From: Mytilus edulis
Lineage: Eukaryota
Reading direction: 5' to 3'
Length of the DNA stretch: 64,000 nt
Assembly (NCBI RefSeq): GCF_963676685.1
Contig: NC_092344.1
Location: 109,678,001 to 109,742,000, forward strand
The notes below the pieces were generated by a model, which worked only from the letters and a program-made list of their open reading frames with translations, did not search any database and had not been told where the DNA came from. Shown here piece after piece: positions 1-64,000 of this stretch (positions are counted from its first letter, which is position 1; each line of letters begins with the position of its first letter). The translations under genes and the position numbers were made by a program.

Positions 1-305
1 TATCAGGTATACAGGAATTTACATTTGCGATCCCTTGTGACCTGTTTCTTGCAATCAAGTATGGAATTATATTTCCAATTCGAAAGACCCATACCTTTCC
101 AAAGATGTACATGTATCTTTAGCAATGTTCGAATACACCATAGATGTAATACCAACTTCAAACGCGTAGTCATAAAACTTTTGATTACGATTATCGTATT
201 CAGATTCAAAAGCCAACCAATCAGAACACTGAATTTGGTGGTTCGTGCTGAAATTACTTCTCGGTTTACTGAGAGAATGGCTGAAATGCCTGGTAATGTA
301 TTTGA

Positions 306-647
<342 letters not shown>

Positions 648-876
648 TAACATTTGGTAAACAAATCATGTTAGATATGATAAACTTACATTTAGATACA
701 AGAAATATCAGCTTTAATTTGTTGTAATGTAAAACGAAAATTCTATTTATCATAAATGAAATTAAACAAAAGACAACAGGTTTAAGAATAGAAGCTTATC
801 TTTATAATGAATTTACCAATGCTGATGTGATAACTGAAAAGTAAAATACAGCCTTCCGATTAATTGTTTCAATTAA

Positions 877-1083
<207 letters not shown>

Positions 1084-1748
1084 TAGTGTATTGATGGACA
1101 CGTTTCTCTCTTTGCAAAGCATACTTCATTTCCATATTTTCACTGTTTTAATCAATATGTTACAAGAAGAATATCAATAGTCTTTTCAGTTTTCTTATAC
1201 AGTAAAAAAATATTCATTTGTTTACTTCTTTTTGCAAAACTTCTGGCCAAAATTTCACCTGAAGTTACAAGAATACAGTAGTTCACCAATTTTCGTTTCA
1301 CAAAGCAACTTCTTTTAGCAAACTCTTTACAATAACTAAAAGGGAGATTTTCGTTATAATCATGAATGTTTTAGAGCATTGATTCAACATAATTTGCAAC
1401 AATTTATGAGTATTAAATGAGATTATTAGTTTCATAGAAACAGCAAATTTGTTTAACTTAAAATGTCTAACAACTTTTTTTTCACTTAAAAGAAACTAAC
1501 AAATTGTGTAACTCAAGGGAACTAAGAAATTATTTTTCATTTTCTCTGGTAGCATTTTGCGCAATTGTTAGAACGAATATAAATGTAAGAAATATTCCTG
1601 TCTTGATTTAAGAATATGCTGCATTATCTTACCTCCTTTACATTTCTATGAGTATAATTGGTTGAAAGCAACCGCGTGTAGACAAAACAATTTATCAATA
1701 TAGGTTGGCCATTTAAATATTACATCGGCCATGATTTATTATTTGTAG

Positions 1749-1931
<183 letters not shown>

Positions 1932-2878
1932 TGAGTGTGGATAGTATGTTTGGATGTTTGACAGTGATTTATGATAAATGTATTTCTATGATTTTCCTAC
2001 ATGTGTTATTAACTGTGTTGCATGATGACAACCAACCTGAGCATTAGGAGTGTTGTTTATTTTATAGTTAGTTTAGTTTTTATGTTCATGACGGGCATGG
2101 AAGAGACACTAATTGCATTAGTTACCAAATGATTACGATAGAATATGTTCCACATCTTTGATTTTGGATACATTTTATAGCTAGGAGAGCAACACATAAT
2201 AGGTTCAATTTTTCGTGATTTTTTTAAATTGGGAGAGGATATCTGAGAACATGATATAAGGAGCCTGTAATTCAGTGGTTGTCGTTTGTTTATGTGTTAC
2301 ATATTCGTTTTTTCTTTATTTTTTGTACAAATAGGAGAAAGTCGAATACAGACTCAAGAAAGATTTAAGTATCGATGGTAGATTGAATTCTTGACATTTT
2401 ATAAATTATACAGTTTGTATCAAAGATTGTCAAAATGAGAAAGACCAATAAAGGGGCATTAGCTGTCAAATTCCTCTTCACCGATTTTACTCAAATTCTC
2501 ATATTTGAGTTATAACATACTAAAACTTATATTCAAATTACAAAAAGACTATTTTATATACAAGTAACAATGTATTAACGACATGAACTCGATAACATGT
2601 ATGGATAGAGAGTTGTCTCATTGACACTCTTTCCACTTATTTATATCAACATTTCGTGTGTATTTTTGTCTAGATGTCATTTAGTTAAACATCGAGACGA
2701 CCTTCAAAGAATGTCGACGGTCATGTTACCTGATATAAACATGCATATAATTATAAATAGATAGCGACCATATGCATTTGAATTTTTCTAGGTCTGTTTG
2801 ATTTCATATTATTGGTTTATAATATATGTTCGTCATCGTTTCACCTGTATAAGAATACAAATTATTATTTTCTTTAAG

Positions 2879-3145
2879 ATTATGCAGTACATATATTCCA
2901 TGATGCTTTACAAACTGGAGATTTCACCAGTTTCTTGAGACGTGACACCCGTCTTCCTATGATGTATATTGACGATTGCCTTCGTTCAGTCGTTCAGTTT
3001 ATGGAATTACCTAATAAGCAACTCAAACAACGAACTTACAACGTAACAGCGATGAGCTTTACGCCAGAAGAACTGGTAGCCGAGGTTAGAAAACATGTTC
3101 CTCACCTCAAGGCTAAATATGAAGCAGATAGCAGACAAAAAATAG
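2879..3145 (+). CDS. TDH: L-threonine 3-dehydrogenase exon
   Basis: DYAVHIFHDALQTG...RLPMMYIDDCLRS...YNVTAMSFTPEEL...DSRQKI; tttaag acceptor, gtgaa donor. Confidence 0.92.
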
Positions 3146-3671
3146 GTGAAGTATCCCCCTTCGATCTATTTCATAATAACGTCGTTAGTAAATCAGATTG
3201 ATTGATTGATTGATTAATTGATGTATGTAGGTGGTTTCGACATAATGAGATAGGGAATTATTTTTACTGGACTGGAAAGTAAGGGTTTGTTTGATAAGAG
3301 CAGCCATTTTGCCTACGCCAGATAACTTTCAGATCACTTAAAAACGTGTAGCAATGGTTTTCAAACGTCATAGATAACATGTATATAAATGTGTAGATAA
3401 CATTCATTGTACACAACGTACGGACTCGGAGTTGACGTGGCTGCGTATTTGTATATCACACAGAAAAATGGACTCCCCGCTTTATAAGTGTTTTGAGTAA
3501 AGAAACAATAGAATAAATGAAAATTATTGATTGTCAATATTGATTGATTGATTCTCTTTATTTCCTCCATTATACTGAATATTTTGTAACAGTTAATGCA
3601 AATTAGTATTTGAATAAGCATCTCATCATTTTTATCCAAAAATGAAAATGACTGATTATTTATATTTTCAG

Positions 3672-3847
3672 CCGATACATGGCCAGAAGTGTTTGACGAC
3701 TCAAATGCACGTGCTGACTGGGGATGGAAGCATGACTATGATATCAAAGGTCTCTGTGATATAATGTTTGAAAAATTACGACCAGTCTACGACACGGACA
3801 CCCATCTGGACGCTAAAGACGGAAAACAAAAGCTTACAGCAGCATAA
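3672..3847 (+). CDS. TDH: L-threonine 3-dehydrogenase terminal coding exon
   Basis: ADTWPEVFDDSNARADWGWKHDYDIKGLCDIM...LTAA then TAA at 3845-3847; ttttcag acceptor. Confidence 0.92.
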
Positions 3848-4914
3848 TGTCGGAATAAATTCAACTATATTTCAGATTGCGAAATGTGCAAGTTACCGGT
3901 AAATGGACCAATAACTCATGGACATGAGAAATGGTCGTTCTACTATTTATATAGATTTTACTGCTAAAATGCATTACAATTCTGTACATTATCGCTTGTT
4001 ATTTGTATATTTAAGGATTTGTTATTTATTATAAAATGTAAGATCAAACTTAAACGGTCCAGATTTTGGTTGTGATTTTAGTCCACAATCGTATATAATG
4101 TATGTTACAGGTCTGAAAGTACGAGAACAAGTACTACTATTTTATAAGTTGTGTATGTTCATGTGATATTGTAAACATATTGTAAACGGGATAACACTTC
4201 ATAAGTTGGTAAAATTTGTATCTGTTCTTATTTGAATCAATGATTAACTAATATATTATAAACCCAATATATCAATGACTTTTCATAAATATATAATTTT
4301 GATATAAATATTGGAAACATTTTGCAGTACATGTACGTTTTACATGTGTTTAAACATGTTTACTTAAGAGGATTACTTGTCCTAATAAAGGACTTTAGAT
4401 GTAATGCAAGTTGTTATTTATTTATGTAATTTTATCTTTCGTATTTCATCATAGTAGCAAAAATATAAACATGTTCATTGTTACATTGTATATTTTGCTC
4501 TTAATATTAAAATTTAAAACAGAAATAACATTCATTGATGCTTTGCAACATAGTTTTAACCGTTATAGTTCAGATGTGTTACCAGACAATCGCAAATTAT
4601 TTCCATTCCTTACAGACTATACTATAGGTGGAAATTATTGAAGAGATAATGCCCTCCCTTTTTGTTTGAGTAAATAAAAGCAACAGAAGTATACCGGTGT
4701 TAAAGTAAGTATTACACCAAAGTATATGATTTAGTCTTGTCTATGATGATCTATGATGTGGTTTACGTGTGAACGAGACATAACGGTTTATTGAATGTTT
4801 GTCTTTCAGTTTGTTATCATTTGTGTACTGAAAAACTACATTTTAATGCGTCTATCCAAAATCAGAGACCCCGTCGGTTTTTGTCTTAATATTCTAAGGA
4901 AAAATGAAAAGAAG

Positions 4915-5670
4915 CTAACATTAACATTATCCTAATTTCACGTCCCGCTATATATATGATGTCCTCTCACTAAATAATTTTAAGTTTGGTGACTATGTTG
5001 AACGCATCTACCATATTGATATTGAACGGGAAATAATGGATACAACAGATTCAGTCAACTCTGCTTCATATTTTGACTTTCATTAAGAAATTGTAAATGA
5101 GGATCGGTTGAAAACAAAACTTTACGACAAAAGGGATGATTTCAGCTTACCAATTGTTAACTTTCCATTTCTATGAAACAACATTCCAGTTGCACATGGA
5201 ATATACATCTTTCAGTTGATACGATATTCAAGGGCTTGTATTTCCTATAATGCTTCTTATTTAAGGGTTGCAATAAAACCAAGAATTACGAGTGGTTAAA
5301 TTGAATCATTCCTTCGTAAATTTTACGGACGCCATCATGAGTTGGTCGACCGTAATAGAATATCATTTTCACAGATGATGACGTAAAGTTCAAATGTCAT
5401 TACCACAATCGTGTCCTCTTTTCCCAAAATGAGGCATACCGAATAATTTTAACCGGGTTTGTACAAATATAAGCAACACGACTGGTGCCACGTATACATC
5501 AGGATCTACTTACCCGTTCAGAGCATCTGAAATCATCATAGAATTTTGGTGGGGTTCGTGTTGCTCGTGTTATGTTGAGTCTTTTATTATTGTTGTCATG
5601 GCTTTTTAGTTTATTTTTGACTTATGAGTTTGAATATCACTTTTTTTTTTTTTTATCTTTCTCCTCTCTT
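4915..5670 (+). mobile_element. Degenerate Penelope-like retroelement RT 3' fragment plus family 3' tail
   Basis: Decayed TKLYDKRDDFS..IVNFPFL..NIP..SQLIRYSRAC; collinear with the better copy at 28504-29188. Confidence 0.8.
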
Positions 5671-6189
5671 TCACTTCTTCATTTTCTGATTTATGCATAC
5701 CCTGTAGGCACACACAATCTCTATTCTTGATAAGTTCATTCAACACACTCAGTTTTGATATTACTTATATTTGTATGATATAAAATTAATTCATTAGATT
5801 GTCGTTTTCTGCTTCAGTAAGCTACAATTGCCTTTAACGCATACCTACCTTGACGTTTGGAATAACTTACTTAACACAGTTACTCTACTTGTACATCAAA
5901 ACCCAAAATACAAAGCATGCTTGAGAGCTTGTTTTATCTTAAATGTGGAACTCATTTCCCAACCTTTATGCAAATGCTTTAAACCTAATGGTACAGAAAC
6001 ACATGGCAGCTTTAAGACCTGATCAGCAAAACTTTCACTACAACATTGTGTGTTTTTACTCTCCCACTCCTCAAAATAATGGAATCAACCTTTGATGATA
6101 AAAACAAAACTATCAATCCTCTGAAAAAGAATTTACTCTAGGAAAGTTTTTCAAAACTCCTCCAATCTCTACTACTTATACATCGAAAT

Positions 6190-6370
6190 TGACGTACTAA
6201 AGCAGTCATCTAGTACCAGAATCTATGACAAACGAGACGATAATGATATTGAAATTATCAATTACCCACACCGTAGTAACAATATACAAAGTTCACATGG
6301 GTTATATACATTTCGCATTTGGTATTCAAGAGCTTGCGGCTGCTACTCAGATTTTATAAAATGTCATTAA
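6190..6370 (+). mobile_element. Degenerate Penelope-like RT fragment (different subfamily)
   Basis: STRIYDKRDD..IEIINYPH..NI...YSRAC.CYSDFIKCH remnants. Confidence 0.6.
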
Positions 6371-8006
6371 TTACGTGTTATAGTATTTTTTTAATTGTCT
6401 TTGTAAACGATTCCTTTTACTCTTTATAATCTATTCTAGGTTATATTCACTAGACATGGCTCGGTTCTTATACATTCTATCAATGCGTTATTGTGCTATG
6501 GTAAATTTTCGTATTCTTGTCTTTCGATTTTACTAAAATGCTTTGTTCATATGCTTTTTTGTTTTTCATTGTTTACATATTTGTTTGTTTTTCTGTAATA
6601 AAGATTATAACATATTGCTGTACCCCTATTATTGACATTTTTACCTTTTATGTCTGTTTGTTTTGTTGTCACATTGTTGTCAGTATAACGGAATTTTATG
6701 CGACTCATATAAATGAGAGGCTTAGCTAGCTATAAATCCAGGTTCTATCCACCGTTTCTACATCAGAAAATGCCTGAATATGACGGTTGTTATTCATTCG
6801 TTTGATGTGTTTGAGCTTTCGATTTTGTCATTTGATCAGACAACCGTTTTGAACTTTTCCCCTGGAGATCGGTATTTTGTTATTTCACTTTTCACTACAA
6901 TTTACAGGATCATATGTTCATATAAGCTCATCATAGATATTTGCACTTAGCGTTCCTGGTTAAGCTAAATCCAGAAAAGCGCTTGGGATGCACGAAATTT
7001 ATAAAATTTTATTTTCATTAATAGCACTGGATCGATACTTCTGCTATTGGGCTGGTTTACTAAAAAAAACCTGTTGAAAGATGTAGAAATGTGAAAAATA
7101 AATTAAAAAAAACCTAAAATTCTACTTCCCTTATGGAAATTTCACCGTAGCTGAATTTTACTTTACTTTTTATGCCCCTTTTGATCATTACGATACTTAC
7201 ATTTCTTCGTTCTTATACATCACTGCTTTTCAATGATTTGGTTCGAGTTATAGGGGATTGTTAACTTTAACAGTATAAATTTATCTGCAATATTTGCAAA
7301 TTCCGACAATCAATGTCTCTTCCGTGATGCTGAGACATACATTACTAAATATCATAAATTTGTATAAACCCTATAAATAGCTGATAAAACCAAAAAGTAT
7401 CAAATGTGAATACAAACAACGTACAAGAAAATAAAATTATGAGGGTAATGCTTTCAATAGTTTAAAATGATTCCCCACAATTAGATAAATGCAAGTGCTT
7501 AAACCAATTCCCTTCTCATATTAATGACCATTGTTTAAGAGTAACGTTTGATGTATCAATTTGGAAAACCAACATAACGCGTCGTCAACTAGATGCTACA
7601 TAATTTTGGTTGAGACACTTAAAAGAAAATATGGAATTTCTGTTATACGAATATTTATTTCAGATATTAATATATTAAATTGAAATGCAATACTGGTATG
7701 AAATTGAAAACGGGAAAAGGGAATTTGTCAAAGACACAAATAACCCGACCAAAAAGCAGCAAACAACCCAAGTCCACAAATGGGTCTTATAGTTTGTTAA
7801 CGTTTATTATTCAATTTAAAATATTACCTGAAAGGAATAACATGCATGGCCAAAATACTACATAGTACTATAGACCTCATTGACAATCAGGACTTGAATC
7901 CTCGGATAATAACATATACATAAAAAAGCAAATAATTCAGCACATTCATGGTCATAATAAATTGGTAGAGAGGAAATGGTATTTGGCATTAAAATCTATA
8001 AATATT

Positions 8007-8584
8007 TCAACAAAACCAAATGTTTGTATGTTCAGGATGGACACATTTATAATACAATATCTGGACAATAATCTGAATTACCATACATGAAGGTACTGAA
8101 ACGATTACGGCGAGGTAAACCCATTCTCTTTTATGATGTGTAAAGTATGTCCATAGTGTTAACATGATGACGTTTTCTACAAATGTTACAAAATAATAAA
8201 ACATAGTTCTGTATCGAGTTTTACCCTTCTGTACATTTTGGAAACAAAATATCAATACATATCCAATTACAATATAATGAACAATTTTATCTCTCATTTT
8301 ATCATACATTTCTTGATTCTGACGCCCAACCCAAAGTGACATTAAGATCCAATGAATACATGTTGCTACAAGCATGTGGTAGCCAAACTGAGCTGCAGAC
8401 AGTGATAATAGGATTATTCTTGGTGCAACTTCACAGGATTTCCAGATATAGTAGAAAATCACTCCTAAGAGGGACAGTTTCCTTTCCTTTCTATTATATG
8501 ATAATCTGAGTGCCTTTTGATAAGATACCAACGACCAGGATACTCCAATACCAGATCCAATCATTGCTGCAGGTCGAACGATTT
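8007..8584 (-). CDS. XK-related protein (Xkr/CED-8 family scramblase) paralogue 1, exon 3
   Basis: VSWSLVSYQKALR...WKSCEVAPRI...IFCFQNVQKGKTRYR...YYFVTFVENVIM...LYYKCVHP (XK-related C-terminal domain); ttgtag acceptor. Confidence 0.9.
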
Positions 8585-10035
8585 CTACAAGATAAAAACA
8601 AAGTAATGCTAAATAAACTTTTTCTAGATTTGGATAGTTCGGTCATTACCCGGGAATGTAAATGCAAATATATACGACAAAAAAGAGATGTTCCTTTGCG
8701 TTATTGTTAATTTTCCTTTTTTGACGGATTTCTTCTGTTTGCCAATATTTTTGGTGTGTATGTTTCCCACCTAGATCGCTATGGCCATGTATTTAGTCAG
8801 ACGTTTAAAATGAACGAAATTTTTATTCAGTTCAATCATTCAGCCTTTGATTCGTAATGAATTACGTTTAACTTTTACTTAATTCTTTTACATATACAAA
8901 CAATAGGTTTGGAAATTTGGCTGTACTTTTATAATTTTTATTTTAAACGGGCCATTCCATCCGTATTCTCATCGTGATGTTGTATAAACATTCTGTTTAA
9001 TTTAGATACGATTATTCTCAACGCATTTATCCTTTAAATAAACTTACTGTTAAATGTAACTATCACGATAACACAGTAGTAAAAACTCTGCGCATGATGT
9101 TATTGGTAACTACTAAAATTAATCTTGTATTTTTATTAATTGACGCATACCTCATAAGTTTTGATAAACAGTAATAAAAACTTATGGTTTACATTCTGTC
9201 GATTCTATGTACTATGAGTATTCTTAGATCGGTCATTTGTATCTTGTATCTTTGTGTTAGTCTTTTTTTCGTTTCATGCAAATATGATGGGTCAAGCCAT
9301 TTCCAAAGGATTTCTACAGTTTGCAGTTATATTTGTGCTGTGCAAAACTAGGGGTGTAAGTATAGATACCAAAACATTTTACCACTTTTCATTCTGTATG
9401 AAAGAGGAACGAAAGATACCAGAGGGAAAGTCAAACTCATAAATCGAAAATAAACTGACAACGCCTGGCTAAAAATGAAAGAAGACAAACATATAGATGA
9501 AACTGCCCTGTAGTTCAATGATTGCGATGTTTGCTGTCTGTCAGATTAGGTTTTTTTTTATTGGGTTTTCACCATTGCCGAAGACCGTCCGGTGACCTTT
9601 TATTGTGTAAGCCATATCATTTAAACTTTGGTAGTTAATTGTCTGATTGGCAATCATACCTGCTTTTTAAATGTTTAAAGTCGGTCATTCTTAAAACTAC
9701 CCCTATTCCAAAAAGAAAATGTTATTTCGACTTCTTTCATTTCGCGTTTATCGCAAATCATATGGTATATATAACAGAACGACCCATTTAAAATTTGATT
9801 ATTTTGTTTTTTCCACACATCCCTTCTTGTTACAGACCATTGTTTTTCATACATATTACTATATACACAAATGTTATGAATATGTCTTGCTAGATTTCTT
9901 GTTTACCTCAGGTACTGGTCGCTGTTATACTAAGACATGATTGAACAGGAAGTGGGTTTTTTGTCGTTCATATTTACGAATAGAGTTATGAGGGACAACA
10001 AATCTATCATAAATCACAAATGTATACAATCTTAC

Positions 10036-10244
10036 GCATCATTAATCCATCAGTATTAGCTTCTGTCATTATGATATATATCTGTAAAACTAACTGTGGA
10101 GCAGATTCTAGGAAAGCTTCAATCATCCTCAACATGGCAGCATCTGCATTTTCACATAAAACCATTTTATAGAAATAACGTCTTTCACTTTCAGACAATG
10201 ATCTTGATTTGCTTTTAAATCCGTAATGCATATATTCCACATTT
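10036..10244 (-). CDS. XK-related protein paralogue 1, exon 2 (209 bp)
   Basis: DAAMLRMIEAFLESAPQLVLQIYI, the hallmark XK-family ESAPQ motif; AG/GT boundaries. Confidence 0.9.
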
Positions 10245-10502
10245 CTATAATGAAAAGAATGCGTCATAATATCATTAACACATGTGAAAACGATATATTT
10301 TAAAGTAAACAAATAACAAAAAGGGCAGTACAAACGAGAAGAATGAAAACACATAAGTAAATTGACATGTTATAATTATGCTTCATAAAGGTTATGAGGG
10401 CTTTGAATATGTTTAAGTTTAGACTTTTTTTATTTTTGCCACCAGTCAACACAAAGAAAGCGAAACGAGAAAAGTATAAAAAAAAGCATACAACTAACTT
10501 AC

Positions 10503-11068
10503 CTGACAACAGGTCCAAGCATAAAAGGTAAAGAAAAAAACCCTCTTAAAAACCACACTAGTTTCTTTGTATGCTTTTCGCTCTTCTCTTCTTTGGAATA
10601 GTCATTACAGTACCAGGAGATATTGATGGCATTTAATACCAGATGAGGAATGATGATAAACGATATAGTAAATACAAACGGAATCCATCTTTGAAACCGA
10701 TAATATTCTTCAGCAAGAACCACGTCTGAAATCACATCAAATAAGAAAAAGACTATTGACAAAACTGCTGCAAGTAAGTCTATGCAACGGAACGGAAAGG
10801 GATATTTCTCAGAACTGGAATATTCAAACGATGAGTTATTTCTACAGGATCTTTTCAGATTGTCTTCATTGATATCTTTATCTAACGTTGAACCACTTCC
10901 ATCTATGCCATCAACTAATATAAGTGGACTGTTTGTATCAATAATATATGGTTTAGGCTGCCTACAATGTGGTCCATCAACATCGTCTTGTCCCTCTGTA
11001 TTATCTCCATTCTCATCACCGGCTTCATATTTCCCCCTTCTATCGTATGGAAACTTTCTGCTTACCAT
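10503..11068 (-). CDS. XK-related protein paralogue 1, exon 1
   Basis: ATG at 11068; acidic N-terminus then FDVISDVVLAEEYY...GPVVR; gtaag donor. Confidence 0.88.
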
Positions 11069-13651
11069 TTTGTCATTACAATTATTTTCTTACTCTTTTG
11101 TCTAAGATTATCACCAAATTGACCAGCATTTTATCGTCCAAAAATAAGAAATATCTATGGAATTCGGATTGGCAGAATGAAGGTCACAAAACTTATGTTG
11201 ACTTGCATGGAGTCACCGCCTTCTTTTGTTTCATTCATATCTAAAAATAACAAGATGTGTACTATGATAGCTGCTCATTTAAACATCCTGCTTAACATAT
11301 CAATGTCATCAATAGACTGGTGTATAATTGTCTTTGGTACTAGTATTTTAAAAACAGTTTTAATTAAAAGTAAACAGTTTTGTTGTCTTAATTGCGACTA
11401 ATGCTGCGTAATCATAATATTTAGAAATCAATTATCATTTATAGTTAAAAGACACATTAAAAGCAGTGATGTTTGTGTGATTTAATTACCGGAAACGATT
11501 ACGCTAGTATGGCCCAATTGTGGATTTCCTTCGGGTCAGTCATTTCATATACTAAAATAAGATATCTTAAAAATTGCTTAGTTTAAACATATTGTATTTG
11601 CAAAATTAGCAAAAGGGATTGGACACAAGATATAAAAACGCACGTTAGCGACGTCCTCTCCCTATTTGAATTACTACACAATAATACTATATATCGAGCT
11701 ATATATATACATATATGTATATGCTCGGAAACGGGCCCTTTAATGGAATTAAATAAATATTCTTATTCTGATTATTTTTATTTAAAAGTGGCATGCGTCT
11801 CTTATCATGAAAATTAAATAACATAAGCAGTGCCAATTTTACCCCACCAAATATGTTACCGAGATAAATTCAAAGAATAGTACTCGTTCAAAATGACATC
11901 ATACCTTTCTTTAAACACAATTTATACAAGATAATTAGGGGAATCCTAATCGATCTCTTGCTTCAAAATGTATATTTTACCACGAGGTTAATGTGTAAAT
12001 CATCTTAATTTCTACTACATGCACACGTTCTTCTATATATATATGTTGCGTTAATGGCAATACTTTAAAAGTTCAGAAAGTGATTAGTTATTTATATACG
12101 TAAATATCTCGATTACAGAAATGAGATTTTATCTTCGTAATTAATTTCATTATGTTGTATTCATTGTAATAATGTACTGAAATATGGACCGAAGTCAATT
12201 ATTAGTATTGTAATTGTGGTTGTACCAATAAAATATTTGTATTTGTATTTGTATTTGTAAAAATGCAATTCAAGCCTTTGTCTTTTGCCATGGTATTGTC
12301 TGTTTTAGTCGACTAATGTTTATTTTTATTGACACCTTGGTGTTTTTCTCCCTCTGAGCTAATTCTTAACAAAGCAATCCAAACTGAACCGGTCCGTTAG
12401 TACTAATCTGTTCTTTCTTAAATTTTCACTTCATAAATGAAATGTTATAAACACTTTCAAAATGTCGTGCATTTGAAGCGCATTTCTGTATTTTCTTTCA
12501 TCCAAATCGCTCAAAAAGCGCATTTGAAAGCCATGTATGATTAAATACGATGTAATGTAAGCATTTATATGACAAAAAAATAAACCAGTAAATGAACATA
12601 CCTTAAGTGAGTTGTTCATTGTGAAAAGTATATAGATATACTATCAATTGTAATAATATCAAAACTTATATCAGATCTGTAATTATCCGTAATGAAAATT
12701 ATATTGTCATTTTTATCAGGTTTATTAAATAGGACAACAGTCATTAAGTGATTAGTTATATGTAATTCAGTATACTAAATTGTTGAGTTCATTGATCACC
12801 TATGTCTTAACGTTTGCATTTGCTAAAAATGAGCAATTTCATCATATTTTCAAACTAATAACATATACATCAATAACCCTAAATGAAATTAAAATCATCC
12901 AAAAATTCATATAAAAAAAAATCTGAAATCCATCCAATGTGAATACGTACGATGCATGTGTTTTTATTTTTCATTTCAGACTTTGTTCTCAACAGTTTAT
13001 GAGGAAAAAAACCAAGATAGATAACAAAATCTGCGTTCATCCTGCAAAGTCAGGAAACATGTTTTATATTGAATAAGATTGATTATAATCTAAAACTAGT
13101 TTGTTTTTAATATCAATTGATTGGAAACGAATTGTTCTTTATTTTGAAATCTCTTTCACCCAATGACTTAAAAATTAAACTTGTTTTTAGATCAGCTTCA
13201 ATGAGAGGAATACTGATACTACATTCGTTTGACGTGTTAGAGCATTTGATTTTGCCATTTGATTAGGGACTTTCCGTTTTAAATTTCACTCATAGTTCAG
13301 TAATTTTGTGATTTTACTTTATACTATCACCAGTTCTTCAGTTTTTATTATGCATTGGTTGATCATCGCAGCGTCACTGCCCCTTAATTCAATAGTGGTC
13401 CTTTTATTACTGTCATACATCACACTTGTCTTTTATCTGACAGATTATTTGATAAAGGTAAAAAGATATTCCAATGTATCACTAAAACATAGTCTTAAAT
13501 ATACCCATGCAAAAAGATGGGTACATAATTTATAAAGATACCATTAAGATCTGATCATTTATAATATGATAAGTTACCAATGAAGGTAAGAAGCAGACAA
13601 AAACAAAAGGACAACCATATAAATCACAAGTGATAGAAAAGCAGAAAAAGA

Positions 13652-14395
13652 ACTAGAGGCTCACCTTGGTCTGTGAATATTAAACAATGGACACAGATGG
13701 ATTCATGACAAAATTGTGTTTTGATGATGGTGATGTGTTTGTAGATCTTACTTTACTAAACATTCTTGCTGCTTACAATTATCTCTCTCTATAACAGTAC
13801 TTTCTGTGGAAAATGTTATTGAAAATCTTCAAATTTTAAGAAAATTGTTAAAAATTGACTATGAAGGGCAATAACTCATTAGGGGGTCAATTGACTATTT
13901 TGGTCATACTGACTTATTTTTAGTTTTTACTTTGCTGTACATTATTGCTGTTTACAGTTTATCTCTATCTATAATAATATTCAAGATAACAAAAAAACAG
14001 CAAAATTTCCTCAAAATAACCAATTCAGGGGCAGCAACCTAACAACCGATTATCCGATTCATCTGAAAATTCCAGGGCAGATAGATCGTGACCTGATCAA
14101 CAATTTTACTTCCTGTCAGATTTGCTCTAAATGCTTTGGTTTTTGAGTTATAAGCCAAAAACTGCATTTTACCCCTATGTTCTATTTTTAGCCATGGCGG
14201 CCATCTTGGTTGTTTGGCCGGGTCACCGGACACATTTTTTAAACTAGATACCCCAATGATGGTTGTGGCCAAGTTTGGTTAAATTTGGCCCCGTAGTTTC
14301 AGAGGAGAAGATTTTTGTAAAAGTTAACGACGACGGACGACGGACGACGGACGACGCCGGACGACGACGGACGCCGGACGCCAAGTGAGCTAAAA
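13652..14395. mobile_element. Non-autonomous Helentron-derived (HINE-type) element
   Basis: Terminus ...gtgagctaaaa, (GACG/GAC)n microsatellite near the end, A/T-tract insertion site; interrupts an older repeat. Confidence 0.65.
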
Positions 14396-14714
14396 TGAAT
14401 TTAAAACATTCTACAAATCACTACTAAGAAGACAATAGAATGACAAATACCAACCCAACCAAAACAGGGGTGATCTCAGGTGATCTTGAAGAGTAACTAA
14501 CTGAAGTAAATATAAAATAGACTTTACAAACTCATTCATTTATGCTGTGATTAGAACAATACAAAGTGAATTTATTGAAATATTTAGTCAACAATGACAA
14601 TGCTAATTAGGAAACTTATTATGTTGGGGATAACTCTTTAAATTTATTTAATTCTTATATTATATTCTTAGCAGGAATGAAATATTAATTGAATAACCAA
14701 TACATATGTTTTAA

Positions 14715-15331
14715 TCATTCATTTAATGATTGTTTAGATGGTCTATTGTTTTGACATAATACAATTTCTTTATGGCTTGGATGAATTAATTTATAATACA
14801 ATAACTGGACCATTATCTGAAGGACCATGAACGAAGTGACAGTACCGATAGCAGCAAGATAAAACCATTCACTTTTATGTTGTGTAAAATATGCCAACAG
14901 TATTAACATAATGATGTTTTCTGAAAATGTTACAAAGTAATAAAACATGGCTCTGTATCTGGTTTGTCCCTCTTGCACATTTTGGAAACAAAATATCAAA
15001 ACGTATCCGATAACAATATTAAATATCCATTTATCTCTAGAAGTTTTACTCATCATTTCCTGCTTTTGACATCCTAACCAAATTGACATAGCAAGCCAAT
15101 GAATACCTATTGCTACTAGCATATGAAAACCAAACTGAGCTGCAAATAATGCTAACACTATCGTTCTAGGTGCAGCTTCACAAGCTCTCCATATATAGTA
15201 GAAAATCACACCATATGCAGATAGGCCCTGTTCCTTTATATTATGTGAGGCTCTGAGGGCTTTGTGGTAGGATACCAACGTCCAGGAGACTCCGACCCAA
15301 GATCCAAACATGGCTGCTACTCGAACAATTT
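14715..15331 (-). CDS. XK-related protein paralogue 2, exon 3
   Basis: WVGVSWTLVSYHKALR...WRACEAAPR...FCFQNVQEGQTRYR...YYKLIHP. Confidence 0.9.
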
Positions 15332-15519
15332 CTACAAAATATTATGAAATCATGAAATAACAGTAAAGACATATTATTTCATCTAGAACTACATTACATC
15401 TTTACATTGACAATTTTTTTGTCGGTTATCAGAAAAGTTTTTCATATCCTGTATTAACCACACAGATCGGGTATATGCTTACACTAAAGATTTCGTATTA
15501 AAACGATTTCATTTTTTTA

Positions 15520-15712
15520 TTAAATAAGGCCGTTTGTTTTCTCGTTTAAATTGCTTTACATTGTCATATCGGGGCCTTTATAGCTGACTATGCGGTATGG
15601 ACTTTGCTCATTGATGAAGGCCGTACGGTGACCGATAGTTGTTAATGTCTGTGTCATTTTGGTCTCTTATGGACAGTTGTCTCATTGGCAATCATACCAC
15701 ATCTTTTTTTTA
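15520..15712 (+). mobile_element. SINE 3' fragment (same family as 33471-33926)
   Basis: Near identity to the 3' half of 33471-33926, ending tcattggcaatcataccacatctttt. Confidence 0.75.
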
Positions 15713-16008
15713 GAAAGTGTCTTTAAAATATAAGTATTCTACGTGTTTGACTTTTTGTTTGAACATAATTTTCGTACAATTAATTGTGAAACACATGTGC
15801 CAATATTTTCCACATCATTTGTCAATTTCCTATACAGATACAATTTGTCAAATTCACGATATATGCGATGAAAAATAAATCAGTGCAATAAACAAATTGC
15901 TTGTAAAACTGTCTGATCCTTTTGTCATTTTGAACAATAAAATATGTTTTAACTAAAAAATTGCTTAAAACCTTACTGAACTAAAACATAAAAATAATAT
16001 ATTCTTAC

Positions 16009-16217
16009 GCATCAGTAGGTTGTCGTTCTGTGTTTCGGTCATAATTATGTATAATTGCAGAACAAGTTGTGGAGCAGACTCTAGGAAAGCTTCAAACATC
16101 CTTAACATCGCAGCATCTGCATCTTCGTATAAAACATTTTTATAGAAATAACTTCTTCTACCGTCCGACAATGATGCAGATCTACTTTTACAGCCATAAT
16201 AGATGTATTCAACATTT
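16009..16217 (-). CDS. XK-related protein paralogue 2, exon 2 (209 bp)
   Basis: EDADAAMLRMFEAFLESAPQLVLQLYI; same length and phase as paralogue 1 exon 2. Confidence 0.9.
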
Positions 16218-16761
16218 CTACAATGAAAAAAAAACGTTCATAACTTCAATTTACATTTCACAATGCAAGCAAAACGAAGATTTAAAAAGTATCAAAAGAA
16301 AACGCCAAATAACTCAAAGAAGTGATTAGGTAAAGAAATGTATTCTAACTGAAAAATAATAGAATATACTAAAGAATGTGGTGTGTCGATATCTTTAGTT
16401 CAGTTGTGTTAGGTCAATAGAAGAATATATGTATTTCGAGCAAAAGTTTAACCTATCTCACAAACTTATTCAAAGAAAACAATAAGAATAAAATGAATAA
16501 AAATTAAAAAAAAACCATTTTAAAATATAATAACACAATCCAATAGATAGCTAGGTTATAAAATTGGGTCGACCAAAATGAAGACGGGACATTTAGACTA
16601 CTAATATAAAGGAGGTATTTAAGATAGGAAAAATCATTTTGTCTTCCAACATACCATCCAAGGCCCCTTAAAAATGTCTTATTTATGTTTTTTAAAGTGG
16701 GAGCATGGTGCTTTTAAAACGAAAACAAAATCGAAGAAGCGTTTACATTATGAAAGCTTAC

Positions 16762-17456
16762 CTTACAATAGGACCAAGCATGAATGGTAAGGAAAGTAAT
16801 ACTCGTAAAAACCATTTCCACCCTTGTGTTGTCTTTCCTTTATTCTTTTCTGCCATATAGTCGCGATAATACCAGGATATATTGATCGCATTCATGACAA
16901 GATGAGGAAAGAAGATCAGTGATGCTGTAAATCCGAATGAAATCCATCTTTGTAGACGGTAATATTCTTCAGCCAGAACTACATCTGATATCACATCATA
17001 TAAGAAGAAGACAGTTGATAAAATTGTTGCAATCAAATCTGTTCCACGAAACAGAAAAGGATATTCTTCAGAATTAAAATATTCATTAGTTTTCCAACAA
17101 TTATTGCCACAGCAGCATGTCAACGCAACACTTGTTGCTTTATCAAATCCTGACACAGTGTCATGTTCATCATTATCGTGAGTTCTGTTAATATCAAGAA
17201 ATTCATCCCCAGCACGTCTGGAAGGTGCCATCTTAGAATTATGACTCTTATTTATATGGCGAGCATCAACTTCATCACGACCACTTTCTGTTTTGTATTC
17301 TTCTTTAGAGGTTACTGTTTTACCATCATATGTAAATTTAAGGTCTTTAACCATAATTTTACCGTCAACTTCGTCAAAGGTCTCATCTTCGTCATATTTC
17401 ACTCTTCTGGTGTAAGGAAACTTTTTGGTTCCCATTTTGGGATTTGCCTTTGCCAT
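16762..17456 (-). CDS. XK-related protein paralogue 2, exon 1
   Basis: ATG at 17456; YDVISDVVLAEEYY...LGPIVR; gtaag donor. Confidence 0.88.
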
Positions 17457-18852
17457 TCCTATTATCTGCTCTACACCTTTTCTTAACTTTTTTCTTTTTA
17501 GATAACCGACTTATTTCTTACGGTGACAAATATAGAGCCAAGACATCCTAATTTATTTTATATCAATCCAGTTTAGTCATTCCTTTAAATCATTCCGAGA
17601 ATTCAAATCAGTGTTCGTCATACTACACGAAATTAAGTGTTCACCACACCGCAAATTGGTGGGATATCTATCTAGGTCATGTTTGGCTAGTAATACATGT
17701 ATGATTAAACATCCTGTTGAAAACATTGTAAATATAATTAGAACGGGTATACATAGTCAATGGTTTTTTAAAACTAATTTGAAATTATGTGTTAGGCTGA
17801 GCGTTTTAATTACCGAAATTTTAGAGACTACATAGAACTGGTGAGGTGGGCATTTATTTTTCTACTTTATGTTAATATTGATAGCAATACCAATACTTAG
17901 TTGGTAGAGAATAACCCATGTGATATCTCGTTCGACGTTACATGCGGTTAATGCAAATAACTTTATTAAATAGCAGTAGTATAGTCATTATCGAGTTAAA
18001 AATAATTACAGTTGAAAAAAAAGTAGTCATAAAATAAATAATTTAACTTTGTTCGATACTGTTAATGTCGTCGATACAGTAACAGGAGAGGTAATGACGT
18101 TGCTAACGTAAATTGTTATTTTGATGACGTCAAACAATCACTCATAGGGAAAAGATTCAGTTTTCGATGGATTTTTATCATTCAAACTAATTTAACTTGA
18201 AAACGAGTTCATGGACACTTTTTTTAAAAAAAAGCCATTTGATTTGATTACGTAAGAAGATTATGTGTGCCAATTTTCATGAAAACGTGCATTTTGTTTT
18301 AAATTTGAGAAATATACTTTTTTTTTCTACATTCGTGATCATTTGATAAATACGAGCTATTTGAAAAAACAAATTGCACAAATTTGAAGGACATGTATAT
18401 TAAACAGAATTTAACAAATAGTTTAACAAAAAACTGCTTGTGTTTATCTTTTAAAACATGCTATGTATTTCTGTCGAAAAGAAATATACGACTACAAATC
18501 CTAATTTTGAGCAAATATATAAAATTTTGACCTCATTTTACTTAAAAAGTAGCGCATGAAGGTATACTTTTATTACATATTTGATTTAATCAGGCAATAA
18601 ATAGCCTATATGCAAATTGTCAGCAACATTTCAATATGGGATCAAAACTGTATCGTATGCCCTTTAGTAAGGAAGTGTATGTTGGGTAATTAATATTTTT
18701 TAGGTAGTGTGAAAATGGTATAGGATGTGAATTAAATATTCGTTTCGTTTGATTAAGGGAAAAATATGATTTTTCATTCTCGAAATGTCCTATTTTCGTC
18801 CGGCGATGCCGTTTAGAGGTCCCAAACCACCAAATGATCCCTCCAATTTAGT

Positions 18853-19850
18853 AGCCCTACTCGTGTGGTCTAGCGGGACGGCTGTAGTGCAGGCGATTTG
18901 GTGTCACGATATCACAGTAGCATGGGTTCGAATCCCGGCGAGGGAAGAACCAAAAATTTGCGAAAGCAAATTTACAAATCTAACATTGTTGGGTTGATGT
19001 TTAGACGAGTTGTATATACATTATGTACACAGCCATGTATCACCATCATTGATGGCGATCCGATGGATACATCTGTTGTAGGGTTGTCACTGACTCAGAC
19101 GTACTTATGAATATAATTATTTTCTGTGACTGTATCTTACATTAATTTGTAGGATCCTTTACTATAGATAATTTAGCTGATCTGTAACAATAACAACTTC
19201 ATGCCTTATATATCATGTACTGTAGTACGCCGCTAGATGAAAACTGACGTGGAAAGGTAACACATGGCCAGCGAAAGCTCTTTTTTTAGAGAGCCCAGGT
19301 GGTCGTGTGGTCTAGCGGGACGGCTGCAGTGCAGGCGATTTGGTGTCACGATATCACAGTAGCATGGGTTCGAATCCCGGCGAGGGAAGAACCAAAAATT
19401 TGCGAAAGCAAATTTACAGATCTAACATTGTTGGGTTGTATTTAGACGAGTTGTATATATATACGTACTTATAAATATAATTATTTTCTGTGACTGTATA
19501 TTACATTAATTTATAGGATCCTTTATTATAGATAATTTAGCTGATCTGTAACAATAACATCTCCATGCCTTATATATCATGTACTGTAGTACGCCGCTAG
19601 ATTAAACTGACGAGGAAAGGTAACACACGGCCAGCGACAAGTACGTCTGAGCCAGTGACAACTCTACAACAGATTTATCCATCGGATAGCCATCAAATGA
19701 TGGTGATACATGGCTGTGTACATAATGTATATACAACTCGCAATTTTTGGTTCTTCCCTCGCCGGGATTCGAACCCATGCTACTGTGATATCGTGACACC
19801 AAATCGCCTGCACTGCAGCCGTCCCACTAGACCACACGACCACCAGGGCT
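18853..19850. repeat. tRNA-headed (SINE-like, Pol III A/B box) ~442-bp unit: two head-to-tail copies (+) then a partial inverted copy (-)
   Basis: Heads at ~18854 and ~19293 with tggtcgtgtggtctagcgg (A-box-like) and gggttcgaatccc (B box); reverse-complement copy at 19639-19850. Confidence 0.8.
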
Positions 19851-20321
19851 ATATATATAATGACTGAATAAATAGTCAACGATTAATCTTATAGGGCGAT
19901 GGATCATGTAATATGATTCTGTACACTACAAAATATGATATATAACAAGTCAAAAAGGGTACAACATCACCATTAAATAACTATAAAATGAACAAATATT
20001 AGATATTTCGGATAACAGATATCCTTCTTCGATAATAGCACGATGTAATGTCAATATATTCAAATTGAGACACTATCAAAATCTTGAACGTTTATACAAT
20101 TTAAGCGGACACCACAGACGCTGGTACAATTTTAAAATTTCCACACACGGCGCAAAGATTACAAAGATATGCCAAATAAAAATAGTTATTTGCGATGTGA
20201 ACTGGCACAACTCTAAATTTCCAAAGGTTGTGACAGTTTCGATGTGATAACTGCCTGGAGGGCAGTCCTCAAACAAAAAATAAAAAATGCCCTAACCGAT
20301 CCAAGTTGGTATAATTTTTCA

Positions 20322-20538
20322 AATTTCCTGTTACAAAACTTTGAATTATCCCAGGAATAGATTACCTTAACCGTATTTGGCACAACTTTTTTGGAATTTT
20401 GGGTCCGCACTACTCTTCAACTTTGTATTTGTTTGGCTTTACAACTATTTTGATTTGAGCGTCACTGAAGAGTCTTGTGTAGACGAAACGCGCGTCTTGC
20501 GTATTAAATTATAATCCTGATACCTTTGATAACTATTT
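20322..20538 (+). mobile_element. Retrozyme-type repeat monomer fragment
   Basis: Homologous to the minus-strand copy at 24335-24715 and contains the hammerhead motif. Confidence 0.7.
20459..20502 (+). ncRNA. Type I hammerhead ribozyme
   Basis: gcgtca-CTGAAGA-gtct(tgtgt)agac-GAAA-cgcgcg-TC-ttgcgt: intact core boxes, stem II, short palindromic stem III, GUC cleavage triplet. Confidence 0.85.
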
Positions 20539-21310
20539 TTCCGTTTGGAAGATTCGTGATTTGTTTTTGTTACCGTTTTACCAATGGGAAATAACAAGAT
20601 TTGCGTCCAGAATATGCACCAGCATACAGGAATATAGGAGTAAATATGATTAAACAGGTCGGTTAAAATCTAAAGATACTATGATCTTGGTTTTCAAGAC
20701 AAAATTGTTTTGATCTATTTATTGTAACTGGTCATATGTCATTATACTTTTAACCACTGTTTTGTGTAATATGTTATATATCTATTTATATTAATGTGGA
20801 ATATTTAAATAAAGATAAAAACAATGTTCACTAGTCCTGGAAAGTTCAGAATTAAAAACGTGTGCAGCTCTTAGATTATTGAATATTCCGAACAAAACGA
20901 GTAACAATTGGGATTCAACATGATGAACATGATGAACTAGGTCAACTATCAAAATAAAATGGGTCATACATTATCTTTAACTTATACCATTTCAAGGCAT
21001 TCCGGATATTCCGAGAAACAACAATCAAAATGAATGACAAAAATAAAGAGATGGCAAATTTTCTTCACCGATAACTGCTTATTCATCGACACTTTCAGCC
21101 GATCAAATTAGGAGTATCGACAAACAATTTGCATCTCAAGTTCAATTGGGTATTGTTAACAAAGAGGAGTTTTCCGCGTCTTTTCTATGGTTAATACAAG
21201 AAATAATATAATGCTTTCGGGGACGGTTCATCTTGTAATATAATAACAGGGCTATAGTAATGTGTTATTTGTGTACACTTGTTTTATTGGGTATTGGTAA
21301 CAAAGAATAG

Positions 21311-21921
21311 TCAAATGTTTTCAGCGTCTTTTCTATGGTTAAGACAAGAAATAATATAATGGTTTCTGGGACGGTATATCTTGTAATATAATAACAGGGC
21401 TAAAATGTGTAGCACCATACTACATATAACAAACCCTATTATAGGAAAGTAATACCAGTCTTCTCTGTGATCAGTAAAATGAGCCCAAGCGGCTATCATT
21501 GCTAAGTTTTCCATATATGTAATGAAATAATATAACAATAACTTATAACGTGTACGGCCTTGTTGAACACTCTGATATGAAAGTATCAAAATATATCCCA
21601 AGACAATATTAAATATGATTTTTTCGAATCTTTTTGTGTAAACGTCAGGCTTCTGAAACGCTATCCATACAGACATTATTATCCAGTGAGGTATGAGAAC
21701 AGCCAATAACATATAATATTTGAATTGTGCTGCAAATACTGCGAAGACTATCATTCTTGGTCCAACTTCACATGTTCGCCAAAGGTAATATAAAATGGTG
21801 CCACGTGCTGAAACATCACTGTCTTTACTACTATGTGAGGCTCGTAGAGCATTCTGGTATGATACCAACGAACCTGACACACTAATCCAGGATCCAAAAA
21901 TAGCAATTCCTTGAACAATAT
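21311..21921 (-). CDS. XK-related protein paralogue 3, exon 3
   Basis: SWISVSGSLVSYQNALR...WRTCEVGPR...SVQQGRTRYK...YYKIYRP; ttgtag acceptor at 21922-21923. Confidence 0.88.
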
Positions 21922-22309
21922 CTACAATACAAGACAATAAAAAAGAATGATTTATAAAATTCAAGCAATATTTTATACAAAACTGTAGCAAGATTGTCAT
22001 ATCATTTGTTTTGTAAATCATCTTGAAAATAAAAACATGAACTGATACTAGTTTTACATATATATATCTTGCCAATGTGTAGAGATCTGTCAAAATTTAC
22101 TAATGTTATCAACTCTGCAGTATGGGCTACTACTATTATCACATTAATTTTCTTTTTCGCTGTTTTAGAATGATAAATTGCCTAATTTCTATCAAGAATA
22201 TTTTAATGTTCAAAAAATGTAGCACAAAATAAAAAGTAAGCAGCAAAGAAAAATACCACAAACTAGTTAATTATCTTCAAATAAAACAGAAAGTTTGAAA
22301 TTAATTTAC

Positions 22310-22518
22310 GAAGGAGTATTGAGTCATCGTGTGTATCTGTCAGTATTATATACATCTGTAGTATGAGTTGTGGAGCAGATTCTAGAAAAGCTTCAAACAT
22401 TGTTAACATGGCAGCATCTGTATCTTCGTATTTCATTTGTCTGTAATGGTATCTAATATCAAGTTCGCTGGACTTCACAGATCTGGTTTTCATGCCATGA
22501 TACATGTACTCGATGTTT
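22310..22518 (-). CDS. XK-related protein paralogue 3, exon 2 (209 bp)
   Basis: EDTDAAMLTMFEAFLESAPQLILQMYI. Confidence 0.9.
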
Positions 22519-23228
22519 CTAGAATTACACATAAGATTAACAGATTTAGAATTAATGTTTTATCAGATAAACGAAAGATATTCTCTGTAAGAATTTCAAT
22601 AACTTGTATATCAGCCAGGGTCGGATTGTATCCTAAAGAAAAACTGGTATACCTCATCGTTAATGTCGTAATTGGCGTGATAATTACACGAATTAATACA
22701 ACCGAAGCGACTAAATAAAAAACTTTGTAAAATTTGCATTACATGTACTTATTCTTTACCATTTCGTCCTGAACATGCATGAAATATTTTCCACTGGACG
22801 TTAAGCAACCAACAATCAATCAATCTTTGCCATTTGCATTTTAAATCATATTTTGTACATTGAAACACATGTAATTCAATCATTATTTTTATATAGGAAT
22901 AATCTGTGTACAAACACTTTAGATGAAAATAGTGTACTTTTTTTCATCTGCATTACGTTGACAATCGAAATGTCAATGTCTGTTCGTTTGTCGCTGTTGC
23001 AACTCTTTCGTTCAATATGTACTCATAAGAACACAGAGAAATCTGTCTGTATAGTTATGTGCTGATGTTGTGTTATTGTGTTCAGAAGCTGTTTTACTTA
23101 GATACTTCATTGATAAAGCAAATGTACAGACGTAACACTTTATTTGTGTTTTGTTTAATATGTTATCATACTTTATAAAAATTGGCATTACTTGCCGTAC
23201 AGAAAGGTCAAACAATTTGATAGAGTGC

Positions 23229-23339
23229 TAGTCCAAATAATTATGACGTCTGGCAAGGCTATTTTAATTTCTATTCTGAGACGCCTTCCTCTGGCAAGGC
23301 TATTTTTTTTTCTGGGAGACGTCATCATTTTTTGGACTA
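23229..23339. mobile_element. Small MITE in Xkr-3 intron 1
   Basis: TIRs tagtccaaataattatgacgtc / gacgtcatcattttttggacta; 9-bp flanks atagagtgc / atacagtgc (TSD with 1 mismatch). Confidence 0.65.
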
Positions 23340-23374
23340 ATACAGTGCATGCATACTATCTATAGTTTGCTTAC

Positions 23375-23982
23375 CTTGCAACAGGTCCGGAAAGCAAAGG
23401 CATAGAACAGAAAATTCGCAAAAACCAAACTGAAAACTCCGTGACTTCAGATTTTTTTCTCCTTTCTGCAATGAAGTCGCGAATGTACCAACTAATGTTT
23501 ATCGAATTCATTATCAAAAGTGGGAACAAAATAAATGACGCCGTAAAGCCAAATGCTTCCCATCTTTTTAAGCGAAAGTATTCTTCAGCAAGATAAATAT
23601 CCGATATTATATCGTAATAATAAAGAATGATACCTATGATGGTTCCTATAAGATGTTTCCCATGGAAGAGTAATGGATATTCTGTTTTATCAAATGCATT
23701 AGCATATTTCCAGCGTCTACCACCACAACAACAATCTAACAATTTATTTGACAATGAATCCTCCACAATATTCCCGTCTAAGGTATCGCTATCAGGTGAG
23801 TCGTTATCTAAAGCATAGGAACGTGAAGAAAAAATCATTTTTTCTGTGTCGGCATTAAATTGTATGTCCCATTCGTTGTGTAATTCAGTAGGATCTTCGT
23901 CATGTTCTTTGTTTCTACATATTTGGTGTGTCATCAAAGACGTAGTTGCTTCATCGTCTTCGTCATTGGCGGACCACTCCAT
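23375..23982 (-). CDS. XK-related protein paralogue 3, exon 1
   Basis: First ATG at 23982 (ORF track starts at a TTG); YYDIISDIYLAEEYF...SGPVAR; gtaag donor. Confidence 0.85.
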
Positions 23983-24334
23983 TTCTTTTGACAATTTATA
24001 TAAAATATCCGTGCTAATAGCAACTATTTTGTATATGTTGTTTTATGTAAATATTTTCTTATATAAAAATCCACGCAAGAATGACAATATTTTCTAACGA
24101 CAGATATTTATTGCCTCTTTTGAAAATCCATGTATTAAAAAATCCTTTCATTATGAAACATTTCAGACGTTATTTACAATGTGTATTCGTCTGAAACGAA
24201 TAAGTTATGAATTATTTAAACATTAAAACTGATTATTAAAAATAAAAATATAAAAAAAAATATCATGTAATGATGTATTTTAAAGGAAATAAGCCTAATA
24301 AGAGATTACTAATAATCAGGGATTATGTGTATAA

Positions 24335-24715
24335 ATAAACTCATCATCAATACCAGGATTTAAATTTTGTATTTACGCCAGACGCGTGTTACGTCAAAAC
24401 AAAAGACTCATCAGTGACGCTCGAATCCAAAATAGTTTAAAAGACCAAATGAAGTACGAATTTGAAGAGCATTGAGGACGAACATTCCTTAAAGTTTTGT
24501 CAAAAACAGCGCAATAGCGAATATAATATATTCCTGAGGTAGAAAAGCCTTAGTAAGTTAGTATTTCATAAATTCAAAGTTTTGTCAACAGTTAATTTAT
24601 AAACATGACCTTATCAATGATACATAGTGAAATTCATAGTGTAATTCATGTCAGCATATAAGTGCTGACTACTTGGCCGGTCATACCCTCGGGGTATAAA
24701 AACTCCACCAGCAGG
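24335..24715 (-). mobile_element. Retrozyme-type repeat monomer (~380 bp) with mutated hammerhead at 24375-24420
   Basis: Minus strand gcgtca-CTGATGA-gtct..gac-GTAA-cacgcg-TC-tggcgt; homologous to 20322-20538. Confidence 0.72.
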
Positions 24716-26749
24716 AATTCCTTGCCATTTGGGGATTTCATGTTATCCCTAACATTTAAAAAAAAAATGTATACATGTATCACACATATTCCTTGACCTT
24801 TAAAAATAGAATGTTTGATCGTAGTTTTCCTAATTTTCAATGATAGCCACATTTATAGACATCATTAAGGGGCAAAATATTTTAGGGGAAATTAGGCTTT
24901 TACGTTTTTGGAAACGACTATTTGGGAGGACGATTTTGAAAATATATGATCTGGCTTAGCAATAACTGAAAATAAATAATTTTGACCATTGTAGGTTGTG
25001 AAAGAGATTGATAACAAATGATCACGCGACAAAGCCGAATAACAATAAAATTGAGAATGGAAATGGGGAATGTGTCAAAGAGACAACAACCCGACCAAAT
25101 AAAAAACAACAGCAGAGGGTCACCAACAGGTCTTCAATGTAGCGAGAAACATTTAAACAGAAATGTTTATAGAACAAAGATTATATTCTATAGAAAAGTG
25201 ATTAAATTTATCTCTGCATCTGGTCTTCAACATCTAATGAAATAAATATCTTTAGAAAATGAACGTTTAAATGATATTTCATTTCAACACAAAAGTGCTG
25301 ATAACTAGGCTGAGATACGTCAAAGAGTAGTGGCATTAAAACGGTGGTTGTATAACTCATCAACGGTAATAGGTTTATAATTAAAGAACGCTAGACACAT
25401 CAATGGAACTCAGACATTCGAGAAGCCAAATCCAATACAAAGTTCGGAGCATAGAAAGTTGTGTCAAAATAAAACTGATGCTATATGTGACTTGGGTAAC
25501 ATTAACCACCAAGGGTTTCACCAGATACAACTTTTTAGAAAGTGAATTATCAGAAAATAAAACTGCCAAATATGTTTCATGTCAACGAAATAATTCTTAT
25601 TACTGAGCTTGTAATATTGTAGCAGACGAAACGTCCAGCAGAAATGACAAATTGTCAAGGTGCTTTTAAAAAAACTCATCAATTAGTCAGATTTCAAGGC
25701 AATTACGTCTTTACATATCTTAATTCATTATAACTTGCAGCTGTACTGATAAGTTGTCAAGAAAATAAGTAGCCTCATTGGGTCATAACAAGAAAAAGAA
25801 TCATTCTGATGTGCTAAGTTTCAATTTTCCGGATCAATTGTATTTGCAATAAAAAGTTATCAAGTAGCTATCCTCCGGCAGGGAAAAATAGTCGATATGA
25901 ACAAGACCGAAATCAAGTGGAAAGATTTCAAAAGGATATTTTTAGAATCAGGTGTTGATTTATAAAAAATCCGTTAATCTGTAAGATTAAATACAATTTA
26001 AATCGGTCTCCTTCTGTAATAGTGAATACTAGAGTATTTAAAAGATTTTTGATTATGTTTTATTGACAACATTGACAACTGTTTTGCTGCATTTGTATGG
26101 CGTGTTTTATCAATAAACGTGTTATTTTTAACGTTAAAACAAAACTAATTGCAATTCTGCTGTTTGGAAAATTTACTTATTAACAGCAAAAATCTGAGTA
26201 TCCCGATTATTAAGTACTAAGTTTTTCAGGTTTTTGTTTAATTCACACGAATTATTAATTGCGTTTTGTAAGTCGTTTCTTTTCATATAGACGAAAGCAT
26301 GAATCTTATATTAACATTATGTTTTTCTGCCAAATTTGTGTTTCCGTATACCTATGAGACCTAACTCAGGTTCCCTTTTGCCGACTTGCTACTTTATTCA
26401 CATGATGTTAAATTAATACCAAATAGTAGAATTTAGCCTAAACTTCCCGTATTTATTGTTATTTCTTATTAATTCAAATATATTTTAAAAATAAAAAAAA
26501 ACATAACTAGCGATGTTGATAGAGCTATAACATGTACAAAAAATTTTCGTATATGTTATTACATATACAAAATATTGCTTAAAAATGGTTTTAACCTGTA
26601 CAAATTTTGAAAATAATAATAAAGCAGAATATACACGCACGGTTGAAATGTATTAAATAGTAAAGAACAATAATCAAAAGCAAAAGAATGTGCATTATTT
26701 ACAGCATGCAATAAATACTACATTTTCATACATTATAGAAACAAGTTAA

Positions 26750-27257
26750 ATTTTACTTGTTGCTACAAGACAGAGACATGTGACACATTGAGTTGCACAA
26801 AACTTTCTTCTAAATTTACACCTACCAGACTTACAGTACAACTGCCTTTCTTACACTGACGATGCACAAAACCTTGCCCTCCACTCAATGATTATTTACG
26901 CACTATATCATGTATCTCTCTCACATTCATACAACTCATTGGGACTTCAGGCACATTTAAAGTTGCTTTTGCAAAAAATTAAACCTAGTTTCTACTCAAG
27001 TATCCATTTATTTGTCCATCTTTACTTCTAATTTTAGAGCCATCGTGTTTATTCACATTCATCACCACGCCTTTTATGTTTCTCTCATCGGAAGATCTAT
27101 CAATGGGTGTAATAGGAATGATAACGTTATCGTCTAGGGAGAGAACAGTTAATCTAGTTTTGATTTTTGTCAAGGCTCCAGCTTGTATCTGCTGACCAGA
27201 AAGGGTCCTCTTTCGTGCACGCTTAATGTCAAAATTTGAAATATCAGACAAACCCTC
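26750..27257 (-). mobile_element. Degenerate Ginger-type (KRBA2/SCAND3-like integrase) transposase C-terminal fragment
   Basis: DDNVIIPITPIDRSSDERNIKGVVM...INGYLSRN followed by SLSGGQGFVH..C..SGRC..VLCNSMCH..SC cysteine-rich tail with stops and frameshifts. Confidence 0.6.
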
Positions 27258-28380
27258 ACTAGTATGCAACATGACATACACAAGATGGAAGCATGGAGTG
27301 GCAAATGGCTACTAAGATTTCACCCTGTGGTTTCCAAAGGTAAATACATGGAAATATGTAAGAAATCAAATAACACTGATCACTCAAACAAATTACAAAG
27401 TACCAAACCATACAATAGTAAAGATTAAAAAGAAACAAGAATGTGTCCAAAGTACACGGATGCCCCACTTGCACTATCCTTTTCCATGTTCCATGGACTG
27501 TAAAAATTGGGTAATAATCTAATTTGGCATTAAAATTAGAAAGATTATTATAGGGAACATATGTAATAAGTTTCAAGTTGATAGGACTTCAATTTCATCA
27601 AAAACTACCTTGACCAAAAACTTTAACCTGAAACTCCCACTTTCATTTTCTATGTATAGTGAACCGTGAAATTGGGGTCAAATGTCTAATTTGGCATTAA
27701 AATTAGAAAGATCATATCATAAGCAACAAGTGTACTAAGTTTCAAGTTGATTGGACTTCAGCTTCATCAAAAACTACCTTGACCAAAAACTTTAACCTGA
27801 AACTCCCCCTTTCATTTTCTATGTTCAGTGGACCGTAAAATTGGGGTCGAAAGTCTAATTTGACTTTAAAATTAAAAAGATCATATCATAAGCAACAAGT
27901 GTACTAAGTTTCAAGTTGATTGGACTTCAGCTTCATCAAAAACTACCTTGACCAAAAACTTTAACCTGAAACTCCCCCTTTCATTTTCTATGTTCAGTGG
28001 ACCGTGAAATTGGGGTCAAAAGTCTAATTTTGCATTAAAATTAGAAAGATCATATCATAAGCAACAAGTGTACTAAGTTTGAAGTTGATTGGACTTCAGC
28101 TTCATCAAAAACTACCTTGACCAAAAACTTTAACCTGAACGGACGGACGGACGGACGGACGGACAGACGGACGGACGCACGGACGAACGGAGGCACAGAC
28201 CAGAAAACATAATGCCCCTCTACTATCGTAGGTGGGGCATAAAAAGGTTTAGGAGTCCTAATCGACTTAGAGCTCACTTTTAAAAATCACATAAGCAAAA
28301 AAGTGAATAAGACCAACTCCATATTTGCAGTTCTCAGAAGAACTTTTAAATACTTTGGTACGGACACATTCATATCATTG
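27258..28380 (+). mobile_element. CR1-like LINE RT fragment split by a HINE insertion
   Basis: HDIHKMEAWSGKWLLRFHP before the insertion; LGVLIDLELTFKNHISKKVNKTNSIFAVLRRTFKY after it. Confidence 0.65.
27434..28245. mobile_element. Helentron-derived HINE with ~4 internal 169-bp tandem repeats
   Basis: ctaccttgacc recurs at 27605, 27774, 27943 and 28112; (GGAC)n microsatellite; terminal hairpin atgcccc...ggggcat before an A-tract. Confidence 0.8.
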
Positions 28381-28503
28381 TGGACTTTCCGAATGTGGTA
28401 AATTTACTTTCCATCTGTATTGTTTCTGCTTTATCTTTAGTTGATTGTAAGAGGGGTTTTAGTAGATACAATCTCATTAAGACATATCTCAGGAACAGGT
28501 TAA

Positions 28504-29188
28504 ACAGATACAGTTAAGTCGCCTTCATATCTTGACTTACATCTAGAAATTGACAATGAGGGTCGGTTGAAAACAAAACTTTACGACAAAAGAGATGATT
28601 TCAGCTTTCCAATTGTGAACTTTCCATTTCTAAGTAGCAACATTCCAGCAGCACCTGCATACGGGGTATATATCTCCCAATTGATACGATATTCCCGTGC
28701 TTGCATTTCCTATCATGATTTTCTTGATAGAGGTTTGTTGCTCACAAGGAAGCTATTAAACCAAGAGTTCCAAATGGTGAAGTTGAAATCATCCCTTCGT
28801 AAATTTTACGGACGCCATCACGAGTTGGTTGACCGTTATGGAATAACCGTTTCACAAATGATATCGGATATGTTCCTTACGTCGTAACTACAATCCCCTT
28901 CCCTTTCATGAATATGACCTACCGAATTAGACTATTTACCGGATTTGTAATCACTTAAGCAACACGACGGGTGTCACATGTGGAGCAGGATCTGCTTACC
29001 CTTCCGGAGCACCTGAGATCACCCCTAGTTTTTGGTGGGGTTCGTGTTGTTTATTCTTTAGTTTTCTATGTTGTGTCGTGTGTACTATTGTTTTTCTGTT
29101 TGTCTTTTTTATTTTTAGCCATGGCGTTGTCAGTTTGTTTTAGATTTATGAGTTTGACTGTCCCTTTGGTATCTTTCGTCCCTCTTTT
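28504..29188 (+). mobile_element. Penelope-like retroelement 3' portion (RT C-terminus plus non-coding tail), young copy
   Basis: ORF 28567-28887 KTKLYDKRDDFSFPIVNFPFLSSNIPAAPAYGVYISQLIRYSRAC; nearly identical to 43631-44145. Confidence 0.85.
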
Positions 29189-31696
29189 AAAGTTCTCATC
29201 TGTCTCTTTCCTTCTGATTTGAGGTCATTTAGGTTTATGAAGGCTTTTGGGTTGTGATTTAAGGCTAAGGTGAGTAGGATTTTGTTTTACTAGTGGATTA
29301 TTGTGTGAACTCGAAAGTAGTTAGACCTATGTCATAGAATGTTTAGCAACTCTTTTTATGCTAAAAGTAGCTTTTATGTAGATAAAATAATAACTTTTTG
29401 ATAAGATTTTGTAATAGTAATTATATCTGTATGTTTACTCATGAAATACTGAAATAGAAAATATATATATATAAAAAAAAAAAAACTTGAACAAGGATGT
29501 GTTTTTTTATTTATTTATACGCTGATGATTATATTGCATTAGTCATAAGATGGTCTCCAAAAACATCATTTTTGTCTTCCTCAAAAAGGTCTCAGTATCC
29601 TAGTGTTAACTATTAATTTTATTTAAACAAAACGTCAAGAAAGTTTATGTATATGTCGTATGAAAAACACCCCATCTCCTTTGTTCAACCGGGGGTTCTA
29701 AGACAGGGGGTGTTCTGAGACAGGGGGTGTTCTGAGCCAGAACACCCTAGCTTGAGTTTCCTTGTACTGCATGCTTTGAAGTTTCCTTGATTCTGTGTTT
29801 TTGGCGGAAAGTCGAATCCAGTATAGAACTAAAAAATATGTATACGGAAAAGAATAACTACCATGTGTATGTCGAAAAAATCCAGCGTCTTTTCTGGGAT
29901 TCGAAAGCAAGACCATTAGCATCTAGACCACCATTTCAGATCCCTACCCCATGACGACTGGATACAAACTTAAGTTAATTTAACATATTGAAACATTATT
30001 TTCGGGGCTCATAAAGGGTATATACTGTAAATGAATAATAAATACTATATATGAAAACGGTAATAGATGTAGTATATTATAATGATTATTTCGCGTTTTA
30101 ACCTAGACTTTTATGAAGCATAAATGATTTTTTTATCTTATCTAAAACAGCTTGGATGTAAAATAGTTACCCTATTCAGACTTATCGGTAAGTGTAAGGT
30201 CGCCCTCTGGTCTCCTGCCATCAGGGTGATCTTACACTAACACATCCCGTCCTCATGGGTAAATGATAACAGAACTGATTACTAAGATCTACTAATGGTT
30301 GCACGAGACTGTTCAAAATTGAAACAACATTATTTATAGTTTTGATGTTATTCCGCCGGTTAAAAACGGACTGTGTCAATAGTAATAAACATGCAGAGCG
30401 TGCTTCTGCTGTTGTGACGATTATTATTTACTAAGACGACAGGTGGTACGAAGCTTGATGACGAGCAATATGTGTTTATGATGTCAAATTAAATGCATAT
30501 TCTTTCACAGATTGAAGAAATGCCACTGCTGCAAAAAAAAAAATCTCAATACCAAAAAAACAATTAATTAAATAACATAAGGTGAATGAAGACTTAACAA
30601 AATTTCAGGTGCAATTTATAGTGATGACGATTGACATTGAGAGAAAATGAAGGACAGACACATAAATATCGGTCGAAAAAAAGAACGGATGAAGTAAGCA
30701 GGACAGAGAAGCAGAACCAGGTACGAAACCAATGGACAATAAATTAGATATTTTATGATTGATATCTAATGACAAACATATTTATAAATACAAAACAAGC
30801 AAGTGCAATCTTATAATATCGCACATGCATTATCCATCTCAAGCTAAGGGTTGAGTAAAAGGTCACAAATGAATACGGATTTAAATGAAGTTGAAATTAT
30901 TGACTTGCAAGCTAATGAAATATCAGTGATGTTTTTGTACTTCATGTGGCAAAACATGATAAAAACAGACTACTTTTAGCACATTTATTTATTCTAACTT
31001 TGTTTTTATGAATAATTCAAACAAACGAAAAAAACTTTTTCAGTTTGTATTAATCATAGCTTAAAATGTCTTTTAAGGGCAATAACTCCCATAATGAAAT
31101 AGAAGTTATGTATGGTAGCCTAATAATTCTCATAAAAATAAAGCCACCATAAGATAGCCAATATCTATATTATAAAAAAATCAGTATATTATGTTCGGAG
31201 AAATATTTTTCTGTGCAGTATGTGATCAGAAAAAAATATCTTATACATGATATTGAAAATTATCTAGTGAATTCTAGATATTCTTTTTTATGAAATGAAT
31301 ATACATTAATACTTCATAAATTCTCTTTAGGAATAACTTGATATCAGAATTTTTCTCATTTTTCGTTTTCAACATGGGAGAATTTGCATAAAAATTAGTC
31401 ATACCATTTCATGACCAAATTAAGTTAACTATGAACCGCAATTCAATGTTTTTTCATTTAACCCTAATGAACCTGCTTTCAACAGTAGAGGATCATCATG
31501 TTTAGAAGTCTGGCCATCACATATCAGTTTAACATGTTCACATGAATGTGAAGCTAAATACAAATGTTCAAAATACTGAGAACGGTTCAAGACATGCATG
31601 TATGTCACATTTGGGAGATGACATCGTTTCAACAGTTCTCTTTCAATAGAAATGTGATAGTACATGCAGCACAAGATGTCATATGAACATATATTC

Positions 31697-34600
31697 TTGT
31701 TGAGTTAACTACAAATTTTAACTACTTGAAAAAAGCTAGTTTTAAAAACTTTATTCTAAAGTTGACAATTCTATTTATTAACAAATAATAAAAGCTCTAA
31801 AGAGCTTTGACTTCACTCAAAAACATAATAGAACACACTTCATAAGACAATACACAATTCTACAATATGCAAGGAGGGTATAATACAAAGTGCATACTCT
31901 TTTTTCAGTTTTCATTGCTTCTTTTTCTAATCTAATAACCATTCTGGATATATTATATGCTTAATTTTTTACCTGATCCCAAATTTATGTCATTTAGTTC
32001 AAAATGTATTATAATGTTTTTTAATGTACACAAGACATAAGTCTACCAGATATCAATATAAAATTGTATCTAATATATTTGATGAAATACATCGATTCAG
32101 CATTTACCAGTTATACTAGTTATGCTGCTACATAAGTTATGTTTATTACATCATTTTTCAAGACTGATGTCACTTCTCCTTTACTCGATTATCTTTTTTT
32201 TTATAAATATTTCAGAAAAATCCAGGGAAAATAATAGCTCTTATTGTTGCACATCCTTTACTTGTATAGAATACAATATCTTATTACTGAGGTCATTTAA
32301 TTATAAAATAATTTGTTCAAAGATTTTTGTTAATTGATTAACAAATTGTGCCATTTTTTTCAGTAACATGCAAACGTTAGATATTATGTATTTCTATATA
32401 TACTTTACTTAATTTGCATACAATTAAAACTTTAGGAACTCTCCTTTGCATTTGACTTTTTTAACACAGTGACAGAGCACAACAATATAAAGCCTTAAAA
32501 AAATGTATAATTTGTAAAAATTATAAAAAATATAATGTAAGCAATGTTCATTTTTCTCACAGCAAAGAAAATAAGAAATATCATGCTCAAACCATATTTT
32601 TTTTTACTTGGGATTACACTAAAAAACATTTCCAAAAGCAACAATCTTTAATATAAAAACTATTTTCTAAACTTTAAAAACAATACATGTACAAAAAAAA
32701 AAAAAAAAACAATACATGACTGATCAAAAAGTTCACTTTTACTTGTGGAACTCTGGACTCCCAATTAACTTTTTGAATTTTTATGAAAATGATTATCACA
32801 TCATCGTCATTCTTTATTTTTATGAAAACAGATTATCATTTCAAAATTTGTTCATCCATTAAAACATCACAATAAATTAATTTACAATAAATCCCTTAAA
32901 ATGGTAAAATTTTGTTCAACCATGATTGAAGATTGGTAAAGAATACACTTTCTACATGAGGTGGCTCTCATTTTGAAAGGAGGCAACAGAGTCCTTAATT
33001 TGACCAAAATATATCACTTTGTAATAGCCTATCTAAATGCAATATCTATGATCTTTAATGTTGCAATTCAAATAGATTTGATTTTTTTAGTAAACTATTT
33101 CTTTTTGACAATCTCTGCAACTTCTTACATTTGTAACTATAAAACATCACCAGTTTTTAGCTGTTTTCCAATTAAACAGTGATCTGTACTTTAGGTCTAT
33201 TTTCAGTTGAAAACTTTAGCAACACCCTTTAATAAAAATAAATTTGATTTATAAAGAATTTAATACTATAATGCAATGTATGTGTGATTAAAAAGTACAT
33301 TCACACTAGTTAATCATGTATATACAAATATTTTGTACTTAACAAATTTTTATATGAATCGAAGCTAATCGGGTGCTCCATTTTTACATAGTATATTTAA
33401 TAATTTTTATAAACTAAAAGGGACAACATCTCTCTGAGATTATTATTAGCAAATCAAAATTAAATATATAAGTACCTGGCCACGTCTACTTGTATATTTG
33501 TCCATCTGATGAGTTAAGCCTTTTTCAACTGATTTTTATAGTTCGTTCTTATGTTGTACTGTTATACCACTGCCCCAGGTTAGGGGGAGGGTTGGGATCC
33601 CGCTAACATGTTTAACCCCGCCACATTATTTATGTACGTGCCTGTCCCAAGTCAGGAGCCTGTAATTCAGTGGTTGTCGTTTGTTTACTAGTATGTGTTA
33701 CATATTTGTTTTTCGTTCATTTTTTTACATAAATAAGGCTGTTAGTTTTCTCGTTTGAATTGTTTTACATTGTCTTATCGGGGCCTATTATAGCTGACTA
33801 TGCGGTATGGGCTTTGCTCATTGTTGAAGGCCGTACGGTGACCTATAGTTGTTAATGTCTGTGTCATTTTGGTCTTTTGTGGATAGTTGTCTCATTGGCA
33901 ATCATACCACATCATCTTTTTTATATATTGTTGAGTTAACTACGAATTTTAACTGCTTGCAAAAGGCTAGTTTTAAAAACTTTATTCTAAAGTTGACAAT
34001 TTTATTTATTAACAAATAATAAAAGCTCTAAAGAGCTTTGACTTCACTCAAAAACATAATAGAACACACTTCATAAGACAATACACAATTCTACAATATG
34101 CAAGGAGGGTATAATACAAAGTGCATACTCTTTTTCAGTTTTCATTGCTTCTTTTTCTAATCTAATAACCATTCTGGATATATTATATGCTTAATATTTT
34201 ACCTGATCCCAAATTTATATTATTTAGTTCAAAATGTATTATAATGTTATTTAAAGTACACAAGACATAAGTCTACCAGATATCAATATAAAATTGTATC
34301 TAATATATTTGATGAAATACATAGATTCAGCATTTACCAGTTATATAAGTTATGCTGCTACATAAGTTATGTTTATTACATCATCTTTCAAGACTGATTT
34401 CACTTCTCCTTTACTCAAATATCGATTTTTTAAAAATATTTTAGAAAAATCCAGGGAAAATAATAGCTCTTATTGTTGCACATCCTTTACTTGTATAGAA
34501 TACAATATCTTATTACTGAGGTCATTTAATTATAAAATAATTTGTTCAAAGATTTTTGTTAATTGCTTAACAAATTGCGCCATTTTTTTCAGTAACATGC

Positions 34601-35683
34601 AAACGTTATATATTATGAATTTCTATATATACTTTACTTAATTTGCATACAATTAAAACTTTAGAAACTCTCCTTTGCATTTGACTTTTTTAACACAGAG
34701 CACAACAATATAAAGCCTTAAAAAAATGTATAATTTGCAAAAATTATAAAGAATATAATGTAAGCATTTTTCTCACAGCAAAGAAAATAAGAAATATCAT
34801 GTTCAAACCATATTTTTTAACTTGGGACTACACTAAAAAACATTTCCAAAAGCAACAATCTTTAATATAAAAACTATTTTCTAAACTTTAAAAACAATAC
34901 ATGTACAAAAAAACAAAAAAAAACAATACATGACTGATCAAAAAGTTCACTTTTACTTGTGGAACTCTGGACTCCTAATTAACTTTTTGAATTTTTATGA
35001 AAATGATTATCACATTATCGTCATTCTTTATTTTTATGAAAACAGATTATCATTTCAAAATTTGTTCATCCATTAAAACATCACAATAAATTAATTTACA
35101 ATAAATCCCTAAAATGGTAAAATTTTGTTCAACCATGATTGAAGATTGGTAAAGAATACACTTTCTACATGAGGTGGCTCTCATTTTGAAAGGAGGTAAC
35201 AGAGTCCTTAATTTGTCCAAAATATATCACTTTATAATAGCCTATCTAAATGCAATATCTATGATCTTAAATGTTGCAATTTAAATAGATTTGATATTTT
35301 TTAGTAAACTATTTCAATTTGACAATCTCTGCAACTTCTTAACTATAAAACATCACCAGTTTTAGCTATTTTCCAATTAAACAGTAATCTGTACTGTAGG
35401 TCTATTTTCAGTTGAAAACTTTAGCAACACCCTTTAATAAAAATAAATTTGATTTATAAAGAATTTAATACTATAATGCAATGTATGTGTGATAAAAAGT
35501 ACATTCACACTAGTTAATCATGCCTGCTCACCCTAAAAAAAAAATTTTGTACTTAACAAATTTTTATATGAATCGAAGCATATTCGGATGCTCCATTTTT
35601 ACATAGTATATTTAATAATTTTTATAAACTAAAAGGGACAACATTTCTCTGAGATTATTATTAGCCAATCAAAATCAAATATA
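31697..35683. repeat. ~1.77-kb direct duplication (31697-33466 and 33928-35683) separated by one SINE
   Basis: Collinear, highly similar sequence at ~2231-bp offset. Confidence 0.92.
33471..33926 (+). mobile_element. SINE with Nin-type conserved central domain
   Basis: tttaaccccgccacatt...tgcctgtcccaagtcaggagcctgtaattcagtggttgtcg core; several other copies in the window. Confidence 0.7.
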
Positions 35684-36159
35684 AAGAATAAAAGTAATTT
35701 TGGCACCATTAATATCATAATTACTGAAGATGTATTTGCAGCAATAGTTTCAAACTTTCAACTCAATATTATTAACATATAATAACAACAAAAACATTTA
35801 AAAAATATTAGTGTGCTTTCCACTACACACATATACATTATATATACAATGTAAAATGACTGGAATAATCATACAAAAATAACAGCTTAGCACCTTGACA
35901 AACTTCAATGATTAAGTTATGATTAACAATTGTAGTTTTTAAAATGTAATAAAATATGTCAACTAATAATACAGATATCGATACAACTCTTACATTATCT
36001 CCCTTGACTACAGTGAATACATAAGTGTCTTATAGATAATAAACAAAAAATACAGTAATTTTAAAATAATTCTGACAGCTGCAGCTCATGGAAGATTTTC
36101 AAAGCCACATGAAAACCTCATATCTTATTGAATTTGGCATACAATAATTGCAACCTATA

Positions 36160-36570
36160 GATATAAGAAGATGTGGTATGTGTACCAATGCAATGAGACA
36201 ACTCTCCATCCAAGTCACAATTTATAAAAAGTAAACCATTATAGGTCAAAGTAAGGCCTTCAACATGGAGTTTTGGCTCACAATAAACAGCAAGCTATAA
36301 AGGGCCCCAAAATAACTAGTGTAAAACAATTCAAACAGGAAAATCAACAGTCTAATCTATATAAAAAAACTAGTAAACGAGAAACACTAATGAACCATAT
36401 CAACAAATGACAACCACTGAACAGCAAGTTACTGACTTACGACAGGTGCAAACAAATGCAGCTGGTTTATACGTTTTAACCGGCTGCAACATTCGCTCTA
36501 ACCTGAAACAGTAGTATAACATTACAGCATAGAAAGAAACAAAATATCAATTGAAATGGCTAAACTAAAG
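36160..36570 (-). mobile_element. SINE copy (family of 33471-33926)
   Basis: Reverse complement of the same 3' tail and core. Confidence 0.7.
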
Positions 36571-37882
36571 AATTTTGATCATTTTTTTTTAATCTCTCAC
36601 TCTTGTTCTTCAAGAGTGATTCCATTATATGACATTTCTGTTTACATGTTCTCATAAGTTCCAATTAACTATAAAAAGATATATGTTTTGTGTTTAACAT
36701 TTGAACAACAAACCCATAACAAAAAATACTCCATTAGTCTAGATTTCTATTGTATTTTGGGTCCTTGGTTTATTGTCTCATTGACATAGACTACAATACC
36801 TGTTCAAACATTCATGAAATCTTATCAAATGTAACATAAAAACAAAAACAGATTTTAAAAAAGGTTACCCGTATCCTAAATAAAATAATAACTATAAAAT
36901 AGTGAACTCAAACAAAAACTATTTGGCGAAAGTAAAATACATTAGATATAAAATGAATAGGTTGAAATAAAAAAAAATATTGAAAGTTGGACCCAATTTA
37001 TTAGCCTATCTTAACATCAACCTAGTAAAATTTCCATGATTGAATGATTAACTGAAAACATAACCCAGCACCAATTCAAGTATGACACAGGAGATGACCC
37101 TCTTTTTTGCATGCAACACTATACATTATTATTCATTCAGTACACATTTTATTATTTAATGATAATCAATAATTGTCCAGGAACTCATTAATCAGTTTAT
37201 ATAACTGATTTTGCTTTTAAAATCATATGGAACTACAAATTTTAAACCAAAAAAATAAAAAAAAATATTATGTTTTATATACTTGAACATGTTGAATGGG
37301 AAAGTTTTACTATAAAACAATTTGGTCACCCAACATTTCAAGTGCAAAGGAAAAACAGTGATGAAAGAAATAAACAAACCTGCACTGGAAGTTAAACAGT
37401 GGTAATTGATTCTTAAATTTAAAACAAAAATTCATTTAACAACTATTGAGGAAAAGATTAATAAAAAAAGTAGTAACACATGGAAAATATATTAAAAAAA
37501 CCCATCATGGCTCTATAAATTAATTTATTTGTCACAAACTCTACCTGCTCTGTGTTGATTGTTTATCAATGACATGCTCTGTAACTCTAAAGTTAACTAG
37601 CATACGATCACTTTAACGTACATACAAGACTTAGTTCAATATTTCTCTAATTTTATGGAAATATATCCCTTTCCGAACCCATTGTATAAAAAAAATTAAT
37701 CAACATGTGGTTGCCGGTGATCTCAGAAGATGATTGGCTGAGTCAAAGGGTCATAACCTTTCTCAGCTCCCTGAAATGATCAAAATGTTAATGAAATTGA
37801 CAACTTCGTGGAAAATGGAATGCACTCGAAGGGGATTTTGGTTTAGAAAAAAAGAAAATTTTCTTTTAATCATTAGAGAAAC

Positions 37883-38042
37883 AGATTATTACATAGTAAC
37901 GCTTGGGTTATCGGATTTATCCAATCTCGATAGTTAAATTATAAATTTTAAAGTCCTCGCCGAGGCTCAGACTTTAAAATTAATCATTTAACTATCTCGA
38001 TTGGATAAATCCGATAATCAACTTGTATCAATGTAATAATCT
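37883..38042. mobile_element. Fold-back palindromic MITE-like element (~160 bp)
   Basis: Long near-perfect inverted repeat, e.g. ttatcggatttatccaatc...gattggataaatccgataa, around a ~14-nt centre. Confidence 0.75.
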
Positions 38043-38347
38043 ATATATATATACACTCATTTGTTCAATAATGTCATTAACTAAAATTACATGAAACACA
38101 TATGACTTAGAGCAAGTAAAATATAAACCTGACAATGTAAACACTCACAAATACATGAAGTATGACTATCACACTCTTTTAAGAGCAGGGGCATACAAAT
38201 TACCCTTTTATGACCTATTGAGATTGCCCGGGAGATGATACTGTTATAATATCTACTAGTGCTACCATTATCACCATACATTTTTATATTCCTACATGAA
38301 CATCATATATAAAAACACTAATGATTTCTAAAATATAACTGCCTTCA

Positions 38348-39036
38348 TTAAACTTCGAATGTGTGTCCATTATTAACACCAGTGTCAGCTTTAGACTCCT
38401 CATTTGAATTTATTTCATGACAAACTGATTGGTAACAGTTATAATTCTGTACAGGATTTATACAACATACAATGTCCGTACTTCTAGGGTGGCAGCATTT
38501 ATAATATAACAATTGTACAACTATATGAATGACAATACCTCCGGGTATTATTCCCAATGCAGCAAAATAATACCAGGCACTCTTTTGGGTTGTAATATAT
38601 TGCCATGCTACTAACATGACCAAGTTTTCAGCATAAATTACAAAGTAATACAACATAGCTCTGTAACGTGTATGGCCACTTTGTACATTCTGAAAACAGA
38701 ATATAAGAACGTATCCTATAACTACGTCAAAAACAATTTTATCAATAGTCTTTTTATAAAACTCGGGTTTTTGCAATGCTACCCATATAGACATGGCTGC
38801 CCAATGAACAGCAACTGCTATTAACATGTAATACTGAAACTGTGATGCAAACAAAGCTAAAACAACAACTCTGGGGCCTACTTCACATGCTCTCCATATG
38901 TAGTAGAAAATTGTTCCAAATAGTGATAGTCCTATTTCTTCTTCATTATGTGATGCCCTTAGGGCCTTGTGGTATGACACCAATGACCATGAGACACCAA
39001 TCCAAGATCCAACCATAGAAACAGGACGAATTATAC
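38348..39036 (-). CDS. XK-related protein paralogue 4, exon 3
   Basis: WIGVSWSLVSYHKALR...WRACEVGPR...FCFQNVQSGHTRYR...YYKCCHP; tttacag acceptor. Confidence 0.9.
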
Positions 39037-39906
39037 CTGTAAAATAAAGTGATATATTTGTTTTTTTGTTATTATTATAAACTATTGTGTGCTTTATTAT
39101 TGACATTGGTGATGAATGGAGATTGAATGAATATGTTTTGGATTTTCAGGATTTCACAAAAAAATTTATTAGAATATCAAATGCAATTCACTCAATACTA
39201 ACCTCGCATTCATTACTTTAATACAAACATTGCAAACAATTCAGAAATGACAGCTTCAAATTTAGACAAGAAAATCTAAAAAAAACTTTAGGAAAATAGC
39301 CTAGTATCTGACTTGAATGTTAAGTTTTTTAAAACCAGCCTTCTATGTTTTGAAAGCCTTAATGTGTTTAATAAAGAACATTTGTCAACATTCTCCAAAA
39401 TATCTACTTTTGGTCTAAAAGAAAAAGAATGTCCACATTGAAAGCAAAACAAGGCCTTAGGGTAAAGTAAACCATTCGTTTGACTGATTCAATACACAAA
39501 TCATTCTTTTACAGGTTAAAAGGATGATTAATACATTTTTAAACAATAATAGGAATTCAAACAAAGAAAAGTTCAATTGCACTTGTTCGTTATCTATTTA
39601 AATGTGACTATATTGGTTTATATGACCATCAGCAGTCTTCGGAGGTCACCTCGACAGTTAATTAGAGAGTGTCAGAGAGACTTAAATACACATGAAATGC
39701 TGATACATATTATCCAGTTCATGTAATGTATATGGTTTATTTTAGACGTTTTAAAACTTGAATACACACTTGATTAAATTATTTATCAAATACATGTATG
39801 GGATTATGAGTCAAATCAGTGAACAAAAATTTGACAACTATTGAACTAATGCCCCTTAAGGTTAGATAAATGATGAATCACAAATATTTTTATAATTTAT
39901 ACTTAC

Positions 39907-40115
39907 TCATAAGTAATCCATCATCTGGAGTTTCTGTTAGTATGATATACATCTGTAGAACTAATTGTGGCGCTGATTCTAGGAATGCCTCTAACATTCT
40001 CATCATTCCAGCATCAGTGTCCTCATGTAACATCTGTTTATAATGATTTTTCCTATCTTCATCTGACAGGGTAGCAGATCTACTCTTACAACCATGGTAT
40101 AAGTACTCTATATGT
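39907..40115 (-). CDS. XK-related protein paralogue 4, exon 2 (209 bp; absent from ORF track)
   Basis: Read manually: RHIEYLYHGCKSRS...HEDTDAGMMRMLEAFLESAPQLVLQMYIILTE; AG/GT boundaries. Confidence 0.9.
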
Positions 40116-40224
40116 CTGTAAAAAATATTCTTATTTAGAAACTATTGAAATACTCATTTATTTTGATATATATATATATAAGTATACCTCCTAGACACAC
40201 AAAATATCAATTATATTGAGACTT

Positions 40225-41302
40225 TTTGAGAGTGCACACGCTGAAATGTCTCGCTTTCTTTACTAATCATTGATATTATGTTGATAGTCATAAACATAAA
40301 GCTTTATTACAACTGTCACATAAACTTATCATTAAACAAGAAAACTAAAAATTCGCCAATGAACCAAGAAAATGAGGTCAAGGTCAGATGAACCATGCCA
40401 GGAAGGCATGCACAGCTAACAATCTTTCCATACAACAAATATAGTTGACCTATTCTATTGCTTATAGTTTAAGAAAAACAGACCAAAAACACAAAAACTA
40501 AACGCTTAGCAATGAACCGTGAAAATGAGGTCAAGGTCAAATAAAAACTGCACGACTGACATATAGATTATAAAATATTTCCATAAACCAAATATAGTTG
40601 ACCTATTGCATATAGTATTAGAAAAAAAGACCAAAACTCAAAAACTTAACTTTGACCACTGAAACATGAAAATGAGGTCAAAGTAAGATGACACCAGCCA
40701 GCTAGACATGTGCACCTTACAATCATTCCATACACCAAATATAGTAGACTTATTGCATAAAGTATAAGAAAAACAGACCAAAACACAAAAACTTAACTAT
40801 AACCACTGAACCATGAAAATGAGGTCAAGGTCAGATGACACCTGCCAGTTTGACATGCACACCTTACAGTCCTTCCATACACTGAATATACTATATCTAT
40901 TGCTTATAGTGTCCGAGATATGGACTTAACCACCAAAACTTAACCTTGTTAACTGATCCATGAAATGAGGTCGAGGACAAGTGAAAACAGTCTGCCGGGC
41001 ACAAGGACCTTGCAAGGTACATGTATGCACATACCAAATATAGTTATCCTACTATTCATAATAAAAGAGAATTTAACATTACAAAAAATCTTAATTTTTT
41101 TTTCAAGTAGTCACTGAACCATGAAAATGAGGTCAAGGACATTGGACATGTGACTGAGGGAAACTTCGTAAGATGAGGCATCCATATACAAAGTATGAAG
41201 CATCCAGGTCTTCCATCTTCTAAAATATAAAGCTTTTAAGAAGTAAGCCGCCGTCATTGGATCACTTTCCCTATATGTCGAGCTTTCGGCTCGACAAAAA
41301 AA
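40225..41302. mobile_element. Helentron-derived HINE with ~6 diverged ~148-bp internal repeats, in Xkr-4 intron 1
   Basis: aatgaggtcaagg recurs about every 147-160 bp; terminal hairpin tgtcgagc-tttcg-gctcgaca then A-tract. Confidence 0.75.
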
Positions 41303-41540
41303 CACAACTTTTTTGTTATCTGAGACATTGTACAGAAATAGTTTTATCTTATATTACATGTACCACCTTAAAATTCATTTTAAGATCTTTAAACAAGACA
41401 TAGAATCACACAAGTTTATTATTTACATACATTGAAGTTATAAATTAGGATGACTGCAGAATGTCATCCTCTATGACTGGGACAAAATATTTCTGTGTTA
41501 GTCCAAGAACACAGAATGATAAAAATTCAAAATACTTTAC

Positions 41541-42094
41541 CTGACAACTGGTCCAATCATTAATGGAAAAGTGAAAATAGCTCGAAAGAACCATACTATA
41601 CAACTTGTATATCCCCTTCCTTTTTCTCTGTTATAATCTAGGTGATACCATCTAAGACTTTTTAGGTTTATAACCAGCATAGGGAAAACAATAAATGCTG
41701 TTGTAAATCCAAATTCTGTCCATCTCTTTAAACTGTAATAATTATGAGCTAGGAAAACGTCTGTCACAACATCGTAGAAGAAAAATAAAATGGAACCAAT
41801 TGTGGCAATAAGATCAAAGAATCGGAAAGGATGAGGAAATTTTGATTTGTCATACGATTCTGTATTTTTCCAGCATCTATCTCCACAGCAACATTTCAAT
41901 AGTTTACTGGTTAATGATAGTGAAAAATCATCATTTCCATCTTTTATGACATCAAAAGTATTTGGTTTTGGACATGGTGGTTTTGCCCTTTCTGGTACCG
42001 AAATAGTTATATCATTGGCATCCAGTTCATCCTGCTCATCTTCCTCCTCATACTCTATTCGTCTGGTATACGGAATCTTCCTGTTACGAGACAT
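41541..42094 (-). CDS. XK-related protein paralogue 4, exon 1
   Basis: First ATG at 42094 (MSRNRKIPYTRR...); FYDVVTDVFLAHNYY...IGPVVR; gtaaa donor. Confidence 0.87.
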
Positions 42095-43253
42095 TGTACT
42101 AGTCACAACTCAATTAAAGTCAAATTGGTACAGTCAAGACTTTGGTCTTTACCACTGTAGTCACACTTGTCAACTGAAATAAAAAAAATAAAGAGATTAT
42201 GTCCAAATTCGTTTCTTTGTTCAGTTACATGTTTATTTGTATAGATTAATTTACAGAAGAAAACAAACATGCAGATGTTCTCCACAATCTTTAAAATATC
42301 CTCTTAATTCATGCTTTAATGTAGAAGTTTTAGTGTGCATTTACAATATAGGCTAAATGATCCTGTATTATGTACATTCACATTTGTTGTACATGTACCT
42401 ACAAAAAGGGAGGAAATTGATCATTGAAGACTGTGTTCGTGTATTTGTCAAATATATTAATGTAAAAAAAAATCCAAATATTTATACTAGTGAATATGTG
42501 AAAAGATCTTTTAGGTTATACAAAATAAATGAGACTGTCAAGGGTTCAATTAAGCTCAATCAGTTTATAAAAAATCAAATGTGTCTCCATTTCTAATTTT
42601 AAAATGAAATTTCAGTTCCCCAATTGGAACAATTCATTAGACATATCAAACCTGTAATTTTAGAAAAACGGAAGCTTAAAATAAAAACTTTATGTTAGGG
42701 TCTTGAATTAGGTTTGACAGCTTTGGACATGATCATTTTTATTTTTACCTATTTCAAATTGACCAAATCACTACTTTGCCTTAAAATTTATATCTCAAAT
42801 TTTTTAACAGTGAGATTGCATCCACTACTTTTCACATTTTATGCATTAAACATGAAGAAAATAAGTTTGGAAGGTTTATGAAAAAAGTGCAAAATGTAAT
42901 ACAGTCAACACTACAGAATAAAGGGTAGATCTATTTTTGTTCCAATGACTTTATAAATTACAAATATTCTGAATTGATTTAGCTTTTGTCTTGACATAAC
43001 TTAAAAATCTGAGAAACACTATTGTAGCATGTTTTATGGTTTGTATGACGAAAAATACCCACATAAATGTACAATGCATAGTTTATCAATTAGGTTGACA
43101 ACTATAATTTCAGAATAATAAAGATGTTTTTTTTATTATCTTCCAAATACCTGTCAGACAGAAAAGGTTTTTGATTTTTGTTTGCAATTGATGGTACTGA
43201 AGTATACATACACGTACAAAAAATGTACACCACACGAAAGGTGACACAAAATT

Positions 43254-43443
43254 GAGGGGTCTGATGGGGGGGGGTCTCATCACGATTCACGAGTTGTTTT
43301 TTTTTGTCAATCACGATTCACAGAAAATAAATTTCCATGATCACGAATCACGAAAATATAACAAAAAAAATCTGTAGAAAAACGGATCACTATAGCGAAA
43401 ATGCGCCAATCACGAAGAACGAAAATAACCCATCAGGCCCCTC
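43254..43443. mobile_element. MITE with GAGGGG-type TIRs
   Basis: gaggggtctgatgggg ... ccccatcaggcccctc; internal atcacga repeats. Confidence 0.6.
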
Positions 43444-43630
43444 AAAATTTGATACCTGGCCATTCTGTTACAAAAATAAAACCACAGCTGTATTACTGTA
43501 ATGTTACATCCTGATTTTACATGAATTAGTCCATTGTGCTATCTTTAAATCGAAATTGAACTGTTTTATTCAGGCATGACTTTTATTTACATGTCGGTGC
43601 CAGTGATATTTTATATTAGTATATATCTCA

Positions 43631-44145
43631 CAACTGATATGATATTCTCGTGCTTGCATTTCCTATCATGATTTTCTTGATAGAGGGTTGCTGCTCACAA
43701 GGAAGCTCTTAAACCAAGAGTTACAAATGGTGAAGTTGAAATCATCCCTTCGTAAATTTTACGGACGCCATCACGAGTTGGTTGACCGTTATGGAATAAC
43801 CGTTTCACAAATGATATCGGATTTGTTCCTTACGTCGTAACTACAATCCCCTTCCCTTTCATGAATGTAACCTACCGAATTAGACTATTTTATAATTTAC
43901 CGGATGTGTTATCACATAAGCAACACGCTGGGTGCCACATGTGGAGCAGGATCTGCTTACCCTTCCGAGCACCTGAGATCACCCCATGTTTTTTGGTGGG
44001 GTTCGTGTTGTTTATTCTTTAGTTTTCTATGTTGTGTCGTGTGTGCTGTTGTTTATTTGTCCTTTTCATTTTTAGCCATGGCGTTGTGAGTTTGTTTTAG
44101 ATTTATGAGTTTGACTGTCCCTTTGGTATCTTTCGTCCCTCTTTT
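43631..44145 (+). mobile_element. Penelope-like retroelement 3' portion, more 5'-truncated copy
   Basis: Near identity to 28680-29188 with the same 3' end cgtccctctttt. Confidence 0.82.
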
Positions 44146-44650
44146 ATAAACCTGTTATGTCTTTTGTCGTTTTGATTGTAAAATGAACAATGTAAGTATG
44201 TATTTATGTAACAGACAATTTAATACAGTAGATGAAAATGCTCTATAAACCTACATTATTTTCATTTTACTTGCATTCTTTTTACATTCTACCAGACAAG
44301 TCTGCTTTTACAATAGACATTACACAAAAATATATTTCAGTGTCTACTGATACTTATTTGAGTAAACTATAAAACCAAACAAATAGAACGGAAACCAGTT
44401 TAAATTGGGTTACACTAGAACCCTCAACGCGGGCCTGAAATCGACTCGAATACTTGTATGGCAGTTGCTTTTGCATTTTTCTCGAGCCTTCGACTTTTGT
44501 CGATAAAGCGAGACATCGTCTTATACTTTTTTAACCAGAGACATATACACACATTCGTGTCTCTGCTTTAACTTAAAAGAAAACAAATCAAATATTATAT
44601 TATTTTACGGGAAGAGGAATAACTCTAGATTCAGAGATTAACAGATTTGA

Positions 44651-44938
44651 AAAGTATGATATTTACGACATGCCCTTCCTTAAAGTATGATATTTACGAC
44701 ATGTACTTCCTAAAAGTGTGATATTTACAACATGTACTTCCTAAAAGTATGATATTTACAACATGTACTTTCTAAAAGTATGTATGATATTTACGACATG
44801 TACTATCTAAAAGTATGATATTTACGACATGCACTTCCTAAAAGTATTATATTTACGACATGTACTTCCTAAAAATATGATATTTACGACATGTACTTCC
44901 TAAAAGTATGATATTTACGACATGTACTTCCTAGAAGT
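44651..44938. repeat. 31-bp minisatellite, ~9 copies
   Basis: Unit aaagtatgatatttacgacatgtacttccta. Confidence 0.9.
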
Positions 44939-45274
44939 TTCGATAAGCGTAAACAGATGATATATTCAAAGACATTTAATTAATACAATTGAATTATAAT
45001 TCTATGTAATATTTCATTAGATTATTTGATCTCGGCATAAGCATATTAGTTCACGTATAGTTTTAGCTGTGACAGTCCTGAAATGTCTTGCATAAAATAT
45101 TTGCCACTGCATATGAAGTAACCAACAATTTTAATCAATTGTATTAGTTTAGGTAATAAACCAAAGTAGTACAGTACAATAAGTACACTGTAAACATTTT
45201 TATATTTAAAAGATAAAATGCGAATTGATAATTATTTGATAATATATTTACATAAATCGTTTAAATATAATAAG

Positions 45275-45865
45275 AACTAGATGTGTCAAAGCGACACGAA
45301 TGGCCCCCGTCTCAAAACGTTGAAATATTTGCAATTTCAATAACACATGTGGACACAAACATGATGGTAGTTTGACATATATCAAAAATCAGCTCAAAAT
45401 GTTGAGGCGTATAAAAAGTCTGTATAACTGTGATTTTCAACAATTTTCAAAGTTGTAAACCCTTAATTTTGTCAAAAATTAACGGAGCAGAACAAAACTT
45501 AAACTTGACCTGTAACTTATCATGAGTAACTCACATACCAAAAATCAGCCTAACATCTGAAAGCATTTAGGAAAAAAGTCTGTATAACTGTGATTTTCAA
45601 CAATTTATTAAAGTCCATAGCCCGTAATTTCGGCAAAAATTAGCCAAGCGAAAAAAACTTAAACTTGATCTGTAACTCATCTTGGTTAACTCACATGCCA
45701 AAAATCATCCCAATATCTGAAAGAGTTTAGAAAAAAATCCGTATAACTGTGATTTTTAACAATTTATCAAAGTCCAAAGCCCGTAATTTCGGCAAAAATT
45801 AGCGGAGCGGAACGAAGGATAAAACTATATGGCACCGACAACTTCGTTGCGGGGCCATAACAAAA
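45275..45865. mobile_element. Helentron-derived HINE with ~3 internal ~160-bp repeats
   Basis: gtataactgtgattt at 45422, 45582 and 45741; GC-rich subterminal hairpin then A-tract. Confidence 0.68.
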
Positions 45866-46559
45866 GAAGTAGAAGAAAAGAGAAACTCACACAACTGTAA
45901 TACGAATAAAATATATATGTTGAAAAATCTTTAAAAAAGGGATGGGAATCTGCATGTCACCACGGCATCACCCACAGGGGTAGTTGGTGCCAGCAAACTC
46001 TATTTCAGTAATATTCATTTTCTTTTAAAAAAATGTAATGTATTGTTTGTAAAGAGTTATAAGTCACCTTGGCGCAATTGCCAGTTGGTCAGCATTCCAT
46101 CAAAACAAATCACCGTTATCGTGGTATCGTATTTTAGTCAGACACAAAGTATTTAACAAGTGCTTATACAAGTCATGATCAAGTTTCCATAATGCGTATG
46201 TAATGTCTGGTGTTCTTATCGCCGGTCATAGTAAGGTCAAGTATTTTCATAAATGGTCTAAGATTGAAACCTTTTCTCGCTCTGTTTACCATGTTGAGGA
46301 GATGTAAATGTTCAGGCCTATTCAGATCCATCCAGGTCTTTTTACCATTCAAGTCCGAGTTTTTACATTTAAATATATATATATATATTTCGACATTTTT
46401 CTTTTCTGTTAATGAAATATTAATTCCTTTTTCTAATAAATTTCAAAGTTAAAGGAAATTGATTAAAAAATAATAAAGGTCTAATAAAAAATACATTCTG
46501 TATGTAGCTGTCCAAATTCACGAACCTTCAACTCGGTGGTTGTGAATGGTTGCTGTATG

Positions 46560-46658
46560 CACATGCACTTGTCTCCGAACAAAACCAATTCCAATATACC
46601 TTAATATAGTGTTATATTAAGGTATATAGGAAAAACAATTCTGAGACAAGTGTCTGTG
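46560..46658. mobile_element. ~100-bp fold-back MITE (CA...TG ends, 8-bp TSD)
   Basis: cacatgcacttgtctc...gagacaagtgtctgtg; flanks gctgtatg / actgtatg; sister copy at 55704-55813. Confidence 0.72.
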
Positions 46659-46819
46659 ACTGTATGCCGTATTTGTTTTTTGTTTATAGTTTTATCATAA
46701 ATCATCCTGTTACGGGAGAGGGACACCAAGGCAACTTAATGGATAGCACTTAAAAGATCTTAAAAGTTTATGAATTGTAATCATCCACTACACTATATTT
46801 TTGTAAGTTTAGTCAAAAC

Positions 46820-47340
46820 AGTTTATCGACAGGTTGTAGGTATTCCTATGGGTATCAATTATGTCCCTTTCATTACAAACTTGTTCCTGTATTGTTACGA
46901 ATCACATTCATAAATTCCCTTATTTACTGCAAAAATTTAACAAAGGGAACTAACTTTAGATAAATCTAATATCACAATACTCATTGTTCTTTAATTGATT
47001 TGGATATTTCAGTTTCACACAAGAAATTGAAACAAAGGTTTACGACAAAAGAGGCGATATTTTAGTTCCCTATTGATAATTTTACCCTTTTTGGACCACG
47101 TTGTCCCTTTGGTTCCTTCTTGTTTATCGCTATGCTCGTGTCTGAAGGTACATTTTATACTTTAATGGGCGTCATATATGGATAACTTGTTTAATATTAA
47201 GGCTTACGATTACATTTTCTAACCATTAATTAGCATTTGAAAGTTTTCCTAAATTGTTCCATAGGTACAAAGATTTGATCACTAAGTTTAAATGTACCTG
47301 TAGAGTAGTTATCAAAAACGGAATATCACAATCTTATTGT
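46820..47340 (+). mobile_element. Highly degenerate Penelope-like RT fragment
   Basis: QVVGIPMGINYVPFITNLFLYCYES and KVYDKRGD remnants. Confidence 0.6.
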
Positions 47341-48498
47341 CACAATAATGAAAACTTTAACTTTACAATTATGAAATCTTATGAGCCAAAATGATAGTAT
47401 TTACCTATAGTACTAAGCATTGCACTTGTGTATGTATGTTAGTTGTTGTTTGTGTGTTTGTTTTTGTTTTTATTTTTGCTTTTTTTTGTTTTTGTGATTC
47501 ATGTCGATGATTTTTGTTTTTGTGATTCACGTCGATGATTTTTGTTTTTGTTCTTGTTTGTTTTTGTGCTTCTTGTCGATCTGACGAGTTGAGCCTTTTC
47601 GAACTGAACTTTTATAATGTGTGCTTTTGCTGTGCTGTAACTCTGCCTTGAGTAAGGGAGATAGTTGACACTGCCATATTCTATGAGTGCCTGTTCCGAG
47701 TCATTAGAATATAAATAGCGTTTGTCGTTTGTTGCACATGTATTACATTCGCTTTTCGTTTATTGTTTAGTCATAAATCAAGCCGTTGAATTTTACGTTT
47801 GAATTGTTTCACATTTTGTCAAGTCGGAGATTTTTATCGCTGTTTATTCGGTATGGGTTTTGCTCATTGCTTAAGAAAGTACAGTGAAATGTAGTTACGG
47901 GAATCCACTTCATTTGGACTCTGTCATTGTCAAAGATACCATTTCTCCATTTTTTATATTAAACATCCATGTAGCTTCAAGGGGAGGGGGTTAAATCTGC
48001 CTCTTATCTTTAGTTGTTTACATCCAAGTGAATAACTATAAGTCTAAATACCAATCATAACACATACCACATCCTTTTATTTTGATAAAGTATTTCTCAC
48101 TTATTCAGACTATACCAGGTCAACAACAAAAAATGATTACTATCAAAACTTTCATTTACACAAAACATTTAAAACACAAACCATAACGAAACATATATAC
48201 TGGATAGCCTGACAAAATACCACTTGCATAAAAGATCCCTGCTATAATAAGTGTTATGTAAAATGATCGTAAATTTATCTCCATTAGTCGATTTTGCATA
48301 TTTATGCTGTGTGATAGGGTTGATCAAATGCAAATGGGGAACACAATATGTGTACTGCATTTTTGATTAAATTAAGTTAATCGTGTTTTAATAAATGATA
48401 AACAAAATTAATTGGTATAACATATTTAATTGATTATTTCGTATACTTAGTATACATTGAAAGATAGTTCAATTAATTATTGCTTATGGTTATAGCAC

Positions 48499-49725
<1,227 letters not shown>

Positions 49726-50366
49726 CTAGTAAGGAAAGTCTTGCATGACCAAAAAGTTAAAATTTCAGCGTTTGTAAATTGACTGAAAACGTGATTTATA
49801 CTTAAACAAATCAAAAGTATGTTCTTCGGTAAACATATCAGTTGCTGACATTTTTATTTTATCCGAAAACAGTGCACATTTCAAAATATTTAGCTACCAA
49901 CTGTTTAAACCTATAGGGGGTATGTGTTTTATTTAAAAAAAATGTTTTATTTTTATTTTTCTCCTCTTTTATTTCTGGTGCTTTCGTAGTTTTCCAAAGA
50001 GTTAATTGGTACTTTAATGGGGAAGTTTCAGTCAGAAGACTATTTTCGACCTAGCGTCTTTTTCCTCAAAATCAAGTGGCAAATTGCAATTCAACTGTCC
50101 TAATCCCGTGCAAATTAAATGATTGCTCCTAGTATCAATACAGTTATATAGGAGGTTTAAGATAACAAAGGGATAGAGCAAGTAAAAAAATATTTAGATA
50201 AAACAGTATACTACTACATCGAAAGCTGCATAGATGAACATTCTCGCTGCACAGACGCAACTACATTGGTAAGACAACGACCAGTATTTCTTTATTGATT
50301 ACTATTTTCTTTTACGTTTATATATATTCTGTTTTACGAGTAATGAAATTATCGTATATAAATTTA

Positions 50367-50762
<396 letters not shown>

Positions 50763-50954
50763 TTACACACGCAGATAAAAAAAAAGCTTGATCTGACTTT
50801 TTCAAATCTGAAAGACTAATCCGAAAAAATCCAAAATGTCTTATGTATAACATCTTCGTACCCTTTAATCTTGTTAAAAACTGAGTAAACTTCTAAATTA
50901 TTCGATTTAAGCAAATATTAGCATACCAATTAATAAAATGATTAATAATTATAA

Positions 50955-51885
50955 ATAGATATAGGAAGATGTGGTGTGAGTGCCAATGAGACAACTCTCC
51001 ATACAAATAACAAGTTAAAAAGTAAACCATTATAGGTTAAAGTACGGCCTTCAACACGGAGCCTTAGCTCACACCGAACAACAAGCTATAAAGGGCCCCA
51101 AAATTACTAGTGTAAAACCATTCAAACGGGAAAACCAACGGTCTAATCTATATTAACAAAACGAGAAACGAGAAACACGTATATATTACATAAACAAACG
51201 ACAACTACTGTACATCAGATTCCTGACTTAGGACAGGTGCAAACATTTGCAGCGGGATTAAACGTTTTAATGGATCCAAACCTTCTCCCTTTTTCTGAAA
51301 CAATAGCATAACATCACAACAAAGAAAAACATACGATAAAATATCAATTGGCAGACTTAACTCAATCAAAAAACGTATGATTAAACAATGAACGAATAAA
51401 TTTGATCTGCGATATCTGAATACAAATGTACAGTTAATTAAATATTAGAGACAAACATTCATGACCAAAAAGCTAACAAACAAATTCAAAAACAGGACAT
51501 GACTGAGAAATATTTAACCAATCAATGTTCACTTTAGAAAAAAACCGGTTTTTTTATAATCTTGAAGTTTATACAAATGTTGTAAGAATAAGTGAAGATA
51601 TTACAAATAATCAAAGCTGGTGTACAGACAAGATCCGTATAAATAAAAAATGACAAAAAAGCATTATAAACAGTATCAACAGGTCGAATTAACAAGAAAA
51701 TACGATTTGAGAGTACTCGCAGTTACTGACAGCTAGTTAAAAGCCAAAACCAATTAATAATAAAAAATCATGCATCAGAGACTAAAATCGACTAAAACAC
51801 ATCACAGGGATTTAGTATTTTAACGTCATTAATAGTCAAAGAAGACATGACTTGTGCAATGCCAAAAATAAATGTATCGACAGGT
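50955..51885 (-). mobile_element. SINE-family insertion in alpha-tubulin intron 1
   Basis: 50955-51370 is the reverse complement of the SINE core and tail; extent of the remaining 5' part is inferred. Confidence 0.6.
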
Positions 51886-51969
51886 AGTAGTATAGTGAAG
51901 AGCGACTTCTATAGAAATAAAAGTTAACGTGTCTGTGTCTCTATACATCTAAAAATACATAAGACTTAC

Positions 51970-51972
51970 CAT
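51970..51972 (-). CDS. TUBA: Alpha-tubulin exon 1 coding part (ATG only)
   Basis: ATG|gtaag, the canonical alpha-tubulin first intron position; 3+223+1130 = 1356 nt = 451 aa plus stop. Confidence 0.85.
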
Positions 51973-52094
51973 ATTAATTAGCAAAGATAAATGTCAAAGT
52001 AAATTTGCAATAAAATATCCCAGTGAACTCACGAAGACGTTAAAGTGTCGTTGTGAGTCTGTGTGTGTTTGTGAGACAGTTTGTAAGCACTGGA

Positions 52095-52101
52095 ATATAT
52101 A
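52095..52101 (-). promoter_or_regulatory. Putative TATA box of alpha-tubulin
   Basis: Minus-strand TATATA about 125 bp upstream of the ATG exon; position only. Confidence 0.4.
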
Positions 52102-53150
52102 CACCCATATAATCCCCTAGGTTACAACACAACAATCCAAGACTTAACATAATGATAAACAAATTAATGACGGCAGTACTTTTAATTATGTATGGTTTAT
52201 TACAGTTTAACAGATTATAAGTTCATTGCCTATTGTTATATATGTATAATAATCGTTTTGAAATATTATTAAAAGTCCCGTAAGAGATTTATTAATGATT
52301 TATTTTATTGCAACATAACTTTTATTGTTACTAATTTCACATAGTGTACAGTAAACATGCAAATTACAATTCAAAGTTAAATACTGCGTGGCTTTTTTAT
52401 AAATCAATTTAAACTTTGTACAATTATTATTTTATTAACATTTTTGTTTATTATTTTCAATTGTAAAGTACTTCATGTAAGAAATGTTTATAATTTTTTT
52501 AATAATCAAAATTGAAGAATCGGTAAGAAAAGTATGTAAAATTTGCAATCTTTTTATTTTCAAAATAACTTGATATTCCAAATGTGCATAACCAGAGGAT
52601 TAATATTATCTGTAACATATGAATGATTCGATAGTCCAGACTGAACACCTGAGTTTTTTAATTGTCCAGCTATTATGTTACAATCTAAAGAAATGTCGTT
52701 TTAACGCTATTTTCTGAAAAGGGTCCACAACATAGTCGTTAATTATTTCCATTACACTGCTCTTAGCATATATTTATTTATATTTTCAGAATGTGCATTT
52801 GCTGCTCTTTTTTGTTCGAAAAAAAAAGAAATATGTTGAACGTGAATGTTTAAAGTTATGTGAATGTTTAAAGTTATGTGATAAATTAAGTGTCCAGTGT
52901 GTTTGTTACGCTTACGTTTTCTGGGGGGAAATGCCGACGTCGTAAATGGTTTTTGCAATTTGAAGACGTTACGTTTGTGGACTCAGCTTTGTGCACGCCG
53001 TCAATATAATTATTTAATGCTTCCCATTTAATTCCTTGCTTAATTTCTGTCAGACGTGTCATTTCTGTTGCCTCATTAACATAAGTTGGCTATATAAGGA
53101 CTGGTAACATGTGAAAATATCGTATATTATATCACAAGTTCTCCAGACCA

Positions 53151-55680
53151 TAATGAATGTGAATCTAAATATAGGTCCCTAAAGAGTCTGACTAGAAAAT
53201 TATGTACTGAGCCCTGGAATGACAGTCTTAGACACAAAGTATTATATAATAAAAAGGAACTGAATAAACTTATAAGGAAAAAATATAGACAATTTAGACA
53301 TAAAATGATAAAACAGATTATAGATTCAAATAACGGCTGTCCAAATGATTTTTGGAATACAGTTAAGAAACTAAAAAAGGAGAACTTCAAGGATCCTAGT
53401 TCTAACATACAACCTAAAGAATGGTTTAAATATTTTAATAAATTAATGAATACTGATTATGATAAAAATGTTTGTAATGATAAGAAAGAGTATACTACTT
53501 TTAAAGATTGTAACACATGTACTAAGATGTTAAATAGTTTTATTACAACTGAGGAGGTGGTTATTGCAGCAAAATCTTTAAAGAATAATAAAGCAAGTGG
53601 TTCAGATTGTATTACAAATGAAATGTTACAAATATCTTGTTATATGAATATTGATGTTTATGTAAAATTGTTTAATCTTATACTTAAGTCTGGTATCTAC
53701 CCAACTTTATGGAGAAAATTTTTTATTAAGCCCATTTTCAAGGGTGGGTGTTTTAATGATCCATCTAATTACCGAGGTATAGCCCTTTCAAGTTGTTTAG
53801 GAAAATTTTTTCTAAAAGTTTTATATAACAGATTAGAAAAGTATCTTGAAGGAAATGAACTTATTTGTCGTGAGCAAATTGGATTCAGAAAGGGAAGTCG
53901 AACAAGTGACCATATTTTAACTCTAAAAACTATAATTGATAAAGCATTTAAATCATCAAAAAAGATATATGCCTGTTTCATTGATTTCAGGAAGGCATTT
54001 GATACTATTAACAGAGATGCCCTCTTTTACAAATTGTCTTATTACAACATAGATGGTCCCTTTTTTAGTATAATGAAAGATATGTATAAAGAGGTTTTGT
54101 ACTCGGTAAAGATCTCAGAAGGTATCACTGATTTTTTTAATTCCTCAGTTGGGGTAAAACAAGGGTGTATTTTAAGCCCTACATTATTTTCTTTATATAT
54201 TAATGATTTACCATCTATTTTTGACTCAACATGTGAACCACCCAAGTTAAATGATAATGATATATCATGTCTGTTATACGCTGATGATTTAGTCCTTATT
54301 TCTGAATCGGCTAATGGCTTACAAAAATGCCTTGACAAGCTTAGTTTATATTGCACTAGTTGGGATTTAACAGTAAATCTTGACAAAACCAAAGTTATGA
54401 TTTTTAACAAATCAGGTAAAAAACTTACAAAAGACAAGTTTGTTTTTAGTGATAATATTTTGGAACACTGTACAGAATATAAATATTTGGGTATACTGTT
54501 TAAAGCATCTGGTAGTTTTACAGAAGCAGTGAGACTTCTTTGTAAAAAAGCCTCAAAAGCTATATTTTGTATTAGAAAACTGTTATTTTCTGAAGATATC
54601 AATGTATTACCTCACTTAAAGCTTTTTGATGCTTGTGTTAAACCTATACTTCTTTACTGTAGTGAAGTTTGGTCTCTGTATATGATAAAAGATATTACAA
54701 ATCTAGAGTCAAAATATTGGTCATTGGCTACCATCAAAGTCCAAATTAAATTTGCAAAAACTTTAATTGGAGTAAATAAATCAGCTGTCAATTTAGCAGT
54801 ACTAGCTGAACTTGGTATGTATCCAGTTTTTATAGAAGCTTTAAAACTGTCAATTGGCTTCTGGTTGCATGTGATCAAATCTGATAACAATTGTTTACTA
54901 AAAGATGTATATTGTTCCAACCTGCAATTAACCAATGGATTTGCTAAAAAGATTGAACAGTTACTTGCTACTTTAAATTTTTCACATGTTTGGAAAAATC
55001 ATGATACTATTTCAAAAAGACGTTTATTATATGCAATTCATACCAAACTTAATGATAGATATCTTAATTATTGGAAAGAAAATATATTTTGTGATAATAA
55101 ATCAGTACATGGTAATAAGCTGAGAACATATAGACAAAGAAAATTATAAATTGGAAAACTATTTATTGTTAAATATAGACAGAAAAGTAATAGGGCATTT
55201 TGCTAAAATTCGTATTAGTAACAGTGTTCTTAGAATTGAACAAGGGCGTCACACTAAAACCCCTGTAGAAGAAAGAATTTGTCCTTTGTGCTTCTTAGAA
55301 GTTGAAGATGAATTTCATTTCACTTTAAAATGTACAAAACTAAATATAATTAGAGACCAACTGTTTTCCAAAATTAGTGAAATAGTTCCCTCTTTTTTAA
55401 ATATGACTAATGAAGCAAGATTTAAATTTTTATATACGTGTGTTGAGACTGATATAATTAGAATTATTGTTAAATTTATAAGCGATATGTACATTTCTAG
55501 AAATGCTTTATTAAGCACTAAATAACTGTGTGGTACCACCTCCTCATATAATGTTTATGAAATTGTTATGATATATATATGTTTGTATTTTTGTGTATAA
55601 CAAATTTGTATTGTCTTGGTATCAATCCTGTAATTTTGGATTTTAAACCAATAAAAATTACTTACTTACTTACTTACTTA
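53151..55680 (+). mobile_element. 5'-truncated RTE-X-like LINE (RT ORF 53152-55149, frameshifted C-terminus 55151-55525)
   Basis: YRGIAL, FIDFRKAFD, GVKQGCILSP, LLYADD motifs; C-terminal RIEQGRH..EERICPLC..EDEFHF..C; (TTAC)n tail; 8-bp TSD ccagacca at 53143-53150 and 55681-55688. Confidence 0.9.
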
Positions 55681-55703
55681 CCAGACCACCATATACATAA
55701 TCT

Positions 55704-55813
55704 CACAGGCACTTGCCTGAGAAAAAAAATTCCTATATACCTTTGTATATATAATACAATTATATAATATATTAAGTTATATAGGGAAAAAAATTCTGAG
55801 ACAAGTGCCTGTG
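55704..55813. mobile_element. ~110-bp fold-back MITE with perfect 8-bp TSD
   Basis: cacaggcacttg...caagtgcctgtg flanked by cataatct on both sides. Confidence 0.78.
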
Positions 55814-56504
55814 CATAATCTTGTGGATTTGGACATTTTTTGTAAAGTCTTTTGGTAGATCCGTCCTACAGAGGACCACATCCAATAAACGAAGTAGCTA
55901 GGGTATAAGTCATAATTGTTCTATTTAAAATGTTTTTGTTTAGAACAATAGTTTACAGATGGGTGGCTGCCCTTAATCCCTTTCTTTTGCTTCCAAGCAA
56001 AGTGTTGAGAATGGTATTTTCTGCCTATGTGCAAAAAAAAAAAACCACAACCCACAATCTACGACACAGGTGTGTATGCAGGTTTAGCTTGTGAGTACAG
56101 TCACATTTATAACCGGGTTCAATATATATTATGTATATATATACATACTGTATCTAATGGAACACCTAGTAAACACAAAAATGTTAAGACGGTTATGCTA
56201 TTCAAGCAAGAAAGACATACGTAGAGGTGACATGCATTGCATTTTGTGAAAAAGTGCTCAAGTGTTTCTGACACTTCGTTTCAAAGCTGGCATGTTTGGT
56301 TTACTTGACTTGATCATTGTGGTTGAATTCATTGTTTTATAAAGTGGAACAATGTGTCATTAGTTAAGCAACGATGTCAATATATGAGACTGACTCTGTC
56401 ATACAAGTGAAAGGTTTAAGCATAAATTAATGGCTAGCTATGTCCAATTTCAACACAAGAAAATGCCTGTACACTCAGGTTATCCATTCGTTTGTTGTTT
56501 TATA

Positions 56505-56770
56505 ATTGGCGGCGCTCACAAACTTGAAATAGAAAAAGGTCGTTACTTTAATATAAAACTTGAAAATATAATATGGAGGAAATGGAAGATGAGGTGCATT
56601 TTCTTTTAACATGTAAAGCTCTGGTTAATGTTAGAAATCCCTTTCTAGCGTTACTAAATATTTCAAAATTTGATAACAAATCTCTTTCTATTTGGCTAAT
56701 GGGAAATGAAGATAAAATATATTTTTATAATAATTCGTTAATTATCAGAGTTTTAAAATATAAACAGTGA
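56505..56770 (+). mobile_element. Old RTE-X-like LINE 3' fragment
   Basis: AHKLEIEKGRY...MEDEVHFLLTC. Confidence 0.6.
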
Positions 56771-56879
56771 ATATTATGTTAAATTATATTTCTATATACA
56801 TGTATATCAAGTTATAGAATGATAAGCATTTACGTTTACTTCTTAATGATACTTAATGATGTTTTCCGGTACAGGATCC

Positions 56880-59577
56880 TCACGGTTCCTCTTCACCAGA
56901 CTCATATAATTGAATATTGTCTCCATTATTTCTGATGCTGCTTCCGGTTAATTCAGCTCGATAATCAGAATAATAGATTTCTTCGTACTCCCAGTATCTA
57001 TCTAGTCTATTTTTGAATGAGTTTATAGATGGCGCTTTAGTTACTTTATCTGGTAACTTGTTCCATAATTTGGCTATTCTTACAGAAAAACTGTTTTTCC
57101 TCAGACTTGTTTTGAATCGTTGGTGAATGATTTTATTACTGTTTACTCTTGTGCTATGTCTATTTTCAGTGCTTGAAATTAATTTAAGGAATGAACTCGT
57201 TTCTGGATCGTAATTACCATTTAGTATCTTATATGTCTCAATCATGTCCCCTCGGACCCTTCGATATGACAATGTTGGCAGCTTAAGTTTTTTCAGTCTT
57301 TCCGGGTAGCTCAGTTTATTGAATCCTGGTATCTGTCGTGTTGCCCTTTTTTGTACATTTTCGATTTTGTCGATGGATTTCTTTTTAAAAGGTGACCATA
57401 CAGAGCTAGCATAGTCTAAGTGTGTTCGCACTAATGTTTTGTATAGAGGTATGAAGATTTTTTCGTTTAAGTTTTTAAATGTCCTTCTGATTGCGGCAAA
57501 AGTTGAATTAGCTTTGTTCACTTTTTCGCATATGTGTCTTTCAAAGGTTAGATCTTCATCAATTACTACTCCAATATCTTTCTCTTCTTGACATTTACTT
57601 ATATCATGACCTAATAGTTTGTAACTTGTCTTTTCTTCTCTTACCCCTCTACTTATATATATTTATGTGTTTGCATTTTTCTGGATGGAACTTCAACAGC
57701 CATGTATCACTCCATTTCTCGAGATTTTTTAGATCATCTTGCAATATAGTTTGATCTGTTTTGCTTTCAATAATTCTAAAGATTTTTGTGTCATCCGCGA
57801 ATAAGTAGGCATCTGATGTCACGCAATCTGGCAAATCATTTATGTATAGAACAAATAACAGACGACTGATGTGAGACTTACTGGTCTATAATTTTTAGCT
57901 TGTGATTTATTCCCTTTTTTGAATATTGCACTCACTAGGGCGCTTTTCCAATCCTTTGGAACTACTTTTTGTGTTAAAGATTGGCTAAAAATGATGCCAA
58001 GTGGTTCAGCTATACCTTCTTTGACTTCAAACAGCAGTCTTGGGTGTAAATTATCAGGGCCGGGTGATTTATCCGTTTTTATTTTCTGTAGGTGTTTCAA
58101 AACCAAATCAGTGCCAATATTTAGTTCCTCTATTTTTTTATCGAATGGAATATGCTTAGGCTCTGGAATATTGCCTTGTGGTTCATTAGTGAATACGCTT
58201 GTAAAATATTCTGATAGTATCTCAGCCTTTTGTTTATTGTCATCTGTTTTTTTCGGATTTTACATCTTCTGTATCTACATGTAGGCCCCCTATACCTTCC
58301 CTGGTCTTTGATTTGGATTTTATGTAGCTCCATATAGCCTTTGGGTTTCTTTTGGCATTTTCAGATAATCCTTTTTCGAATAATTTCTTTTGTTTATTGA
58401 CTGATGTTTTGGCCTGGTTTCTGACTTTATTGTATTCAGCTCTTGTTTCTGGATCTTGTTTAGTTATAATTTTTTTGGATAGAATATTTTTCCTTCTAAT
58501 TAACTCTCTCGTCTTTTTATCTATTGGGAATACATTTCTCTTTTTTCCTATTTGTGTCATAGTTTTTGTTGGTACAAATCTGCTCTCTAATTCTTTTAAA
58601 ATGGTTAAAAAATAATTCCAATTTTTATCAATGGAATTTTCCGCATTAAGCTTATTATGCCAGTCTATTTTATTCAGCTCTTGAATAAATTCTTTGTAAT
58701 TTCCATGATTGTACAGATTAGCTATTTTCGGTGCTCTTTTTATATTTACATAACAGTTAAAATCAAAGGATAGGACGCAGTGGTCACTTTTTCCAAGCGG
58801 GCTCATATATTCTAGGTTTGAAATCATCTCTTCTTCATTTGTGATTAGTAAGTCAAGTGTATGGGGTGTGTCAGCTCCTCTCCATCGTGTTGGTTTTGTT
58901 GTGTGTTGGTACAGGAAATTATCTTGTAGTGCTTCCAGAAATTTATTTTCAGTGCTGTTTGGTCTATCCCCCTTTGTGTTCCATGTTTCCCAGTTTATTT
59001 CAGGATAATTAAAATCTCCCATAATGAGTATGTGTGAGTACCCCATATCTGTTGCCTCTGACATTAGGTTTACTAGCTTATCATTGTATTCCTTGGAACT
59101 GTTGGATGGGGTTCTATATATCAGACCCACAAGGAGTTTGTCATTTTGGTTAAGTTTTACTTTTATAAATAAATTTTCCTGAAACTCTGTCTTCACTGTA
59201 ATTTCTGTAGCTTCTAGGTTGGAGTCTACATACATTAAAAGGCCTCTTCCTTCATCTGACTTTATGTTTTTCTCAAACATTTTGTAATTTCTTACCTCTG
59301 GTATTGAATATTCCGCTGTTGATGGTTTATATCTATTTGCTTTCGGTTTTACTTCTGTTATACCAATGATATTTGGTTTGTTGTCTCTTGTACGAACGAT
59401 CAATTCTGACATTTTGTTGAATAGCTGATCTGCATTAGTATAAAAACAGTTCAATTTTGGTAGAACTGTAAAGTTATTTACATTGCCGTTAAAAACCTTT
59501 CCCTTCTTTTGTACATTTGTACTTACATTTTTTGTCTCTCTTTTCACCTTTTTATTTTTACTACTTTCCTCGCCCAT
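56880..59577 (-). pseudogene. CR1 ORF2 endonuclease-reverse transcriptase, frameshifted and internally deleted
   Basis: APE motifs (YTNAD, GITE, MGDFNYP, LDLL, SDH); KSPGPD; YRPVSLTS; LFADDTKI; CR1-type C-terminus (RGDMIETYKI, WNKLP, FKNRLD). Confidence 0.88.
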
Positions 59578-60521
59578 GGCGGTCCCCGCACTTTGAACAG
59601 TAAGTCCCCCGAGTTGTTTTCTTGAAGTTTTTTTGCCTCAGCCCACAGTCTCTTTTCTTCTTCTCTCTCACTTTTAGTAAGGTCATTGCTTACATTTACT
59701 TTTTGGTATTTGGGATATGATCTAATATAATGCATGTTTCTAAATAGGGTTAGTTTTGAGTCTATGCTCTTCAAATGGACTAATAGAGGTCTATTTGTTT
59801 TTTCTTTATCATATTTCCCTAGTCTTTGTGTTTTTCTGATGTTTTCAATATCCAATGTTATCTTGGCATCTTTAAAGAGTTGGACTATATTCTCTACATC
59901 ATGTTCTATTCTCTCTTGTTTATTTTCCGACTCATTTTCTGTTATTCCAAATATGATCAGATTATTTTCCCTTGTTTTTCTCTCATTTATTTCCTCTAGT
60001 ACTGTGGTTACTGTTCCTTGATTTGGTAGCACTCCACCTTCAATATCCTCGGATACAACATTAGCTACTGCCCCTCCATTTAATGCTTCTTCTTTAGCTA
60101 TTTCTCTTACTCTTTCCTCGTCACATTTGTGTTTTATAATCTCTTGGCTTACTATATCTCTTACTTCTTCTTTATCACATTTCTTTTCTATGGCGATTTC
60201 TATATCATTTATTCTTTGCTCATAGTTGTCCATGATCTCTCGGCATCTCTCTTCGATTTTCAGATCAGTAACTATGTGTTCTTCAACTACTTGTCTACAT
60301 GGGGCGCAGAACCACATTGTGTCTGATTTGCTTAATATTTCATATTCAGTTTTTGATTTATTTAAGCATTTTATGCAAAAATGCTCTTTACATCTTTGAC
60401 ATTCAAGGAGTTTAGCGTCTTCATTTTTATATATCTTTTGGCATATTTTGCATTCCCATGGGTCTTCCTTTTTTTGATCGCTTGTTACATTTGAAGTAGA
60501 TTTATTCCTTCTTGTTGCCAT
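59544..60521 (-). CDS. CR1 ORF1 protein: PHD finger, coiled coil, RRM-like nucleic-acid-binding domain
   Basis: CKIC...CQRC..HFC.KC...WFCAPC (PHD-like); RENNLIIFGITE...RLGK...RPLLV...NDLTKSER. Confidence 0.85.
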   Translation of the reverse strand: MATRRNKSTSNVTSDQKKEDPWECKICQKIYKNEDAKLLECQRCKEHFCIKCLNKSKTEYEILSKSDTMWFCAPCRQVVEEHIVTDLKIEERCREIMDNYEQRINDIEIAIEKKCDKEEVRDIVSQEIIKHKCDEERVREIAKEEALNGGAVANVVSEDIEGGVLPNQGTVTTVLEEINERKTRENNLIIFGITENESENKQERIEHDVENIVQLFKDAKITLDIENIRKTQRLGKYDKEKTNRPLLVHLKSIDSKLTLFRNMHYIRSYPKYQKVNVSNDLTKSEREEEKRLWAEAKKLQENNSGDLLFKVRGPPWARKVVKIKR

Positions 60522-60548
60522 ATCTACTACTATAGTTAATTTATTTAT

Positions 60549-61234
60549 TTTTATATAGGGCTTCCCTAAATGAAAATATATTAATTTATTTTTTTATTTC
60601 ATATAATAGAGCTTCTCTATTGTTAAAATAAGAAATGAGTTATTAATATTTTTATCTAGTATTTTAAAATTTAGGGCTTCCCTGAAATATAAATTTCTCT
60701 AGATAATATTATTTATTTTCCTGATATTAGATAGAGCTTCTCTATCTATAATTTTTTTTTCTAAGCTTGTTGTCCCTTTATTCCGCTCTTTCCTATGTCC
60801 TATATTAGGGCTTCCCTAATAGAATTGATCGTTAAGTTGTAATCTCCTTTCTATTTATCAGGACGAATAGGGCTTCCCTATTCGAACTAAATAAGTATGA
60901 AGTATGTTAATGCTAGATAGAGCTTCTCTATCTATTCTAGACCCCCTGTTAATTATTCTTATTTGTTCTATACTTAGTTTTGCTAGCTATCTCTGTATGG
61001 TCTTTTATGTTGTTAATTCCTAGAAAAAACAGGGCTTCCCTATTTTTCTAATATTTTTATTCAATTTTTAATTAACTTTTTATTCTATGATATAATAGGG
61101 CTTCCCTATTCTTTTTATTAGTTGAGTGATGTTGTTGATTTTCCTCTTTGCTTTATAATTAAGGCTTCCTTAATTATATTGCGCAGATCAATTATTTCGG
61201 ATCTAGTATGTTAAACAAGGCTTCCTTATTTAAC
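60549..61234. repeat. Array of 11 stem-loops with invariant GCTTC (minus strand GAAGC) loop motif
   Basis: ctt loops at 60561, 60612, 60677, 60737, 60811, 60873, 60923, 61035, 61101, 61165 and 61221, each centred in a palindrome. Confidence 0.9.
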
Positions 61235-61275
61235 TATTTTTCTTGTTTTTATTGTCTATTTTGCTGGCTATTTAA

Positions 61276-61813
61276 TTAGCATCCTTGCTCTGACAGTTCA
61301 AGTGCTAAATCTATGAATTTCAACATCCACAATTTATTTACAGCTCTTATGGGATGTACTCCGTCCGATGTTAGGTTGAAATTCTTTCTATATTTAACTT
61401 TAGTGTCTCTTTTTGTCTTGTTTGAAAGGATAAAATCTTGAGAAATTCTTGGTGTAGAATAAAGGCGGTTGATCAATTTTAGGTGGTCGTTAAAGTAGTC
61501 AATCTGTTCACTTAGTTCTTTGTCTATGTTTGTTGCCAATTGGACTTTTCTGTGACCTTTGGTGGCTTTATTTACCAGGAGTGACGGATATGTCTTTTTT
61601 TTTACTATTCACAATTAAGTTAATTGAATCTTTAGGTTTATTGGCCCTTGTGATCGAATAGTATGGACACTCTATAAAAAGCACTGTGGCAGATGGTTTT
61701 GTTGTTATGATTTGTTGTTTGAGATCCCTATAGTGTGTTAAAGTTTCTTCTATATTTTGATACGGTGATTTTCTAAACTGGATGGTTTTGTTAATTTCTT
61801 TTACATATATCAA
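61276..61813 (-). pseudogene. SGNH hydrolase/esterase-like ORF (ORF0), 5'-truncated and frameshifted
   Basis: VLFIECPYYSI...IDYFNDHLKLIN...LTSDGVHP..VNKLW (SGNH block V DxxH); the two ORF-track pieces are out of frame, probably at the T10 run near 61594. Confidence 0.6.
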
Positions 61814-63397
61814 TTATTGGTGTGCTATTAGGTGTGCTGTCCAATAAAAGCAGGTCCAGACGGTAACAGACGATGGGTCATCATATTCATACTTTTTTTT
61901 TACGAATTTCTGATTTCTTTGATATTTAATCATTATAATCAATAAAATCTCAAATTAATCATACTATACTTTGTTTAACCTATTTATAATTTTTTTGTAT
62001 ATTATGTTTGAAAATTATTTTGGGCGCCGTGATCAGCAAACTAATATTTCTTTGTTTGTTTGTTTTAACTGATTGAGCATTTGATTTTGACATTTGATAA
62101 AGGACTTTCCGTTCTGAATATTTGTACTTTTAATCTGGTGGTGGATTACTCATTGATTGAGGTGCTCCTTCAGTATTGGAGGAAGATATGGAATACAAGT
62201 TACAAGTTACATCGGAGTTCGATATTTTTGATTTTTTTTCTTTTTTCTAAGTAAAGATAATATTGAATTAGTATCTCAATAATTTGCAAACCGTATACCA
62301 AAATATTGTAAGAGACAGGGTTCATTATCGGAATTCATACCATGTTTATCCGAAAGCGGATTTATTTTTTAAATTTCTACTGGTATTTAAAAAATAAGGG
62401 AAATAAGAAATGTCAAACAGGGAACTAGTAAAAAATGTTCAGAGTCAAAAGTATGCTTTCTTTCAGGAACTTTCTCCGTTTTTGAAGAAGACTTAATTTG
62501 ACATCAAATTTTTTTGGGCATTAGGATTTCTGGTAACTATATTTTCTGAAATTAGACTTTTACAGACCAATAACATAACACAATCATCCCAAAAAATATA
62601 GAATGGAAGCACTGCAAATTAGGGAACGCCCATTACTTCAAGGGGGCGGGGTGGTATGGTGTTTTCCTAAAAAAAATATTCTGATCCCCAATTTGATGAA
62701 AAAAGATAATCTGATCAAGCAAAACTAATGACAAAAAATGTTCTGAATACAGATACCACTGTAGTTTGTACCTTTGCAACTCTCGAGGGGAGCTTCAAAT
62801 AACACCCCAACCCAAATATACATTGGTGTTGGGGTGTTATCCAATAATTTGTAACTTTGATATATTTTGAACACATGAAATTAGTAATATGAGGCATGCA
62901 TATAAGTGTTACCTGTGAAAGGGGACAAAGTAAACCTATGGAATACTTTGAGATATCATGTTAACTGTAGATGTATTATATAAACATTTACCATGTACAA
63001 AAAATGTATACATTTACATGTATTGTAAAAATTTCCAGCATGATTTCTGGTAAAAAAGTAATTGAAATACAGAAATATATCCTATGTTTATCCAGTCAGT
63101 AGGAAGTTTATGTATGATGTAATTTTTAATGTATTAAAACAAAGAAATGCTATCTTCAGGTAGCATTTTACCTTTCTCTTGTTTTAAAATATATTTTGAT
63201 TAAAAAACATATTAATTTATGCAAGACAAGAGTCAAATGAGATAATTTGTTCTGATAAATATCAAAATCTAAAATGGCAATTATAAATCTTTTTGAATAA
63301 GACAATGTACCAGAATTCAAACTAGACCTTGCAAACTTGCTGCTTTCATTGAACAGTGTGCTTTCAAATAATGCTGTGTTTAATTTTGTAGAGAATT

Positions 63398-63579
63398 ATG
63401 ACAACCATGGAGGAATATAGAGACCTTCAGGAAAAGTTTGTAGCCAACCACACAGGAACCAGTGTATTAGAAATTTCAGTAGTTTTATCTGTACCAGTTG
63501 TGTCTGTATTTCTTAGAAGAGCTTTACTGCTAGCCTTTCATATTCATGCACAGACTTCATTTGGACAGTCAAGTTTTTG
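63398..63579 (+). CDS. PIGW: Phosphatidylinositol-glycan biosynthesis class W (GPI inositol acyltransferase), first coding exon
   Basis: EEYRDLQEKFVANHTGTSVLEI resembles the PIG-W/Gwt1 N-terminus (YK..KE.FVSN..GTS..EI); ttgtag acceptor before the ATG, gtatag donor. Confidence 0.75.
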
Positions 63580-64000
63580 GTATAGTATTTTTCTGTAAAT
63601 TTTTTCCATGATTAAAAAACATTTTGAACAAGAATGAAATAAAATAAAAGCACCTTTTAATAACAGAATTTAAGTTTTTTTCAAATACATGTACATATAC
63701 ATGTAACAAAAAATAAATAAAAACAAATGACAAAATTTAAATTGCTTCTACTTAATTAACTGATGTCGAACCTATCCACTAACATGTCATATGCTACTTA
63801 TACTATGTAGCTAATACAATTAAATAAAAGATATGCATGTTTTAGTAAAGCATACTTTTACATCTACGTTTATCATAAACTTGAGAATGGAAATAGGGAA
63901 TGTGTCAGAGAGACAACCCAACCAAAGATCAGAAATACTGCTGAAGGCCACTCATAGAAAATCTCACCTTGAGGCGTGCTTCAGCTGGCCCCTAAACAAA

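Follow-up and report, generated by a model that had tools for sequence, protein, structure and literature searches.

A conserved array of AAG-triloop hairpins between two ORFs of a Mytilus LINE, with an inferred role at the RNA level

Many stem-loops that share a short loop motif, but vary in their stems and spacers, act together as multivalent sites for one protein in the dispersed packaging signals of single-stranded RNA viruses, including MS2, STNV, parechovirus and HBV pgRNA (PMC3662417, PMC5699041, PMC7612645). These are scattered through the coding regions of virus genomes and bind capsid proteins. The operator hairpins of phages MS2, PP7 and Qβ, and the hairpin series in alfamovirus and ilarvirus 3' UTRs that bind coat protein, are small hairpins recognized by loop identity plus stem shape, and binding next to a start codon can repress translation. 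They occur in nature singly or in small numbers, with different loops (4-6 nt or flanking AUGC), and are not known from a retrotransposon. Among LINEs of the L2/CR1 group, the stringent-type elements eel UnaL2 and zebrafish ZfL2 carry a single 3' UTR stem-loop that is read by the reverse transcriptase. Context for this recognition is given in PMC5135761. The mouse L1 5' UTR has repeated units upstream of ORF1, but these monomers are ~200-bp sequence repeats that act as promoter DNA. Polycistronic RNAs translated by leaky scanning, such as rice tungro bacilliform virus ORFs I-III, have a long AUG-poor stretch, including an upstream ORF with a weak start, ahead of a downstream ORF with a strong start, and no known hairpin array. 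Finally, LINE ORF1 types III (PHD ± RRM) and IV (esterase) have been described (PMC4120745, PMC3905857), as have GDSL ORFs shared among retroelement classes (PMC5408684). In the described types the esterase or the PHD module is the ORF1, and esterase ORF1s were found only in vertebrate groups (PMC4120745).

The locus analyzed here lies in a 64,000-nt stretch of Mytilus edulis DNA (GCF_963676685.1, NC_092344.1, positions 109,678,001 to 109,742,000; hereafter the window). It holds a three-ORF, CR1-like LINE that encodes a predicted SGNH-fold ORF0, a hairpin-bearing spacer, an ORF1 and an ORF2, such that the esterase-like and PHD modules exist as separate ORFs, 740 nt apart. Here, the hairpins are packed into a non-coding spacer in the 5' third of the element, and only a ~15-25-nt hairpin with an invariant G-C-closed AAG triloop is conserved, with compensatory changes, between unrelated spacers. 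The ~50-nt 3' UTR of the element has no GAAGC hairpin, so a 3' recognition hairpin of this type was rejected. The parallel with leaky-scanning RNAs concerns how ORF1 may be reached, rather than what the hairpins do. We found no description of such an array in the literature that could be searched, and a covariance-model search against Rfam 15 gave no match at E up to 1 on either strand of window 60300-61900.

The initial annotation, which had reported 11 covarying hairpins with one invariant loop between an SGNH ORF and ORF1, is correct in every detail of what it observed. GCTTC occurs 11 times on the + strand between 60560 and 61224, with loop-to-loop spacings of 51, 65, 60, 74, 62, 50, 112, 66, 64 and 56 nt, exactly as given there, and each occurrence is flanked by complementary arms. 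On the sense (window minus) strand of the element all 11 hairpins have one orientation and an AAG triloop closed by G-C. Elsewhere in the window only 2 of 61 GCTTC/GAAGC sites have a stem of 4 bp or more, and a covariance model of the hairpin hits only these 11 places in the whole window. The gap runs from the ORF1 ATG (60521) to the ORF0 stop, is 27% G+C and has no ORF of 60 aa or more. One correction is needed: the window copy is a 5'-truncated, frameshifted dead copy. Its extent was defined by blastn of a full-length copy (L015) against the window and other copies, and homology to other genomic copies ends at window 61800.

Table 1. Features of the LINE copy in the window. Hairpins are numbered in the order of the initial annotation; stems are perfect Watson-Crick pairs.
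Feature	Position	Strand	Stem (bp)	Energy (kcal/mol)	Remarks
LINE copy	56837..61800	-			About 4.96 kb; 5'-truncated by about 750 nt relative to the ~6.07-kb full-length copies; ~380-nt deletion in the RT region
ORF0 remnant	61279..61792	-			Predicted SGNH/GDSL fold, 264 aa in full-length copies; only residues ~94-264 present; frameshift near 61600; stop codon at 61276-61278
Inter-ORF spacer	60522..61275	-			Non-coding, 754 nt; 46% A on the sense strand in the full-length reference copy L016; only 1 sense-strand ATG
Hairpin 1	60556..60568	-	5	-4.9	AAG loop at 60561-60563; closest to the ORF1 ATG, about 41 nt upstream of it
Hairpin 2	60605..60621	-	7		GAG/CUC core
Hairpin 3	60673..60683	-	4		7 bp in two other copies; this copy, like several others, has a C·A mismatch on the sense strand
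Hairpin 4	60728..60748	-	9	-9.7	GAG/CUC core; identical to hairpin 7 over 22 nt
Hairpin 5	60803..60821	-	8
Hairpin 6	60864..60884	-	9	-12.8
Hairpin 7	60914..60934	-	9		GAG/CUC core
Hairpin 8	61024..61048	-	4	sense -10.8, antisense -7.9	Watson-Crick core at 61031-61041; extends to 11 pairs only if U·G on the sense strand is allowed
Hairpin 9	61094..61110	-	7
Hairpin 10	61154..61178	-	11		AGG/CCU core
Hairpin 11	61210..61234	-	4	sense -11.0, antisense -6.4	11 pairs including one U·G on the sense strand; AGG/CCU core; first hairpin after the ORF0 stop
ORF1	59544..60521	-			325 aa, intact; PHD finger, long coiled coil, RRM + CTD like L1 ORF1p (predicted fold)
ORF2	56880..59577	-			APE endonuclease + reverse transcriptase; broken into several frames; 1024 aa and open in one other genomic copy

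The extent of the ORF0 remnant was established by tblastn with ORF0 homologs. Pfam and PDB sequence searches with ORF0 found nothing, and only the fold search identified it: an AlphaFold model (pLDDT 86, pTM 0.85) matches GDSL/SGNH esterases and PatB of the PDB in Foldseek at E 1e-6 to 1e-4. The SGNH-like assignment of the initial annotation is therefore upheld. Conserved DSKG, GA, WLGTCE and DGVHP blocks are present, and D31, S32, G56, D236 and H239, corresponding to the Ser (block I), Gly (block II) and Asp-x-x-His (block V) set, are nearly invariant in 17 homologs, although block III reads GTCE/D instead of GxND. ORF1 has a PHD finger (PF00628, residues 24-75), and its model (pLDDT 82) matches the human L1 ORF1p trimer (2yko/2ykp) at E 1.4e-5 over ~210 residues. 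Pfam profiles PF14529/PF03372 and PF00078 match the 1024-aa ORF2 of a full-length copy and the window fragment. Copies end in ...CATTAAGTA(AGTA)n with variable repeat number instead of poly(A), and several, the window copy included, are 5'-truncated. The element is thus a LINE whose modules fit the CR1-like assignment of the initial annotation, with that assignment resting on the ORF1 modules and the tail only.

Two outcomes named beforehand as fatal to the observation, an unrelated satellite insertion and loss of the array or its covariation in other family copies, were looked for and not found. Tandem Repeats Finder at minimum score 30 detects no ~50-75-nt period and direct-repeat families cover only the hairpins, so the spacers within the array really are dissimilar. 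The region is present at the same place in all family copies and subfamilies, so it is not an insertion. Subfamilies in the same genome with ORF0 only 43-56% and ORF1 46-61% identical keep the order ORF0, array of 7-10 hairpins, ORF1, and a metagenome contig, whose array region had no DNA match in this genome, keeps 8 AAG hairpins plus two with variant loops; taken together, these lineages keep 7-11 such hairpins at the same place. Spacers between these lineages do not align, but the hairpins do. The loop has the same orientation in all 75 hairpins catalogued across nine loci. The 15-mer core occurs 41 times in 1.37 Gb, against 0 for the reversed control, and nearly all copies lie inside these elements. 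An ORF1 relative without ORF0 or array (L044) is a 5'-truncated dead copy and therefore uninformative.

On 51 distinct hairpins, 79.4% of distal stem cells are paired against 63.6% in shuffles (0 of 500 as high), the covariation score is 0.444 against 0.192, and slid controls are far lower. Pair types at one position run AU 20, UA 11, GC 10. The inner changes GGG to GAG or AGG are always matched by CCC to CUC or CCU (17 of 17). However, we note that this last count is not unbiased, since the 51 hairpins were picked by requiring the three innermost pairs to be Watson-Crick, although the 11 window hairpins were not selected that way. The first hairpin after ORF0 shows an A-U to G-C swap between family 0 and the metagenome lineage. 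Among near-identical copies, differences from the majority base are 3.0% in spacers, 0.40% in stems and 0% in loops (Fisher p = 4e-10), as compared with 0.49%, 0.37% and 1.97% at ORF1 codon positions 1, 2 and 3, such that stems and loops change as rarely as codon positions 1-2. RNAalifold independently gives a consensus 8-bp stem with a triloop, and the spacer folds better than shuffles (z = -6.25). Pairing decays in old dead copies.

Several features point to the sense-strand RNA, with differing strength. Internal G·U exceeds A·C, 14 against 6 per ortholog cluster, which is only marginal (p = 0.058), and at stem position 5 the counts are U-A 35, U·G 7, C-G 5 and C·A 1. Two window hairpins reach full length only on the sense strand, although the antisense strand folds equally well overall (z = -7.35). 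Sense ATG is depleted from the 5' end to the ORF1 start, whereas CAT is not: ATG counts are 1 against 8.2 expected in the 5' UTR, including under a first-order Markov model, 4 against 13.1 in ORF0, and 2-3 against 8-9 in the spacers of subfamilies D and G. In the family-0 spacer it is 2 against 13.6 by base composition, but this is not significant beyond dinucleotide content (2 against 2.9 expected), because TG itself is about five-fold depleted; the depletion does hold beyond dinucleotides in the 5' UTR, ORF0 and two other subfamilies. The ORF0 AUG is in a weak context (T at -3, T at +4), and the ORF1 and ORF2 AUGs are in strong contexts. Together with the ATG depletion, these contexts suggest that ribosomes scan through the array rather than land on an IRES.

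The interpretation in the initial annotation is partly supported. Its core inference, that selection acts on structure with a fixed loop and that this is not a simple tandem amplification, is strongly supported by conservation across diverged subfamilies, covariation statistics, a roughly ten-fold lower substitution rate in hairpins than in spacers and the RNAalifold consensus. Its three functional proposals, a protein-binding array, an ORF1 translation element and processing sites, are not separated by sequence alone.

We tentatively favor a model in which the array is a set of cis-acting hairpins in the sense-strand RNA, about 50-75 nt apart in the AUG-poor leader between ORF0 and ORF1, with two more in the 5' UTR, an observation that leaves out the 5' UTRs of the other subfamilies. 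What the data establish is that the hairpins are kept by purifying and compensatory selection in the replicating lineages; everything about function, including any protein binding, is inferred from sequence. In this view each identical tip would be a binding site for the same protein, and the array a multivalent platform that loads the LINE RNA into its ribonucleoprotein. The shared loop motif and variable stems are those of packaging-signal arrays. The most likely binder would be the element's own ORF1p, made just downstream, which has an L1-ORF1p-like coiled coil, RRM and CTD and whose trimerization and RNA binding are inferred from the fold; ORF0p or a host factor are alternatives. Ribosomes would probably reach ORF1 by leaky scanning past the weak ORF0 start, so binding could also feed back on ORF1 translation. 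Several points weigh against this model. L1-type ORF1p is known as a sequence-nonspecific single-strand binder, so a hairpin-specific mode would be new, and some hairpins have only 4-5 Watson-Crick pairs (-3.7 to -5 kcal/mol). The array always lies downstream of the SGNH ORF, and distant SGNH-ORF elements, among those examined (~150 other SGNH-ORF loci are left out), show other repeated hairpins there, which fits a translation device or an ORF0-linked role as well as it fits ORF1p loading. Hairpins and proteins also come from the same few lineages, so a link between loop and protein would rest on no independent co-variation. How LINE RNAs are picked out and packaged by their own proteins (cis preference) is a long-standing question, as is how a second or third cistron is translated from an animal mRNA, and in the well-studied L1 no specific RNA site is known. 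A compact, repeated and evidently selected motif next to a standard L1-type ORF1p and an esterase ORF makes both questions directly testable. The array also defines an uncatalogued structured-RNA family, and may be one instance of a wider use of hairpin arrays by mussel retroelements.

The closest rival, itself doubtful, is a translation device in which the array, perhaps together with the A-rich spacers, lets ribosomes express ORF1, and then ORF2, after or past ORF0, by promoting reinitiation, shunting or internal entry or by recruiting an initiation factor. The array always fills the gap between the ORF0 stop and the ORF1 start, with the last hairpin 26-42 nt before the ORF1 AUG in most lineages and the first 20-50 nt after the ORF0 stop. 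The ATG depletion and start contexts, the two hairpins preceding ORF0 and the other repeated hairpins of distant SGNH-ORF elements also suit this reading. However, ATG depletion over the whole 2 kb argues for plain leaky scanning, which needs no special structure, eleven near-identical sites are more than any known reinitiation or shunt element uses, and classical IRESs are not arrays of identical small hairpins.

A more speculative possibility, which we consider unlikely but not excluded, is that the SGNH ORF and the array downstream of it form one portable cassette captured by different classes of mollusc mobile elements (LINEs, LTR elements, tyrosine-recombinase elements). The hairpins would then be either the cognate RNA sites of the SGNH protein or a self-contained device that lets any downstream ORF be translated from a polycistronic animal mRNA, and either would be a new kind of eukaryotic RNA-protein module.

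A role at the DNA level is also unlikely. The palindromes could be sites for a dimeric transcription factor, or form cruciforms, and so build an internal promoter or enhancer of repeated units, as in the mouse L1 monomer arrays. LINE promoters are internal and often repetitive, the core GGGAAGCCC resembles ETS (GGAA) and Rel (GGGN3CCC) sites, the 5' end of the element carries tandem TTCCGG motifs, and both strands are equally palindromic. However, the symmetrical double changes, never single-sided in the 17 cases above, and arbitrary distal stems of up to 11 bp are expected for base pairing and not for half-site recognition, and the ETS or NF-kB reading was rejected on the double changes. The GAG variant destroys the GGAA core, G·U exceeds A·C on the sense strand, ATG is depleted on the sense strand only, and the loss of pairing in old dead copies indicates that nothing at the DNA level maintains it. 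A stable d(GCGAAGC)-type mini-hairpin and a boxB-type GNRA-like pentaloop were likewise rejected, because the closing pairs do not fit.

RNA-processing or stability sites, at which a nuclease or protective factor would cut the polycistronic RNA into separate messages or shield the A-rich RNA, are very unlikely. Conserved hairpins with unique spacers resemble arrays processed at each repeat, and the position between cistrons would suit a separation of messages, but a LINE must keep its RNA full-length to be copied, the stems are too short for Drosha/Dicer-type enzymes, no conserved flanking cleavage motif appears outside the stem, and no feature points to processing sites. An origin without function, as a by-product of template switching, snap-back synthesis or a decayed minisatellite, is all but ruled out by the low hairpin substitution rate, the unalignable spacers, the invariant loop and orientation, the lack of a tandem period and the decay of pairing in old copies, although the identity of hairpins 4 and 7 shows some copying between units.

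Within window positions 60400–61400, eleven GCTTC pentamers lie on the + strand. All eleven are on this one strand, out of 72 pentamers of either orientation in the whole window, and each forms the center of an inverted repeat with a 3-nt gap. The perfect Watson-Crick stems are 5, 7, 4, 9, 8, 9, 9, 4, 7, 11, and 4 bp, and the loop spacings, which are exactly those listed in the initial annotation, are 51, 65, 60, 74, 62, 50, 112, 66, 64, and 56 nt. Outside the array only 2 of 61 such pentamers have a stem of 4 bp or more, and a covariance model built from related hairpins hits nothing else in the 64 kb. Tandem Repeats Finder detects no ∼60-nt period, and direct-repeat families cover only the hairpins. 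The interval that contains the array has no open reading frame (ORF) of 60 aa or more and is 27% G+C. The array as initially annotated is therefore confirmed.

Coordinates of the element, the hairpin array, and associated features
Location	Strand	Feature
window 60560–61224	+	Eleven GCTTC pentamers
window 60522–61275		754-nt interval containing the array
window 56837–61800	−	Window copy of the LINE
window 61794–62065		Different interspersed repeat abutting the truncated 5′ end of the LINE copy
window 53305–55525	+	Further long ORFs (614 aa and 124 aa) just beyond the 3′ end of the LINE
L016:8270–8284		5′ end of a full-length copy (L016); same in L015, L017, and L019
L016 sense 1717–3721	sense	5′ UTR, ORF0, and spacer, examined for dinucleotide content
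G000 (genome assembly) C11:24819343–24824501 and C11:31348228–31353358 (L010–L013)		Two older copies with the array split by an insertion
L065:4761–4845		Repeated hairpins after a distant SGNH ORF
L064:1265–1400		Repeated hairpins after a distant SGNH ORF
L053:590–720		Repeated hairpins after a distant SGNH ORF
L052:740–900		Repeated hairpins after a distant SGNH ORF
L057:243–5884		SGNH ORF upstream of an LTR-type RT-RNaseH-integrase ORF
L064:599–5422		SGNH ORF upstream of another APE/RT LINE

The host element belongs to a family with about seven copies at 90%–98% identity in the 1.37-Gb Mytilus assembly; its ORF0 is 97% identical to a M. edulis protein and its ORF1 is 99% identical to a M. 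galloprovincialis protein. Full-length copies are about 6.07 kb. On the sense strand, which is the minus strand of the window, they comprise a 5′ UTR of ∼470 nt with two further hairpins of the same kind, ORF0 (264 aa), a 740-nt spacer with the 11 hairpins, ORF1 (325 aa), ORF2 (1024 aa; APE + RT) overlapping the end of ORF1, and a ∼50-nt 3′ UTR ending in an (AGTA)n-like tail. One genomic copy has all three frames open. The window copy, in contrast, lacks the first ∼750 nt and has a frameshift in the ORF0 remnant and a ∼380-nt deletion plus frame breaks in ORF2. The repeat that abuts its truncated 5′ end is present in dozens of genomic copies at 72%–78% identity, and the long ORFs on the opposite strand beyond its 3′ end look like another retroelement.

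Full-length copies begin GCTTCCGGTTCCGG, the first six bases of which are the exact reverse complement of the invariant hairpin apex GGAAGC. The tandem TTCCGG at this end reads as an ETS-like CCGGAA on the other strand. This could be a promoter motif, a pairing partner of the hairpin tips, or chance.

ORF0 has no Pfam or PDB sequence match. However, an alignment of 17 sequences retains the blocks DSKG, GA, WLGTCE, and DGVHP, and an AlphaFold model (pLDDT 86) matches GDSL/SGNH esterases, such that the initial identification of an SGNH ORF is correct. ORF1p has a PHD finger, as well as a predicted long coiled coil and an RRM + CTD that match the human L1 ORF1p trimer. Esterase-type and PHD-type ORF1s are treated in the literature as alternative ORF1 types (PMC4120745, PMC3905857), but here both are present as separate ORFs. 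The initial annotation described the element as a CR1 retrotransposon; we regard “CR1-like” as a provisional designation.

Four independent lines of evidence show that the array is under selection. The first is its depth of conservation. A protein search of the genome with ORF1 identified diverged subfamilies with 46%–61% identity in ORF1 and 43%–56% identity in ORF0. Every one that reaches far enough upstream has 7–10 hairpins with the same G-AAG-C tip, filling the gap between ORF0 and ORF1. A metagenome contig (L051), the ORF0 of which is 61% identical, has 8 such hairpins plus two with loops AAA and AAU, and its array region had no DNA match in this genome. The spacers cannot be aligned between these lineages, while the hairpins line up.

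The second is covariation. In an alignment of 51 distinct hairpins, 79.4% of cells pair, compared with 63.6% after shuffling of partners (0 of 500 shuffles as high), and the covariation score is 0.444 against 0.192. Sliding the partner by 1–3 columns reduces pairing to 28%–54%. We note that the hairpins compared are paralogs and orthologs from a handful of lineages, so the shuffle statistics overstate independence, although the number of distinct pair types and the substitution-rate contrast described below do not depend on this. The three innermost pairs were required for inclusion in this wider set and are therefore biased there, whereas in the window itself all 11 sites qualified without selection. 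The outer pairs were not selected and carry the signal; position 6 from the loop, for example, has AU 20, UA 11, and GC 10. Inner GGG becomes GAG or AGG only together with CUC or CCU (17 of 17). RNAalifold independently returns an 8-bp stem with a triloop.

The third is the substitution rate among the near-identical copies, measured as differences from the majority base. Spacer columns differ at 3.0%, stems at 0.40%, and loops at 0% (Fisher p = 4e-10), while in ORF1 of the same copies codon positions 1, 2, and 3 differ at 0.49%, 0.37%, and 1.97%, respectively. The copies therefore diverged largely under selection in the active lineage, with the hairpins as constrained as amino-acid-determining positions and the spacers drifting like third positions. 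The fourth is decay. Old copies at 84%–89% identity show broken stems and a mutated closing pair, so nothing at the DNA level keeps the palindromes after insertion. In two of these older copies, the array is split by the same ∼4-kb insertion between hairpins 9 and 10; they look like a segmental duplication of one nested insertion, and their hairpins are partly decayed.

The palindromes fold on both strands (z = −6.25 sense, −7.35 antisense), but three asymmetries favor the sense RNA. First, the loop is AAG on the sense strand in all 75 hairpins catalogued across nine loci, including the pair in the 5′ UTR. Second, internal non-Watson-Crick pairs are more often G·U than A·C on the sense strand, although counted once per orthologue cluster the numbers are only 14 against 6 (p = 0.058). 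At stem position 5 the series is U-A 35, U·G 7, C-G 5, and C·A 1, which is the usual RNA path between U-A and C-G. Hairpins 8 and 11 of the window reach 11 pairs only on the sense strand (−10.8 and −11.0 kcal/mol, compared with −7.9 and −6.4 kcal/mol). Third, ATG is depleted on the sense strand only, from the 5′ UTR through the spacer but not in ORF1 or ORF2.

Sense-strand ATG counts by region of the element (family 0, the family of the window copy; D and G, diverged subfamilies)
Region	ATG observed	ATG expected	Remark
5′ UTR	1	8.2	also under a first-order Markov model; CAT 14
ORF0	4	13.1	
Spacer, subfamily D	2	∼8	
Spacer, subfamily G	3	∼9	
Spacer, family 0	2	13.6 by base composition	explained by a five-fold shortage of TG; Markov expectation 2.9
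ORF1	not depleted		
ORF2	not depleted		

In the family-0 spacer TG dinucleotides are about five-fold rarer than expected on the sense strand, while CA is not depleted, which goes beyond what avoidance of ATG alone would need. The ORF0 AUG has T at −3 and +4, whereas the ORF1 and ORF2 AUGs have G at −3 and +4. Considered together, these features are the signature of a leader crossed by scanning ribosomes, as in leaky-scanning polycistronic RNAs, although the strand evidence is suggestive rather than conclusive.

What the analysis establishes is that a repeated, strand-oriented hairpin with an invariant tip, under purifying and compensatory selection, lies in the untranslated stretches of the 5′ third of a three-ORF LINE RNA; its function, including any protein binding, is inferred from sequence alone. 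The interpretation in the initial annotation, which proposed selection on structure and a protein-binding, translation-initiation, or RNA-processing role, is supported in part, namely for the selection on structure. Identical tips on stems of free sequence are what a protein that reads loop plus shape would select, and eleven of them at 50–75-nt spacing would make a multivalent platform. The obvious candidates for the binding protein are ORF1p, an L1-type RNA binder by predicted fold that would be translated immediately downstream, ORF0p, in which a conserved basic N-terminal helix precedes the predicted esterase core, or a host factor. We favor this model only tentatively.

A close rival, although on balance less likely, is a device for translating ORF1 after ORF0. 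It is favored by the constant position of the array between the two ORFs and by the fixed distance of the last hairpin from the ORF1 AUG, but it is weakened because leaky scanning already explains access to ORF1 and because no known reinitiation or shunt element is an array of eleven identical small hairpins. DNA-level promoter repeats are unlikely, processing sites more so, and an absence of function is very improbable.

Rfam contains no match to the array, and full-text literature searches found no description of a hairpin array in a LINE. The nearest concepts are the dispersed packaging signals of RNA viruses and phage operator hairpins.

The SGNH-ORF family is abundant in this genome, with at least 153 matches, many of them with open frames of 245–290 aa. 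In metagenome contigs it precedes an LTR-type pol (L057) and another APE/RT LINE (L064), which echoes the sharing of GDSL ORFs among retroelement classes in rotifers (PMC5408684). It is possible that the array belongs to the SGNH module rather than to the LINE. Some distant SGNH-ORF elements (L065, L064, L053, and L052; 25%–35% identity to ORF0) carry pairs of other repeated hairpins within ∼200 nt after the stop of the ORF, for example a 7-bp stem with an AATWGC loop that occurs twice in L065. L052 has one G-AAG-C hairpin, at 22.6 bits, and a look-alike with loop ATTG.
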